A stretch of 63,467 bases of DNA, the filler included, from Myxococcota bacterium (GTDB lineage: Bacteria; Myxococcota; Myxococcia; Myxococcales; Myxococcaceae): the NCBI GenBank assembly GCA_049322255.1. It is 3 parts of 3 records of this genome, joined end to end, with 100 filler letters (N's around TTAATTAATTAA, not from the genome) between each part and the next. Parts side by side here need not be neighbours in the genome. Positions count along the whole stretch, not along the records: positions 27,185 to 52,621 come from JBMORE010000055.1; 2 more parts are not named here. One strand, written 5' to 3'. The first letter of the stretch is position 1. The number at the start of each line of letters is the position of its first letter. Of the stretch, positions 1-63,467 are shown piece by piece. The notes beneath the pieces were generated by a model. That model saw nothing but the letters and a program-made list of their open reading frames with translations. It made no database searches and was not told the origin of the DNA. Made by a program: the position numbers and the translations under genes.

Positions 1-920
1 GTCGCGGCGATGTTCTGCAGCGCCTCGCGGGTCAAGAACGCCTGATGCGAGGTGATGAGCACGTTGGGAAAGGTGAGCAGCCGTGCCAGCACGTCGTCTT
101 GCAGCACCTCGCCGGAGAGGTCGCGGAAGAAGATGCCTTCCTCTTCCTCGTAGACGTCGAGGCCCGCCGAGCCGACGTGGCCGGCCTTGAGCGCCTGGAT
201 GAGCGCGCGGCTGTCGATCAACGCGCCGCGGCCGGTGTTGATGAGCATCACCCCCGCTTTCATCTGCGCGAGCGCTGAAGCGTCGACGAGGTGACGCGTC
301 TTCGGGGTGAGCGGCACGTGCAGGCTGATGATGTCGCTTTGGGCGTACAGCTCGCTCAGCGGCACGTAGCTCACGTCGAGCTCTCGGCGCGGCGCGATGT
401 CGAACGCCAGCACCCGGCAGCCAAAGCCGCGGAAGATACGGGCGGCGACCGAGCCGATCTTCCCCGTTCCCACCACGCCCACCGTCTTGCCGTGCAAGTC
501 GAAGCCGACCAGCCCGTCGAGGGAAAAGTTGCCCTCGCGCACCCGGGCATAGGCGCGATGAATTTTCCGGTTGAGCGCGAGCACCAGCGCCACCGCGTGC
601 TCGGCCACGGCATGCGGCGAGTACTCCGGCACCCGGGCCACCTGCATGCCCAGCCGCTCTGCCACGTGGAGATCGACGTGGTTGAAGCCGGCCGAGCGCA
701 GCGCCAAGAGCTTCGTCCCCCCTCGGGAGAGCGCTTCGAGCGTTGGCTGGTCGCACCGATCGTTGACGAAGGCACAAACCGCCGGGAACCCCGCCGCCAA
801 CGGCGCGGTGCGTGCATCGAGGCGCGCCTCGAAGAAATGCAGCTCGTGACCGAAGCGGGCGTTGGCCTGTGCGAAGGCCTCGCGCTCGAAGCGGTGAGTG
901 TCGAAGAGAGCAAGTCGCAT
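1..920 (-). CDS. ldhA: D-lactate dehydrogenase / 2-hydroxyacid dehydrogenase (3' end runs off window)
   Basis: Manual translation from ATG at 920: MRLALFDTHRFEREAF...VCAFVND...LALRSAGFNHVD...VPEYSPHAVAEHA...GVVGTGKIG...LINTGRG...LDVYEEE; AGGAG RBS. Absent from the ORF track because it lacks a stop inside the window. Confidence 0.9.
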   Translation of the reverse strand, partial: MRLALFDTHRFEREAFAQANARFGHELHFFEARLDARTAPLAAGFPAVCAFVNDRCDQPTLEALSRGGTKLLALRSAGFNHVDLHVAERLGMQVARVPEYSPHAVAEHAVALVLALNRKIHRAYARVREGNFSLDGLVGFDLHGKTVGVVGTGKIGSVAARIFRGFGCRVLAFDIAPRRELDVSYVPLSELYAQSDIISLHVPLTPKTRHLVDASALAQMKAGVMLINTGRGALIDSRALIQALKAGHVGSAGLDVYEEEEGIFFRDLSGEVLQDDVLARLLTFPNVLITSHQAFLTREALQNIAA

Positions 921-961
921 GGGTTCTCCTGTTGCCAGCCTCGTGCCGCTTGGCACTGTCT

Positions 962-977
962 TGGAACGGAGCCTGCA
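962..977 (+). promoter_or_regulatory. sigma54 -24/-12 promoter upstream of ppsA
   Basis: TGGAACGGAGCCTGCA, GG-N10-GC spacing, about 40 nt before the ppsA ATG. Confidence 0.55.
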
Positions 978-1015
978 AAGAACGTTGAGCCAAGAACGCT
1001 CGCACGGAGGACCAG

Positions 1016-3268
1016 ATGACGGGATACATCGCGTGGTTCGATCAGCTGTCGCGCCAAGAAGTCGCCCAGGCCGGGGGTAAAGGCGCGAATCTGGGAGAGC
1101 TGGCCGGTGCCGGCCTTCCGGTGCCTCCGGGCTTCGTCATCACCGCTCGTGCATTTCTTGCGGCGCTCGATGCCAGCGGGGTGCGTGCCAAGCTGCGCGA
1201 GCTTTTCGCCGCGGTGGATCCAGACGATGCCCAGGACTTGGCCCGTGCCTCTTTGGAAATGCGGCGGCTGGTGAGCGCATCGACGATGCCCGCCGACGTG
1301 CGCGCCGACCTCCTACGCGCGTACCGGGAGCTGGGCGCTCAGGCCTACGTGGCGGTGCGCTCCTCGGCCACCTCGGAGGACGCCGCGGGTACCTCCTTCG
1401 CCGGCATGCACGAAACCTTCACCAACGTCCTCGGAGAGGAGGCGCTGGTGCAGAAGGTGATCGCCTGCTGGGCGTCGGCCTACGGGCAGCGGGTCGTCGC
1501 CTACCGCAAGTCGCAGAAGATGACCGAGGAGCCGACCATCGCCGTGGTGGTGCAGCGCATGGTGAGCTCGACGCGCGCGGGGGTCATTTTCACCGCCGAC
1601 CCGGCGACCGGCGACACCTCGCGCATCGTCATCGAGGCCGCCTTCGGCTTGGGCGAAGTGGTGGTCGGGGGCCAGGTGGAGCCGGACACGTACACGGTGG
1701 CGAAGCAGGGACCGCGGCTGCTCGAGGCGCGGATCGGACGCAAGGCCTTCAAAGTCGTTCGCGGCCCAGAGGGGCGGGAGCACAAGTTCGAGCTCTCCGA
1801 GGCCGAGGCAACCAGGCGCGTGCTCTCCGACGAGGAGGTGCTCCTGCTCGCCAAGCTGGCGGAGAAAGTCGAAGAGCACTACGGCGCGCCGCAAGACATC
1901 GAGTGGGCGGAGGAGGGCGGCACGTGGTTCTTGGTGCAGACCCGGCCGATCACCACGCTCGCAGGTCCGCGCGAGGGCGAGGTGCTGGTGAGTGGGCTGG
2001 GCGCCTCACCGGGCATCGCCTCGGGCAAGGCACGGCGGCTGAAGACGCCCGAGGAGAGCGCTCAGCTGCAAAGAGGCGAGGTGCTGGTGGCGCCGATGAC
2101 TTCCCCCGACTGGGTGCCGGCGATTCGGCGCGCGGCGGCGCTGGTGACCGACAGCGGCGGCATGACCTGCCACGCGGCGATCGTCAGCCGCGAGCTGGGC
2201 ATTCCCTGTGTGGTGGGCACGCGCAACGCCACCCAAATCTTGCGCGACGGCGAGCTGGTGACCGTCGATGGCGCCAAGGGAAAGGTGACGGCGGGCGCGG
2301 CGGCGAAGGCGGTCGTCGCGGTGGAGCCTGCGCGTGTGCCCCTCGCCGCCGTCGAGGTGCCGCTGGGCACCCGGCTGTACGTCAACTTGGCGATCGCCGA
2401 GCAGGCCGACAGCGTGGCGGCGCTCCCGGTGGACGGAGTGGGGCTCTTACGCGCCGAGTTCATGATCACCGACGCCTTGGGAGGCAAGCACCCCAAGGAG
2501 CTCATCGCCTCGGGTGGGCGCGCCGAGCTCATCGAGAAGATGAGCGCCTCGCTCTTGCGCATCACCCGCGCCTTCGCCCCGCGGCCGGTGGTGTACCGGA
2601 CGTACGACTTTCGCACCAACGAGTTTCGCGGGCTGCAAGGGGGCGCCAAGCACGAGCCGGTGGAGGAGAACCCGATGATCGGCTACCGGGGGTGCTTTCG
2701 CTACGTGAAGGACCCCGAGCTCTTCTTGCTCGAGCTGGAGACGCTCGCGCGCGTGCGTGAGGAGACGCCCAACCTGCACCTGATGATTCCCTTCGTTCGC
2801 ACCCGGTGGGAGCTGGAGGTGTGCTTGGAGATGATCGACCAAAGCCCGCTGGGTAGGCAGCGTGGCCTGCACCGTTGGGTGATGGCCGAGGTCCCTTCGG
2901 CGCCCTACTGGATTCCCGAGTACGCGAAGCTGGGCATCGACGGCGTGTCGATTGGCTCGAACGACCTCACCCAGCTGATGCTGGGCGTCGACCGCGACTC
3001 GGGCATCTGCGCCGAGCTGTTCGACGAGTCGGACCCCGCGGTGCTCGACGCCATCGGTCGGATCATCGCCGCCTGCCGTGCCGTTGGCATCACCTCCTCG
3101 CTGTGTGGACAGGCGCCCTCCAACCGGCCGGAATTCGCCGAGCACTTGGTGCGCATGGGCATCACCTCGATCTCGGTGAACCCCGACGCGGTGCCAGCGG
3201 CGCGAAGAGCCATCGGCGCGGCGGAGCGGCGGCTCTTGCTCGACCGCGCGCTTAGGCACGAACCGTGA
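1016..3268 (+). CDS. ppsA: phosphoenolpyruvate synthase
   Basis: [18 protein letters not shown]...[17 protein letters not shown] (phospho-His), [28 protein letters not shown] motifs. Confidence 0.95.
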
Positions 3269-3303
3269 ATAGGGGCTGTTTCGTTCTGACGAAGGAGTCG
3301 ACG

Positions 3304-3726
3304 ATGAAACGAATTCTGGTGGCGGTCGATGGCTCGGAGCCTGCGTACAAGGGCTTGCGCATGGCAGCGGAAATCGCTCGCGGCGCCAAGGCAAGCTTGG
3401 ACCTCATCTATGTGCGCCTGCCGAATCTTTTGCCGGCGCAGGTCTACGCCGAGGTGATTGAGAAGATAGAGCGCGAAGAGCAGAAGCACGCCTCCGAGCT
3501 GCTCGCCAAGGCGGCGGCCGAGGCCAAGGCCTTGGAGGTTCCCGCCGAACAAATCAGCATGGTTGGCTCACCGGCCGAGGCGATCGCCGATGTGGCCGAG
3601 TCCCAGAACGCGTGGATGGTGGTGGTGGGCAGCCGGGGCCGAAACCCAGTGGCGCGGGTTCTTTTGGGAAGCGTCGCCGATCGGGTGGTGCACATCTGCA
3701 AGAAGCCTGTCCTGGTGGTCCGATGA
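3304..3726 (+). CDS. universal stress protein
   Basis: MKRILVAVDGS...VVVGSRG...LGSVADRVVH...PVLVV; AAGGAG RBS. Confidence 0.93.
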   Translation: MKRILVAVDGSEPAYKGLRMAAEIARGAKASLDLIYVRLPNLLPAQVYAEVIEKIEREEQKHASELLAKAAAEAKALEVPAEQISMVGSPAEAIADVAESQNAWMVVVGSRGRNPVARVLLGSVADRVVHICKKPVLVVR

Positions 3727-4028
3727 CACGCAAGATTTTCGAAGCCGGGGAGGCGGGCGCAACGGCTGCGGCGAAGGTGATTCAGCCGGAAGGCGAATTG
3801 AAGCCGAGCGACATTGCCCAACTGGTGACGCTGGCGCTGTGTTACCCGGGGGCGACGGTCGACGTGAGCCGCCTGACGGGGCGGATAGACGAGGCGGTGG
3901 TGGCGCTGGCGAGGGCGGGGGTGCGCACCCGGGGGTGCTCCGCGCATCACGAGCGAATCCTCGACTACTTGGGCTTGCGCAGGACGGCCAGCCGAATCTT
4001 GGGCGACTTCGAGGCGATGCCTGCCTGA
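3723..4028 (+). CDS. hypothetical protein
   Basis: ATGA overlap with the USP stop; MTRKIFEAGEAG..., plausible codon usage. Confidence 0.6.
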   Translation: MTRKIFEAGEAGATAAAKVIQPEGELKPSDIAQLVTLALCYPGATVDVSRLTGRIDEAVVALARAGVRTRGCSAHHERILDYLGLRRTASRILGDFEAMPA

Positions 4029-4065
4029 AGGGACGAGCGGTATTGATGCTGACCGAGGTGACCAG

Positions 4066-4557
4066 ATGAAGCGCAAGGAAACGCCGGGGTTGTGGGCCGC
4101 GGTCGTGGTGCTGGCGGCGGTGGCCGTTGGAGTGCAGGCCGGCGCCGAAGACTCGCCGCTTCAACGATCGCCTCCGCGGCTCGTGGGAGAGCCCTTGGGC
4201 GAGCCCGACTATTTGCCCGAGCCGGCCCGCATGGTGGTGAAGAAGAAGATGGCGCGGCACGGACAGGATGTCTCCGAGCTGCTCTTCGCGGTGACGCTTT
4301 TGCGCTACGACCAGGCAGCGGACGCGGCGATGCGCATCGCCTCCGAGCCGCGGTTCGTTCGCCCCATCGTGGGTGGCGAGGGCGACTTGAACGCCGCGCT
4401 GCCCGAGCGCTTCTTCGTGCTTCAAGACGAGGCCCGCACCCGGGCGCAGGCGTTGGCGAGGGCGGCCAAGGCCAAGGATGATCGTGCGCTGGCGCAGAGC
4501 TTCGGGCGACTGACCGAGACGTGCGTGGGCTGCCACTCTGCCTACCTCAAGCCCTAA
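4066..4557 (+). CDS. exported class II (cytochrome c'-like) c-type cytochrome
   Basis: Signal peptide, helical body, single C-terminal CxxCH (CVGCH). Confidence 0.75.
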   Translation: MKRKETPGLWAAVVVLAAVAVGVQAGAEDSPLQRSPPRLVGEPLGEPDYLPEPARMVVKKKMARHGQDVSELLFAVTLLRYDQAADAAMRIASEPRFVRPIVGGEGDLNAALPERFFVLQDEARTRAQALARAAKAKDDRALAQSFGRLTETCVGCHSAYLKP

Positions 4558-4939
4558 AGCCGCGTTACCGTCTAAGCTCCTCGGCGCTTGAGACGCCCAG
4601 GTGCCGAGGTTGCCGTGGTGGTATTTATGGTCGGCGCCATGCCAGCCATGGTCGCGTGGGTGGGCTATGCAGAGCGTTGCGCCCGAGACGCTGTGGCCTA
4701 GGCGGTGTGTGAAGGCAGCTACGACGAAGGTGTCCTACAGCCACGTCAGTAGCTTCAAATACCTCCAAAGAGTTGGCCGGGGCGGCCGTCGACTCGATGG
4801 CGGTCGCTCAGCGACGAGACTCCGACAGGCTACTCTTTACCCTGAGAGGCCTCAGGAACCGTACCGAACGGGCAGCCGAGTGGTAAACGAAAAGCCGCCG
4901 CTTGAGAAGGGGACTCATCGGTCTTACCATTGAAGTAAG

Positions 4940-5224
4940 ATGAAAGCCGAAACTCAGCTCACCACGAAGGGCCAAGTCGTTATTCCCAAGGCGGTTCGTG
5001 ACCGCATGAAGTGGCGAGCGGGGCTTCGGCTTCAGGTACAAGCGACCGAGGACGGAGCAGTCCTCCTTCGTCCAGATTCCGACGAGACCGCCGGGATCGA
5101 CACCCTGATCGAGCAAGTGTCAGGGTTCATCCACGACATCCAGGGTGACCCGCTTTCTGACCTCGAGGCTGACCACCGAGCGGAGATAGAAGCTGATGAG
5201 CGTTGGCTCCGCAGCCGTCGTTGA
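4940..5224 (+). CDS. AbrB/MazE-family antitoxin (VapB-like)
   Basis: TTKGQVVIPKAVRD AbrB motif; overlaps the PIN gene. Confidence 0.88.
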   Translation: MKAETQLTTKGQVVIPKAVRDRMKWRAGLRLQVQATEDGAVLLRPDSDETAGIDTLIEQVSGFIHDIQGDPLSDLEADHRAEIEADERWLRSRR

Positions 5225-5615
5225 CTCGTGGGCGGCGCTCGCCTTTCTCCTACGTGAGGGCGCCGCCGACGTCACGATGCGCCGCTTCATCAAGCGAGCG
5301 GACGCGGGCAATCTCCGCCTCCTGATGAACTTGGTGAATCTCGGCGAGGTCTATTATCGAATGGCACAGATGGTCGGCGAGGCGACGGCCACTGAAGGGC
5401 TGCGCCGGATACGCAAGCTTCCCATCGAGATGATTCAGGTCCGCGAGCCACTGGTGATGGAGGCGGCCCGGCTCAAGGCTCAGCACCGAATTGCGTATGC
5501 CGATGCGTTCGCGGTGGCGACCGCGCGGCTGGAAAGCGCCGCCGTACTGACGGGTGACCCCGAGATACTCGCGTTGCCCCGCGCGGTGGTGCGCGTCGTC
5601 CGACTCGACCGGTGA
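5196..5615 (+). CDS. PIN-domain toxin (VapC family)
   Basis: VVDSWA, NLGEVYY, YADAFAVATA, LTGD acidic PIN motifs. Confidence 0.9.
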   Translation: MSVGSAAVVDSWAALAFLLREGAADVTMRRFIKRADAGNLRLLMNLVNLGEVYYRMAQMVGEATATEGLRRIRKLPIEMIQVREPLVMEAARLKAQHRIAYADAFAVATARLESAAVLTGDPEILALPRAVVRVVRLDR

Positions 5616-5639
5616 GTCATGATGATCGAGAACCGGCTG

Positions 5640-5873
5640 CGGAAGAATGCGCGCCACGGCACAAGTGGCCGAAGCACAGCGGCCTGTCCGCCTACCGCAT
5701 GTCCCTGCGCGCGGGCGAGTAGCACGCGTGCCGCGGTCGCTTCGGCTGGCTGCTTCTCGACGGGTCCTCGACGGAGGGCGGCCAAAGCCAAAGAGGATCG
5801 CGCGCTGGCGCAGAGCTTCGAGCGGCTCACCGAGTCGTGCGTGGGCTGCCACTCCGCCTAGCTCGGGCCCCAA
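5640..5873 (+). pseudogene. degenerate second copy of the cytochrome c'-like gene
   Basis: 5774-5873 matches 4458-4557 at 87/100 nt (hand count) with a TAC>TAG stop; weaker similarity near 5640 to the KKMARHG codons. Confidence 0.75.
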
Positions 5874-5934
5874 GACGATGTCTGCGGAGACTGGGGAGGG
5901 GCGGTCTGGTGAGCGCCCCCCACCCTGACGCGCC

Positions 5935-6423
5935 TTAGGCCTTGGCCTTGTCCGTGCGCACGGCGATCTTCTTCGGCTGCACCTCGGGCGTCTTGGGGAG
6001 CACCAAGGTGAGCACACCGTCCTTCAAGTCAGCCCGCGCGTGCTCGGCGTCGACGCCGGCGGGCAGGGTGAAGGCGCGGAAGAACGACCCATACGAGCGC
6101 TCGTAGGCGTAGTAAGTCTCGTTCTTCTCCTGCTTCTCCGCCTCACGCTTGCCGCTCACCGTCAACCGTTCGCCGGTGACGTTGATCTCCAGATCTTGCT
6201 CCTTCAGCCCGGGGACGTCGGCCTTGAAGACGTAGCTGTCCTGGGTCTCCTTCACCTCGAACGCCGGGGCGAAGGTGATGTCGGTCTCCTGCCAGGCGGG
6301 CATGCCCAGCTCCTGGAACGGATCGAAACGCATGAGCTCGCGCATGCGGCGGAAGGGGTCCCACTCCGCCAGCCGGCTCGTCAACTGTCCACCATTGCTC
6401 TTACGCACCGTGATGTTCGACAT
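5935..6423 (-). CDS. Hsp20/alpha-crystallin small heat shock protein
   Basis: ADVPG...ERSYGSFFRAFTLP...DGVLTLVLPK. Confidence 0.95.
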   Translation of the reverse strand: MSNITVRKSNGGQLTSRLAEWDPFRRMRELMRFDPFQELGMPAWQETDITFAPAFEVKETQDSYVFKADVPGLKEQDLEINVTGERLTVSGKREAEKQEKNETYYAYERSYGSFFRAFTLPAGVDAEHARADLKDGVLTLVLPKTPEVQPKKIAVRTDKAKA

Positions 6424-6604
6424 GGTTTTTCTCCTGAAGTGAATGGGGTGAAACGAAGCGCCGCCGAAGCAACGGCCGGGCCAGCGCGCCTCTCCGGGCG
6501 AGGGCTAAAGAAGCGCCGCAGCCTTTGCGTTTCACCCACGAGCGAAGCGCAAGCTTTGTCTCCGGCGATGGGCAACGGGCACGGTTCGTGAAGACCTTCC
6601 GTTC

Positions 6605-8716
6605 ATGGAGAGAGCACGACCATCCCTCGACGCCATCTTTCGCCCCCGTTCGGTCGCCGTCGTCGGCGCCTCGCGAAACCCACTCACCGTGGGAGGCGCG
6701 GCCTTCGCCAACCTTTTGCGCGGTGGGTTCCAGGGCCCGGTGTATCCAGTCAATCGCTGCGCCCAGTCGGTGCAGTCGGTACGGGCCTACCCCTGTCTGA
6801 GCGAGCTGCCCGAGGTGCCCCAGCTGGTGGTGGTGGCCGTGCCTTCCCGTCACGTGCTCGAGGTGGTGCGCGAGGCAGCGGGCTTGGGTGTGCAGGGTGC
6901 GATTGTCCTCACCGCGGGCTTTCGCGAAGTGGGCCCCGAAGGGAGCGAGCTCGAGGCGAAGCTGCTCGCGCTGGCGCGCGCGGCGAACATGCGGCTGCTC
7001 GGTCCCAACTGTCTGGGGGCGCAGAACCCCGACCCCGCGGTGCGGCTCGATGCCACCTTCGCCACCACTTTCGCGCCCGACGGAGCCGTGGCCTTCGCTT
7101 CGCAGTCCGGCGCCCTGGGGCTGGCCGCTCTCGACTACGCCGCGCAGATGGGCATCGGCATCTCCGCCTTCGCCAGCTTGGGCAACAAGGCCGACCTCTC
7201 GGGAAACGACCTGCTCGAGCACTGGGAAAACGACCCGCGGACGAAGGTGATTCTTCTCTACCTCGAGTCGTTGGGGAACCCGGCGCGTTTCCGCGAAATC
7301 GCCGCGCGGGTGGGACGAAAAAAGCCCATCGCGCTGGTGAAGAGCGGCCGCTCCGGTTCGGGCGCGCGCGCCGCCGGGTCGCACACCGGAGCGATGGTCG
7401 GCCCCGATCGCGCCATCGGGGCTCTGTGCGAGCAGACGGGAGTCATTCGCGCCGAGACCATCGAAGACCTCTTCGACGTGGCCACCGTGCTCGCCAACCA
7501 GCCGTTGCCCGCGGGCCGACGGGTCGCGGTGGTGACCAACGCCGGGGGTCCGGGCATTCTCGCCGCCGACGCGTTGGAATCGGCCGGCCTCATCGTCCCC
7601 CGCATGTCCGAGGAGACCGAGACGGCCCTGCGGCAGACACTGCGACCGGAGGCCTCGGTCGCCAACCCCATCGACGTGCTCGCCGACACCCCGGCGGACG
7701 TCTATCGGCGTGCGCTGGAGCTGGCGCTCGCCGACCCGCTCATCGAGGCGGTGGTGGCGCTCTATGTGCCGCCGGTCACCCGCGGCGCCCTCGCGGCGGC
7801 ACAGGCGGTGATTTCAGCAGCGCGGGGAGCGACCAAGCCGGTCTTGACCTGCTTCTTGGGCTCTCACGGTGTCTTGGAGGCGCTGGCGGCGCTGCGTGCC
7901 GAGCATGTCCCCAGCTTTCGCTTCCCCGAAGGAGCGGCCCGGGCGCTGGCCCGCGCGGTGTCCTACGCAGAGTGGAAAGACCGCCCAGCGGCGACACCGA
8001 TGCCGGTACCGGCTGCTCCGGCGGCGGCGACCCTTGTGCTGAAGAAGGCGCGCCAACGGTTGGGAGCCCCGGGCGGCTGGCTCGACGCCGCCGAAGCGAT
8101 GGCGTTCGCCGAGGCGTGGGGGCTGCCGATGGTTCCTTACCGACGGGTGGCTCCTACTCTCGAAGCCGCCCAGCGCGCCGCTGCCGAGCTCGGGTTTCCG
8201 GTGGTGCTCAAGGCCGATGCCGAAGGGCTTTTGCACAAGACCGAGGCGGGGGCGGTGGCGCTCTCTCTGACGAGCCCTGAGGCGGTGCGCGCCGCCGCCG
8301 AGAAGATGCGCCCGCTCGAGCCGCGTGCCTTCCTCGTGCAGCGGATGCTCCAAGACGGCGACGAGTGGTTGGTGGGAGCGGTGCGCGACCGTACCTACGG
8401 GCCCCTGGTGGCCGTAGGCGCGGGCGGCACCTGGGCCAATCTCTGGAAAGACACCCATCTTCGCGTGGCGCCCCTGTCCGCCGCCGATGTCGAGGCGCTC
8501 CTTTCGCGGCCGCGCATCGGAAAAACCCTCCACGGTTTTCGTTCGCGCCCTCCCAGCGACGCCGACGCCTTGGCGCGCTTCGTTCGCACGCTCGCCAGCG
8601 CCGCCTGCGCCCACGCCGACGTCGGCGAGGTCGAAGCCAACCCGGTGCTCGTCTTCCCTGCCGGCCGGGGCGTGGTCGCGCTCGATTTTCGAGTGCACCT
8701 GTCCCAAGTGGGCTGA
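6605..8716 (+). CDS. acetate/acyl-CoA ligase (ADP-forming) family, fused CoA-binding + ATP-grasp
   Basis: SVAVVGAS, GPNCLG, SQSGALG, GSHTGA (catalytic His), TNAGGPG, NPID, HKTEAGAV. Confidence 0.9.
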   Translation: MERARPSLDAIFRPRSVAVVGASRNPLTVGGAAFANLLRGGFQGPVYPVNRCAQSVQSVRAYPCLSELPEVPQLVVVAVPSRHVLEVVREAAGLGVQGAIVLTAGFREVGPEGSELEAKLLALARAANMRLLGPNCLGAQNPDPAVRLDATFATTFAPDGAVAFASQSGALGLAALDYAAQMGIGISAFASLGNKADLSGNDLLEHWENDPRTKVILLYLESLGNPARFREIAARVGRKKPIALVKSGRSGSGARAAGSHTGAMVGPDRAIGALCEQTGVIRAETIEDLFDVATVLANQPLPAGRRVAVVTNAGGPGILAADALESAGLIVPRMSEETETALRQTLRPEASVANPIDVLADTPADVYRRALELALADPLIEAVVALYVPPVTRGALAAAQAVISAARGATKPVLTCFLGSHGVLEALAALRAEHVPSFRFPEGAARALARAVSYAEWKDRPAATPMPVPAAPAAATLVLKKARQRLGAPGGWLDAAEAMAFAEAWGLPMVPYRRVAPTLEAAQRAAAELGFPVVLKADAEGLLHKTEAGAVALSLTSPEAVRAAAEKMRPLEPRAFLVQRMLQDGDEWLVGAVRDRTYGPLVAVGAGGTWANLWKDTHLRVAPLSAADVEALLSRPRIGKTLHGFRSRPPSDADALARFVRTLASAACAHADVGEVEANPVLVFPAGRGVVALDFRVHLSQVG

Positions 8717-8744
8717 CGCAATCACTTCGCTTCTGTTTGGTTCT

Positions 8745-8759
8745 GCGCAATTCCTGCGG
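8745..8759. promoter_or_regulatory. GCGCA-N5-TGCGC-like enhancer site
   Basis: GCGCA ATTCC TGCGG upstream of a sigma54-type promoter. Confidence 0.5.
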
Positions 8760-8790
8760 CTGCTCGGAGGTCGCTCGCGGGGGAGATGCC

Positions 8791-8808
8791 TGGGCATTCA
8801 GCGTGCAT
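8791..8808 (+). promoter_or_regulatory. sigma54 -24/-12 promoter for the small peptide-CBS-kinase operon
   Basis: GGGCATTCAGCGTGCA, GG-N10-GC. Confidence 0.5.
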
Positions 8809-8842
8809 CGCTCCTTGGCCCAGAGAGAGAAGGAGAGCGACT

Positions 8843-8944
8843 TTGGAAACGATGCTCTGCGTGGGGCTGTTGCTGTTCGGGCTGGGAAGCGTGTTTTTCG
8901 TCATTGGCTACGGCGGCTGGCCGCGCGGCGGTGAGCGGTCGTGA
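8843..8944 (+). CDS. small (33 aa) single-pass membrane protein
   Basis: TTG start (or ATG 8852) after AAGGAG; (M)ETMLCVGLLLFGLGSVFFVIGYGGWPRGGERS*. Confidence 0.45.
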   Translation: METMLCVGLLLFGLGSVFFVIGYGGWPRGGERS

Positions 8945-8952
8945 AGGAGGCG

Positions 8953-9393
8953 ATGATGTACACGGTGAAGGACCTGATGACGCGTGACCTGGTGACGCTG
9001 AAGGAGAGCGACGACCTCTCCCTCGCCGACACCATCATTCACTTAGGCCGCATCCGTCACCTGCCGGTGGTGGACAGGGGGGGCAAGCTCATCGGGCTGG
9101 TCAGTCAGCGCGACCTGCTGCGCGCCTATGCCCGTCGCGGTGAGGCGATGGCCGGCAGCATGCTGGCGGGGGAGGTGATGACCCGGCGCCTGACCAAGGT
9201 GCTCCCGTCCACTCCCTTGAGGCGGTCGCTCAAGCTGATGCTGCGCAACAAGTTCGGCTGCCTGCCGGTGGTGGACAAGAACGGCAAGCTGGTGGGCATT
9301 CTCACCGAGGGGGACTTGGTGAAGTTCTCCCTCCACATGGTGAGCGAGCTTGACCGCTTCCAAAACCAGGCGCTGCGCGCGGTCAGCGTCTGA
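8953..9393 (+). CDS. CBS-domain pair protein
   Basis: VKDLMT...IRHLPVVD...GCLPVVD...GILTEGD; AAGGAGG RBS. Confidence 0.92.
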   Translation: MMYTVKDLMTRDLVTLKESDDLSLADTIIHLGRIRHLPVVDRGGKLIGLVSQRDLLRAYARRGEAMAGSMLAGEVMTRRLTKVLPSTPLRRSLKLMLRNKFGCLPVVDKNGKLVGILTEGDLVKFSLHMVSELDRFQNQALRAVSV

Positions 9394-9444
9394 CTTTTCA
9401 GAACTGTTGTCGACCCCATCACCGGCCGCTACAAGGCCGCCTGC

Positions 9445-10590
9445 ATGCCCGAGACCTTGTTCGCAGAGCTCAAACGCTATGTTGGCTTCACCGAGAAAGA
9501 CGAAGCGGTGCTGCGCTCGCTCCACCCCGTGGTGTCGCCGCACTTTCAGCACATCGCCGACGTCTTCTACCGCCGTATTCTCGAGCACGAGCAGGCGCGC
9601 ACCGCGCTCACCGAAGGCGAAAGCCAGGTGGGCCGCTTGAAGGTCACGCTCACCCGCTGGATGGACGAGCTCTTCACCGGCCCGTGGGGCGAGGCGTACT
9701 TCGCCAAGCGGGCGGTCATCGGGCGAGTGCACGTGCGTATCGGGTTGCCGCAGCACTACATGTTCGGGGCGATGAACGTGGTGCGCAACGAGCTGGACGG
9801 GGTGCTCGACCAGCACTACGGCGCCCGGCACGGCGAGCTGCTCACGGCCCGAAGCGCCCTGGACAAGCTCCTCGACCTGGAGCTGGCGATCATGCTCCAC
9901 ACCTACCGGGAAGACCTGCTCGCGCAACAAGCGCGCATCGAGCGGCTGTCGACCTTCGGCCAGTTGGTGGGCTCCATCGGCCATGAGCTGAGAAACCCCT
10001 TGGGAGTGATCGAGACCTCCTTGTTCATCTTGAAGGGGAGGGTGAGCTCCGATGAGCGCGCCACCAAGCACCTCGAGCGCATTGGGGACCAAGTGAAGAT
10101 CGCCGGCGACATCATCTCGCAGCTCTTGGACATGATTCGCGATCGTCCGCTCGAGCGGAGCACGGTGTTCCTCCCCACGGTTCTCGCGCAGGCCGCCGAA
10201 TCGGTGAGCCGCCCCGACGGCGTCTCGCTCCAGATGGCCGGTCTGGAGGGCCTGAGCGCGGTCGACGGCGACGAGGGACAGCTGCGACAGGTCTTCGTCA
10301 ATCTTTTCGAGAACGCCGTGCAGGCCTGCGGTTCCTCGGGGGAAGTACGGGTCGAGGGAAGGCAAGGCGATCGCCAGGTCTCGCTCACCGTCTCGGACAC
10401 CGGGCCAGGTGTCGCGGCGTCGATTCGGGCCCGCCTCTTCGAGCCGCTGGTCACCACCAAGCAAAAAGGCATCGGGCTCGGGTTGGCGCTGGTCAAGCGC
10501 ATCATCGAGCGCCATGGAGGCACCATCGCTTACCGCTCGGGGCAGGGCGGAGGTGCGTGCTTCGACATCTGCCTGCCCTCGTCGGGGTGA
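9445..10590 (+). CDS. protoglobin (globin-coupled) sensor histidine kinase, NmpU/GcHK-like
   Basis: N-terminal globin (ELKRYVGF...FY...[10 protein letters not shown]), H-box HELRNPL, N/G boxes NA..A, DTGPG, GIGLGL. Confidence 0.88.
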
Positions 10591-10593
10591 GTG

Positions 10594-11294
10594 ATGCGCC
10601 GCTATCTATTGGTCGACGACAACCGCCCACTGGCCGAGAACCTGGCGGAAATCTTGCGGGACATGGGCGACGAAGCCGACGTGGCCCAGAGCGGCGCCGA
10701 GGCCCTGGAGTGCGCCCAAAAGCACCGCTACGACGCCATGCTCACCGACATGCGCATGCCGCTGATGGACGGCGCCGAGCTGGTCAACCGCGTGCGTCAC
10801 GTCGATGCGGGGCTGCCGGCGCTCTTGCTCACCGCCTACAGCGGCGACGAGCGGCTGCGCATCGCCCGCCAGGAGGGCCTGCTCGCGGTGCTCTCCAAGC
10901 CGGTGCCGGTGCCCCAGCTCTTGGAGACTTTGCGCACGGCGCGGCGTGATGCGGCGATCGCCCTCGTCGAGGACGACGTGGCCCTCTGTGACAACCTGTG
11001 CGAGGCGCTGCGTGCGCGCGGCTTCACCGCGGTCGCCGCGAGCTCGATTCTCGAGGCCGACCGCATCGGGGCCGTCAGGCCCTTCGCCGCGGTGGTAGAC
11101 CTCAAGGTACCCGGCGGGCCTTACGGCGAAGCGATGCGCAAGCTCGCCGAGCGCTTCCCCGGGATGCCCATCGTGGTCATCACCGGCAACGCCGAGCCGC
11201 CGCCGCTGGCTCCTCACGCGATTTTTCGCAAGCCCTTCGACACCCAGGCGCTGGTGGAGCTCTTGGAGGGGCTCTACCGCCAACGGGTCGCCGC

Positions 11295-11298
<4 letters not shown>
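10594..11298 (+). CDS. response regulator with two receiver domains, no output domain (NmpT-like)
   Basis: LLVDDN..TDMRMP..KP and LVEDD..VVDL..KPF. Confidence 0.88.
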
Positions 11299-12398
<1,100 letters not shown>

Positions 12399-12467
12399 AG
12401 GAGCTTGCTCGTCTGCTGCCATGGCGTTGGCCGGCCCCCATGTTCTTGGCACCAAAGGAGGTTCTCC

Positions 12468-12671
12468 ATGGCCGAGAAAACCTGGGGCCACTGCAAGCAC
12501 TGCCGTTACTTTGCCAGCCACTCGAAGGTGCCCTTGAGCAACGAAGAGGCGCGCTGCCTGCAGCCTGTGTTGGGGAAGTTCGACTTGCGCGTGTTCGGCG
12601 CCAGCGGCTGCAATGGTTTCGAGCTACGGGAAGGGTTGCCGAGCTCGGTGGAGCAGCCGGCGCAGGCTTGA
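12468..12671 (+). CDS. small Cys-rich hypothetical protein
   Basis: AAAGGAGG RBS; MAEKTWGHCKHCRYF...RC...GCNGF, four Cys. Confidence 0.7.
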   Translation: MAEKTWGHCKHCRYFASHSKVPLSNEEARCLQPVLGKFDLRVFGASGCNGFELREGLPSSVEQPAQA

Positions 12672-12675
12672 AAGC

Positions 12676-14076
12676 TCACTGTGCCTTGGAGACAGCCTCA
12701 GCGCCATCGGGAGCACCCGAGTGCTCGGCGTATTCTTTGAGCCGGTACTGAATCTTTCGCACGCTGATGCCCAGCACCTCGGCCGCGCGGGAGGTCGAGC
12801 CGTCGACCATCTCCAGGGTGCGCAAGATGGCTTCTCGTTCGATGTCGTAGAGAGTCGCCCCTGGTATCAGCGAGCCTCCATCGAGCCGCTCGCGGGGACG
12901 GGGGCCGCGTAGCGTGGGTGGCAAGTCGTCGGCGGTGAGCTCGCTGGCAGTGGCGAGCACCACCGCGCGCTCGACCACGTTCTCCAGCTCGCGCACGTTG
13001 CCTGGCCAGTCGTGTGACAAGAGCGCGTTGAGGGTGCCCGGGGCGAGCCCGGCGATCTTCTTTTCGTACGACTTGGCGTATTTCTCGACGAAGTGCGCCA
13101 CCAGCGCGGGGATGTCGGCCTTGCGCCGGCGCAGCGGCGGCAACGTCACCGCCACCACGTTGAGCCGGTAGAAGAGATCTTCGCGGAAGCGGCCGGCCTT
13201 CACCTCGGCCCCGAGGTCGCGGTTGGTGGCTGCCACCAGGCGCACGTCGACTTTCACCGTCTGAGTGCCGCCCACGCGCTCGAACTCCTTTTGCTGCAAG
13301 ACGCGCAGGAGCTTGATTTGGAGGGCGGGGGAGATTTCGCCGATCTCGTCGAGGAAAAGCGTCCCTCCGTCGGCGAGCTCGAAGCGGCCCTCCTTGCGGC
13401 CCACCGCGCCGGTGAAGGAGCCCTTCTCGTGGCCGAACAGCTCGCTCTCCAAAAGGCTCTCGGAGAGGGCGGCGCAGTTCACCTTGATGAAGGGCTTGTC
13501 GGCGCGGGGCGACTCCTCGTGCAGCGCTTGGGCGATCAGCTCCTTGCCGGTGCCCGACTCACCGAGGATGAGCACCGTGGCTTTGGTGGGCGCCGCCCGC
13601 TTCACCACGTCGAACACCGCTTGCAGCTCGGGGCTGTCGCCGATGATGTTTTTGAACCGGTAGCGCGCCTGCAGCCGCTCGCGCATGGAGGCCGCGTCGC
13701 GGCGCAGGGTGCGCTTCTCCAGCGCCTTCTCCAGCACCACCAGCGCCGCGTTCACGTCGAGTGGCTTGGTGAGGAAGCTCTCCGCGCCCGCGCGCATCGC
13801 CTCCACCGCGAGCTCGATGCTGGCGAAGGCGGTCATCATCACGAACGCCGCGTCGTGGCCTTCTTCCTTGGCGCGCTTGAGCAAGGTGAGGCCGTCCATC
13901 TTCGGCATGCGGACATCCGCCAGCACCGCCTGGGGCCCGAAGGCAGAAAGCTGCGCCAGCCCCTCCTCGCCGTTGGCGGCCTCGGCGACCTCGTAACCTT
14001 CCTCGGTCAAGATGGTGCGCAGCGCGTCACGGGCGTTCTGCTCGTCGTCGACGATCAGGATTCTGGGCTTGGACAT
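12676..14076 (-). CDS. NtrC-family sigma54-dependent response regulator (NmpR-like)
   Basis: Receiver [45 protein letters not shown], Fis HTH; start at ATG 14076. Confidence 0.95.
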
Positions 14077-14087
14077 GCGCGACCTCG

Positions 14088-14104
14088 TAGCAAACGCCTT
14101 GCCG
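14088..14104 (-). promoter_or_regulatory. sigma54 -24/-12 promoter of the NmpR-like gene
   Basis: Minus strand CGGCAAGGCGTTTGCT, GG-N10-GC; GTGCA-N5-TGCGC site at 14165-14179. Confidence 0.5.
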
Positions 14105-14228
14105 GGCCTCGAAGGGCTTTTACGACGCAAACTCCGCGCATCCTCCCCCGAATCTCCCCTCCCAGTGCAATTCCTGCGCGTGAGGGTGGTGCCGCAAGGG
14201 TGGCATGTGGGTTGAACTCGCTTGGTCC

Positions 14229-15746
14229 ATGCGCCCCTTCCTTTGGCTGGTGTTGCTGGCAGGCAGTTCTTCCCTCGCCCGGTCGGTGGTGGAGGCCACG
14301 CCTCCTTCGGCGAGCGAGCTTTTGTACGTGGCCGAGGTGGGCGGAAATCTCGAGGCAGCGCTGGATACGTTCGAGCGTGCCTTCGGTCCTTCGGAGGCGC
14401 AGGCCTTCCTCGAGGGGGCACCGCTGCCCTACCTCGCTCTGGAGATGCTCGCCGGTTCACCGGGGCGCCACGGGCTGAACCGCAAGGGTGGCTTGGGGTT
14501 GTTTCGCGAGCCGTCGTTCGAGGGCGCGGTGGGCCTTCTGCAAGTGGTCGACGAGAAGGCCGCGGTGATGGCCTTGGCGGGCTACCTGGCCGAGGTGGGT
14601 GCCCAGGGGCGCGAGGAGGGAGGGCTGTGGCGCTTCGTCCTCTTCGACGGCAGCGAGCTTCTGGCGCTGGTGGACCGCGGCTTTCTCTATCTGGCGATGC
14701 CCGATGCCGACGTCTTCGACCAGGGAGAGCCCGAACGGGTGGCGGCGCTCATTCGCGGCGCGCCCGGCACCGGGCTTGCCCAGACCGAGCTGATGCAAAG
14801 GCTGCAGGCGAAGGTGGCGAAGAGGAACGTGTCGTTGTTCGTGCGCGAGCCCTGGGGAGCGGTTGGGGTGAAGGGGCTCTTGCTGTCCGCTCGGTTAGGC
14901 GAGGCGCGAACGGAGCTTGACGGGTTTGCGGTCACCGCCCAGCCGGTGCTTCAGCCCGGGGAGGGTGCTTCGCCGACGTTGCTTGCCCGCGCTCCCGCAG
15001 GACCGACGCTCTGGGTGAGCGCGCAGCTCGACCCCGACGCGCTCTTCGCCCTCTTCGCCGGTGCCCAGGGGAGCCCCCGTCGCGCCCAGGTGTTGACCCG
15101 AGCGCGGGCCGCCGGCCTCGACGCCGAGAAGCTGCTACCGGCGGTGGGGGGGAGCTTCGCGGCAGCGCTCTACGTGGACGGCCGGCTCTTGTTGACCGAC
15201 ATTGCGCAGGACGACGGGGTGTTCGACCCCTTGGGGACGGTCATACTGGAGTCTGCGGTGCGTGACGCGGCGGCGATGAAACGTTTCGTCTCGGCGCGGC
15301 TTGCGGAGGCTGCCGGCGGTGTGGCGCGGATGGAGGAGCAGGGCGGCCTCACCCGTTTCCGCGCTCGGGTCCAGGGGCAGCCGGTGGAGGCGAGCGTCGA
15401 CCGGAATTGGTTGCGCTTGGTGGCCGGGCCTTCGTTGGTCGCGCGCGCCCTGGAGGACGTGACCGTCCAGATGCGTCGGGGGCTGGGGCAGGGGGCCTTC
15501 GGTCCCGGTCACTTCACTGCCGCGCTCGACGTCGCGGAGCTGCGGCGGCAAGTCGAGGCGCCGCGCGGCGTTCGCCCTGAGGAGGTAGAGGTGCTTTGGC
15601 CGATTCAGCTCTTCCTCTCGCGGCTCCTGGCTTCGACGGAGATTTCCCGCGTGGGTCTCGACGTGAGTGCCGAGGACGGAGGGGCTCGCCTTCGTGCCGT
15701 GATTCACTACGGCGAGGACGGCGAGCTGTTCGGCCTTGGGCGCTGA
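14229..15746 (+). CDS. exported hypothetical protein
   Basis: Signal peptide MRPFLWLVLLAG; long ORF with good codon usage; no recognisable motif. Confidence 0.65.
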   Translation: MRPFLWLVLLAGSSSLARSVVEATPPSASELLYVAEVGGNLEAALDTFERAFGPSEAQAFLEGAPLPYLALEMLAGSPGRHGLNRKGGLGLFREPSFEGAVGLLQVVDEKAAVMALAGYLAEVGAQGREEGGLWRFVLFDGSELLALVDRGFLYLAMPDADVFDQGEPERVAALIRGAPGTGLAQTELMQRLQAKVAKRNVSLFVREPWGAVGVKGLLLSARLGEARTELDGFAVTAQPVLQPGEGASPTLLARAPAGPTLWVSAQLDPDALFALFAGAQGSPRRAQVLTRARAAGLDAEKLLPAVGGSFAAALYVDGRLLLTDIAQDDGVFDPLGTVILESAVRDAAAMKRFVSARLAEAAGGVARMEEQGGLTRFRARVQGQPVEASVDRNWLRLVAGPSLVARALEDVTVQMRRGLGQGAFGPGHFTAALDVAELRRQVEAPRGVRPEEVEVLWPIQLFLSRLLASTEISRVGLDVSAEDGGARLRAVIHYGEDGELFGLGR

Positions 15747-15820
15747 GAAACCCACACCAATCTCGCGGTCGTCATTCAACTTGGGTATCATCCAGCAAGC
15801 CACACCGCCGGAGGACGAGT

Positions 15821-18772
15821 ATGCGTTTGGTGATCTGCGTCTTCGGTCTTCTCTTCATCGCCGCCGGCTGTAACTGTGGGAGTGAAGGCGTCGTCGTCCT
15901 CAAAAAGACCGGTCAAGATGACGGGGGGAGCGACGGGGGCGGGGAGGGCCCACACGACGGCGGCCCCTTGCCTGCGTGCCAAGACGGAGACAACGACGGG
16001 TACGGGAACGATTGCCCGAAGGGGCCGGAGTGCGACGACACGAACGCCCTCGTCCACCCGGCGGCGCCCGAGCGGTGCGACAACGGAATCGATGACAACT
16101 GTAATGGTGAGACCGACGAGGCCGCCTGTCAGTGTCGTGTTGGAGTGTTGCTCGAATGCTACGACGGGCTGCCAGCGACGACCGCCGGGGTGGGTGCGTG
16201 CCGTACAGGCATCAAAGGCTGCAGCGCGCTGGGGAGTTACGGTTCCTGTGAAGGACAGGTCGTGCCGTCCCCGGAGGCATGCGACGGGCTAGACAACGAC
16301 TGTGACGGCTTGACGGACGAAGGGATGCAAAACGCTTGTGGTGGCTGTGGACCGCTGCCACAGGAAGTGTGCGGCGATGGCCTGGACAACGACTGCAATG
16401 GGCAGATCGACGAGAGTTGTGGCACCTGCGATCCACAGTGTCTGTGCGATGGGGGCGCCTGCACGTGTCACCCGCCGACGAATCAGCTTTGCTACACCGG
16501 GCCGCCTCAGACAACAGGGGTCGGCCTGTGCAGCGCCGGGAGGCACGACTGCGTGCAGCAGCCCGACGGTGGCTATCGCTGGGGCCCATGCGTTGGAGAA
16601 GTGAAACCGGCGCCGCTGCTCTGTGACGGGCAGGACCATGACTGCGACGGCCAGATAGACGACGGACCTGGTTGCCCCTGTACGGACGGGGCGACCCGCT
16701 CCTGCGGAACCGACGTGGGGCAATGTCAGCAGGGGAGGCAGACCTGCTCGCAGGGAGCGTGGCAAGCGTGCGCCGGGGCAATCGGGCCACAGACCGAAAG
16801 CTGCAACGGGCTGGACGATGACTGCGATGGGTTGGTGGACGAGGGCGTCAAAAACGCGTGCGGAAGTTGCGGGCCGGTGCCAGCAGAGACGTGCGGAGAC
16901 GGAGTGGACAACGACTGCGATGGACTGGTGGAGGAGGGGTGCGCCTGCAACGGGTTGACCCAGCAGGCCTGCTACCGGGGCCCGGTGCAGAGCCGCGGGC
17001 AGGGGGAGTGCCGCGATGGGGTGCAGATGTGCCTCGAAGACGAGCTCCAGACTGGCTGGGGACTCTGCCAGGGTGACGTGCTTCCCACGCCCGAAGTCTG
17101 CGGCAACGGGAACGACGACGATTGTGATGGGCAGATCGACAATGGGTGTGTGTGCATCGAGGGTGCGACTAGGCCCTGTGGGACCGACGTGGGGGAATGC
17201 TCGAAGGGCACGCAGGCTTGCAGCAACGGACAGTGGCAGACATGCACGGGCGTGGCTCCGACGGCCGAGGTGTGTGACGGCAAAGACAATGATTGCGACG
17301 GGCTGACCGACGAGGGCGTGCTGAATGCCTGCGGCCAGTGCCCACCGATGGCGTGCTACACCCAAGACTGGAACACGCCGGGCGCCTGCGCGCAGACGGG
17401 GCGGACCTGCAACGGCGTGGTGTCGGATCCGAACAATCCGAACGCGATTACCTTGGGCGAGACCACCAGCGCGCTGCTCCCGTTCATCTACATTGCGGTC
17501 ACCAACAGGAACCAGGTTGCCCAGCTCAATACGGAAACCGGCGTGAAGCAGTGGCAGAAGAGCAGCTACGGCATCTACCCGTCACGCACGGCGGTGGCGC
17601 TCGATGGCACGGTGTGGGTGGGCAACCGGTGCCTCATCTCGGGCCGAGACAACGACTTCACCTGCTCGAGCATGGCCCACCTCGATTTGAACGGAGACCT
17701 CATCTGCCGCGCCGATGTGCCGGGCTGGGTTCGAGGAGTGGCCATTGACGCTCGCGGCAACGTGTGGGCGGGCACATGGAACGGGAGGTCGGTCTACAAA
17801 GTCTCGGGAACGGCGGTTGACTCCAGTGTGAGCCCGCCGCGCTGCCAAATCATCGGCAGCCTCAATCTAGGGGTCTCCATCTATGGTTTGGCGGTCGATG
17901 GTCGTGGCTATCTATGGACCGCGAGCAACCCGGCCAAGAAGGTGAACACGACGAGCATCACCCTCGTGGACACGGTGACCAACCCCTCGTTCTACGGCAT
18001 CGCCATCGATACCGCGAACCGCGTGTGGTACGGCGGGCTTTCTGGCGGTGGCGCGATGCATCGCATCGATGGCGATCCGCCCTACAGCGTCCTCAACACG
18101 GGGGTGACCGGCATCACCGCGGTGACGGTGCACCCAGACGGGACGATCTGGGGCTCCAGCTACAGCGGAACCCCGAGAGGCGTGGTGAAAATCACCCTCG
18201 ATGCTGCGGGCACCGCTGTGCAGACCATCGAACGTTTCGCTGATCCTGAAGGGCGCAATAACCACGGCATCGCCGTGGACCGCGCCGGCAAGATTTGGTC
18301 GCCACAGGTCAACCTCAACTACACCCCCGGCAGCGACATCGGCTATGTGAATCGCTGGACCACGGCAGGTGTTCGTGAGAACCGTTTTGCGGTCGATCCG
18401 GGGTACTCCCAGTACACGTACAGCGACATGACCGGAATTCAGCTGCGCACCATCACCGTGCGTGAGGGTCATTGGATTCAGGACTTCGACTCGGGCTACC
18501 AAAACCCGGTCTGGAACCGCGTGGAGTGGACCGAGGTCAAGCCCGCGGGGACGACGGTCGACGTCAGCGTGCGCTCGGCCGACACCGAGGCCGCCTTCGG
18601 AGCGGGCCAGGCCACCGCCTGGTGTCCTGTGACCGCGAGCGGCACGCCGCTCAATCCGGCGTGCTCCTTCTTGAACGGGCACCGATGGTTGCAGGTAGAC
18701 ATCACCTTGGGCACGACGTCAGACGGCGTGAAACCGTCGGTCTCCGATGTGAAAGTCTTCTGGAGCTATTAG
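15821..18772 (+). CDS. large Cys-rich lipoprotein with putative metal-binding (CDGxDNDCDG) repeats and C-terminal beta-propeller
   Basis: Lipobox AAGC; 8 copies of E-x-C-D/G-G-x-D-N-D-C-D-G-x-x-D-E; GIAVD/GxVW propeller repeats; YTYSDMTG. Confidence 0.85.
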   Translation: MRLVICVFGLLFIAAGCNCGSEGVVVLKKTGQDDGGSDGGGEGPHDGGPLPACQDGDNDGYGNDCPKGPECDDTNALVHPAAPERCDNGIDDNCNGETDEAACQCRVGVLLECYDGLPATTAGVGACRTGIKGCSALGSYGSCEGQVVPSPEACDGLDNDCDGLTDEGMQNACGGCGPLPQEVCGDGLDNDCNGQIDESCGTCDPQCLCDGGACTCHPPTNQLCYTGPPQTTGVGLCSAGRHDCVQQPDGGYRWGPCVGEVKPAPLLCDGQDHDCDGQIDDGPGCPCTDGATRSCGTDVGQCQQGRQTCSQGAWQACAGAIGPQTESCNGLDDDCDGLVDEGVKNACGSCGPVPAETCGDGVDNDCDGLVEEGCACNGLTQQACYRGPVQSRGQGECRDGVQMCLEDELQTGWGLCQGDVLPTPEVCGNGNDDDCDGQIDNGCVCIEGATRPCGTDVGECSKGTQACSNGQWQTCTGVAPTAEVCDGKDNDCDGLTDEGVLNACGQCPPMACYTQDWNTPGACAQTGRTCNGVVSDPNNPNAITLGETTSALLPFIYIAVTNRNQVAQLNTETGVKQWQKSSYGIYPSRTAVALDGTVWVGNRCLISGRDNDFTCSSMAHLDLNGDLICRADVPGWVRGVAIDARGNVWAGTWNGRSVYKVSGTAVDSSVSPPRCQIIGSLNLGVSIYGLAVDGRGYLWTASNPAKKVNTTSITLVDTVTNPSFYGIAIDTANRVWYGGLSGGGAMHRIDGDPPYSVLNTGVTGITAVTVHPDGTIWGSSYSGTPRGVVKITLDAAGTAVQTIERFADPEGRNNHGIAVDRAGKIWSPQVNLNYTPGSDIGYVNRWTTAGVRENRFAVDPGYSQYTYSDMTGIQLRTITVREGHWIQDFDSGYQNPVWNRVEWTEVKPAGTTVDVSVRSADTEAAFGAGQATAWCPVTASGTPLNPACSFLNGHRWLQVDITLGTTSDGVKPSVSDVKVFWSY

Positions 18773-19414
18773 CTATCGCTGCTTCGGAAGATCGACGCAG
18801 CATCGAAAGCCCAGCGCTTCTGCCTGCTGCGTGACCGGTTGGCTCAGGTGCTCCGCCGGGTGCTGGCAGGCAAGATGGTGGTCATCGTTGCCGAATCCGC
18901 CTCCAATCAGGGCGGCTACCTCGGCGTCGCTGTCGGCCAGCCACTCCCACACGTTGCCTGAGAGGTCATAGACGCCCTCGGGTGTGCGGCAGGCCTTCAG
19001 GCTGCCCGTGGGCATTGCCTCGGTCAGGTCCCGCTGCGCAGCGAGGGGTCGGTCATGGCAACGCTTGGAGACGAAAGCAGAGCCATACGCATATGTACGC
19101 TTGCCGTCGGAACCCTGACAGGCCGCCAGCCACTCCGCTCGCGTGCAGAGACGTTTGTTGGCGTTGGCGCACATCGCCTTGGCTTGTAACTGGCTGACCC
19201 TCACTGCGGGGCGCCTGCCGGCCTTCGACTGGGCCTTCGCCGTCGTTCCTCGACCATCGGCGGCGCCCTTGTCGCCGCTCGTCAGTGAGGCCTCGTACCG
19301 ATCGATGCACGAGGCAAGCCCTGGGACACGGGTCATTCCGGCCGGGCAGGCCGGGGGAGGGGTCGTGGTCATCAGCGCGACAGCGGAGGCCAGGGCGATG
19401 CCGTGAGCGTTCAT
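18773..19414 (-). CDS. formylglycine-generating-enzyme (SUMF1/FGE-sulfatase) domain protein
   Basis: CIDRYEA, KRLCTRAEW, GVYDLSGNVWEW, GFRCC. Confidence 0.85.
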   Translation of the reverse strand: MNAHGIALASAVALMTTTPPPACPAGMTRVPGLASCIDRYEASLTSGDKGAADGRGTTAKAQSKAGRRPAVRVSQLQAKAMCANANKRLCTRAEWLAACQGSDGKRTYAYGSAFVSKRCHDRPLAAQRDLTEAMPTGSLKACRTPEGVYDLSGNVWEWLADSDAEVAALIGGGFGNDDHHLACQHPAEHLSQPVTQQAEALGFRCCVDLPKQR

Positions 19415-19467
19415 GGGCGTTGTTTTGCGCGGGTCGCCACTTGGGTCAAGTTTGCTCGACAGCCGAA

Positions 19468-19686
19468 TCATCGGGAGCTGCAGGTGGTGCAGGCACGTGC
19501 CTCGGGAATGGCGGCCAGGCGCAGGCGCCCGATGGGGCCGCCGCAAACTTCACAGCGCCCGAAAGTGCCTCTGGCGATGCGGTCCAGGGCGGCGTCGATC
19601 TCGGCGAGCTCGCCCCTCGAGGCGGGATCGAGCCGGGCTCGCCTCTGGGTCAACTTCCGCCGCGCCTCCTCGGTGATTTGTTTCAT
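19468..19686 (-). CDS. TraR/DksA C4-type zinc finger protein
   Basis: IDAALDRIARGTFGRCEVCGGPIGRLRLAAIPEARACTTC. Confidence 0.88.
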   Translation of the reverse strand: MKQITEEARRKLTQRRARLDPASRGELAEIDAALDRIARGTFGRCEVCGGPIGRLRLAAIPEARACTTCSSR

Positions 19687-19688
19687 GG

Positions 19689-21557
19689 TCAGCCCAACGC
19701 CACAGGACGGAGGTCAGCAGGGGCGGAGGCGGGCGCACCCGCCAGCTCACGCAGCTGTTCGCCCGAGAGCGACTCGCGTTCCAAAAGCTGGGCGGCGATG
19801 TGCCGAAGTAGGGGCAGCCTTTGCCGAAGCAGAGCCGCCACGCGCTGGTGCTGCTCCTCGAGAATTCGACGGACCTCGGCGTCGATGTCGCGGGCCATCG
19901 CTTCGCTGTGCTCGCCCTTCTGCCGGCGGAAGTCACCCAGGAAAGGCGAGGGCTCGGGCTCGAGGCTGATGGGCCCCAGCGCCTCGCTCATCCCGTACGC
20001 CTTCACCATGCCGCGGGCGATGTTGGTCGCCTTCACCAGGTCGTCTTGGGCGCCGGTGGAGAGCTCGCCGAAGACCAGCTCCTCGGCGACGCGCCCGCCC
20101 AAGAACACGGCGATGCGGTTCTCCAGCTCGGTCTTGGTCATGAGGAATCGATCCTCAGTGGGCAGCTGAATGGTGTACCCGAGCGCGGAGATGCCTCGGG
20201 GAAGAATGGAAATCTTCCGCACCGGGTCGGCTCCGGGAAGGCACGTGGCCACGAGGGCGTGACCGACCTCGTGGTGGGCGACCCGGCGCTTCTCCTCCGG
20301 GTTGAGAGCACGGTTCTTCTTCGCCAGGCCGGCGATGGTTCGCTCCACCGCCTCTTCGAGCTCAGCGCGCCCAACCTTCTCTTTGCCGTGGCGAGCAGCC
20401 TGAAGCGCCGCCTCGTTGACGATGTTCGCCATATCGGCACCGGCCATGCCCGCAGTCATTCCTGCCACCCAGTCGAGGTCTGCCTCGTCGTCCAGGGGGA
20501 CCTTGCGCGCGTGGATTTTAAGGATCGCCACCCGGCCCTTCTTGTCCGGCCGGTCGACCAGTACATGGCGGTCGAAGCGGCCCGCTCGCAGAAGCGCCGG
20601 GTCGAGCACCTCGGGCCGATTGGTGGCGGCCATCAAAATGACGCCTGCGCGCGGGTCGAAGCCGTCGAGCTCGACCAGGAGCTGATTGAGCGTCTGCTCG
20701 CGCTCTTCGTTGCTGGTCGGCCCCAGTCCACGCGCTTTGCCCAGCGCGTCGAGCTCATCGATGAAGATGATGCACGGCGCCTTCTGCTTGGCGTTGTTGA
20801 ACAGGTCGCGCACCCGCGCCGCGCCCACTCCGACGAACATCTCCACGAACTCCGAGCCGCTGATGCTGAAGAAGGGCACCTGCGCCTCACCGGCCACCGC
20901 GCGTGCGAGCAAGGTCTTGCCCGTTCCCGGTGGTCCGACGAGCAAGATGCCCTTGGGAATTTTTCCGCCCAGGCGGCGAAACTTCTCCGGGGTGCGGAGG
21001 AACTCGATGACCTCGGCGAGCTCTTCTTTGGCCTCGTCCACCCCGGCGACGTCGGCGAAGCGGACGGACACGTCGGTTTCAGCGTAGATTTTCGCCCCGC
21101 TGCGCCCCACCGACATCAGCCCGCCGGTGAGGTCGCGCCCGCGCCCTGTCATGAAGAGAAGGAACGCCAGCGGCAGCAGCATCCACCAGAGCATGCTCGA
21201 CCAAGAGCTCGGTGCCGGCGCACCGGTGACTTGCACGCCGGCGCGCGCGAGGTCGGCCACCAGCGCGGGGTCTTCCACTCGGTGTACCTGGAAGCCGCGG
21301 TGGTCGGGCTCGGCGCCTGGAGCTTTCCGAAAGGTGCCGCTGATCACGTTCGGAGAGACGACCACCGACTCGACGTGGCCCTCGGAGACCGCCTGCTTGA
21401 ACTCGGTGTAGGAGAGCGCCGGTTTGGCGGCGAAAAGGCCCACCCCTTCGAACACCGCCCAGCTCGAGGCGATCAACACCAGCAGGTGCCAGGGTTTGAG
21501 GCCGCCTGTCTTTTGGGCTTTCAGCTTCTTCACCGGGCGCCTCGAGGCGGCTGCCAC
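19689..21557 (-). CDS. ftsH: ATP-dependent zinc metalloprotease FtsH
   Basis: Two TM segments, [39 protein letters not shown]. Confidence 0.95.
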
Positions 21558-21967
21558 CGCCGGCTTCTGCGTGTGGTGAGCGCACGCTCGGAGCGCGCGC
21601 CTCCGCGGCCGATGAGCTCGAGCAGGTCAGCGAGGGTGACGATGCCCACGAGCTTTTGCTCCTCCATCACAGGGAGGCAGCCGATGGTGCGCCCTCGCAA
21701 GAGGTTGGCGGCCCTGCGCACCGTGGTGTCCGGGGCGGCGGTGATGGGCATGCCGGTCATCAGCTCGGCGACGGAGCGACCGTCGCGCAGCCGCGCCCCC
21801 TTGGGGCCGCCCAGGTCTCGATCGGAGATGACTCCCACCACCTGCCGTCCCCTGAGCACCACCAGGTGGCGAATGCGGTCGAGCCGCATCTGCTCCCACG
21901 CTTCTTGCGCGCTCGCCTCGGGAGAGGTGGTTCGAACGCCGATGCTCATGACTTCGTCGATGCGCAT
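21530..21967 (-). CDS. CBS-domain pair protein
   Basis: IRHLVV..GVISDRD..GCLPVM..GIVTLAD. Confidence 0.9.
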   Translation of the reverse strand: MRIDEVMSIGVRTTSPEASAQEAWEQMRLDRIRHLVVLRGRQVVGVISDRDLGGPKGARLRDGRSVAELMTGMPITAAPDTTVRRAANLLRGRTIGCLPVMEEQKLVGIVTLADLLELIGRGGARSERALTTRRSRRWQPPRGAR

Positions 21968-21996
21968 GTTCTTGGCTCCTTCGAACACGGTGAAAG

Positions 21997-22012
21997 AGCA
22001 AAGCGCGTTCCA
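21997..22012 (-). promoter_or_regulatory. sigma54 -24/-12 promoter for CBS-ftsH-dksA
   Basis: Minus strand TGGAACGCGCTTTGCT, near-consensus. Confidence 0.65.
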
Positions 22013-22069
22013 CGCTCGTCCGGGAGGAGCGTCATTGCAGCGGACGCACGGGTTGCGAAATCTCCGCCG

Positions 22070-22804
22070 CTACAGGGCGGCGCGCGCAGTTCTTGCGCCA
22101 TAGACCTGGTTCCGACCGCCTCGCTTCGCCTCGTAGAGCGCGGCGTCGGCGGCACGGAAAAGCTCGTCTGCCGCACCGCCAGGGTGGTGGGTGGCGATGC
22201 CGAAGGAAGCGGTCAACGGCTCGGGTCCGGTGGCGAGCGGCACAGGGTTGGACTCCAGGGCCTGGCGCATACGTTCAGCGATGGCGCGGGTCTGCTCGAC
22301 AGATGCGTCGGGGCAGATGAGGGCGAACTCCTCGCCGCCGACGCGGCAGGCGACGTCCATCGCGCGCGCGTGGCGGGCCAAGAGCGAGGCGGCGTGCGCC
22401 AGCGCCCGATCGCCCGCGGAGTGCCCGAGTCGATCGTTGAGCCTCTTGAAGTGGTCGAGGTCGGCCATCACCAAACCCAGCGGGGTACCTTCGCGATCGG
22501 CGCGCGCACACTCACTGGCGAGCCGCTCACGAAAGTAGCCTTGATTGCGAAGACCGGTGAGCGCATCGGTGACCGAGAGCGTCTCCATGCGGTCGGCCAG
22601 CTTTCCGAGGATGGCGCCGAACACGCTGAAGGCGAGCGCCGTGCCGACGAGCAAATAGGTGTAAAGGGCTGCGTTCGTCGTCAGCTCGTCGGGGAGGCCG
22701 CCCGGAAGTCCCTGCAGCGAGCGGAGCGTGAGCCAGCCCAGCGGCGCTCCCAGGGCGAGGAGCACGCCGACGCCTGCGTAGCAAAAGGCCCGTCGAGCCG
22801 TCAT
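22070..22804 (-). CDS. membrane diguanylate cyclase (GGDEF)
   Basis: Two TM segments, DALTGL, DLDHFKRLND, RxxD I-site, GGEEF. Confidence 0.93.
   Translation of the reverse strand: MTARRAFCYAGVGVLLALGAPLGWLTLRSLQGLPGGLPDELTTNAALYTYLLVGTALAFSVFGAILGKLADRMETLSVTDALTGLRNQGYFRERLASECARADREGTPLGLVMADLDHFKRLNDRLGHSAGDRALAHAASLLARHARAMDVACRVGGEEFALICPDASVEQTRAIAERMRQALESNPVPLATGPEPLTASFGIATHHPGGAADELFRAADAALYEAKRGGRNQVYGARTARAAL
22084..22098. promoter_or_regulatory. perfect GCGCA-N5-TGCGC palindrome
   Basis: GCGCA GTTCT TGCGC, about 70-85 nt upstream of the sigma54 promoter; second imperfect copy at 22044-22058. Confidence 0.55.
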
Positions 22805-23230
22805 CTAGTGCACCACCAGCAGTGGCTTGGGGCAGATGTGAACCAGGCGATCCGACACGCTGCCCAAGAGCACTCGGCTTACGGCACCCAAGCCGCGGCT
22901 GCCAATCGCCACCATTCCCACGTCGCTCGCCTCGGCGGCGTCGGCAATCGCCTCGGCGGTCGACCCGTGCAACAGGAGTGTGTCCACGGTCAACCCACGC
23001 AGCTCCGGCATGGAGCGGTACGCGTCCAACAAGCGTTCGGCATATCGCTCGTAGGTTTCTTGGAACTCCACCGCGTCGACCAGCTCCTCGCCAGGGTCCC
23101 AGGGAGTCGGCGGCGGAGCGGTGTGAGCCAGCGTGAGGCGGGCGTGGAAAGCATGGGCGAGCTCCGCCGCACGCCGCACCGCCCGGCGGCTGGCCTCCGA
23201 ACCGTCAATCGCCACGAGAATTCGTGTCAT
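22805..23230 (-). CDS. universal stress protein
   Basis: MTRILVAIDGS...IGSRG...LGSVSDRLVH. Confidence 0.93.
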   Translation of the reverse strand: MTRILVAIDGSEASRRAVRRAAELAHAFHARLTLAHTAPPPTPWDPGEELVDAVEFQETYERYAERLLDAYRSMPELRGLTVDTLLLHGSTAEAIADAAEASDVGMVAIGSRGLGAVSRVLLGSVSDRLVHICPKPLLVVH

Positions 23231-23243
23231 GGTTTCGGGGCGA

Positions 23244-23260
23244 TTGCAGAATTCGTGCCC
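23244..23260 (-). promoter_or_regulatory. sigma54 -24/-12 promoter of USP-GGDEF
   Basis: Minus strand GGGCACGAATTCTGCAA. Confidence 0.55.
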
Positions 23261-23335
23261 GTGCTTTGCAACGGCGCATCACCACCGGGAAGGTTGCTGC
23301 TACCCTTCGGCGACGACAGGTAAGGAGCGTTCAAG

Positions 23336-24964
23336 GTGAAAAAAGACGCGACGAAGACACGACGGTCAGAGCTCAGCGGCGGGCCCTTCCTGCTCCTCGT
23401 TTTCTTGTCCATTCCGAGCACCGGTCAGGCGGGCAACTTTCCCTTCGAAATCGTTCATCCGCACACGGGTGATACCGCCGTTGTTCGCCACACCAAGGCT
23501 TATCCCGGATTGGAGTACTACCTCGAGCCGGTGGCGATTGGAGGCGATTGGCCGTGGACGGCGGCGCTCACGAACGCTCCGGCGGGGATGACGGTGGCTT
23601 CGGAGATCGATCCTCTCACCGGGATGCCGAAGATCGTCATTCGCTGGCCCAATCCGACGACAGCCGGCAGCCCCCACAACGTGACACTTCAGATGTGGGA
23701 TTCCGACACGGACGGTGCTGGTCCTAACGACATTCGGGAGACGGACACCGTCTCGTGGACCGTGACAGTGACGACGGACGGCTTCCTGTTCCTCGACGCC
23801 GTCAATGGCAACGACAGCAATCCGGGAACCCCTGCATCACCGAAGCGGACGATCAACGGGTTCTTCCTCGGGTCGAACGGTGACTCGACGTACGCAGACT
23901 ACTTCGTCTACTTCCGCGCGGGCACCTATACGTGGGTGGGTGTGCCCGCGAGCGGCAGTGGGTTGCCGCGACCTGGTCAACAGATCACTATAGGCACGAA
24001 CAAGCCGACCGTATGGCTCGCCTACCCCGGCGATGCGATGCCGGTCGTCGACTACGGCTACAACGAAGGCGCTGGCAGCGCTCCCGTGTTCGTCCAGATG
24101 GACGACCCGTACATCGACGGCCTGCATTTCACGAACAGCATCAACCATTTTTTCCGCGGGTTCTCTCCCTACGCCCGCGTGCTTCGTTCGAAGTTCTCAA
24201 ACCTGGGGCCGGGGGCGGACGGCTTCAATTCGTCGGGCATCATGTCCGTCAACACCGGGTGTACGCCTGCGGTCTACCCCAACATCACCGGGTGTCACGA
24301 ATACGGTGCAATCACCACGAGCGAGTTCACCGACTTCGAAAACGCGTCCGCGATCAAGATTTACTCACTCAAGTACTTCGCGTTTCAGCTGAACAAGGTC
24401 CACAACTTCTTCGGCACCGAGGTGGAGGGCATCGCCCTCAAGGGCGGCGTGATGTACCACATGGACGTGACGGGCAATCATGTCTACGGCGTGGTGGACA
24501 GAGCGATGAACGGGAACTGGCAGGACATTCACAAAGGCGACTTCCGCTTCAACCGCTTCCACGACAACGGGGGACCGAGATCGTGGTTCGTCAACCAAGG
24601 TGGCAGTGCGACCGAAATCTGGATGTACCGCAACACGATTCTCGGTCGTGTGCAGGTCGCGAACGTCGACGAGGTGACGGACGGGCCGTTTACCTTCTCG
24701 AACAACGTCTTCGTCAATGAATTCAGTGGGACGCCGGCGGGGAGCCACATCGAGCACAACAACGTCACACAGCCAGGTCGCGTCATCATTTCCGCGTCGC
24801 CCAACGGGAATCTGGCCTGCTTCGGCGCCGACGCGTGTACGGATGCAGACGGAAACCTCGTTGGTACTTACACCCAGTATCTCGGCCAGAAGGGCTTCGA
24901 GGTTGGGCCGTCGTCTCCTGGCTCGCCTGCCCCAGCCCCTCCGCGCAACCTGCGCGTACAGTGA
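23336..24964 (+). CDS. secreted protein, Ig-like N-terminus plus parallel beta-helix (pectin-lyase-like)
   Basis: Signal peptide, APAGMTV Ig-like segment, FLDAVNGNDSNPGTPASPKRTI motif, Asn-rich beta-helix repeats. Confidence 0.6.
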   Translation: MKKDATKTRRSELSGGPFLLLVFLSIPSTGQAGNFPFEIVHPHTGDTAVVRHTKAYPGLEYYLEPVAIGGDWPWTAALTNAPAGMTVASEIDPLTGMPKIVIRWPNPTTAGSPHNVTLQMWDSDTDGAGPNDIRETDTVSWTVTVTTDGFLFLDAVNGNDSNPGTPASPKRTINGFFLGSNGDSTYADYFVYFRAGTYTWVGVPASGSGLPRPGQQITIGTNKPTVWLAYPGDAMPVVDYGYNEGAGSAPVFVQMDDPYIDGLHFTNSINHFFRGFSPYARVLRSKFSNLGPGADGFNSSGIMSVNTGCTPAVYPNITGCHEYGAITTSEFTDFENASAIKIYSLKYFAFQLNKVHNFFGTEVEGIALKGGVMYHMDVTGNHVYGVVDRAMNGNWQDIHKGDFRFNRFHDNGGPRSWFVNQGGSATEIWMYRNTILGRVQVANVDEVTDGPFTFSNNVFVNEFSGTPAGSHIEHNNVTQPGRVIISASPNGNLACFGADACTDADGNLVGTYTQYLGQKGFEVGPSSPGSPAPAPPRNLRVQ

Positions 24965-24973
24965 CCGGCGGCG

Positions 24974-27082
24974 CTACTTCTTGAGCCCCAGCTGAACGAG
25001 GAAGGCCTCTTCGTTGGGCGCGCGGCCGAGGAACTGCTCGAGCAGCTCGTCGGGGTTCACCGTGCGCCCCCGGGCGAGAATGCTGTCGCGGTACGCGCGG
25101 CCGGTCTTCGGGTTGAGCACCCCTTCGGTGCTGAAGCGGGTGAACATGTCGGCGGCGAACACCTCGCTCCATAAGTAGCCGTAGTATCCGCCGTCGTAGC
25201 CGCCCATCATGTGCCCGAAGGTCTGAGCGAAGTGGGCCGCGGGGTCTTCGGGGAAGCCCATGATTTCTCCCCACAGCCGCTTGGCGGCCGCGTCGGCGTC
25301 GGTCTTCTGCGCAGTGTGAATGGTGGCGTCGAAGGTGCCCAAGAAGAGCTGCCGGCTGTAGTGCACGCCCGCGTCGAATTTGCGCGCCTTGATGATGCGC
25401 TGAGCGAGCGCGTCGGGGAGGGGCTTTTTCGGGTCGCTCACGTCCTGCGAGATGAGCGAGAGCACCTCGGGTCGGTACACCCAGTTCTCCAGCATCTGTG
25501 AGGGCGCCTCCACGAAGTCGCGCGCGGTGTTGGTGCCGGAGAGCGTGGCGAAGCGGGCGGTGGTGAGCGACTCGTGCATCACATGCCCGAACTCGTGGAA
25601 GAGGGTGTCGACCTCCTTCACCGAGAGGTACGCCGGCTCACCTTCTTTCGCCGGTGGATTGAAGTTGAGCACCAGCGCGGCGAGGGGAATGCGGTAGCCG
25701 CTCTCCACCGCGCGGCCCGACGAGAGTCCGAACTCCGCCGCATGGCCGTACTTCCCCTCGCGTGGGTAGAAGTCGATGTAGAAGCGCGCCACCAACTCCC
25801 CGCCGGGCGCTTCGCGCACCTCGTAGAGCTTCACGCCGTTCGCCCACACTTCGGCGTTGGGCACCTCGGAAATCTCGATGCCGAAGAGACGCTCGTACAC
25901 CTCGAACATCCCTCCCACCACCTTCTGCGCAGGGAAGTGGCGGCGCACCTCCTGGTCGTCGAGGGCGTAGTCCTTCTTCTTGATTTGCGACAGGTAGTAC
26001 CGCCAGTCCCACGCGTGAATGACCGCTTTGGGGTCTTTGGTGTCGGCCGCCTTGAGCGCCTGCATCTTCGCGGTGTCGGCGGCGAGCCCTGCCTTCAACC
26101 CCTCGCGCATGCGGGTGAGAAAGGCGGTGATGGTCCTGGCGTCCTTCGCCATCCGGTCCTCCGCCACGAAGTCGACATGGGTCGTGTAGCCGAGCAGCTG
26201 GGCGGCCTTGGCGCGCAGCTCCACCGCTTCGTTGAGCAGCGCGAGGTTCTCCTTGCCGCCGCGGTTCATGAAAGCGACCTCCATCTTGCGGCGGGTCGCC
26301 TCGCGCCTGGCGTTCTCCATCACCGGGAAGTAGTCGGGGTACTTGGTGGTGAGGACGTAGAGCTCCTCCTTGGCTCCCTTCTTCGCCGGTTGCTTGTGAC
26401 GGGCGATGAAGTCCTCCGGCAGGCCCTCCAGCTCGGCGGCGGTCACGGTGAAAGTCGTCTTGTCTTCGTTCAGCCGGGTGGAGAATTGGGTTTCCAACTC
26501 GGCGAGGCGGGAGCGAATCTTCACCAGCTGCGCGCGCTTCTCGTCGGGCAGCTCCAGACCGTTGCGGCGGAAGTCACGCATCGTCACCTCGATCAGCCGC
26601 CTCTTTTCAGCGTCGAGGGCTTCGGCCTTGCCGGCGTGAGCGAGGTACCCCTTCATCGCCAGGTACAGGTCCTTTCGCGCACCGAGTTGCACCAGGTATT
26701 TGCCCATGCGTTCTTCGCACGCCCCAGCCGCCCCGCGCACCTTCGCATCGGTGTGGACGTGCTTCATGAACACCAGCCGCTGGGTCGTTTCCAGGTAGTG
26801 GGCGAGGGTGGCATCGGCTGCCCCAAACGAGCTGGCGAACGTGCGTTTGTCGTCGGGCTGGGCGATGAGCTTGGCGAAGGCCGCGTCGGCCTCGGCCTCG
26901 GCTTTTTCGCACGCGGCGGTCAGCTCGGCGGGCGTCCAGGTGTGTCGCAGCCAGGGAACGTCGATTTTGGCGAGCTTCGCCGCCGTCGGAGTGGCGTGGG
27001 GCTGGGCAGCCTGTGGCTCGGAGGACACGGTGTGGGCGCAAGCGAAACCGAGCAGAACGAAAGTGGCAAGGAAGGTTCGCAT
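24974..27082 (-). CDS. M3 family metallopeptidase (thimet oligopeptidase-like), lipoprotein
   Basis: Lipobox GFAC; TLFHEFGH, DFVEAPSQMLENW, YYGYLWSE. Confidence 0.93.
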   Translation of the reverse strand: MRTFLATFVLLGFACAHTVSSEPQAAQPHATPTAAKLAKIDVPWLRHTWTPAELTAACEKAEAEADAAFAKLIAQPDDKRTFASSFGAADATLAHYLETTQRLVFMKHVHTDAKVRGAAGACEERMGKYLVQLGARKDLYLAMKGYLAHAGKAEALDAEKRRLIEVTMRDFRRNGLELPDEKRAQLVKIRSRLAELETQFSTRLNEDKTTFTVTAAELEGLPEDFIARHKQPAKKGAKEELYVLTTKYPDYFPVMENARREATRRKMEVAFMNRGGKENLALLNEAVELRAKAAQLLGYTTHVDFVAEDRMAKDARTITAFLTRMREGLKAGLAADTAKMQALKAADTKDPKAVIHAWDWRYYLSQIKKKDYALDDQEVRRHFPAQKVVGGMFEVYERLFGIEISEVPNAEVWANGVKLYEVREAPGGELVARFYIDFYPREGKYGHAAEFGLSSGRAVESGYRIPLAALVLNFNPPAKEGEPAYLSVKEVDTLFHEFGHVMHESLTTARFATLSGTNTARDFVEAPSQMLENWVYRPEVLSLISQDVSDPKKPLPDALAQRIIKARKFDAGVHYSRQLFLGTFDATIHTAQKTDADAAAKRLWGEIMGFPEDPAAHFAQTFGHMMGGYDGGYYGYLWSEVFAADMFTRFSTEGVLNPKTGRAYRDSILARGRTVNPDELLEQFLGRAPNEEAFLVQLGLKK

Positions 27083-27084
27083 CA

Positions 27085-27184
27085 NNNNNNNNNNNNNNNN
27101 NNNNNNNNNNNNNNNNNNNNNNNNNNNNTTAATTAATTAANNNNNNNNNNNNNNNNNNNNNNNNNNNNNNNNNNNNNNNNNNNN
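27085..27184. other. assembly gap with artificial TTAATTAATTAA linker
   Basis: N run with all-frame-stop linker at 27129-27140. Confidence 0.98.
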
Positions 27185-27272
27185 AATTCTTCCATTCACT
27201 CAAACGCTTTCGCCGACTCGCAACACGCTATGAAAAGACAGCTCGAAACTTTCTCGCACTCATCCACCTCGC

Positions 27273-27848
27273 GTGCATTCGCATGTGGATCAATTAGGGA
27301 CATCCCCTAGGACCCCCAACCATGAAGACAAGCAAGGACGCGAGCAGGTTGCAAGGGTGCTCGCACAGGCGATTGAACTGCTCGGCCGAGCGGCCTTCGT
27401 CACGAGCGGAGAAGACGTGCAGGCAGGGGAGCGTCTGTTCTCTCTTGCCGGTGGAGTCTTCGATGAAGCCAAGGAGTTGGGCTTCTCAGTAGCGGTGGAA
27501 GTCGGGAGCGCCGGGGCGAGCGAAGCGAGCGGAGGCGCCCTTCCTGTGCTGTGCGAAAGGCACGGCAAGGCGCTTGATGCGGACGCGAGGCCGCTCGGGC
27601 TTTGCTTCTTCTGCGCGCTGGAGGTGCAGACGAAGCAGCGTCGGGAGATTGAGCAGCTCCGGCGAGCGCTTGGCAGGCGCACCGACGAAGCGGACGCGCT
27701 CGCGCATGAGGTTGCGCGGGTGTCGGCGATGGTGGCCACGGTGGAGAGGGAGCGCAACGACGCGCGCAAGGAGCGCGACGCGGCGAAGCTGCTCGCCGAG
27801 CGCTTTCTCGAAGCGGCGACCGTCGCGGGAAAGGCGGTGTCGCCATGA
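27273..27848 (+). CDS. provirus hypothetical protein (CxxH..CxxC plus coiled coil)
   Basis: LCERH..LCFFC, heptad-rich C-terminus; start uncertain. Confidence 0.6.
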
Positions 27849-28072
27849 CCTCGCCATGGGAACAAATCGACAAGATGCGGAGGGCGCACGGCGAGCTGAC
27901 CTCGTGGATGGCATCAACGGTTCCGCACTGGGAGCTAGCAGAGCCAGTAGGCGCAAACTACCGAGCGATACGCAGGGTGAGCGGTGAGCTGCGGCACGAC
28001 GTGAGGGCGCGAACGGCGGCCGAGCTTAGAGGGGCAATTGAGGCCGAGCTCGCCAAGGGGGCGCGGCCATGA
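27845..28072 (+). CDS. provirus hypothetical protein
   Basis: ATGA-coupled at both ends. Confidence 0.65.
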   Translation: MTSPWEQIDKMRRAHGELTSWMASTVPHWELAEPVGANYRAIRRVSGELRHDVRARTAAELRGAIEAELAKGARP

Positions 28073-28380
28073 GCGCGCGACAACTGACGTTCGAGGACGT
28101 TCGCGCGGACTACGGGAGGCGCAAGAGCAACAAGGAGGGCTTGCGCGCGCTGCTCGCTGATGGGCGATGGCACGGCATCCGCGAACTGCACGAGGTCGCG
28201 GGCTGGCGGTACGGCGCGCGCATCTTCGACTTGCGCGGCGAAGGGTTGGTGATTCATCGCCGGCCGGTCGGCGCGGGGCTGTACGAATGGCGATGGAGTG
28301 CAGCGCGCGGCGTTGATCAGGAGTGCGACGCAGGTTGCTGCCTGGCGCGGCCGGCGGGAGGGGAGGTGTCGGCACCATGA
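28069..28380 (+). CDS. winged helix-turn-helix DNA-binding protein (phage type)
   Basis: ELHEVAGWRYGARIFDLRGEGLVI resembles phage wHTH (ARI.DLR..G..I). Confidence 0.65.
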   Translation: MSARQLTFEDVRADYGRRKSNKEGLRALLADGRWHGIRELHEVAGWRYGARIFDLRGEGLVIHRRPVGAGLYEWRWSAARGVDQECDAGCCLARPAGGEVSAP

Positions 28381-28583
28381 GCCACCTACCCTTATTCGAG
28401 TCGTTCAAAGCCGAGTCGTGTCAGCCGGGGCGGTGTTGGCTCTGCGATGAGCCGCTCCCATCGCGACCGGCGAACCGGCGCGGCCGGCGCCGCGAGACGT
28501 GCGGCCGGGGCGCGTGCAGGAGTCTCTATCAGTCGCTGTACGGCATCGCGCGCCGGGCGCGGGAGGTGAGCGCGCATGGGTAA
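28377..28583 (+). CDS. small zinc-finger-like protein
   Basis: CWLC..RGRRRETC..AC; GGAGG RBS, ATGA overlap. Confidence 0.65.
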   Translation: MSHLPLFESFKAESCQPGRCWLCDEPLPSRPANRRGRRRETCGRGACRSLYQSLYGIARRAREVSAHG

Positions 28584-28797
28584 GAGCACCATCAAGCCGG
28601 AAGACCGGGAGCGGTTCACCCGCGAGCTAATGCGGGTGCTCGATTCCATCGAAGAGACGGAAGAGGCGCGCAAGATTGCGGCGGCAGACTTCCGCCAAGA
28701 GCTGGCGAAGCTCCACGAGCGGGCGCGTCACTGGCGCGCGCTGCTCGCCGGCAGGAAGGGCGAGCAGTTGGAGTTGCCAGCCGAGGCGGAGACATGA
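28576..28797 (+). CDS. provirus coiled-coil hypothetical protein
   Basis: GGAGG RBS; helical charged sequence. Confidence 0.65.
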   Translation: MGKSTIKPEDRERFTRELMRVLDSIEETEEARKIAAADFRQELAKLHERARHWRALLAGRKGEQLELPAEAET

Positions 28798-29006
28798 ACG
28801 CCCGCTTTCGAGTCTTCGGGCGCTTCAACGGGGCGCCGGCCGCGACGGTGATCGTCAACCGAGCATCGGGCATCATCACCGTTCGCCCGCTGCGGCGCCG
28901 CAAGGTCTACGAGCTGCCACTCGCGTTCGTGGCCGAGCTGGTGATGTGGCGAATCCTCAAAGCGGAGGCGGCCGAGAAGAGGGCGCGCCGGAAGGCGAAG
29001 CGATGA
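28794..29006 (+). CDS. small basic provirus protein
   Basis: ATGA-coupled; TVRPLRRRKVYELPL, basic C-terminus. Confidence 0.7.
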   Translation: MNARFRVFGRFNGAPAATVIVNRASGIITVRPLRRRKVYELPLAFVAELVMWRILKAEAAEKRARRKAKR

Positions 29007-29221
29007 ACGCCAGCGAGCTGAAGGAGGCACGGCGCGCGACGGCCATCGTTGCGCGCAACCTGATGTTGACTGCGCTATCACCTCGCGCGCCTGGGCCGAC
29101 GCGGGCGGCAGCGGGCCTTGCTGGGCTGTTGTTGGCTTGGGCGGTGGTCGAGTCGAGGACGCTTGAGCCAGAGCCGACCGACCGCGGAACGCTCAAGCGC
29201 GCCAAAAACGACCGATTGTGA
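29003..29221 (+). CDS. provirus hypothetical protein with hydrophobic segment
   Basis: ATGA-coupled; AAAGLAGLLLAWAVV. Confidence 0.55.
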   Translation: MNASELKEARRATAIVARNLMLTALSPRAPGPTRAAAGLAGLLLAWAVVESRTLEPEPTDRGTLKRAKNDRL

Positions 29222-29278
29222 CGAGGCCGGCAGAAGCGAGTTAAACGGCTGAATTCTCGTGGTGGCTCGCAGGATGGC

Positions 29279-29926
29279 TCAGGAGGGGTTTTTGACGAGC
29301 GGGGCGGCCGACGCGTCATCGGCGCCCCGTTCGCGCTTCCTACGCCAAACCTCGCGGCGCAGCGTGGCTTCTGAAAGGCTGTTCGCCTTGGCCACGGCGG
29401 CGCAGGGCTGGCCGGCTTCCACGAGTTCAGCGGCGGCGGAAAGGAGGATGGGTGAAACGCGAGGCCGACCGAGCTTCTTTCCCTGGCGGCGCGCACGTTC
29501 GAGGCCGGCGCGGGTGCGCTCAATCAGCCGGTTTCGCTCCTGCTCGGCGACCCACCCGAAGATTGCGACCAGAAGCTTGCGCACAGGGCCGGAGGTGTCG
29601 AGCCAGGGTTCGCGCACGCTGAGAACAGGAACACCAAGCTCGTCAAGTTCGAGCACCGTGGTGATTGCTCCAAGCATCGAGCGGTGCAGACGGTCAAGCG
29701 CCCACACCACGACGGCGCGGCGGCGGCCGGCGCGCGCGTCGGTCATCAGCGCATCGAGCACCGGACGATTTTTCGCGGCGCTCTCCTGTTCCTCGTACCA
29801 AACCGGCTCGAAGCCTCGAAAGCGGGCGAATTGCTCGACTTCGGCGCGTTGGTTCTCAACCGTCTGTTTGTCAGTGCTCACACGGAGATACACCGCGGCA
29901 GGTTGTTTGGTGGTGTGGAGTGCCAT
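29279..29926 (-). CDS. small serine recombinase (resolvase/invertase family)
   Basis: YLRVSTDKQ catalytic Ser motif, LDRLHRS, ERNRLIERTRAGLERAR, GRP, C-terminal HTH. Confidence 0.93.
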   Translation of the reverse strand: MALHTTKQPAAVYLRVSTDKQTVENQRAEVEQFARFRGFEPVWYEEQESAAKNRPVLDALMTDARAGRRRAVVVWALDRLHRSMLGAITTVLELDELGVPVLSVREPWLDTSGPVRKLLVAIFGWVAEQERNRLIERTRAGLERARRQGKKLGRPRVSPILLSAAAELVEAGQPCAAVAKANSLSEATLRREVWRRKRERGADDASAAPLVKNPS

Positions 29927-29940
29927 AGACTTCCTCCATC

Positions 29941-30168
29941 ATGGAAAAACCAGAGTGGTTGAGCCTGAAGACGCAGGGCGTGAGAGTGGACAAGCAGGGC
30001 CGGTGTGTGCTGCCGGCGAAGCTGAGGCGGGAACTGGGCATCTTGCCTGACGAGGTGTTGGTAGCTTGGGCGCAGGACGGCCGAATCTTGCTGGCATCGC
30101 AGGAAGAGGCGTTCCGCTACATCGGAGCGCAGGCCAAGAAGGGGAAGAAACGTGGTCGCACTCGCTGA
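29941..30168 (+). CDS. AbrB/MazE-family antitoxin
   Basis: VDKQGRCVLPAKLRRELGI. Confidence 0.85.
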   Translation: MEKPEWLSLKTQGVRVDKQGRCVLPAKLRRELGILPDEVLVAWAQDGRILLASQEEAFRYIGAQAKKGKKRGRTR

Positions 30169-30562
30169 TGTTCGCGCCGTCGTGGATGCAACGGCGGTGC
30201 TTGCGGCCGTACTCGACGAGCCGGGCGGCGAGCGCGCCAAGGCAGCAATTCGCCGACGCGCTGTGATGAGTGCCGCGAACCTGGCGGAAACGCTCGGCAA
30301 GCTGCGGCTCAAGCATCCAGCCGTGGATGTAGCGGACGTGTTTGCGATTCCGGGGCTTCAATTCCGGCCTTTCGACGTGCAGGACGCGCGGCGCGTTGGC
30401 GACCTGGCCACCAAGGCGCCAGGAGTCAGCCTTGCCGACCGCGCGGCGCTCGCGCTCGCGCAGCGGCTTCGGCTGCCGCTCGTTACCGCCGATCATGAGT
30501 GGGCGGACCTCGACGTGGATGTGGTGCTGACCTACTTTCGCGAGCGGAAGCAGAAGAAGTAG
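30152..30562 (+). CDS. PIN-domain toxin (VapC family)
   Basis: VVDATAVLA, SAANLAE, SLADRAALALA, TAD. Confidence 0.9.
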   Translation: MVALADVRAVVDATAVLAAVLDEPGGERAKAAIRRRAVMSAANLAETLGKLRLKHPAVDVADVFAIPGLQFRPFDVQDARRVGDLATKAPGVSLADRAALALAQRLRLPLVTADHEWADLDVDVVLTYFRERKQKK

Positions 30563-30725
30563 CCCCGTCCACTGGAAACCCCCATTCGTCGACCGCGACG
30601 CGCCAAGGGCCATGACCGGCTGCGAGGCGCCGAGCGCGGATGAAGCCCAGCGCGGCCCAGCGGTAGACGGTGGCGACATGCACGCCGCATCCAGCCGCGC
30701 ATTCCTTCAGAGCCACCCATCGCAC
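30483..30725 (-). CDS. MerR-like/excisionase-type HTH protein
   Basis: GTG start; WVALKECAAGCGVHVATVYRWAALGFIRARR..GPWRV; 3' end overlaps the vapC gene. Confidence 0.65.
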   Translation of the reverse strand: MRWVALKECAAGCGVHVATVYRWAALGFIRARRLAAGHGPWRVAVDEWGFPVDGATSSASARESRSAPHPRRGPPTHDRR

Positions 30726-30818
30726 GCGCGAAGAATGCGAGCGAGTGCGCGCGCCCGCAAAAAATTGCACAACCTTGCAAACTGATTCGGCAGCAGGCGC
30801 ACGGGACAATTCGCGCCC

Positions 30819-31076
30819 ATGGATGCCGAGAAATCCGTCGCTGAGCCGAAGGCCCCGACACAAGGCGGCGCGCGCTCTTCGAGGCCGGAGACGACTTCTC
30901 CAGCGTCCGAGTCCTCCAACGAGGCCCCCGGCAACACTGAGGGCAGGTCCGCGCAAGAAAACGCGCGGCAGGCAGAGGGGGCCACCACGCACGCGGACGA
31001 GGCGGCGCCGGAGAGAAACCCGGCGCCGCCATCGTTCATGCGGCGGTGTGCTGACTTCCTGTTGTCAGACGTGTGA
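30819..31076 (+). CDS. provirus low-complexity protein
   Basis: Acidic/disordered with amphipathic C-terminus; first gene of the structural operon. Confidence 0.55.
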   Translation: MDAEKSVAEPKAPTQGGARSSRPETTSPASESSNEAPGNTEGRSAQENARQAEGATTHADEAAPERNPAPPSFMRRCADFLLSDV

Positions 31077-31088
31077 GGAGCGAAACCG

Positions 31089-31223
31089 ATGCAGCCAAAG
31101 AGCTTCCGCGAGGCGTACCAGGAGCAGAAGAAAGCGGCGTTGGCCGCGCAGGCGGGCGCCAAACCAGAAGAGAAACCGGCGAGCGAACCGAAGGCCAAGA
31201 AGGCGAAGAAGGCCGCGAGGTAG
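31089..31223 (+). CDS. small (44 aa) Lys/Ala-rich basic protein
   Basis: GAGGAG RBS; MQPKSFREAYQEQKKAALAAQAGAKPEEKPASEPKAKKAKKAAR*. Confidence 0.55.
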   Translation: MQPKSFREAYQEQKKAALAAQAGAKPEEKPASEPKAKKAKKAAR

Positions 31224-31225
31224 GC

Positions 31226-31924
31226 GTGGGGCTCGAAGAGCAAGAGCTGGAGGCGGAAGCCGCCATGGCCGACCCTGCCGTTACCGCTGCGGCCGTCGCC
31301 GCGACGCACGGAGGAGTTGTGCCGGCGGCGCTGGAGTCCACGGCCGATGTGCCGCACAAGCGCGTGCGCAAGCCGCTGGACGAAGAGGCTCGCCGCCGTC
31401 GTGCAGAACGCGACAGGGCGAGGCGCCTACTCGCGCGCCTCAAAGACGCAGAGAACGAAGAGGAGTTGCGCGCAAAAGCGGCCGAACTGCTCGGCGCGCC
31501 AGTCGCGGCGCCGGAGTCGCCTTCGGTGGAGAGCGCGCCGCATCAGGCCGCGCCAGCCATCCCGACGATGGAGCCGGGCCAGCGTCCGGGGTGGCCGCCG
31601 CCCTCGCTCGTGGCGGAATTTTCCCCGGTGGCGCTCCAACTGTGGGACGGCGCGCGCAGGGTGTTGCCGGCCCGCTACGCGTCAGCGCTGGAGGCGCGCA
31701 CCATCAACGGCCAGGAGGTTCGGCCGGTCGAGCTGCTCGCGCACGGCACGGCTCCGGTGCTCGCCAAGTGGGTGCCGGAGGTGGCCACCACGCCAGAGGC
31801 GGCGCTCGCGGTTGCGGTGGTGACGGTGTTTGGCCCGGTGGCGCTCGCCCATGCGAAAGAGCTGGTGGGTGCGTGGCTGGCGAGCCGCGAGGACGCGAGG
31901 GCGACAGAGGGAGAAGCCAAGTGA
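31226..31924 (+). CDS. provirus protein with C-terminal membrane segment, upstream of packaging ATPase
   Basis: GTG after GAGG; ALAVAVVTVFGPVALA; GTGA overlap with the ATPase. Confidence 0.65.
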   Translation: MGLEEQELEAEAAMADPAVTAAAVAATHGGVVPAALESTADVPHKRVRKPLDEEARRRRAERDRARRLLARLKDAENEEELRAKAAELLGAPVAAPESPSVESAPHQAAPAIPTMEPGQRPGWPPPSLVAEFSPVALQLWDGARRVLPARYASALEARTINGQEVRPVELLAHGTAPVLAKWVPEVATTPEAALAVAVVTVFGPVALAHAKELVGAWLASREDARATEGEAK

Positions 31925-32568
31925 CTTCCGCGCGCGTCAAGCCGCACGACCGGGTGCTCGTCATCGGCAAGACGGGCTCGGGCAAGTCGAACAAGGCCAA
32001 GGCTCTGGTGTCGGCCGAGCTGGAGCACGGCGCGCGGGTGCTGGCGTTCGACCCGCTGGACGAATGGAGCCGGCACGGGCGCAAGAGCGACCATCGGAGG
32101 CTAGGGCCGCTGCGCGATCGCTGCACGGTAGACGACTTGATGCGCGAGCCGGAGATACTCGACGCGAACGATCTCTCTCTCGCCGTCGTGCCGTCGCAGG
32201 CGCGGCGGGAGTGCGCGGAAGACTTCGTGCAGGTGGCCGCGCTGGTGAAGGACACAGGCAACGTGCTGCTCACTGTCGAAGAGGTGGGCTTCTTCGGCGA
32301 CCGCTGTGAAGAGTCGCTCATCGAGGCCGCCTGCACATTCCGTCACTACGGAGTGGGGATGGTCTTCGTCGCGCAGTGCGCAATTCAGATTCCAAAGATG
32401 GCGCGCCGACAGGCTTCGCAAATTTGGTCCGGGCGACAAGACGACCCGGAAGACTTGAGCGCGCTGGCCAAGGTGGCCGGCGCCGAATTCGCCGAAGCGG
32501 TGTCACGCCTGCCGCGCGGAGAGTTGCTTCATTGGCGTGACGACTTCTCGGAAGGAAGGGCGAAATGA
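31921..32568 (+). CDS. FtsK-HerA superfamily genome-packaging ATPase (A32/P9-like)
   Basis: 215 aa; VLVIGKTGSGKS, VLAFDP, LLTVEE, FRH, MVFVAQ, IPKMARRQ. Confidence 0.82.
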   Translation: MTSARVKPHDRVLVIGKTGSGKSNKAKALVSAELEHGARVLAFDPLDEWSRHGRKSDHRRLGPLRDRCTVDDLMREPEILDANDLSLAVVPSQARRECAEDFVQVAALVKDTGNVLLTVEEVGFFGDRCEESLIEAACTFRHYGVGMVFVAQCAIQIPKMARRQASQIWSGRQDDPEDLSALAKVAGAEFAEAVSRLPRGELLHWRDDFSEGRAK

Positions 32569-32699
32569 AAGCTGCATTGTGCATTGTCTGCGGGGCCATC
32601 GGCGGCGCTGCCGTGGTGGCGATTCTCAACCGCGTTGGCTTTGGCCAGTCGATTCTTGCGACCACCAAGGCCGACCTCACCGATCCGGCGCGCAAGTAA
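32565..32699 (+). CDS. small (44 aa) membrane protein
   Basis: ATGA overlap, GGAAGG RBS; MKAALCIVCGAIGGAAVVAILN... Confidence 0.6.
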   Translation: MKAALCIVCGAIGGAAVVAILNRVGFGQSILATTKADLTDPARK

Positions 32700-32720
32700 G
32701 CAAGGAAAGGAAGGCACGCG

Positions 32721-34091
32721 ATGAAACGAGTTACCAGTCTTACTCTCGCCGCTGCGGGGGCCAATCAGAAGATGGAGCGCGGAGAGCTACTCTTGCGCAA
32801 AGGAAAGAAGATGCCAGGCATCCGCTGCAAGGTGACGGTGCCGGTGAAGAACGCAGGCGGCGGCGCAGCGGCAATGACCGACGCGGAGCGGCAAGAGCTG
32901 CTCGACGAGCTGACGGTAAACCTGAACTACGGCCGAGCTGGGGACTTCAAGGTTTACCAGGCACAGACTCTCAAGAGCATTCAGCGCGTGGCGCGCGAGT
33001 GCTACGGCTCCGAATTCGAAGGGTATGGCGACTCTTCGACAGGGTTGGCCAAGTCGATTGGAGCGGGCGCCACCGCGTCGCTCGTCTTCTGGGCCATCAT
33101 TCCCACCGGGCGCTTCTGGAAGCTGGGGCCGCAGCACCAGGACCGGCGCGCATGCGGGCGAAGCCAGGCCAAAACCATCGAGCTGGAGTTCATCCGGTCG
33201 AGCGCTACTGGCGCCTTCTCGGGAAGTTTCTCCATCGACGGCCAGGTGACGGTGGACATCTACCCGCACGAAGTTTCCGCCAAGGGCGACAGGTATTCGG
33301 TGCTGCCGGAGTTCCTCTACATCGAGGAAAACAAGCTCACCGCGGTACTGCCTGCCGGCCTGCCACTGTACATCGGCGACAGGAACGCGGCCCACGCCTC
33401 TGCGGCCTTCACCAATTTGACGGTGAAGGTGGATGAGGAGGTCATCCATGACCAAGTGTCGGCGGCAGACCTCCTCATCCCCAACCTGGACGTGCCCAAC
33501 ACCCCGAGCGAGTCTCAGGTGACCGACAGGGAGACGTTCATTTACGCGCCAGAGCCGGGCGTGGAAATGTGGAGCCTGCCCACCGGCACGCCCACGGTGA
33601 CGCAAAACACCCGCGACGTGACGACGATGAAGCTCGCTTACCTGTACGTGCCGGTCTACCCGACCGACAAGTTGCAACAGGAGTTCGAGCACATCGCGGC
33701 CAACGTGCGGCCCAAGGCGCTGCGCGCGGCCTCCCTTCATGTCATCGACGGCGAGGAGGTGCCCGACCGGCTGAAGTTTGCCGAGCCGGCGATGCTTCTC
33801 GACCGGGATGATAGGGAATGGGAACAGGCGGGAGGCTTCACCGTCTTGGAGCCGGGCAAGCCAGGGCAGGTGATGATGCCCGTCTCTGCGGTGCAGCGCG
33901 CAAAGGCGGCGGTGGCCATGCACGCGGCGGCCGGAGAAACCAAGGCCGCTCAGCATGTCATGCGCACCTTCGCCGGTGCGGTGCCGGGAGCGGTGCCTTC
34001 GCCCCGCGGCTACGGCGGCGGCGGCGCGGGCAAGTTGCTTTCCGAGGTGGCCACCGGCTTCCTTGGGGTGCCCAAGGAAGCCTGCAAGTAG
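32721..34091 (+). CDS. candidate major capsid protein (double jelly-roll inferred)
   Basis: Largest soluble ORF of the element, strong RBS, right after the ATPase, alternating beta-strand patterns; fold unverified. Confidence 0.55.
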   Translation: MKRVTSLTLAAAGANQKMERGELLLRKGKKMPGIRCKVTVPVKNAGGGAAAMTDAERQELLDELTVNLNYGRAGDFKVYQAQTLKSIQRVARECYGSEFEGYGDSSTGLAKSIGAGATASLVFWAIIPTGRFWKLGPQHQDRRACGRSQAKTIELEFIRSSATGAFSGSFSIDGQVTVDIYPHEVSAKGDRYSVLPEFLYIEENKLTAVLPAGLPLYIGDRNAAHASAAFTNLTVKVDEEVIHDQVSAADLLIPNLDVPNTPSESQVTDRETFIYAPEPGVEMWSLPTGTPTVTQNTRDVTTMKLAYLYVPVYPTDKLQQEFEHIAANVRPKALRAASLHVIDGEEVPDRLKFAEPAMLLDRDDREWEQAGGFTVLEPGKPGQVMMPVSAVQRAKAAVAMHAAAGETKAAQHVMRTFAGAVPGAVPSPRGYGGGGAGKLLSEVATGFLGVPKEACK

Positions 34092-34100
34092 GGGCGTCCG

Positions 34101-34769
34101 ATGCCTGCTCCGCTCCTCATCGCAGGCGCCGGGATGGGCGCCGCCGCTGTCGCCAGTGCGGCGGCGGCGCTCGTCTCCAAGCGCCGGAAGGCCAAGCAGT
34201 CGCCTCTTCGGGAGTCGCTGCCTGGGCGCGAGACGGCGCAAGCAGGCAGGCCGAGCCCGGCGCCGCGCAGCGATGCGGCGCCGGGCCTCAAGCTGCCCAC
34301 CGGAGCTATCGCCGGAGCGGGCGGCGCGGCAGCAACAGTTGGCGCGGGGCTTCTGCTGAATGCCGGGTTGGGCAAGTTGACCGAGCTGTCGGGCGGCACC
34401 GAAGGGCGCAGCAACTACGTCGCCGCAACCGGCATCCCCGGCTTCGTCGGAGTGCAGACCGCGCAAGGAATTTCTACCGGCCTGCGCGCCGTGGGGGTGG
34501 ACGCCAACGCGGCAGAAAGTTTGGGCCGCTGGGGCGGGGCGGCGGCGGCGGTGGGGCTGGTGACGGGCGGTTTTGGGCTTCCTGCGGTGGCCGGCGCTGC
34601 GGCTCTATACGAAGGCACCAAAGCGATTGTGGGTGCGGTGGGTGGAGAGCAGGCGGCGAAAGACTTCGCCAATGCCGTAGCCAGCCTCGACCCCACATCG
34701 AGCAAAACCATTCCGGGGCAAGTGGTGGGCGCGGTGGGTGGATTCATCAAAAACCTTTGGCCGTTCTGA
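34101..34769 (+). CDS. Gly/Ala-rich membrane-associated virion protein candidate
   Basis: Several hydrophobic GxxxG-rich segments. Confidence 0.65.
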   Translation: MPAPLLIAGAGMGAAAVASAAAALVSKRRKAKQSPLRESLPGRETAQAGRPSPAPRSDAAPGLKLPTGAIAGAGGAAATVGAGLLLNAGLGKLTELSGGTEGRSNYVAATGIPGFVGVQTAQGISTGLRAVGVDANAAESLGRWGGAAAAVGLVTGGFGLPAVAGAAALYEGTKAIVGAVGGEQAAKDFANAVASLDPTSSKTIPGQVVGAVGGFIKNLWPF

Positions 34770-34779
34770 GGTGACCGAA

Positions 34780-35046
34780 ATGAAGCTGGGTGACTGGATA
34801 GGGTTGTTTCTCTTGCTCGCTGGCGTGGGGGTGGGCGGCTTCTTCCTCGTGCGCGAGCTGAACAAGCCAGCCGCAATGGGGGCGTCGCTGCCTCAGCAAC
34901 AGGTGGCGCCGCTGTCGGGCTCTCCCGTTGGGCAGTTACCGGCGCAGTCGCCACCGGCCCAGCCGGGAGACTTGCTCGGGCAGTTGGGCAACATCGTCAA
35001 CACCGGCGTCAGCATCTTCAACACCGTCTCTTCGCTGTTCAAGTGA
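34780..35046 (+). CDS. small N-anchored membrane protein
   Basis: GAGG RBS; WIGLFLLLAGVGVGGFFLV. Confidence 0.7.
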   Translation: MKLGDWIGLFLLLAGVGVGGFFLVRELNKPAAMGASLPQQQVAPLSGSPVGQLPAQSPPAQPGDLLGQLGNIVNTGVSIFNTVSSLFK

Positions 35047-35056
35047 GAGGCCGCGC

Positions 35057-35680
35057 GTGAAGAGTCGCATTCGACAGGCCGACGCGGACGGAAAAATTCT
35101 TCAGGCCGGCGGCACGGGCATAGGCTTCTGCCTCTTGCCCGCGGTCGAGCCGGGCGCGGGCGCCACCGTGGGGCCGGGCAGCTACCCGGTGCGGGTGCGC
35201 TTCAAGGGCGAGGGCGAGGTGTTGGAAATCTCCAACGGCACCCCCTTCGTGCGACACCAGCCGTTCCGCGGCTTCGACGTGGAGAACTGTCAGCAAGGGG
35301 ACTCCTGGCAGATTGTCACCCTGGAGTCGCGCTGCGAATCCATCGGCGCGGCGGCGGCCAAAACGCGCCACGCGCGCCAGGTGCAGGCGGCGACCGCCAT
35401 TCCCACCGCGGCGGCGGTGAATGGCGACGCCAGCGGTTTCCGTCTCTACCCTGGCGACAGGGAATTGCAGTTCTACATCACCGGCGCGGGCGTGGATGTG
35501 GACCTCTACACGCAGGCGCTCTCCGGCGTGTGGCATCTGGCGGAACGACTCGCCGAGGCCGCCGACGCCCGCCCCCTCGTCATCGCGCGCACGGTGGCCG
35601 GAGCTATTGGCAGGCTGTACCTGCGCGCGAGCGCGGGCGGCGGGCTGGTGGAAATCGACCGCGAAAGCGAGGTCGGTTGA
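35057..35680 (+). CDS. beta-rich virion protein (penton/minor capsid candidate)
   Basis: GTG start; short beta-strand patterns; directly upstream of the spike. Confidence 0.5.
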   Translation: MKSRIRQADADGKILQAGGTGIGFCLLPAVEPGAGATVGPGSYPVRVRFKGEGEVLEISNGTPFVRHQPFRGFDVENCQQGDSWQIVTLESRCESIGAAAAKTRHARQVQAATAIPTAAAVNGDASGFRLYPGDRELQFYITGAGVDVDLYTQALSGVWHLAERLAEAADARPLVIARTVAGAIGRLYLRASAGGGLVEIDRESEVG

Positions 35681-36975
35681 TGAGTGCGCGGACTCGCTTG
35701 CTGGTTGACGCGCTGCTCGCGCTCTCCGCGGCGGGCGTGCTGCTCGTGGCGTCGTTGGGGTGGGCGGACCCGGCAGGCGCGAGGGCCAGCGGCGGCGCCT
35801 GCCGTAAGGGCGGGGTGTGCCTGGCGGGGAAGTTCCGCGCCGCGGACGGAAGCGCGGCGACGCCCGCGTATTCGTTCATCTCCGACACCGACACCGGTTT
35901 CTACAGGGCGGGTGCGAATCAGCTCGGCATATCGGTGGGCGCTGCTCGAAGCTTCGTATTTATAGGAACGCCGGGTTACCTGGAGGGTGACGCGAGCACT
36001 GTTTCGCTTCAGCTTCGCGCGGCGGCTGGAACCTGGCTCACGTCAGGCGCGACCAACATCGGCATAGGTGCGCCGGGAACGGCGGCGTCCACAACCAACG
36101 GCTACGCCGGGCAAGTGGCGTACACCGTGAGAGGCGCGTCGGGGCAGACCGCCAACCTCCAGGAGTGGAACGTTGCCGGCGGTGCCGCGCTGGCCGCGAT
36201 TCTCGCCGCCGGCACGTTGGTGGTCCCGGGAGCCACGGCGGGGATTCCCGCCTTCTACGGCTCTGATGCGAACGCCCGCATCTTCTCGAACGGCTCAGTG
36301 GGGTTGCAGCTCCAATACAACAGCGCCAACGGCGGCACGCTGACGTTCGATTCGAACGGCATCATTGCGAGCGGCTCGGGTTCGGCGACGTTCAAAATCA
36401 GGAATCAACTCCTGAACGACTCGGGCGACCTGACCATCAATGACACGGTGGCGGTCACCTCTCTACAGACGGCTGGCGGAATCGTCTATGGCACAGCCAG
36501 CACGCTGGGGGTGAGCGCCGCTGGCACCAGCGGTCAATGTCTCAAGAGCGGCGGCAGCGGAGCCCCAACGTGGGGGACGTGCGACGGCGCCGCCTACCTA
36601 GCTGAAGCGCTTTGGGGTTTTGCAGGCAGGTGCGGCATCGGGGCGTCCTGCGTCACAGAGGCGAATTTTCTAGGGCCGTACAGAACAAGCGTTTTCACGG
36701 CGTTTGCGGCCAAAAGCATCAGCTGCTCGTGGGGCACCGCAGGGACCGGCGGCACCACCGGGGTGGTGGTGGAATTGCTCGACAACACCACTCCCGCATC
36801 AGTCTGCACCTGCACCTTGGGGGCGTGCACTACGTCTGCTTCGACGCCGCTCATCTGTGGTTGTGCTGGCTCGGTGGGACCAAACAAGACGCTGGTGATG
36901 CGGCTCGCGAGCACCACCGATTGCACGGCCAACCCGCAAGAAATTCACTGCAACGTGATGGGGACCGCCCAATGA
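35680..36975 (+). CDS. spike/fibre-like receptor-binding protein candidate with signal peptide
   Basis: DGSAATPAYSFISDTDTGFY and GTSGQCLKSGGSGAPTW fibre-type motifs; G/S/T/A-rich; Cys-rich tip. Confidence 0.7.
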   Translation: MSARTRLLVDALLALSAAGVLLVASLGWADPAGARASGGACRKGGVCLAGKFRAADGSAATPAYSFISDTDTGFYRAGANQLGISVGAARSFVFIGTPGYLEGDASTVSLQLRAAAGTWLTSGATNIGIGAPGTAASTTNGYAGQVAYTVRGASGQTANLQEWNVAGGAALAAILAAGTLVVPGATAGIPAFYGSDANARIFSNGSVGLQLQYNSANGGTLTFDSNGIIASGSGSATFKIRNQLLNDSGDLTINDTVAVTSLQTAGGIVYGTASTLGVSAAGTSGQCLKSGGSGAPTWGTCDGAAYLAEALWGFAGRCGIGASCVTEANFLGPYRTSVFTAFAAKSISCSWGTAGTGGTTGVVVELLDNTTPASVCTCTLGACTTSASTPLICGCAGSVGPNKTLVMRLASTTDCTANPQEIHCNVMGTAQ

Positions 36976-37271
36976 CTCGACGACTCACGCTGCTCTTCGC
37001 GCTCGCCGGCTTCGTCGGAGGTGCCGCGCTCGCCCAGCGCACCGTCACCTACGAGCCGCCAGCGGCGGTGTATGGGGTGGACCTGAGGCGCGCCGAAGAC
37101 GGCGGCGTGTTCCTCGTGGTGCATGCGCGCGCAGAGAGCGCGGACGGCGGCGACGTGCTCGACAGAGCGCGCAGGTGCGAGGTGGGGGAGTTGACGGCCA
37201 CGCAGCGAACGGCGCTGGCCACCGTGCGCACGGCGGCGCTCGCTTGCTGGCGCGCACACGAGGGGTTGTGA
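36972..37271 (+). CDS. small exported provirus protein
   Basis: Signal peptide MTRRLTLLFALAGFVGGAALA; ATGA overlap. Confidence 0.65.
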   Translation: MTRRLTLLFALAGFVGGAALAQRTVTYEPPAAVYGVDLRRAEDGGVFLVVHARAESADGGDVLDRARRCEVGELTATQRTALATVRTAALACWRAHEGL

Positions 37272-37640
37272 ATGGGCTGGGTTGACGCCATTTGGAGCGG
37301 CGCGGAGGCCGCGTGGGACGTGGCACAAGCCTACGTCCTGCCAGGGTACACGTTGCCGGCGGCAGCGGCGGCGGGCGTGGTGGCAGAGCTGTCAGACGCC
37401 AACCGTGAGGGGCGGGAATTCTCCTATGCCAACGCGGCCGGCAACACCGTCACGCAGGCGGCGCCGGGGCTGGTGGTGGCGGGGGAAAAGGCGGTGGACG
37501 CGGCCAAGAAGACGGGCGAAGCGGTCAAGTCGCTCTGGGCGTCCTTGTGGTGGGTGCCGTGGGTGGCGGGCGGGGTGGTGGTTGTCGCGGGCCTCTTCGT
37601 CGCGGCGCCATACGTGACGCCGTTTCTGCCGCGGAGGTAG
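37272..37640 (+). CDS. C-terminally anchored membrane protein
   Basis: LWWVPWVAGGVVVVAGLFVAAPYV. Confidence 0.7.
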   Translation: MGWVDAIWSGAEAAWDVAQAYVLPGYTLPAAAAAGVVAELSDANREGREFSYANAAGNTVTQAAPGLVVAGEKAVDAAKKTGEAVKSLWASLWWVPWVAGGVVVVAGLFVAAPYVTPFLPRR

Positions 37641-37645
37641 GTAGC

Positions 37646-37855
37646 ATGGATGAGTTCATTTCGGCGTTGCTCCAGTCGCGCGAGGTGGGCGCCACCATCG
37701 GCGCGAGCATCGGAGCGGCGGTAGCAGGTTGGGCGGCGGTGCGTCGCACCATGCGCCGTGAGGTGCGCGGCATCGCCCGCGAGGAGGCAGACGCGGCCAT
37801 TGACAGGCGCGTGCGGCCGGCGGCGTTGCGCGCAGGGGCGGGCGGTGCGCCGTGA
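37646..37855 (+). CDS. small membrane protein (holin candidate)
   Basis: GGAGG RBS; one TM segment, basic tail; immediately upstream of the endolysin. Confidence 0.5.
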   Translation: MDEFISALLQSREVGATIGASIGAAVAGWAAVRRTMRREVRGIAREEADAAIDRRVRPAALRAGAGGAP

Positions 37856-38438
37856 GTGGAAGCTGCTTCTTGGCGCCGCCGCGGTGGCGTTGCCTGGCGG
37901 CGCGCTTGTCGCGGGCGCGTGGTGGCTGTGGCGCCGCGCGGGCGGCATGGAGAAAGGCAGCGTCATGACGGGCGCGCGTATCCACAATCGCCACCGCGCG
38001 GACGGTATGCGCGCCGAGCTGCGCGCCTTCCTTGACTGGTGGGAGGCGCACGGGCCGTTCCCGCTGCAAATACCTCCGTTGGGTGGCTTGCGCACCGACG
38101 CGGAACAGGCCGCGCTCTACGCGCAAGGACGCACGGCGCCAGGTGCGCGCGTCACCAATGCGGCGACGGCGCGCGACACCCCCCATGGGCGCGGGGCTGC
38201 ACTCGACGTGTACCCGGTGCGCGAGGTGAATTTCGCGGGCGGGGTGGCGCGCATCTGGACGGGCGACGAGTCAGACCCGGCGGAACGCGCGCACGCGCGC
38301 GCGCTGTTGGCGCGCGTAGGCGAGGCGGCGGAAGCGCGCGGGCTGGTGTGGGGTGGACGATGGAATGGGCTGGAGGACTTGCCGCACCTGGAGCTACCCA
38401 ACTGGCTGGAGCTGCCCATGCCCGGAGGTGTCGCGTAA
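37845..38438 (+). CDS. M15 family (L-Ala-D-Glu-type) peptidase endolysin with N-terminal TM
   Basis: LRTDAEQAALYAQGRT, VTNA, PHGRGAALD, GLVWGGRW, DLPHLE. Confidence 0.88.
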   Translation: MRREWKLLLGAAAVALPGGALVAGAWWLWRRAGGMEKGSVMTGARIHNRHRADGMRAELRAFLDWWEAHGPFPLQIPPLGGLRTDAEQAALYAQGRTAPGARVTNAATARDTPHGRGAALDVYPVREVNFAGGVARIWTGDESDPAERAHARALLARVGEAAEARGLVWGGRWNGLEDLPHLELPNWLELPMPGGVA

Positions 38439-38716
38439 TGCTGTTGTGGGAGACAACGACGAAGATGAAAAGCGCGCCGCTCGGGTTTGGCATTGCCACC
38501 GCGCAGGCGCAGGGCGGCGTGCAGTCGGCATCCGCTGCGGCGCCACTGTCGGCCGTGGTGGGTAGCCTGCAACTCGTGCAGCGCCCGCAAAGCGCGGCGG
38601 CCGAAGGCGCGGCGCACAAGGAGCAGGAGGGAGGCGACTGGTGGCCGTGGGCGTTGGGCGGGGCGGCGGTGCTCGCCGTGGGTGCAGTGGTGCTTGTGGT
38701 TGTCGGCAGTCGATAG
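38438..38716 (+). CDS. C-terminally anchored membrane protein
   Basis: TAATG overlap; DWWPWALGGAAVLAVGAVVLVVVG. Confidence 0.65.
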   Translation: MLLWETTTKMKSAPLGFGIATAQAQGGVQSASAAAPLSAVVGSLQLVQRPQSAAAEGAAHKEQEGGDWWPWALGGAAVLAVGAVVLVVVGSR

Positions 38717-38726
38717 GAGGTGCGCA

Positions 38727-38909
38727 ATGTTTGGTTTGCTGTTTGGAGACAAGGGGCTGAAGTTGTCGGCGGCGCTGGTGGCCGTCGCGGTGGCGGTGCA
38801 GGCGTTGACGCCCCCGCACACCATCGCCCATCAGGTGGCCGGCTACATCATCGGCGCAGGCGCCGTGCTGGGGGTGGCCAGCACCACTGGCCGGGAGCCG
38901 CGATCGTGA
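38727..38909 (+). CDS. small two-TM protein (holin candidate)
   Basis: AGGAGG RBS; two hydrophobic segments. Confidence 0.6.
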   Translation: MFGLLFGDKGLKLSAALVAVAVAVQALTPPHTIAHQVAGYIIGAGAVLGVASTTGREPRS

Positions 38910-39082
38910 AAGTCGCAGCAATCTTGCTAGGGGTGGTGGTGGGCGGCGCCGTCTTCGGCTGGGGCGGGGCGCTTCTGGCGCCTAAGGTGCTCGACCGCAA
39001 GCTTGAAGGTGTAGAGCAGCTCGGCGCCGCCAGTGCGGGATGGCTCGTCGGCGGCCTGACTGCCTACCTGCTCACGAGGTGA
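38906..39082 (+). CDS. small two-TM protein
   Basis: GTGA overlap; ILLGVVVGGAVFGWGG and AGWLVGGLTAYLL. Confidence 0.6.
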   Translation: MKVAAILLGVVVGGAVFGWGGALLAPKVLDRKLEGVEQLGAASAGWLVGGLTAYLLTR

Positions 39083-39086
39083 AGCG

Positions 39087-39362
39087 ATGCTGACCGCGCT
39101 CCTCAAAGACGCCTACGCGGAAGTGGAAACGTCGCTCTCGCCGCCGGTGCGCGTGCCGCTGGCCGACGACGGTTCGCCGCCATCGCCGCTGGTGCGTCTG
39201 TTGAGGCCGCGCGTGCGCATCCTCAAAGGCGGGGTGGAGCTGGCGCGCATCCAGCCGGCCGGTGCGCCTGGCCCCGAAGGTGGGCCGCGCTGGGGGCTGG
39301 TGCTGGCGGTGAGCGCGGGCGTGCTGGTGCTGGGCGCTGTCGCCTGGGGGGTGCTGCGATGA
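39087..39362 (+). CDS. C-terminally anchored membrane protein
   Basis: WGLVLAVSAGVLVLGAVAWGVLR. Confidence 0.65.
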   Translation: MLTALLKDAYAEVETSLSPPVRVPLADDGSPPSPLVRLLRPRVRILKGGVELARIQPAGAPGPEGGPRWGLVLAVSAGVLVLGAVAWGVLR

Positions 39363-39565
39363 GTCGCCGCCGCAAGAAGAGTTCGCCGCCGGGCGAGGGC
39401 ATCCGCAAGACGCGCACCCGTAAAACGCTGCGCCAGGTGGGGAGCCGCAAGGTGGAAACCACTACCAAGACGAGCGAAGTCATTTGCACCGGCGAGGGGG
39501 AGTTTTGCCGCAAGCTGCGGCGGATACTGGGGCGCGGGGCCAAGGTGCTGTTGGAGCCGGTGTAA
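39359..39565 (+). CDS. small highly basic protein
   Basis: ATGA overlap; R/K-rich. Confidence 0.6.
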   Translation: MSRRRKKSSPPGEGIRKTRTRKTLRQVGSRKVETTTKTSEVICTGEGEFCRKLRRILGRGAKVLLEPV

Positions 39566-39577
39566 CCGGAGGTCGTC

Positions 39578-39784
39578 ATGCTGCGAGTGTTTGCCATCGC
39601 TCTCGGCGCTGCGCTGGGGGCTTTCGTGGCCGCCGAGCTGGTGCCCAGCGAAGCGGAGCTGAAGAAGGCGCGTCTGCGTCGCCGGGAGCTACTCCAAGAC
39701 GCGCAAGCCGCCATCGAGGCCGAGCTGGCCGCCATGGAGCTGCAGAAGGCTCAGGAGGCCGCCAGGGTGCCAGCGGCGGGGTAG
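39578..39784 (+). CDS. N-anchored coiled-coil protein
   Basis: GGAGG RBS; TM then heptad-rich segment. Confidence 0.6.
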   Translation: MLRVFAIALGAALGAFVAAELVPSEAELKKARLRRRELLQDAQAAIEAELAAMELQKAQEAARVPAAG

Positions 39785-39857
39785 GCCATCGGAGGGGCGG
39801 AAAAGTGCGCCAAAAACGTCACTGCGGAGTTTTGGCGAGACGGGGCACTGCGGCCCG

Positions 39858-40526
39858 TTATTGCTTCTGGAGCTGGACGGTCAAAGACTGGAGGCCTCCG
39901 CTTGGCTGGAGCGTGAAGGACCCTGAAACGAAATCGGCTTCGGTGGGCTTGTATGAGAGCACGGATGAAACGGTGTCGTCGGAAAATGCATCAATATCGA
40001 AGGCCTGAAACTGAAACCCGGTGGTGAGCAGGTCGCTCGCCTTCGCGGTGCAGCCGCCGGAGTTCCATGTTGGGTTGTAGCTCGACGCCTCGGGAGTGGA
40101 GCTGTCGAAGGTTGTGGTGCTGAACGGTGGGCAGTCGAGGCGGATCACCACGTCGGGCGCGCTGTTGTCGCCGTCCCAGGAAGAGCCGTTGTTGTTGGGG
40201 GTGATGGTCGCGGCCGTGGGCTGTACCTTCCACATCGAATCCGGGTCAACACCGCACGTCTGCTCGACGCGGCAAATCTGGTTGGCCGAGCACGCGGCGC
40301 ACGCGGAGCCGTTCTTTCCGCATGCGGCGGCAGTGCTGCCGGGCTGGCAGGCGCCGCTCAGGCAGCAGCCGGCGCAATTCTGCGCGGTGCAGCCGGCGAC
40401 AGAGCCACCACCACCGCCGGCACCGCCGCTCCCTCCGGCGCCGCCCGTGCCGCCGCCGGTATTTCCGCCATCGCCGCCGCACGCGAAGAGAGAGAAACCA
40501 AGAAGAGACAGGGAAAGAAGGCGCAT
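39858..40526 (-). CDS. Cys-rich lipoprotein with Gly linker (provirus cargo)
   Basis: Lipobox LFAC, poly-Gly, CxxxxCxGCC module, beta-rich C-terminal domain. Confidence 0.75.
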   Translation of the reverse strand: MRLLSLSLLGFSLFACGGDGGNTGGGTGGAGGSGGAGGGGGSVAGCTAQNCAGCCLSGACQPGSTAAACGKNGSACAACSANQICRVEQTCGVDPDSMWKVQPTAATITPNNNGSSWDGDNSAPDVVIRLDCPPFSTTTFDSSTPEASSYNPTWNSGGCTAKASDLLTTGFQFQAFDIDAFSDDTVSSVLSYKPTEADFVSGSFTLQPSGGLQSLTVQLQKQ

Positions 40527-40714
40527 GATGGAAGCTCCGGTTTGAGAGGGAAAACAGCGGCCGGGAGGGCTAGCAATCTGTCGGGCGCTTGACAAGTGGC
40601 TTCGCGGCCGGGCAGTGTGGCGGCCAACTGAATAGGCAACCGCTCGGTTGGATTGCGGCCTCCGAGTGGTGGTAACAGCGTAAGCGCCTTGGGCGCGTGC
40701 GCGTTCGAAGCTTG

Positions 40715-40765
40715 GAAAGGCCCTCCGGGGCGGGTGCCGCAATCACCCAAACCGGCGGGCCTTTC
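40715..40765. promoter_or_regulatory. long hairpin in integrase leader
   Basis: GAAAGGCCC-T-CCGG..GGGTG/CACCC..CCGG-C-GGGCCTTTC. Confidence 0.5.
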
Positions 40766-40780
40766 GACTTTGGAGCGTGA

Positions 40781-41863
40781 ATGTCCGCTGTTCTGCCGTT
40801 CGTCCCCAAGCTGCCGGCGGGGGCGGGAGTGCCTACAGGGTTGGCGTTGCCTGAGTTGTGGCGGCAGTGGTGGCCCACCACCGGCCAGCGCATGGCCAAG
40901 AATACGCAGAAGGTGTACCGGCGCACCGAGGCGCTTTCGCACTCCCTGCCTTCGCACCCCTCCGTCTTGGACGTGGCGCACTGGCTCGCCGCGCTGGGGC
41001 GCATGGGGCACGGCGCCGGCACTGCCGAGCTGCGCCGTCAAGTGCTGGCCGCCCTCTACTCCTGGGGCATGTCGGCGGGGCTGGTGTCCGCCAACCCCGC
41101 CGCGCTGTGCAAAGGCATTCTCCACCGTCCACCCCGCGCCGACATTCACCCCGGCGTGCGCGAGTTGCTCGACGCCTGGCCGGCGCTGCTTTCCGCCTGC
41201 GCCACCGAGCGCGAGGCGGGCTTCTTGGGTGTCCTGCGCTTCGCCGGCCTACGTGAAGAAGAGGCGCTGGCCATGCGCGCCCGCGACGTGTTGCAGGCCC
41301 AGGAACCTTGGGGCCTTTCCGTCATGTACCAGCGCCCCCACGTCAACGACCTGGTGCGCGTCGCCGAGTGCAAGGGCCGGCGCGGGCGAGACTTGGAGGT
41401 GCGCCCCGAGCTGCGCGCGCTGCTCGCGCCGGTGTTGGCCCTGCCCCCGGCGGTGTTGCGCTTCGGCACCCGTTCTGCGGAACGGGTGAAGCGCGAGGTG
41501 GCCTGGCTCTTCCCCTTCCGTGAAGGAGAGCTACGCAAGTTCGCCGCCCGTCTGCGGGAGGTGGCCCCCGAGGCGCTTCTGCCCCGGCGCCTGTGGCACC
41601 ACTTCCGCCGCGCCTTCGCTTACGAGTTGCGCGCCGCTGGCGTCGCCATCGAGGACATTCGCGACTTGCTGGGGCACGAGTCGTCATTGACGACCGAAGG
41701 CTACTGCGGGCGCGTCCTGGGGCGCCGGGTGCGGCGCGGCATCTTCAACCCGCTTCTGGGTGGGAAAGGGCACCCCACCACCGAAGCGGCTTCTATCCGG
41801 GTTGGCAGTTCTAACCCTGATAGAAACGTCCCAAGTGCCCGCGGAGAAAGCGAAAATGAGTGA
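40781..41863 (+). CDS. tyrosine recombinase / integrase
   Basis: FAGLR, HHFRR, LLGH, TTEGY catalytic signature; ends 9 nt from the tRNA 3' end. Confidence 0.9.
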   Translation: MSAVLPFVPKLPAGAGVPTGLALPELWRQWWPTTGQRMAKNTQKVYRRTEALSHSLPSHPSVLDVAHWLAALGRMGHGAGTAELRRQVLAALYSWGMSAGLVSANPAALCKGILHRPPRADIHPGVRELLDAWPALLSACATEREAGFLGVLRFAGLREEEALAMRARDVLQAQEPWGLSVMYQRPHVNDLVRVAECKGRRGRDLEVRPELRALLAPVLALPPAVLRFGTRSAERVKREVAWLFPFREGELRKFAARLREVAPEALLPRRLWHHFRRAFAYELRAAGVAIEDIRDLLGHESSLTTEGYCGRVLGRRVRRGIFNPLLGGKGHPTTEAASIRVGSSNPDRNVPSARGESENE

Positions 41864-41872
41864 GGTAACAAG

Positions 41873-41943
41873 CTGGGGGACTAGGATTCGAACCTAGATA
41901 GCCAGATCCAGAGACTGGCGTCCTGCCTTTAGACGATCCCCCA
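41873..41943 (-). tRNA. tRNA-Gln (CTG)
   Basis: TGGGGGA acceptor stem, anticodon loop CT-CTG-GA, GGTTCGAATCC T-arm; CCA not encoded. Confidence 0.95.
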
Positions 41944-41951
41944 AGATCGCA

Positions 41952-42335
41952 TCAATTCTTTGGTTTCTTCTTCTCCTTCTTCTCCGCCGAGACGACGAAG
42001 ATTCTAACCTCGTCGTTCGCCTCGTAGATGTTCAAGCCCTCCCACCCTTTACCCGAAGGGTTGACGATGTGCACCGCCTTCACGCCCGGCTGGTTGATGA
42101 TCGCCCTCCGGGGGAAGGCTCCGGGCGCGTACACACCCTTGTAATATTTGAGCGTCTCTTCCCAGTTCTGCTTGGTCCGGTACCGGTTCTCTCCCACCTT
42201 TTGCGCGCCGTCCGGAAGCTGCGCGCCGCTCATCGTCTCGCCCCTGGCCAAGAAGGGAAGCAAGAGCAACCCCGCCAGCCAGAAAGGGCGCGTCTTATAA
42301 AAACGTGCTCCGAGGGTGTCAAGGCGAGCCGTCAC
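41952..42335 (-). CDS. conserved-looking exported hypothetical protein
   Basis: GTGA overlap with the CPBP gene; signal-like FWLAGLLLLP; LPDGAQKVGENRY... Confidence 0.65.
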   Translation of the reverse strand: MTARLDTLGARFYKTRPFWLAGLLLLPFLARGETMSGAQLPDGAQKVGENRYRTKQNWEETLKYYKGVYAPGAFPRRAIINQPGVKAVHIVNPSGKGWEGLNIYEANDEVRIFVVSAEKKEKKKPKN

Positions 42336-43090
42336 GGGCGCAAAAGATACGATCGGCTCGCCAGAAGGTCCATCCACACGGCCACGGCTCCGTGGAGGAA
42401 CGCGCCGTACCAGAAGCTCCGCGTACGCAGCGCCAACACCCCCAATGCCACCCCCGCGAGAATCGAACCCAGCGCCTCCAGCTCCGGCTTCCCCAAGTGC
42501 ATCACCGCGAACGGAGCGGTCTGAATCAAGATCGCTCCCGCCCTCCCGAAGCGAGGGAGCAGGCCGTTGAGCATCCACCCGCGGAACAAGAACTCCCAGC
42601 CGACGAAGTACGCGACGTACGCCGCCTCGTAGACCAAAAACAGCCACCCGCTGACGACGTCCTTGCCTCCGACGCGTAAGGTGAACGCACCCTGACCGGC
42701 CAAGGGGTAGGTGCCGGCGAAGGCTTTGCTTTGCGACGCGAGGTACGCCGCCGGCAGCATCACCGCCAAGAACAACACGCTGATGAGAAGCCCGGCGCGC
42801 CAGTGACCCAGCCCTAAGCCGTACGCCCGGTTGAAGCTGCCGCGGGTGGCGAAGGAGAGCGCCAGCGGAACCAGCAAGTACAGCACCAGGCTCGCTCCGA
42901 ACCACCAGAAGTAGGGCAGGGCGGCCGAGGCGGGGTGCTGGTTGAAGCGGTCGCCGAAGACGGTGCGGAAGTAGCTGGTCGAGGCCTGGTAGTGCGAGAT
43001 GACCAGCAGCGCGCTCGCGCCCAAAATGACGACCGCCGGTTCTCCGCCAAGCTCGCGAACGTAGCGGCGCAGCGAAAAGAGCGCCTTCAC
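42332..43090 (-). CDS. CPBP/Abi (CAAX-type) intramembrane glutamic endopeptidase
   Basis: WEFLFRG, FAVMH, FLH motifs, multiple TM segments. Confidence 0.88.
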   Translation of the reverse strand: MKALFSLRRYVRELGGEPAVVILGASALLVISHYQASTSYFRTVFGDRFNQHPASAALPYFWWFGASLVLYLLVPLALSFATRGSFNRAYGLGLGHWRAGLLISVLFLAVMLPAAYLASQSKAFAGTYPLAGQGAFTLRVGGKDVVSGWLFLVYEAAYVAYFVGWEFLFRGWMLNGLLPRFGRAGAILIQTAPFAVMHLGKPELEALGSILAGVALGVLALRTRSFWYGAFLHGAVAVWMDLLASRSYLLRP

Positions 43091-44511
43091 CCGATTCGAC
43101 CGAGCGCGGCGTCGATGCGCGACAGCGTCTCCTCACGGCCGATGATGTCCAGCGTGTCGCCGATGCCTGGGCTCGCCGTGCCGCCGGTCACCGCCACCCG
43201 AATCGCCTGCGCCACCTTGCCCATCCCCACGCCCGCCTCCTCGGCCACGGCCTTCACCAGCGCGTCCATCTCCGCGGGAGCCCACCCCGACGCCGCCAGC
43301 CGGTCGCGCGCCTTCTGGAGCAGCGGCTTGGTGTCGACGGTCAGGTGCTTCGCCGCCGCCTTTTCTTCGACCTTCACCCCGCGCGAAAAGAAGTACCCCG
43401 AGGCCGTCGCCATCTCCTTGAGCGTCTTGGCCCGCGCGCGCAAGGCCACTACCAGCTTCACCAGCCGCGCATCGCCCTCCGCCACCGCTACCCCCGCCTC
43501 GCGCAAGAAGGGAATCAGCCGCGCGGCGACGTCCACGGGAGGCAGCGATTTCAGATACTCCTGGTTCAGCCAGGCGAGCTTCTCCGGGTTCCACACGCCC
43601 GAGGTGCTTCCCACGTGGTCGAAGTCGAACCACTCGACCATCTTCGCCCGGGAGATGACCTCCTCGTCGCCGTGGCTCCAGCCCAGCCGCACCACGAAGT
43701 TGTTCAGCGCCTCGGGGAGAATGCCGTTGGCCTTGTGCAGCATCACGTCTGCCTCGGGGTGGCGCCGCTTCGAGAGCTTCTCCCGGTCGGGCCCCAAGAT
43801 GAGCGGGAAGTGCGCAAACTCGGGCGTGGGCCAACCCAGCGCCTGGTAGAGCAAGAGCTGAGGAAAGGTCGAGTTGACGTGCTCCTGGCCGCGCCCGACC
43901 AGGGTCACCTCCATCAGGTGGTCGTCGATGACGCAGCCGAAGTTGTAGAGGGGCACCCCGTCGCGCCGCACCATCACCCAGTCGTCCAAGTCGAAGTACG
44001 GCTTGGAGATGCTCCCCAGCACCTTGTCGGTGAACGTCGCCACCCCGTCACCGTCGGGCATCTTGAAGCGCACCACGAAGGGCTTGTCCGGCTCGTCCTT
44101 GCGGTGCCGGCAGGTGCCCTCGTACTTGTAGGTCTTCTTCTGGCCCTCGAAGATGGCCCGGCGCGCTTCGATTTCCTCTTTGGTGCAGTAGCAGCGATAC
44201 GCCTTGCCCGCGGCGATCAGCCGGTTCGTCCACTCCTGGTACAAGGCCATGCGCTCGGTCTGAAAGTACGGGCCATGCTTGCCTCCCACCTCCGGACCCT
44301 CGTCCCAGTCGATGCCCAGCCATTTCAACCCGTCGAGAATCGCCCGCACCGACTCGGGAGTGGAGCGCTCGCGGTCGGTATCCTCGATGCGCAAGATGAA
44401 CGCGCCCCCGTGACGCCGCGCGTAGAGCCAATTGAATAGAGCGGTGCGCGCCCCGCCGATATGGAGGTAGCCGGTCGGAGACGGAGCGAAGCGGGTGCGG
44501 ACCAAGGGCAT
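43087..44511 (-). CDS. gltX: glutamate--tRNA ligase
   Basis: RFAPSPTGYLHIGG, LRIEDTD, KLSKR. Confidence 0.97.
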   Translation of the reverse strand: MPLVRTRFAPSPTGYLHIGGARTALFNWLYARRHGGAFILRIEDTDRERSTPESVRAILDGLKWLGIDWDEGPEVGGKHGPYFQTERMALYQEWTNRLIAAGKAYRCYCTKEEIEARRAIFEGQKKTYKYEGTCRHRKDEPDKPFVVRFKMPDGDGVATFTDKVLGSISKPYFDLDDWVMVRRDGVPLYNFGCVIDDHLMEVTLVGRGQEHVNSTFPQLLLYQALGWPTPEFAHFPLILGPDREKLSKRRHPEADVMLHKANGILPEALNNFVVRLGWSHGDEEVISRAKMVEWFDFDHVGSTSGVWNPEKLAWLNQEYLKSLPPVDVAARLIPFLREAGVAVAEGDARLVKLVVALRARAKTLKEMATASGYFFSRGVKVEEKAAAKHLTVDTKPLLQKARDRLAASGWAPAEMDALVKAVAEEAGVGMGKVAQAIRVAVTGGTASPGIGDTLDIIGREETLSRIDAALGRIG

Positions 44512-44600
44512 GGGCGGCGGGCCTTAGCAAACGCAAAGGGCCGGGGCCAAGTGAGATTGCAGTGGCGCTTTCAGGTAGCGTGCGCCTTCAAGGAGTACCG

Positions 44601-45200
44601 ATGAAGACGGGATGGAAAAGCCTCGCCCTGTGCCTCGTCGCCGGCGCCGGGTTTGCGACGACGATGGTAGCGGTGGATGTACCCGGGTTGACCAAAGGCT
44701 CGGACGCCGTGGTGCACGGGAAAGTCACCGGCATCGAGGCCAAGTGGTCGGGAGACCGCCGGCGCATCTTCACCGAGGTGTCGCTCGAGGTGGTGGAGAC
44801 CTGGAAAGGGGCTCCACCGGCGCGGCTGGTCATCGTGCAGCCGGGTGGCGTGGTGGGAGACGTCGGCCAGCGCGTGGAGGGCGTCGCCCACTTTCGCGTG
44901 GGGGAGGAGGTGGTCGTCTTCCTCGAAGCGCGCGGCACCGGCCGCTACCTCGTGTCGGGAATGGCGCAAGGCAAATACCGCGTCGAGCGCTCGACCGACG
45001 GCCAACTCGCGCTCGCCGTCCCCGATTCTGCCGGGCCCGCGCGCATCCTCGATCCCCGCACCGGCCGGGAGGTACCCCAGCGGAGCACCGTGGTGAAGCT
45101 CGCCGAGCTGAAGGCCCAGGTGCGCGATGCCCAAGCCGAAGCTTCGCCGCCGTCGGTTGCTCCGGTCCCACCGCGCGCGCCGAGAAAGACCGTTCCGTGA
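44601..45200 (+). CDS. exported hypothetical protein
   Basis: Signal peptide; PGG..G..V.G...F..GE.V.VFL..GMAQGK pattern; coupled to the proteases. Confidence 0.7.
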   Translation: MKTGWKSLALCLVAGAGFATTMVAVDVPGLTKGSDAVVHGKVTGIEAKWSGDRRRIFTEVSLEVVETWKGAPPARLVIVQPGGVVGDVGQRVEGVAHFRVGEEVVVFLEARGTGRYLVSGMAQGKYRVERSTDGQLALAVPDSAGPARILDPRTGREVPQRSTVVKLAELKAQVRDAQAEASPPSVAPVPPRAPRKTVP

Positions 45201-46084
45201 CACCTGCTGCCGCGTTCGTTTCCGCGCTCTGCCTCGCTCAGGCGCCGCCTTACGTGCGAAGCAGGGTGACCAACGCCGACCCCGACTCGCACTGCCTGTG
45301 GTGGCGGGAGGAGACGAACATCGAGTTTCGCCAGCACCAGCGCGGTAACGACGAGACCACCGGCGACACCGAATTCGCTGCGGTGAGCGCCGCCTTCGCC
45401 AGCTGGCTGGCGGTGATGAACGGGTGCGGCAGCCTCCGCTTCACCGAAGGGCCGCGCACCACCCTCACCTCCATCGGCCACGACCCGCTGAGTGAAAGCA
45501 ACGAGAACATCGTTCTCTTCCGCACCCGCATGTGCACCGACTTGGTCGGCTCCAGCGATCAGTGCTGGCGGGATGACGACTGCATGAATCAATACGACTG
45601 CTGGGCGTACGCCCGGGGGACGATCGCCCTCACCACCACCGTCTTCGACCCGCAAAGCGGCCGTGTCCTCGGAGGGGACTTCGAGCTCAACTCGGTGTCT
45701 TTCATCTTCACCACGGTCGATGCGCCGCCGTGCGTTTCGCCGGTGTTCAACCAGTCGTGCGTGGCCACCGACGTTCAGAACACCATGACCCACGAGATTG
45801 GGCACCTGCTTGGGCTCGACCACACGCCCGCGCCCGGCTCGACGATGAATGCCAGCGCACCGGCGGGCGAGACTTCGAAGCGCGCCATCGACCCCGGCTC
45901 GCAGCAGTTCATCTGCGACACCTACCCTCCGGGAAAACCCTCGCGCGACTGCGTCATCCTGCAGGCCGACGGGACGTTGGGCGCTGCCGAGGGAGGCTGT
46001 GCCGGCTGCGCTACGGCGGCGTCCTCCCCGATGCTCTTGGCGCTGCTGGCATGGCTGAGGGCGCGGCGGAAGAGGAGCGCTTGA
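45197..46084 (+). CDS. matrixin-like zinc metalloprotease with MYXO-CTERM-like tail
   Basis: HEIGHLLGLDH, STM Met-turn, GGCAGC..LLALLAWLRARRKR. Confidence 0.85.
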   Translation: MTPAAAFVSALCLAQAPPYVRSRVTNADPDSHCLWWREETNIEFRQHQRGNDETTGDTEFAAVSAAFASWLAVMNGCGSLRFTEGPRTTLTSIGHDPLSESNENIVLFRTRMCTDLVGSSDQCWRDDDCMNQYDCWAYARGTIALTTTVFDPQSGRVLGGDFELNSVSFIFTTVDAPPCVSPVFNQSCVATDVQNTMTHEIGHLLGLDHTPAPGSTMNASAPAGETSKRAIDPGSQQFICDTYPPGKPSRDCVILQADGTLGAAEGGCAGCATAASSPMLLALLAWLRARRKRSA

Positions 46085-46977
46085 GCGCGCGCTGGCTCTC
46101 GTCTGCCCTCGTCGTGCTCCTGGGTGCAGGCGCCCACGCGCAGGAGTATCTGCGCACCCGCGTTCCGGGAAGCGACCTCTGTCTGACATGGCAGACGCGC
46201 GAGCTCACCTGGCACGCCGACGCCGCGGGCAGCGCGCGGACACCGGGTGAGTCGGAGCGTCTGGCCATCGAAGCTGCTTTTGCCAACTGGCAGGCGACTT
46301 CCGACGGCTGCTCGGACCTGCGCTTCCTTCCAGGGCCCCTCCTGGTCGACGCCAGCGTTGGCGGAGCGCTCGATGTGCCGAACCAGCACGTCATCGTCTT
46401 TCGCGAGACGAGCTGCCACACGGTGGTGCCCCAGGGCGATGGCTGCTTCGCCGATGGCACTTGCGCAAACCTCTACCGCTGTTGGGAGGGCAGCGAGCTC
46501 ACCCTCGCTCTCACCACCACCACCTTCAACTACCGCACCGGAGCCCTCGCCGACGCGGACGTCGAGCTCAACGCGGCGTCTTTCCTCTTCACCACCGTCG
46601 ACGCCCCTCCGTGCGAAGCAGGTGCCCAGTCGCCGCAGTGCGTGGCCATCGACGTGCAGAACACCTTGACCCACGAGATTGGTCACATCATCGGCCTCGA
46701 CCACGTGGCGCTTGCCGGCTCGACGATGGAGGCCTCGGCTCCCGTGGGAGAAACGGGCAAGCGCGTCATCGACCCGGGCACCGCGGCGGGGTTGTGCGAC
46801 ATCTACCCGCGCGCGCTGCCGGCGCGCTCCTGCGAGGAGACCGACCAGCTTCAGCACTCCGTGGTCGTACGCCGCCAGCCGCAAGGGTGCGGGTGCGCTG
46901 CGGCGGGAGCTCTGCTTCCTTGGGGTACCGTGTTGCTGCTCTGTGTCGGCGCCAGCGAACGCCGCCGAAATGGATGA
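46081..46977 (+). CDS. second matrixin-like metalloprotease with MYXO-CTERM-like tail
   Basis: HEIGHIIGLDH, STM, GCGC..LL..RRR; paralog of the previous gene. Confidence 0.85.
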   Translation: MSARWLSSALVVLLGAGAHAQEYLRTRVPGSDLCLTWQTRELTWHADAAGSARTPGESERLAIEAAFANWQATSDGCSDLRFLPGPLLVDASVGGALDVPNQHVIVFRETSCHTVVPQGDGCFADGTCANLYRCWEGSELTLALTTTTFNYRTGALADADVELNAASFLFTTVDAPPCEAGAQSPQCVAIDVQNTLTHEIGHIIGLDHVALAGSTMEASAPVGETGKRVIDPGTAAGLCDIYPRALPARSCEETDQLQHSVVVRRQPQGCGCAAAGALLPWGTVLLLCVGASERRRNG

Positions 46978-47031
46978 AAATCATCCGAGTCATGGTTGAA
47001 ATTCGTCCGAATACCGGGATGAAATACGACC
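46972..47031. repeat. three 15-bp quasi-palindromic repeats
   Basis: GGATGAAAATCATCC (46972), GGTTGAAATTCGTCC (46994), GGATGAAATACGACC (47017). Confidence 0.65.
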
Positions 47032-47327
47032 ATGTTTCGTCGGCGCCTCGAGCCTGCGCTGCTGCGGCTTTGACAGACACGCCCGTTGTCGTGGTGACAG
47101 GTCCCCGGCAGGCGGGCAAGAGCACCCTCGCCCGGGGCCTGGTCGACGACGGAACGCTCGGGCAGTACGTGACCCTCGACGACCTCAGCGCATTTTCCGC
47201 CGCGAAATCCAATCCTGCTGGGTTTCTCGCCGGGCTGGGAGAGTCGGCCGTCATCGATGAAGTCCAGCGGGCACCCGAGTTGCTCCTGCCGCGCAAAGCG
47301 GTGCCGCTGAGCGCGCTGTGGGCGTAG
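47032..47327 (+). pseudogene. frameshifted, internally deleted AAA_14/DUF4143-type ATPase
   Basis: MFRRRLEPALL then frameshift to ALTDTPVVVVTGPRQAGKST..YVTLDD..IDEVQRAPELL, jumping to AVPLSALW*. Confidence 0.75.
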
Positions 47328-47334
47328 GAACCCT

Positions 47335-48891
47335 TTAGGTCGCGGCGCCGGGAACGGGAGCGCGCGCGGGCTTGGCCGAGAGGGCGAGGTAGAGGCCGCC
47401 CGCGAGGAGGAAGCCGACGAACCACGCGTAGTCGTACAGGCCCATCGAGGCGCTGGCGAACGACACCCAGCCGGCGCTTCCGCGCGTGCTCAGCTCGGCA
47501 AGGTACTGTGTCTTGTTCCCGCCGGCGACGAGGGTGAAGAGGAAGCCGGGGAGGTTGGGGAGAATGCCGAGCACCGTGGCGAGTACCGCGGTCCAATGGA
47601 AGCCGCGGCTGTACTCGTACACGCCGCCGCGCCGGTAGAGGTCGGCCAGCTGAAGGCGCCGGCGCCGCACCAGAAAGTAGTCGGCGATCATCACTCCGCC
47701 GATCGGCCCCAACAGCGCCGAGTACCCGATGAGCCAGATGAAGAGGTAGGTCCCCGCGGAGGCGAGCAGCTTCCACGGCATGATGAGAAAGCCGATCACC
47801 GCGGTGATGTACCCGCCCATGCGGTAGCTGATTTTTCCCGGCTGCAAGTTGGAGAAGTCGTTGGCGGGTGAGACGACGTTGGCGGCGATGTTGGTCGACA
47901 GCGTCGCCAGGGAGATGGCGAACATCGCGACCACCGTCACCGCGGGGCTTCCCACCCGCGCCATCACGGTCACCGGGTTGTCAATCACCGTGCCGAAGAT
48001 GAGCGGGGTGGCGGCGGTCACGGCCACTCCGATGAAGGCGAACAAGCCCATGGTGGGTGGCAGGCCAATTGCCTGCCCGAGCACCTGGTCGCGCTGGCTT
48101 TTGGCGAAGCGGGTGAAGTCGGGGATGTTCAAAGACAGCGTCGCCCAGAAACCGACCATCGCCGTCAGGCCGGGGAAGAAGACCGTCCAGAACCCGGAGC
48201 CCTCGGGGAAGCTCGAGCCCTGCGAGAGCACCGCGCCCACCGAGCCCACCCGCACGAACGCCCAGACGAGCAGCCCCAAGCCGGCGACGATGAGGAAGGG
48301 CGCGGCGAAGGTCTCCATCCACTTGATCGATTCGGTGCCCTTCCAGATGAAGAAGACGTTGGTCAGCCAGAAGGCGACGAAGCACCCCAGCTGACCCGGA
48401 GACAAGCCCACCGCCAACCAGAACGGCCAGGCTCCTTCCTGCGCCTGCGGCGAGCCGGTCTCGGGGAGCGGGGCGAGGATGGGCGCGCCCGCATCGCCGA
48501 AGGAGTTGATGAGCTCGAAGATCGCCAACCCGCCGAACCAGGTCTGAATGCCGAACCAGCCGCACGCCACGATTGCTCGCATCACCGCGGGGACGTTCGC
48601 TCCCAAGACGCCGTAGCTCGCCCGCGCGAAGACAGGAAAGGGGATGCCGTACTGGGTGCCGGCGTGCGCGTTGAGCACCATGGGCAAAAGCACGATGACG
48701 TTACCCAAGGTGACGGTGATGACGCCTTGCCACCACGCCATGCCTTGGGCCACCAAGCCGCTGGCCAGCTGGTAGGTGGGAATGCAGATGCACATGCCGA
48801 CCCACAGCGCGGCGATGTGCCAGACGTTCCAGGTGCGCTTGTCGGCGGCGACCGGCGCCAAATCTTCGTTGTGGAGCTGAGGGTCGTGCAC
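47335..48891 (-). CDS. NCS1 family nucleobase:cation symporter
   Basis: NEDLAP..RTW, GIPFPV, ACGWFGIQTW, SLNIPDFTRF; GTG start at 48891. Confidence 0.92.
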   Translation of the reverse strand: MHDPQLHNEDLAPVAADKRTWNVWHIAALWVGMCICIPTYQLASGLVAQGMAWWQGVITVTLGNVIVLLPMVLNAHAGTQYGIPFPVFARASYGVLGANVPAVMRAIVACGWFGIQTWFGGLAIFELINSFGDAGAPILAPLPETGSPQAQEGAWPFWLAVGLSPGQLGCFVAFWLTNVFFIWKGTESIKWMETFAAPFLIVAGLGLLVWAFVRVGSVGAVLSQGSSFPEGSGFWTVFFPGLTAMVGFWATLSLNIPDFTRFAKSQRDQVLGQAIGLPPTMGLFAFIGVAVTAATPLIFGTVIDNPVTVMARVGSPAVTVVAMFAISLATLSTNIAANVVSPANDFSNLQPGKISYRMGGYITAVIGFLIMPWKLLASAGTYLFIWLIGYSALLGPIGGVMIADYFLVRRRRLQLADLYRRGGVYEYSRGFHWTAVLATVLGILPNLPGFLFTLVAGGNKTQYLAELSTRGSAGWVSFASASMGLYDYAWFVGFLLAGGLYLALSAKPARAPVPGAAT

Positions 48892-48896
48892 GCTAT

Positions 48897-50285
48897 TTAA
48901 GCTTTCCTCGCCGTGCGCTTGACGAATTTTCCCGCGCCGGTCTTCCCCAGCCACTTGTCTCCCTCGACGATGAGGTTGCCGCGGCTGAACACGTGCGAGG
49001 GCGCTCCCTTGGTCACCCGGCCCTCGTAGGGGTTGTAGTCGACCCGCTGGTGGTGCGTCTTGGCCGACCAGCGAATCTCCTTGTCGGGGTCGAACACCAC
49101 CAGGTCCGCGTCCGAGCCGGGGGCGATGGTGCCCTTCTTGGGGTACATGCCGAACAGCTTGGCCGGCGCGGTGGAGGTGATTTGCACGAAGCGGTTCACG
49201 TCGATGCGGCCTGGGCGCACGCCTCCGTCCCACAAGAGGCTCATGCGCGTCTCCACCCCGGGGGCGCCGTTGGGAATCTTGGCGAAGTTGCCCTTCCCCA
49301 GCTCCTTCTCCTTCATGCAGAACGGGCAGTGGTCGGTGGACACCAAGGCGAGGTCGTCGAGCTCGAGCCCCTTCCACAGGTCTTCCTCGTTGCCCTTGGG
49401 GCGCAGAGGCGGGCTCATCACGTACTTGGAGCCCTCGAAGCCGGGCTCCTCGTAGTTGTCGTGGGAGAGGAAGAGGTACTGGGGGCAGGTCTCGGCGTAG
49501 GCCGCCACGCCGCGGTCGCGCGCTTCGCGGACTTCGGCGAGCGCCTCCTTGGCGGACAGGTGCACGATGTACACCGGCACGCGCGCCACCTCGGCCAGCG
49601 AAATGACCCGGTGGGTCGCCTCTCCCTCCAGCCGCGGCGGCCGGGTCAGCCCGTGCCACTTGGGCGCGGTGTCGCCCCGCGCCAGCGCCTGCTCGATGAG
49701 CACGTCGATCACCGGCCCGTTCTCGGCGTGCATGCAGATGAGCCCGCCGTTCTCCCCCGTCTTCTGCATCGCCCGGAAGATCGACGCGTCGTCGACCAGG
49801 AACACCCCCGGGTAGGCGGTGAAGAGCTTGAAGGACGTCACGCCTTCTTGCTTGACCAGGGTGTCCATCTCCGCCAGCGAGCCCTTGTTCACGTCGCGGA
49901 CGATCATGTGGAAGGCGTAGTCGGTGCAGGCCTTGCCTTCGGCGTTCTTGTGCCACTCGTCGAGGCCGGCCCGGAGCGCCCCCCCCATCGGCTGAATGGC
50001 GAAGTCGACGATGCAGGTGGTGCCGCCGAACGCCGCCGCGCGGGTGCCGGTTTCGAAGTCGTCGGCGCTGCGCGCGCCCCCGAAGGGCATGTCCATGTGC
50101 GTGTGCGGGTCGATGCCGCCGGGGAGCACATACTTGCCGGTGGCGTCGATGGTGCGGTCGACCTGGCCCACCTTGGGTCCCAAGCCCACCCCCACCATCG
50201 TCACCTGCTCGCCCTCGATGAGAACGTCGGCGACGTAGAGGTCGGAGGCGGTGGCGACGGTGCCGTTCTTGATCAGCGTGCGCAT
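48897..50285 (-). CDS. hydA: dihydropyrimidinase
   Basis: PGGIDPHTH, SFK, HAEN, YIVHLS, STDHCPF, IPNG. Confidence 0.93.
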   Translation of the reverse strand: MRTLIKNGTVATASDLYVADVLIEGEQVTMVGVGLGPKVGQVDRTIDATGKYVLPGGIDPHTHMDMPFGGARSADDFETGTRAAAFGGTTCIVDFAIQPMGGALRAGLDEWHKNAEGKACTDYAFHMIVRDVNKGSLAEMDTLVKQEGVTSFKLFTAYPGVFLVDDASIFRAMQKTGENGGLICMHAENGPVIDVLIEQALARGDTAPKWHGLTRPPRLEGEATHRVISLAEVARVPVYIVHLSAKEALAEVREARDRGVAAYAETCPQYLFLSHDNYEEPGFEGSKYVMSPPLRPKGNEEDLWKGLELDDLALVSTDHCPFCMKEKELGKGNFAKIPNGAPGVETRMSLLWDGGVRPGRIDVNRFVQITSTAPAKLFGMYPKKGTIAPGSDADLVVFDPDKEIRWSAKTHHQRVDYNPYEGRVTKGAPSHVFSRGNLIVEGDKWLGKTGAGKFVKRTARKA

Positions 50286-50294
50286 GTCCCCCCC

Positions 50295-51161
50295 TTACGG
50301 AAGCTGCTTCACCATGTCCCCGTAGGTTTCGGGGCGGCGGTCCCGGTAGAACTGCCAGACGCGCCGCACCTCTTCGATCAGCTCGAAGTTCATGTCGGCG
50401 ACGATGAGCTCGTCTTTGTCCTCGCTCCCGGTGGCGAGGAAGTTGCCGCGCGGGTCGACGAAGTAGCTGGTGCCGTAGAACTTGCCGATGTTCCAGGGAG
50501 CTTCGGTGCCCACGCGGTTGATGGCGCCCACGAAGTAGCCGTTGGCCACCGCGTGCGCCGGCTGCTCCAGCTTCCACAAGTACTGCGACAGCCCGGCCAC
50601 GGTGGCGCTGGGGTTGAACACCACCTCGGCGCCGTTGAGCCCGAGCAGGCGCGCTCCTTCGGGGAAATGCCGGTCGTAGCAAATGTACACACCCACCACA
50701 CCGTACTGGGTGCGGAAGGTGGGGTAACCCAAGTTGCCGGGCTTGAAGTAGTACTTCTCCCAAAAGCCGCTCGTCTGCGGGATGTGGTTCTTACGGTACT
50801 TGCCCAGGTACTTGCCGTCGGCGTCGATGACCGCGGCGGTGTTGTAGTAGACGCCCGCCATCTCGCGCTCATAGAGCGGCACCACGATGACCATCGAGTG
50901 CTTCTTGGCGTACTCGGCGAAGAGGTGGGTCAAAGGTCCAGGCACGGCCTCGGCGGCGTCGTACCAGTTGGGCGTCTGCGCCGGGCAGAAGTAGGGGGTG
51001 TTGAAGACCTCCTGCAGACAGAGCATCTGCACCCCTGCCTTGCCCGCCTTCTCCACGAAGGGGAGGGTCTTTTGCAGCATCGCGTCGCAGATTTCCTTGA
51101 CGCTGCCTTCCGACTTGGCGTTCCCGACCTGAATCAGGCCGCCCTTGACGATACGAGCCAT
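50295..51161 (-). CDS. nitrilase-family carbon-nitrogen hydrolase (beta-ureidopropionase-like)
   Basis: LQE, YRKNHIP, ICYDRH catalytic triad; next to hydA. Confidence 0.88.
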   Translation of the reverse strand: MARIVKGGLIQVGNAKSEGSVKEICDAMLQKTLPFVEKAGKAGVQMLCLQEVFNTPYFCPAQTPNWYDAAEAVPGPLTHLFAEYAKKHSMVIVVPLYEREMAGVYYNTAAVIDADGKYLGKYRKNHIPQTSGFWEKYYFKPGNLGYPTFRTQYGVVGVYICYDRHFPEGARLLGLNGAEVVFNPSATVAGLSQYLWKLEQPAHAVANGYFVGAINRVGTEAPWNIGKFYGTSYFVDPRGNFLATGSEDKDELIVADMNFELIEEVRRVWQFYRDRRPETYGDMVKQLP

Positions 51162-51240
51162 TGCGCGCTCCAGTCTCTTCGGGGCTGAAAAACAGCGGGT
51201 CGGACATACCTTTCACGCTCGAAGCGGGTCAAGGAGCCCC

Positions 51241-51900
51241 GTGGCGATCGCCTTCTTCGACTTCGACAAGACGCTGGTGGAGGCGAACACCGCGGCGATG
51301 TGGGTGCGCCGCGAGGTCGTTCAGGGCCACGTGAGCCGCCTGCACGCACTGCGGGCGAGCGTGTGGATGGCCAAGTACCACCTCGGCTTCGTTCAATTCG
51401 AAGACGCCCTCGTCGACGCGCTGTCCACGCTGCGCGGATCGAGCTCCCAGGCGTTGGCCGAACGCACCAAGGACTTTTACGAACGTGAGGTCCGCCACCT
51501 GTACCGGCCGCGTGCCCTCGAGGCGCTCTCCACCCACCGCAGCGCGGGAGACCTGCTGGTACTGCTCACCACCAGCCCCCACTACCTCGCGTCGCTGGTG
51601 GCCGAGGAGCTCGAGCTCGACGGCTACCTCAGCACACGCCTCGAAGTAGGTGATGACGGTCTGCACACCGGGCGCCCGGTCGGCCGCGTCTGCTTCGGGC
51701 GGGGAAAGTTGACGCATGCATCGGCGTATGCCGGCGAGCGGGGAGTGCGGCTGTACTCCTGCTCCTTCTACACCGACTCGTACTCCGACCTGCCGGTGAT
51801 GGAGCAGGTGGGCAACCCGGTGGCGGTGAACCCCGACCTTCGCTTGCGCCGGCACGCCGCGCGCAGAGGCTGGCGGATTGTCGACTGGAGCGCGCGGTAG
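51241..51900 (+). CDS. HAD-IB family hydrolase
   Basis: FFDFDKTL, K, YTDSYSD, VNPD. Confidence 0.9.
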   Translation: MAIAFFDFDKTLVEANTAAMWVRREVVQGHVSRLHALRASVWMAKYHLGFVQFEDALVDALSTLRGSSSQALAERTKDFYEREVRHLYRPRALEALSTHRSAGDLLVLLTTSPHYLASLVAEELELDGYLSTRLEVGDDGLHTGRPVGRVCFGRGKLTHASAYAGERGVRLYSCSFYTDSYSDLPVMEQVGNPVAVNPDLRLRRHAARRGWRIVDWSAR

Positions 51901-51910
51901 GCTGACGCAC

Positions 51911-52294
51911 TCAGGCCAAGATGAGGGGAATGCCAGCATCGCGCATGAGCGCGAAATCGGTGTCGCAGGTCAAAAGCGGCACCGAATGGGCCAGCACGCA
52001 CGTCGCGATCAACAAGTCGAGCGTCTTGACAACGGTCCCCATCCGAGCGAGCGCATATCCCAACTCTCCAGCCTCCTCCCACAGTGCCGCGGGTTGATCG
52101 AGGAAGTGGCAACCGCCGAGCAGCGGCAAGACCTTCCGCCTCTCCATGGCCGACCGAATTCCGCGCCGCAGCTCAGTGACGACTGGGCCACACAGAGCGA
52201 CCTCATTCGAAGCCAACAGATCCTCAACCCGGTCGGCGACAGGAGCTTTACCTCGGAAGAACTCCCCCCAAGCGGAGGTGTCCACGAGAATCAT
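51911..52294 (-). CDS. PIN-domain toxin (VapC family)
   Basis: ILVDTSAW, TEL, DLLIA, LTCDTDF. Confidence 0.92.
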   Translation of the reverse strand: MILVDTSAWGEFFRGKAPVADRVEDLLASNEVALCGPVVTELRRGIRSAMERRKVLPLLGGCHFLDQPAALWEEAGELGYALARMGTVVKTLDLLIATCVLAHSVPLLTCDTDFALMRDAGIPLILA

Positions 52295-52497
52295 TGACGC
52301 GTCGCCTCGAGATCGAGGTCGAAATGAATCTTGCCCTTGAGCCGGCGAAGCGCTGAACGCTGGGCACGGTGCTCGAGCTCCTTGAGGCCCTCGATGATGG
52401 TCGGGGTGATCCCCGAGCCCGTGACGTGAAGCGCACGTTCCAGCAGCGCTTCAGGAAGAACCACGGTGACTTTCTTGCTCTTGGAGGTCTTCGCCAT
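52291..52497 (-). CDS. VapB-type antitoxin
   Basis: KVTVVLPEALLERA..DLEATR; overlaps the vapC start. Confidence 0.8.
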   Translation of the reverse strand: MAKTSKSKKVTVVLPEALLERALHVTGSGITPTIIEGLKELEHRAQRSALRRLKGKIHFDLDLEATRQ

Positions 52498-52621
52498 CGG
52501 TGTCGTAAGGTATACCTGCTGGCAATTGCTGGTCAATTTGCTGGCTTGCGATGGGGGGTTCCTGACCCACAGCCCCGTGCTCAGCTTCACCCATCGTGGA
52601 CGGGCACGTGTTGAGCTGGGT

Positions 52622-52721
52622 NNNNNNNNNNNNNNNNNNNNNNNNNNNNNNNNNNNNNNNNNNNNTTAATTAATTAANNNNNNNNNNNNNNNNNNNNNNN
52701 NNNNNNNNNNNNNNNNNNNNN
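52622..52721. other. assembly gap with artificial TTAATTAATTAA linker
   Basis: N run, linker at 52666-52677. Confidence 0.98.
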
Positions 52722-52807
52722 CATCGTGCGGCCGACTCTATCCTTCCTTGATTGGGAAAAGCTGGTCGCTATAGTCCGCGCGCGAATCTTCCTTTCGGAG
52801 CCTTTCG

Positions 52808-53890
52808 ATGCCGCGGCAGACCCCGCTCAACGCCGCCCACAAGAAGCTGGGCGCTCGGATGGTCGACTTCGCCGGCTGGGAGATGCCCGTGCAGTACAGC
52901 TCGGTGATTTCCGAGCACGAGGCGGTGCGCAACGCCGCCGGGCTGTTCGACGTTTCGCACATGGGGGAGATCGAGCTCGTGGGCAAGGGCGCGCTGGCGG
53001 CCGCCAACCGCCTCATCACCAACGACCTGGAGCACATCGCCGACGGACAAGCGGTCTACGCGGGGCTGTTGAACGAGCAGGGTGGCTTCGTGGACGACGT
53101 GGTCGCTTACCGTTTCTCGCCCGAGCACATCTTCATCTGTGTCAACGCCTCGAACCGCGAGAAAGACTTCGCGTGGATGCAAAAGCACGCGAAAACGGTC
53201 GCTCCGCAGAACGTGAGCGACGAGTGGGCCCAGCTTGCGGTGCAAGGACCGAAGGCGCCATCGATTGTGGGGCGCCTCGCCGCCGTCGACGTGTCCGGAG
53301 TCGGCACTTACCGCTTCACCACCGGGAAGGTGGCCGGGGTGGAGTGCATCATCTCCCGCACCGGGTACACGGGGGAGGACGGCTTCGAGCTCTACTGTCC
53401 TCCGGGGGAGGCCGAGCGGCTGTGGTTTGCCCTCCTCGAGGAAGGCAAGCGCGATGGATTGGTGCCCGCGGGCCTGGGCGCGCGCGACTCTTTGCGCACC
53501 GAGATGAAGTACGCGCTCTACGGCAACGACATCGACGACACCCACACCCCGCTGGAGGCGGGGCTGGGCTGGATCGTCAAGTGGGACAAGGCGGACTTCG
53601 TGGGCAAAGAGGCCCTGGCGAAGCAGAAGGCGGAAGGGGTGCGGCGCAAGCTGGTCGGCTTCGTGCTCACCGAGAGCGGCATTCCACGGCCGCACTACCC
53701 GATCCTCAAAGACGGGAAGCAGGTGGGCGAGGTGACCTCGGGCACGATGGGGCCGTCGGTGAAGAAGGCGATCGGCATCGGCTACGTGCCCACCGAGCTT
53801 TCCACCGAGGGCAGCACCTTCCACGTCGAGATTCGCGGCCGGCCGGTGGCGGCCCAGGTGGTGAAGACCCCGTTCTGGAAGAGGACCTAA
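52808..53890 (+). CDS. gcvT: glycine cleavage aminomethyltransferase T
   Basis: FAGWEMPVQY, FDVSHMG, RTGYTGEDGFE, GLGARDSLR. Confidence 0.97.
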   Translation: MPRQTPLNAAHKKLGARMVDFAGWEMPVQYSSVISEHEAVRNAAGLFDVSHMGEIELVGKGALAAANRLITNDLEHIADGQAVYAGLLNEQGGFVDDVVAYRFSPEHIFICVNASNREKDFAWMQKHAKTVAPQNVSDEWAQLAVQGPKAPSIVGRLAAVDVSGVGTYRFTTGKVAGVECIISRTGYTGEDGFELYCPPGEAERLWFALLEEGKRDGLVPAGLGARDSLRTEMKYALYGNDIDDTHTPLEAGLGWIVKWDKADFVGKEALAKQKAEGVRRKLVGFVLTESGIPRPHYPILKDGKQVGEVTSGTMGPSVKKAIGIGYVPTELSTEGSTFHVEIRGRPVAAQVVKTPFWKRT

Positions 53891-53895
53891 AAGCG

Positions 53896-54285
53896 ATGGC
53901 TGACTACCCGAAGAACCTCAAGTACACCAAAGACCACGAGTGGGCGCGCAAGCAAGGCAGCCTCGTCGTGGTGGGCGTCACCTTCCACGCGCAGGAGTCG
54001 CTGGGCGACGTGGTCTACGTCGAGCTGCCGAAGGTGGGAGACAAAGTCACCGCCGGGAAGTCGTTCGGAGTGATCGAGTCGACCAAGGCAGTGAGCGAGC
54101 TGTTCTCGCCCGTCTCGGGCACGGTGGTGAAGGTGAACGACGCGCTCGCCGACAGCCCGCAGACGATTAACCAGGACCCTTACCAGGCAGGGTGGATCGT
54201 CGAGGTCGAGCCCTCGCAGCCGGGCGAATACGACGGCCTTTTGGACGCGGCGGCATACGAGAAGCTGCTCGAAGGGGCGAAGTAA
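53896..54285 (+). CDS. gcvH: glycine cleavage H protein
   Basis: YTKDHEW, LGDVVYVELP, IESTKAVSE (lipoyl Lys), NQDPY..GW. Confidence 0.96.
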   Translation: MADYPKNLKYTKDHEWARKQGSLVVVGVTFHAQESLGDVVYVELPKVGDKVTAGKSFGVIESTKAVSELFSPVSGTVVKVNDALADSPQTINQDPYQAGWIVEVEPSQPGEYDGLLDAAAYEKLLEGAK

Positions 54286-54295
54286 AAAGCGCGCG

Positions 54296-55249
54296 TTACT
54301 TCGCCAGCTCGAAGATCGCTCCGTACACCCCGCGCACCACCTTCGCCATGCGCTCGTAGTCGAGCGTCGCGGGGGTGTCGCTCGCCTGGTGATAGTGGGG
54401 GTTCCGGTAGAAAGCCGTGTCGGTGAGCATCAGGGCGGGGTAGCCAAGGTTCCAGAAGCTCCGGTGGTCGGAAAAATCGACTCCGGGAATGAAACGGGGA
54501 GCGTTGATCGACTGCACGTCGAGCCCGGGAGCAGCCCCGCGCATCGCGCCCTTCACCGCCCGCACCAGCATGGGCGAGCCGAAGTCACCGACCACCGCGA
54601 TGAAGCCGCCGTGGGAAGGATAGAGGGGGCGTAGCACCGTCGCCGGCAGTTTTTGGCTGTCGGGCGTGTCGGTGAAAAAACCAATCATCTCGAGCGAGAA
54701 CATCGCCCTCACCTCGGAGCCGGCGTGCCGCAGCGTCTGTGCGTGCAGGCGGCTCCCGTCCAGCCCGTACTCTTCGAGCACGTACGCGGCCAGCTCCACG
54801 TGCATCGACGGCGGCGAAGCGCCCAAAAGCTGCGCCAGCTCCAACAGCCCCGCCACCCCGCTGGCGTTGTCATCGGCTCCTGGGAGCGGCCCGCGCGCGT
54901 CGTAGTGGGCTCCCACCACCAGCCGCGACGCTGTGGCAGGGCCGAAGTCGGCGAAGACGTTGCGGAAGGTTTTGCCTTCGCGGGTGAAGGTCTGCTCCCG
55001 CACCTTGCCGCCCGCCGCGGCGAGCTTTGCGCGTAAGAATTCCGCCACCCGCTCGAGGTTCTCGTGGTGCTGAAGATCTCGCGGCGAGAGCTCCCCCGAG
55101 AGCTTTTCCACCACCGCACGAAGCCGCGCCGGGTCGGCGGCAGGCGCTTCACCGCCAATGGCCCCGACGAAGGGCTGGGTGAGGTGAAAGGCGACACCCG
55201 CGGCCAAGGCCAAAAACACCGCCAGCACCAGGAGCGCCATGCGTCGCAC
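54296..55249 (-). CDS. M28 family peptidase
   Basis: VGAHYD, GADDNASG, EE, SDH, YH. Confidence 0.9.
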   Translation of the reverse strand: MRRMALLVLAVFLALAAGVAFHLTQPFVGAIGGEAPAADPARLRAVVEKLSGELSPRDLQHHENLERVAEFLRAKLAAAGGKVREQTFTREGKTFRNVFADFGPATASRLVVGAHYDARGPLPGADDNASGVAGLLELAQLLGASPPSMHVELAAYVLEEYGLDGSRLHAQTLRHAGSEVRAMFSLEMIGFFTDTPDSQKLPATVLRPLYPSHGGFIAVVGDFGSPMLVRAVKGAMRGAAPGLDVQSINAPRFIPGVDFSDHRSFWNLGYPALMLTDTAFYRNPHYHQASDTPATLDYERMAKVVRGVYGAIFELAK

Positions 55250-55433
55250 GACTAAGGCGCGTCCGCGTCAGCGCAGAAGACTGTCTCGGTGCGCTCACCG
55301 AGGGAGGTCAAGAGCACACGTCTCATGCGACCTCTGATAGCTCAACTGGGCCGGCCGTTCCAAGCTCTCCCCCTCGGCCGCCGGCCAGATTTTCGTTCCC
55401 GCCTCGAGCGGCGGCGTTATAGACGGTCGCTCC

Positions 55434-58307
55434 ATGGGCGTCGATCTCGACTACACTGACACGTTTCCCCGTCGCCACCTCGGCCCCGAAGCCCGGGAGA
55501 TTGCCGAGATGCTCCGCGCGCTCGACTGCCGCTCGCTCGACGAGCTGGTCGAGTCTGCCGTGCCCGCGCGGATTCGCACCCAGCGGCCCTTGCAGTTGCC
55601 CAAGGCGGTGGGCGAGCACGAGCTGCTCGAGGAGCTGGAATCGATCGCCCACAAGAACCAAGTGTTCCGCTCCTTCATCGGCATGGGTTACCACGACACC
55701 ATCGTGCCGGGGGTGATTCGCCGCAACATCCTCGAGAACCCGGGCTGGTACACCCAGTACACGCCGTACCAGGCGGAGATCTCCCAGGGGCGGCTGGAGG
55801 CGCTGCTCAACTTCCAGACGATGATCTCCGACCTCACCGGGCTGGAGATCGCCAATGCCTCGTTGCTCGACGAAGGCACCGCGGCCGCGGAGGCGATGGC
55901 GATGGTGCACGCGATCAAAGGCAGCGCGATGGGCAACGTCTTCTTCGTCTCCCACGAGTGCCACCCGCAGACCATCGACGTCGTGCGCACCCGCGCCCGT
56001 CCCCTGGGCTGGGAAGTGATCGTCGGCGACCATCGGACCTTCGACTTCAAGCGGCAGGTCTTCGGGGTGCTGGTGCAGTATCCGGCGACCGATGGCTCCC
56101 TTCACGACTACCGCGGGTTCTTCGAAAAGGCGCACGCGCACGGAGCCCTGACCGTCGTGGCGGCCGACCCGCTGGCGCTGACGGTGCTCACTCCGCCAGG
56201 AGAGCTGGGCGCGGATGTCGCGGTGGGCAGCATGCAGCGCTTCGGCGTGCCGATGGGCTACGGGGGGCCGCACGCCGCCTACTTTGCCACCCGCTCGCAG
56301 CACGCGCGTCACATGCCTGGCCGCATCATCGGCGTCACCGAAGATGCCCGTGGAAAGATGGCGCTGCGCATGGCGCTGCAGACGCGCGAGCAGCACATTC
56401 GCCGTGAGAAGGCGACCAGCAACATCTGCACCGCGCAGGTGCTCTTGGCGGTGATGGCGGGGATGTACGCCGTCTACCACGGGCCGCAAGGGCTCAAGGC
56501 CATCGCCCTTCGCGTGCACGGTCTGGCTTCGGCGCTGGCGCTGGGTTTGACCCGCCTTGGATACGCCCCCAAGCACGGGCAGTTCTTCGACACCCTGCGC
56601 GTGGAGACCACCCGCGAGCGCGCTGACCAGCTCGTCGCTGCCGCCGCGGCCCGCCGCATGAATTTTCGTCGCCTGGACGAGACGGCGCTGGGCCTTGCGC
56701 TCGACGAGACGACCTCGGCCGCCGACTTGGAGAACGTGCTCGCGGTCTTCGCCGGTGGGCGGGCGATGGACGTCACGCTGCAAAAGCTCGCGCAGGATGC
56801 GGGTGAAAACCTGCCGGCCGGTTTGCGGCGCACGAGCGCCTTTTTGACCCACCCGGTTTTCAACAAGTACCACTCAGAAACCGAGATGCTCCGGTACATC
56901 CGGATGCTCGAGAGTCGCGATCTGTCGCTGACGCATTCGATGATTCCGCTCGGCTCATGCACGATGAAGCTCAACGCCACCACCGAGATGTTGCCGGTGA
57001 CCTGGCCGCAGTTTGGCCGGCTGCACCCCTTCGCGCCGCGGGCACAGGCTGCTGGGTACGAAATCATCTTCAAGCAGCTGGAGGCGATGCTCGCCGACAT
57101 CACCGGCTTCGCTGCCGTGTCGTTGCAGCCCAACGCCGGCTCGCAAGGAGAGTACACCGGGCTTTTGGTCATTCGCGCCTACCACGAGAGCCGCGGCCAA
57201 GCGCACCGCGACGTGGTGCTGATTCCGCAGTCGGCGCATGGCACCAACCCGGCGAGCGCAGTGATGGCCGGCTACCAGGTGGTGGTGGTGAAGACCGACG
57301 CCGCCGGCAACATCGACGTCGGCGACTTGAAGGGCAAGGCGGCCGAGCACAAAGAGAAGCTCGCCGCGCTGATGGTCACCTATCCGTCCACGCACGGGGT
57401 CTTCGAGGAAGAAATCAAAGAAATCTGCGACGTCGTCCACGCCCACGGTGGGCAGGTGTACATGGACGGCGCGAACATGAACGCGCAGGTCGGTCTCATT
57501 CGGCCTGGAGAGATCGGCGCCGACGTCTGTCATTTGAACCTGCACAAGACGTTCTGCATCCCCCACGGGGGCGGAGGCCCGGGCATGGGGCCGATCGGCG
57601 TCGCGCCGCACCTGGCGGCGTTCTTGCCTCGTCACCCGGTGGTGGCCACCGGAGGGGAGAAGGGCATCGGCGCCGTCTCGGCCGCGCCGTGGGGAAGCGC
57701 GAGCATCCTCCTCATTTCCTGGGTGTACATCCGTCTGATGGGCGCCGAGGGTTTGAAGCGCGCGACCGAGGTCGCCATCCTCAACGCCAACTACGTCGCT
57801 CGCCGGCTCGAGGCCCAATTCCCGGTTCTCTACAAGGGGAAAAAGGGCAGGGTGGCGCACGAGTGCATCCTCGATGTGCGGCACCTCAAGAAGACTGCGG
57901 GCGTCGAGGTGGAGGACGTGGCCAAGCGCTTGATGGACTACGGCTACCACGCGCCCACCATCTCTTTCCCCGTGTCGGGCACGGTGATGATCGAGCCGAC
58001 GGAGAGCGAGTCTTTGGCCGAGCTCGACCGTTTCATCGAAGCGATGACCTCGATTCGCGCCGAGATTCGGGAGATCGAAGAGGGCAAGGTGAGTCGGGAG
58101 AACAACCTGCTCAAGAACGCCCCCCACACCGCTGACGTGGTGACCGCCGACGAGTGGAGCCGGCCGTACGCTCGCTCGCGCGCGGCATTTCCCACCGAGC
58201 ACACCCGGCGATACAAGTTCTGGCCCTCGGTGGCGCGGGTGAACAACGTGCTCGGTGACCGCCGGCTCGTTTGCGCCTGTCCTCCGATCGAGGCCTACGC
58301 GGCGTGA
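55434..58307 (+). CDS. gcvP: glycine dehydrogenase (decarboxylating) P protein
   Basis: [46 protein letters not shown]. Confidence 0.98.
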
Positions 58308-59317
58308 TCGAAGCGGCCCCTATCGTCGCGCTGCTTCTGTCCGCCTCGCCGGCGAAGCCTTTCGCCTGGGAAATGCTCGAGCTTTCGGCGCCGGTGAGGC
58401 AGGTGCTGAAGAGCGGGAAGCTGGAAGCGACCCCCAAGGGATTTCGGATCATCGCTCTATCGCATCTGGCCGACGGGTGTGCGGAGCAGGGGGTGCGCTC
58501 ACCGAAGCTCCGCGCCGCGGCGGTCGCATGCGTCGAGCGGGCCTTCGAGCTCGCCAAGAAGGAGCAGCCGTCGAAGTCCCCATTGGCCGAAGAGCCTCAG
58601 GGGCTGTGGCTCAGTCATTTGAACCTCATCCTCGGGGCGCGTGACCGCTTGGGAGGATGCGCAGACGCGGCGTTGCACGCGGCCATCGCGCGCACGCTCT
58701 TGGAGCGATCGTTGGTGGATTCCACACGGCACGTCGCGTCCTACTCGAATCAGAATTTTCGCTGGCCGGCGGATCAGGCGGCGACGCTTGCGAGCCTCGC
58801 CCGCTACGACCGTGGCCACGGGACGACGCTCCATGCCGAACCGTTTCTTGCCTGGCGCCAGTGGGTGGAGCGACACGCGTTCGACGACGAGCTGGGGTTG
58901 CCGTGGTCCGAAGCGACGGGCAAGGCGAAAGGCGCGCGTCATCCGAGGGGGTGCGCGCAATCGTTCAGCGCCCGCTACCTGGCCGAGGTCGACCCGGCGC
59001 TCGCCTCCCGGTGGTGGAGCGCCTACAAGAAGAGCTACTTCGTCTCCCTGGGGCCGGGGGTTGGTTTTCGTGAGTGGCCCCCAGGCGTCGATCTCCCGGC
59101 GGATGTAGACAGTGGGCCGATCGTCGTTGGCGTAGGCGCAGCCGCCAGCGCGCTCGCTATTTCTGGGGCCCGCGCGATGGGCGAGGAGGAGCTGGCGACG
59201 AAGCTCGAGACCGCCGCCGAGCTTGCCGCTGACCTGGTTCCCAGCGAGGTGAGCCGCTCATCCCTCGCGGCTGCCATTCGATTTCAGGCTCGCTGGCAAC
59301 CGTCGGCGGTGCGATAG
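58304..59317 (+). CDS. hypothetical alpha/alpha-barrel protein (linalool dehydratase-like C-terminal region)
   Basis: WPAD, GFRE..DVDSGP motifs; GTGA overlap with gcvP. Confidence 0.5.
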
Positions 59318-60202
59318 CGCACGGCCGGCAGGCTCGACGTGCACCACGACATCGACCACTTCGGGAAAGCGGGCGCACAAGGCCCTTTCGACCTCGTCGG
59401 CCACTGAGTGAGCCTGAGCGGTGGTGAGCGCCGGGTCGACCTCGATTTTGAGATCCACGTAGACCGAGCCCTCCATGCCGCGACTGCGCACGTCTTTCAC
59501 CCGCCGCACGCCCTCGACCGCGGCGCTGACGGTGGACACCGTGGCGGGATCGAGGCGTGCGCTGTCCGAGAGGATGGCCACCGCCTGCCGCACGATGCCG
59601 TAGGCGACGAAGGCCACGAAGCCCATGACCAAGAGGGCGACGGCGCCGTCGGCCCGCGGCACCCCCAGCCAAACGAGCACGAGCGAGGAGAGCACCGCCA
59701 GGGTGACGAAGACGTCGGAGAGCGTATGGCGCGCATCGGCCAAAAGAAGCGGGCTCTTGAGCTTTTCTCCGAGGCGGCGCTCCACCATGGTGACGATCAA
59801 GTTGACCACCAGGGTGCCCACCATCACCGCCGCCATCTGGGGACCCACGTCGGGGTGGCGGTCGTGCACCAGCGCGTCGATCGCCATTCTCCCCAGCTCG
59901 AGCATGCCGATGCCCACCATGGCGCCGATGGCCAGCGAGGCGAGCGCCTCGAACTTGCCGTGCCCGTAGGGGTGGTCGTCGTCCGCGGGGCGGGAGGCGA
60001 TGGACATGGCGACCAGGCCGATCACGTTCGAGCTGCCGTCGATGAACGAGTGCAGCCCGTCGGCGGTCACCGCAGCCGAGCGCGCCCACAGGCCCACCGC
60101 CAGCTTGGCCGCCGCCACCACCCAGTTGGCGACGAGGATCGAGGCGAGCACCCGCCGGACAGCGGAGTTTCGTTCCACGCGGCTGGAGGCGAGATCGATC
60201 AC
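59258..60202 (-). CDS. cation diffusion facilitator family transporter
   Basis: ADGLHSFID, HPYGHGKFE, DARHTLSD, VHVEP. Confidence 0.94.
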   Translation of the reverse strand: MIDLASSRVERNSAVRRVLASILVANWVVAAAKLAVGLWARSAAVTADGLHSFIDGSSNVIGLVAMSIASRPADDDHPYGHGKFEALASLAIGAMVGIGMLELGRMAIDALVHDRHPDVGPQMAAVMVGTLVVNLIVTMVERRLGEKLKSPLLLADARHTLSDVFVTLAVLSSLVLVWLGVPRADGAVALLVMGFVAFVAYGIVRQAVAILSDSARLDPATVSTVSAAVEGVRRVKDVRSRGMEGSVYVDLKIEVDPALTTAQAHSVADEVERALCARFPEVVDVVVHVEPAGRALSHRRRLPASLKSNGSREG

Positions 60203-60220
60203 GCGTCAGAAAGTACGCGC

Positions 60221-61429
60221 TCAATTCGCCTGACGAAAGAGCCGCATGCGTGGGCCCCCGCCCATCTCCAGAAAGAACCCGAAGGAGAACTGCACGGTCG
60301 AGTCGTTGCGCACCAGCCCCGGCGGCGGGTTGGGGAAGGGCTGCGCCCGCTCGAAGGAGTGAATCGCCTCGAGATCGAGAAAGTCCACCCCGCAGCTCTT
60401 CTCCACGTAGATGTCCTTCACCAGCCCGCGCTCGCTGAGGGTGACGCTGAGCACCGTGTAGCGGTCGCGGCCTCCGTAGATGCCTCCGGTGGGGTCGCGC
60501 TGGCGAAGCTCCTGCCCCGGGTTCCAGTGCATGCCCACGCTCTGCTTCACCCGGTTGAAGAAGCTCGAGTACTTCCACTCCTTGGTGTTGAGGTAGGTGC
60601 CTTCGCCCTCCTCGACGTCTCCCAAGTGGTCGTTGGCCGCGGCGCCGGTGAGCTTGTCGAGCACGGCAGTGGAGGGAATCAGGTTCGCCACCCCAGGCGA
60701 GCCCTTGCGGCCTTCGGAGGCCTCGGTGTCGCCGCTCTCACCAGGGTGCACCCGCAGGCGGTTGGAGTTCCCCACCACTTCGTCGCTTTCGGCGTGGTTT
60801 TTCACCGCAGGTCCGACACCCGTCGCCGAAGGGTCGGTCTTGAGAGCGATTTCCTGCCGCTTCTCGACGTCGGGAATCTCCAGCACCGGCGTTCCTTCTC
60901 GCAGCGGGCGGTCATCGTCGCCCAGCCCGTCGTTACCGGCGGTTTTCGCCTCTCGCTCCGTGGCGTTGCCCCCGCCTTGCTGTGGGTTGGGCGAGGTGCG
61001 CCTTGGCATGGCGTTTCGGTAGAAGGGCGTCTGCTCCTTGGCGCGGGTTTCCTTGTCCACCCGGTTGGAAGACTCGGCGAGGTACTTGGCCTCGGCAGAC
61101 TCCTCCCCGTTTCCGGGAGCCACGTCCACCACCTGGCCTTTGGGAACGGCCTCGGGTTCTTTGCGAGATTCCTTTTTTGGCAAGGGGGCGGCGGGCTGCC
61201 CCCGGTTCTTCTCCCACTGGTCGGCAGGGACGGAACGCATCGTCACTGCCCGCGGAGGCGCCACCGCCTGGGTGCGTGCTGGCGCCGGCAAGCTCACATG
61301 GACCAGCGAGAGGAAGATGAGCAGCCCGGCGAAGGCCAAGTGGCCAAGCACCGCGAGCGCTCCCGCGACGATCGCCCGAGCGGCGACGTTCCGCTTGCGC
61401 CTACGCTTGGCCGGCTGAAGGAGGCTCAT
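60221..61429 (-). CDS. TonB-family energy transducer protein (TM His, TonB C-terminal domain)
   Basis: N-terminal TM with His, Pro/charged linker, SCGVDFLD..A..AQPFPNPP. Confidence 0.8.
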   Translation of the reverse strand: MSLLQPAKRRRKRNVAARAIVAGALAVLGHLAFAGLLIFLSLVHVSLPAPARTQAVAPPRAVTMRSVPADQWEKNRGQPAAPLPKKESRKEPEAVPKGQVVDVAPGNGEESAEAKYLAESSNRVDKETRAKEQTPFYRNAMPRRTSPNPQQGGGNATEREAKTAGNDGLGDDDRPLREGTPVLEIPDVEKRQEIALKTDPSATGVGPAVKNHAESDEVVGNSNRLRVHPGESGDTEASEGRKGSPGVANLIPSTAVLDKLTGAAANDHLGDVEEGEGTYLNTKEWKYSSFFNRVKQSVGMHWNPGQELRQRDPTGGIYGGRDRYTVLSVTLSERGLVKDIYVEKSCGVDFLDLEAIHSFERAQPFPNPPPGLVRNDSTVQFSFGFFLEMGGGPRMRLFRQAN

Positions 61430-61548
61430 ACCGAAGCGCCCAAGATGATAACGCCCGCCCCCATTGTACGGGGAGGTACAGACGAAATTTGCTCATCCCG
61501 TCCGCCAGCGCACGCTCCCATGGAAGAGGTGGGGGCAGGTGGGACGCG

Positions 61549-61590
61549 CCCTCACCCTTGCCCTCTCCCAAAGGGAGAAAGGGAGAGGGG
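61549..61590. repeat. REP-like palindromic element
   Basis: CCCTCACCC..CCCTCTCCC-AAA-GGGAGA..GGGAGAGGG just downstream of the SpoIID stop. Confidence 0.55.
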
Positions 61591-61594
61591 TCAT

Positions 61595-63328
61595 TCAATA
61601 GATGCGGGCGACCTGGGCGCCGTTGAAGTAGTGCTCGAGGATGGCGCGATAGTCCTGCCCGGCCTCGGCGCGGCCGATGGCGCCGGTCTGACACATGCCC
61701 ACGCCGTGTCCCCAGCCTCCGCCCCGGAACAGCCAGGCGGTCGGTTTGCCGTCGGGGCCCAGCTGGGGGCTGACGATGAACATCGCGCTGTTGAGCATGC
61801 CAAAGAGTCTGCGAATGTTGAGCTCGCCGCGTATTTGCGTGGCCCCGTTTTCTCCGGAGAGAGTGACCAGGCGCGCCCGCCCGGAGACGCCGCGGTCGGT
61901 CACGGCGATGGCTCGCACCGGGCCGATGCCCAAAGGCTCGGTCAGGCGGTTCACCTCCTCGGCGGTGAAGCGGCGCTCCCAGCGGTATTTGCTCGGCTGG
62001 GCGAAGCTGGAGAGCCGGCACGCCGCGGGAAGCTCAGCGACGAGGAAAGCTTCGAGCTTGCCGGGAGCGCTGAGCGCGCGCCGGCCGGGGAGGGTGTCGG
62101 GGCGGCCACGCAGGCTGGGGTTGGGAGGGCCTCCCCACACGATGTCGTTGTGCTCGGTGTGGCCGCCGCACACCGCGCTGTAGACCGAATCGACCAGCCG
62201 CCCTGAAGCGTCGAACAGGCCCTCTCCGCGCGTGGCTTCCACGGCGGCGTTGGTGCTCACCGCCTCGCCCAACAGGCCCTTGTACACGGCGCAGTGCTGC
62301 TCGGCGCACAAGAGGTACGGATCCGCCAGGTGCTTGGTGCCGATCTTCGCCAGCACCTCCCCGCGCGCGGTCACCGCTTGCGCTTTGAGCGCCTCGGGGT
62401 GGGCGCGGGCGAAGATTTCCGCCGGCACCAGCCCCTTGAGCAGCTCCTCCATCGGAACCAGGTTGACCACCGCCAACTTCCCTTGGCGGTCGACGGTGAG
62501 CTCCAGGCTGCCCCGGTAACTGCGGTCGTCGAAGCCGTGGTTGGCGTAGCCGACGTCGTGCTCCACCGCGCGCACGTCGAAGGGGGCGCCGTCGAGCGTC
62601 TCGGCGACGAGCAGGTCTTGCGCCAGGGCGACCACCACACCTGACGGATCGCGCAGCTCGAGAATGCCGCGCGGCGGGGTCTTCACCTCCTCGAAGAGCA
62701 TGGTGCGCACCCCGTGCGTGCGCAACAGCTCGGCCTGGCGTTGCACGGCTTCGGCGCGGCTCGTCGGCGCATCGTCGAGCAAGAGGTAGCGCCGGCTGTC
62801 GACTACCTTCCCGGAGATGCCGTACACCGAGCCGAGCACGTGGGTCTTCACCAAGAGGCCCTTCTCCACCCAGCGCCGTTCTTCGGCGGCCAGCCCCTCC
62901 TTGTCGGCGAACGGAAATTCGGCGAGCTGCACGCGCGCGGAAAGTGTCGCGGGAGAGCCCTCCACCAACCGAACCGTCCAAGTCGAGCCCGCGGGAGCCT
63001 CGACCGTCTTTTCCACCTCGCCGGAGAGCTTCATCCGCATCCGCCCGCGCGCAGAGAAGGAAACCTCGGTGCGGCCCTCCATCAGCCGTATCGGCAACAC
63101 CGGCGCGCCGGCGCGAAAGTCGAGCCGCTTGGAGAACAGCTCGCCCGTCCGGTCTCCCGGGGCAGGGGGAAGCGCCAGCCCGTCCATTTTGGCAGGGAGC
63201 ACATCGGCGTCGGCGAAGCCGCTCTGTGCGGCGGGGGGCACCGAGGCTTGGAAGGTTTGAGCAGGCGGGGTGGCGCGCCGGGCGCAGGAGGCGACGACCC
63301 AAAGCGTGACCCAGAGCGCGTGCCGCAC
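61595..63328 (-). CDS. SpoIID/LytB domain lipoprotein
   Basis: YRGSL, LKGLVPAE, EALKAQAVTAR, GGHTE, GWGHGVGMCQTGA; lipobox VASC; GTG start downstream of the tRNA. Confidence 0.9.
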   Translation of the reverse strand: MRHALWVTLWVVASCARRATPPAQTFQASVPPAAQSGFADADVLPAKMDGLALPPAPGDRTGELFSKRLDFRAGAPVLPIRLMEGRTEVSFSARGRMRMKLSGEVEKTVEAPAGSTWTVRLVEGSPATLSARVQLAEFPFADKEGLAAEERRWVEKGLLVKTHVLGSVYGISGKVVDSRRYLLLDDAPTSRAEAVQRQAELLRTHGVRTMLFEEVKTPPRGILELRDPSGVVVALAQDLLVAETLDGAPFDVRAVEHDVGYANHGFDDRSYRGSLELTVDRQGKLAVVNLVPMEELLKGLVPAEIFARAHPEALKAQAVTARGEVLAKIGTKHLADPYLLCAEQHCAVYKGLLGEAVSTNAAVEATRGEGLFDASGRLVDSVYSAVCGGHTEHNDIVWGGPPNPSLRGRPDTLPGRRALSAPGKLEAFLVAELPAACRLSSFAQPSKYRWERRFTAEEVNRLTEPLGIGPVRAIAVTDRGVSGRARLVTLSGENGATQIRGELNIRRLFGMLNSAMFIVSPQLGPDGKPTAWLFRGGGWGHGVGMCQTGAIGRAEAGQDYRAILEHYFNGAQVARIY

Positions 63329-63336
63329 GAGGAGAG

Positions 63337-63408
63337 AGGCGCCACCCGGATTCGAACCGGGGAATGAGGGTTTTGCAGACCCTTGCCTTACCACTTGGCT
63401 ATGGCGCC
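63337..63408 (-). tRNA. tRNA-Cys (GCA)
   Basis: GGCGCCA acceptor stem, CT-GCA-AA anticodon loop, GGTTCGAATCC; CCA not encoded. Confidence 0.95.
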
Positions 63409-63467
63409 GAAAGCGAAGGCCACGGGCTTATATGCACCGAGGTTTTGAAGCGTCAAGGAAGTGGAGT

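Follow-up and report, generated by a model that had tools for sequence, protein, structure and literature searches.

A predicted double jelly-roll capsid gene with a fused C-terminal domain in an integrated element of a myxobacterium

Does an unannotated gene in a myxobacterial genome encode the shell of a virus? The gene lies in the window, the whole 63,467-nucleotide stretch of DNA that was analysed, and its 456-aa product has no match in Pfam, PHROGs or NCBIfam. The first-pass annotation read it as a divergent major capsid protein with an extra C-terminal extension. We argue that the product of ORF 32721-34091 is very probably a double jelly-roll (DJR) capsid protein of a tailless prokaryotic virus, with a fused inner domain. 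The case is made from its predicted fold and its gene context. Sequence, gene order, att site and distribution are known by observation.

The capsid gene and its neighbours

The major capsid protein gene (32721..34091, + strand) begins with ATG. GC at its codon positions is 0.64/0.47/0.82, and its codon bias is normal for high GC. A purine-rich ribosome-binding site lies at about 32702..32714 (+), with a purine fraction of 0.88 over the 16 nt scored. The ORF and strong ribosome-binding site described in the first-pass annotation are therefore real.

Just upstream is a 44-aa single-helix membrane protein whose position is conserved (32565..32699, +; peak 19-residue hydropathy 2.54). It follows a 215-aa FtsK/HerA-type (A32/P9-type) ATPase that is likely to serve genome packaging (31921..32568, +). 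The ATPase scores above the cut-off for Pfam DUF87, and the best match of its profile among proteins of its own size is B204 of STIV (E 2.2e-10). PHROGs labels it 'terminase large subunit' (phrog_2666, E 1e-18), a match to profile positions 314-502 of 555 only, for a protein of 215 aa. Ahead of the ATPase, in the relatives as well, is a 219-aa protein with a hydrophobic C-terminal segment (31265..31924, +). The claimed order of ATPase, small membrane ORF and capsid gene is real and conserved: the packaging-type ATPase is adjacent to the capsid gene in relatives too, and a short hydrophobic ORF (peak at least 1.8) precedes the capsid gene in 24 of the 27 loci examined.

Predicted fold of the core

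The fold of the capsid protein is a prediction. In the model, residues 1-311 (32721..33653, +) form two tandem eight-stranded jelly rolls with FG helices, and fold matches span residues 1-313/318. By DSSP of the model the V1 strands occupy residues 5-186 and the V2 strands 197-311, with FG helices at 84-95 and 248-256; the strand letters were assigned by hand from this output. The first-pass annotation had proposed a two-beta-sandwich capsid from seven alternating motifs. All seven fall on model strands (IRCKVTVPV 34-42, LTVNLNY 64-70, LVFWAII 121-127, IELEFIR 153-159, VTVDIY 176-181, LTVKVD 233-238 and LAYLYV 305-310), and the fold itself is supported in the model and by matches to solved viral capsids. 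P3 of PRD1 and PR772 has the highest Z (16.4-16.6), while STIV B345 is the top Foldseek match in both PDB and BFVD. TM-scores against solved capsids are modest, at 0.36-0.44 normalised by query and about 0.5-0.56 by target, and identity is 12-15%. Judging from the model, three copies of the core would assemble into a pseudo-hexagonal capsomer, like those of PRD1 P3 and PM2 P2.

Which known system is closest? P3 of the Tectiviridae likewise has two jelly rolls with FG helices, and the genome is of similar size. However, identity to PRD1 P3 is 12%, and since the alignment begins only at residue 39 of P3, nothing here corresponds to its N-terminal part. The query carries a 140-aa C-terminal domain. 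Tectiviruses have a linear genome with a terminal protein and a protein-primed family B polymerase; the element is integrated and bounded by att sites, and no polymerase was found in its 101 frames. PM2 P2 has 269 aa compared with 456 here. The P2 sequence family (P2_N/P2_C; PF18628, PF25513) matches none of 23 family members at E<=0.1, and the query has no match either. The capsid protein is neither that of a tectivirus nor of the PM2 P2 sequence family.

STIV of the Turriviridae supplies both the structural match (B345) and the ATPase match (B204), but the tail of the query is much longer than that of B345. At the sequence level the capsid profile matches no PDB capsid chain, B345 included. 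The 'STIV group' of Yutin et al. 2018 is described as often having tyrosine integrases and PIN nucleases (PMC5894146), and the main text of that paper makes no mention of myxobacteria, Archangium or Deltaproteobacteria. Nor are myxobacterial hosts named for PM2-like or NO16 prophages (Vinavirales) in the literature passages searched.

The element: boundaries and gene content

A tyrosine integrase of 360 aa (40781..41863, +) has the catalytic R, HxxR, H and Y positions in alignment. Beyond it is the integration target, a tRNA-Gln(CTG) gene (41872..41943, -), and the right copy of a 17-bp att core (41870..41886, +) overlaps the 3' end of that tRNA. The left att copy is split. Contig C55 opens with one end of an insertion sequence (27185..27310, +), a multicopy element about 0.9 kb long and putatively of the IS5 family by its peptide, and then carries the right remnant of the att copy (27307..27312, +). 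Contig C90 starts with the other end of the insertion sequence, after which come 15 bases from the 3' end of the tRNA; C55 holds the rest of the 17-bp core. Across 4.85 Mb, that 15-mer is found at these 2 places and nowhere else. Since joining C90, the insertion sequence and C55 restores a left core that matches the right copy, we infer that the element is complete, at 14,574 bp. The insertion sequence, also present on contig C116, sits at CTAG inside the left att copy, splitting the site and breaking the assembly. This copy is therefore likely locked in place and unable to excise. The integrase and duplicated att core identify an integrated temperate element. In G191 a 17-bp repeat lies at the same tRNA site, and in G247 the repeat is degenerate. 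G191 holds a 4.2-kb remnant (L077:5227-9490), in which an integrase, an HTH gene and a capsid fragment remain between the 17-bp repeats at tRNA-Gln. Artificial N-plus-stop linkers at 27085-27184 and 52622-52721 join contigs C50, C55 and C128, and the genes to the left of 27085 do not adjoin the element in the genome.

The left arm has seven short genes of unknown family (27309..29221, +). A small serine resolvase/invertase follows (29279..29926, -), in the slot of the Rep-like gene of relatives. A cargo pair of AbrB/MraZ-like antitoxin and PIN toxin (29941..30562, +) comes before a conserved MerR/excisionase-like HTH gene of uncertain start (30483..30740, -; below the Pfam cut-off, PHROG 66 at E 1.2e-4) that is divergent from the structural operon.

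Downstream of the capsid gene is a structural block of 222-, 88-, 207-, 431-, 99-, 122- and about 70-aa genes (34101..37855, +), several with hydrophobic helices and with weak matches to tail-fibre or structural PHROGs. The 431-aa protein is a spike candidate. The 207-aa gene (35057-35680) is a penton candidate by size and position only. A Peptidase M15 endolysin of uncertain start (37866..38438, +), replaced by GH19 in most relatives, precedes six small ORFs (38438..39784, +), five of them hydrophobic, which are candidates for a holin or virion membrane proteins. The last cargo gene is Cys/Gly-rich and lipoprotein-like, and matches no family (39858..40526, -). The element has many small hydrophobic ORFs and no match to a portal, tail tube or HK97 capsid family. 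This gene content would fit, indirectly, a tailless icosahedral particle with an internal membrane. The ATPase would package the 14.6-kb genome, the endolysin would free the particles, and insertion and excision of the circle would be the work of the integrase.

Excision would also give the first left-arm gene a start codon. Its frame has no upstream start until the ends join, and joining 41856-41884 with 27311-27848 would make a gene found only in the circle; the same holds in G247 and G191. In all three elements a ribosome-binding site and ATG lie 29-31 bases before the crossover. The joined ends of the studied element, G191 and G247 give 188, 148 and 260 aa, compared with 13, 13 and 17 aa when integrated, the value for G247 holding only if the crossover falls in the left half of the core. 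In a random-junction control 266 of 5,000 do as well as the excision joining.

Replication and two lifestyles

Comparison of 31 regions around capsid genes reveals two arrangements. A Rep-like gene is present in 16/31. It is either of HUH type (PF23343 just under the cut-off) or of HTH type, the latter a presumed initiator. Twelve of these 16 have a dif-like 28-bp site with an 11-6-11 layout; two further regions have the site and no Rep match. The site is likely a myxobacterial XerCD site. Its layout fits dif as described in PMC12715192. In G226 and G144 an 18-bp repeat of it marks both ends of the element. It was seen at L043:8124-8149 and L044:6418-6435 (G226), in G144, G296, G354, G317, G190 and G232, and further in G304, G337, G346, G363, G367, G211 and G295, relatives that have no integrase. 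An 18-base probe found no such site in the source genome's own assembly.

The other arrangement, with a serine resolvase upstream of the conserved HTH gene, occurs in 10/31 regions. None of the ten has a dif-like site. Six have a tyrosine integrase, and the other four regions end early. Only G175 among them has a Rep-like match, likely from a second adjacent element. On inspection, the resolvase type does not form a single clade in a 31-row capsid tree. Because it is scattered in this way, modules were probably exchanged on more than one occasion. DJR prophages of both Int type and dif type are known in Vibrio (PMC12715192), but a resolvase in place of Rep, which distinguishes the studied element from PM2-like and NO16 prophages, was not found in the passages searched on DJR prophages.

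Some of these loci have features of their own. Left arms of resolvase-type elements can carry DNA-modification genes, namely DpdA (E 1e-91; L048:1059-2063, G244) and two methyltransferase genes (L040:2643-4031, G247). G354:C3:457000-477000 (L036, L037) holds two near-identical tandem elements 12.1 kb apart, one with an HTH-type and the other with an HUH-type Rep-like gene. In L051 (G157:C6:189000-208999) two divergent elements lie back to back with one central Rep-like gene in common.

How does a resolvase-type element replicate? No replication gene was recognised in the 101 reading frames of the element, 39 of which were also compared with PHROGs, so this copy may not be an autonomous virus. 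One can imagine a defective or helper-dependent relic, with a genuine capsid gene and a lost Rep, that spreads only with a Rep-bearing relative or not at all. We consider this a serious possibility, albeit the less probable one. It would account for a complete element in which neither Rep nor polymerase is recognised and whose left att is split by an insertion sequence, and 9/10 resolvase-bearing loci have no Rep-like match to the seed sequences. However, elements with both resolvase and integrase recur across several genera, in 6 genomes, and across separate clades of the capsid, the frames are intact, and the excision-joined gene is conserved. A small unrecognised initiator in the left arm is also possible. 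Recurrence, intact frames and the excision-joined gene together suggest a working lifestyle. Even if the element were a relic, that is compatible with the capsid call.

The C-terminal domain

Residues 312-456 (33654..34088, +) form an alpha/beta domain in the model, and fold searches gave no structural match for it. The first-pass annotation described the last ~100 aa as Ala/Gly-rich and helical. This stands in part. Ala plus Gly is 33% there, as against 19% in residues 1-310, and the chain is helical from 388, but the extension starts at about 312, is ~140-145 aa long, and its first half is alpha/beta and not Ala/Gly-rich. The tail helices are packed in the model, not free. There is no transmembrane segment in the extension; the top hydropathy window of the whole protein is 109-127 (1.54).

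The topology of a jelly roll puts the exit of the last strand at the capsomer base. The fused domain would therefore pack on the base loops. In the lineage of DJR capsids the capsomer top is built from the DE, FG and HI loops, and the N-terminal tail is found at the base, on the membrane side (PMC3136756). Covariation was computed from 153 sequences (effective 144) with a script that is noisy past the top ranks; it recovers plausible strand pairings. The six best core-to-tail pairs are 144-353, 288-351, 27-361, 212-428, 238-429 and 194-321. Their core positions lie in base-side loops, which make up 24% of the core, in 6/6 cases, and in 7/9 within the top 60. This is support and not proof, since the six-pair cut was chosen after the list was seen and the signal is noisy. 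Beneath the capsomers of PM2 and NO16 are separate minor proteins, and a C-terminal helix of FLiP is believed to touch the membrane (PMC13552765). From covariation, exit topology and these precedents we propose a stoichiometric inner layer that would join shell to membrane and guide assembly. In PM2 and NO16 this task falls to separate minor proteins (P3/GP18), and in FLiP to a single terminal helix. The inward position and the role follow from these arguments, and we give the role an even chance.

The tail of this same capsid protein could instead act transiently, as a scaffold or as a domain that binds the genome, and be cut off when the particle matures. The capsid proteins of the virophages mavirus and Sputnik are also of DJR type with an inward-facing C-terminal domain, and the 90-aa domain of mavirus, which is cut at GG|X sites, is proposed to serve both as scaffold and as tether for the DNA (PMC6048507). 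Our tail is inward by topology too. It is weakly basic, with a family-mean charge of +0.04 to +0.07 per residue over 381-440 and with 8 K/R and 3 D/E in residues 385-456, and has a conserved PG..RG and Gly-rich stretch at 422-435. Against this, no protease was recognised and the C-terminal domain is modelled as ordered. We think cleavage unlikely and prefer the permanent link between shell and membrane.

Family, distribution and significance

The query matches 133 cluster representatives at E<=0.001, so the family has at least 133 clusters at 50% identity. The alignment comprises 124 of 137 family proteins, leaving out 13 short pieces (92-317 aa); lengths are 429-488 with a median of 449. The family profile is present in 31/401 genomes of the phylum, the source genome included, and in 24/171 of its family. 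The host is presumably a myxobacterium, because named members come from Archangium sp. Cb G35 (P0005), Myxococcus sp. 1LA (P0110) and Archangium violaceum Cb vi76 (L081). A cellular double jelly-roll protein (a GH172/DUF2961-like enzyme) or a domesticated non-capsid protein is most improbable, since viral capsids score nearly twice as high, neither the GH172/DUF2961 family profile nor the catalytic residues were found, the gene stands behind a packaging-type ATPase in att- or dif-bounded elements wherever flank is available, and its distribution in those 171 genomes is patchy.

A sister family (P0140-P0144, 379-386 aa) is matched by the profile at 97.5% probability (E 6e-12) over 226 columns of the core, and in G026 it shares the order of ATPase, small ORF and capsid gene. 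It is ~70 aa shorter, however, and its tail does not match the domain at residues 312-456 (probability 0.1%). The G026 candidate (L031:1480-2616) has 379 aa with a short different tail, and comes from a different class-level lineage within the phylum.

Three things are new: a family that lacks annotation, a fused domain for which no structural match was found, and a resolvase branch without Rep. Literature searches covering mostly open-access papers turned up none that deals with myxobacterial jelly-roll proviruses or with a fused domain of this kind. Profile libraries miss the capsid genes of DJR viruses, so these viruses are under-counted. If true, a folded domain fused beneath the capsomer would give the DJR lineage a novel way to link its shell to the membrane. 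The paired lifestyles, Rep with a dif-like site and resolvase with integrase but no Rep, raise a testable question of how small proviruses replicate. The family occurs in sequenced, named myxobacteria, so induction and cryo-EM are feasible. One joint proposal goes further, and it is doubtful that every part of it holds: that this is an undescribed family of tailless myxobacterial viruses, that the fused domain has a fold not in the PDB and forms, at one copy per subunit, a second layer under the shell, and that the resolvase-for-Rep branch multiplies with no known kind of initiator, relying on an unrecognised mechanism that the excision-joined gene turns on or else on functions borrowed from relatives integrated at dif.

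On the host side of the window, 23336-24964 encodes a 542-aa secreted protein-like ORF of lower GC with a repeated beta-helix-like character.
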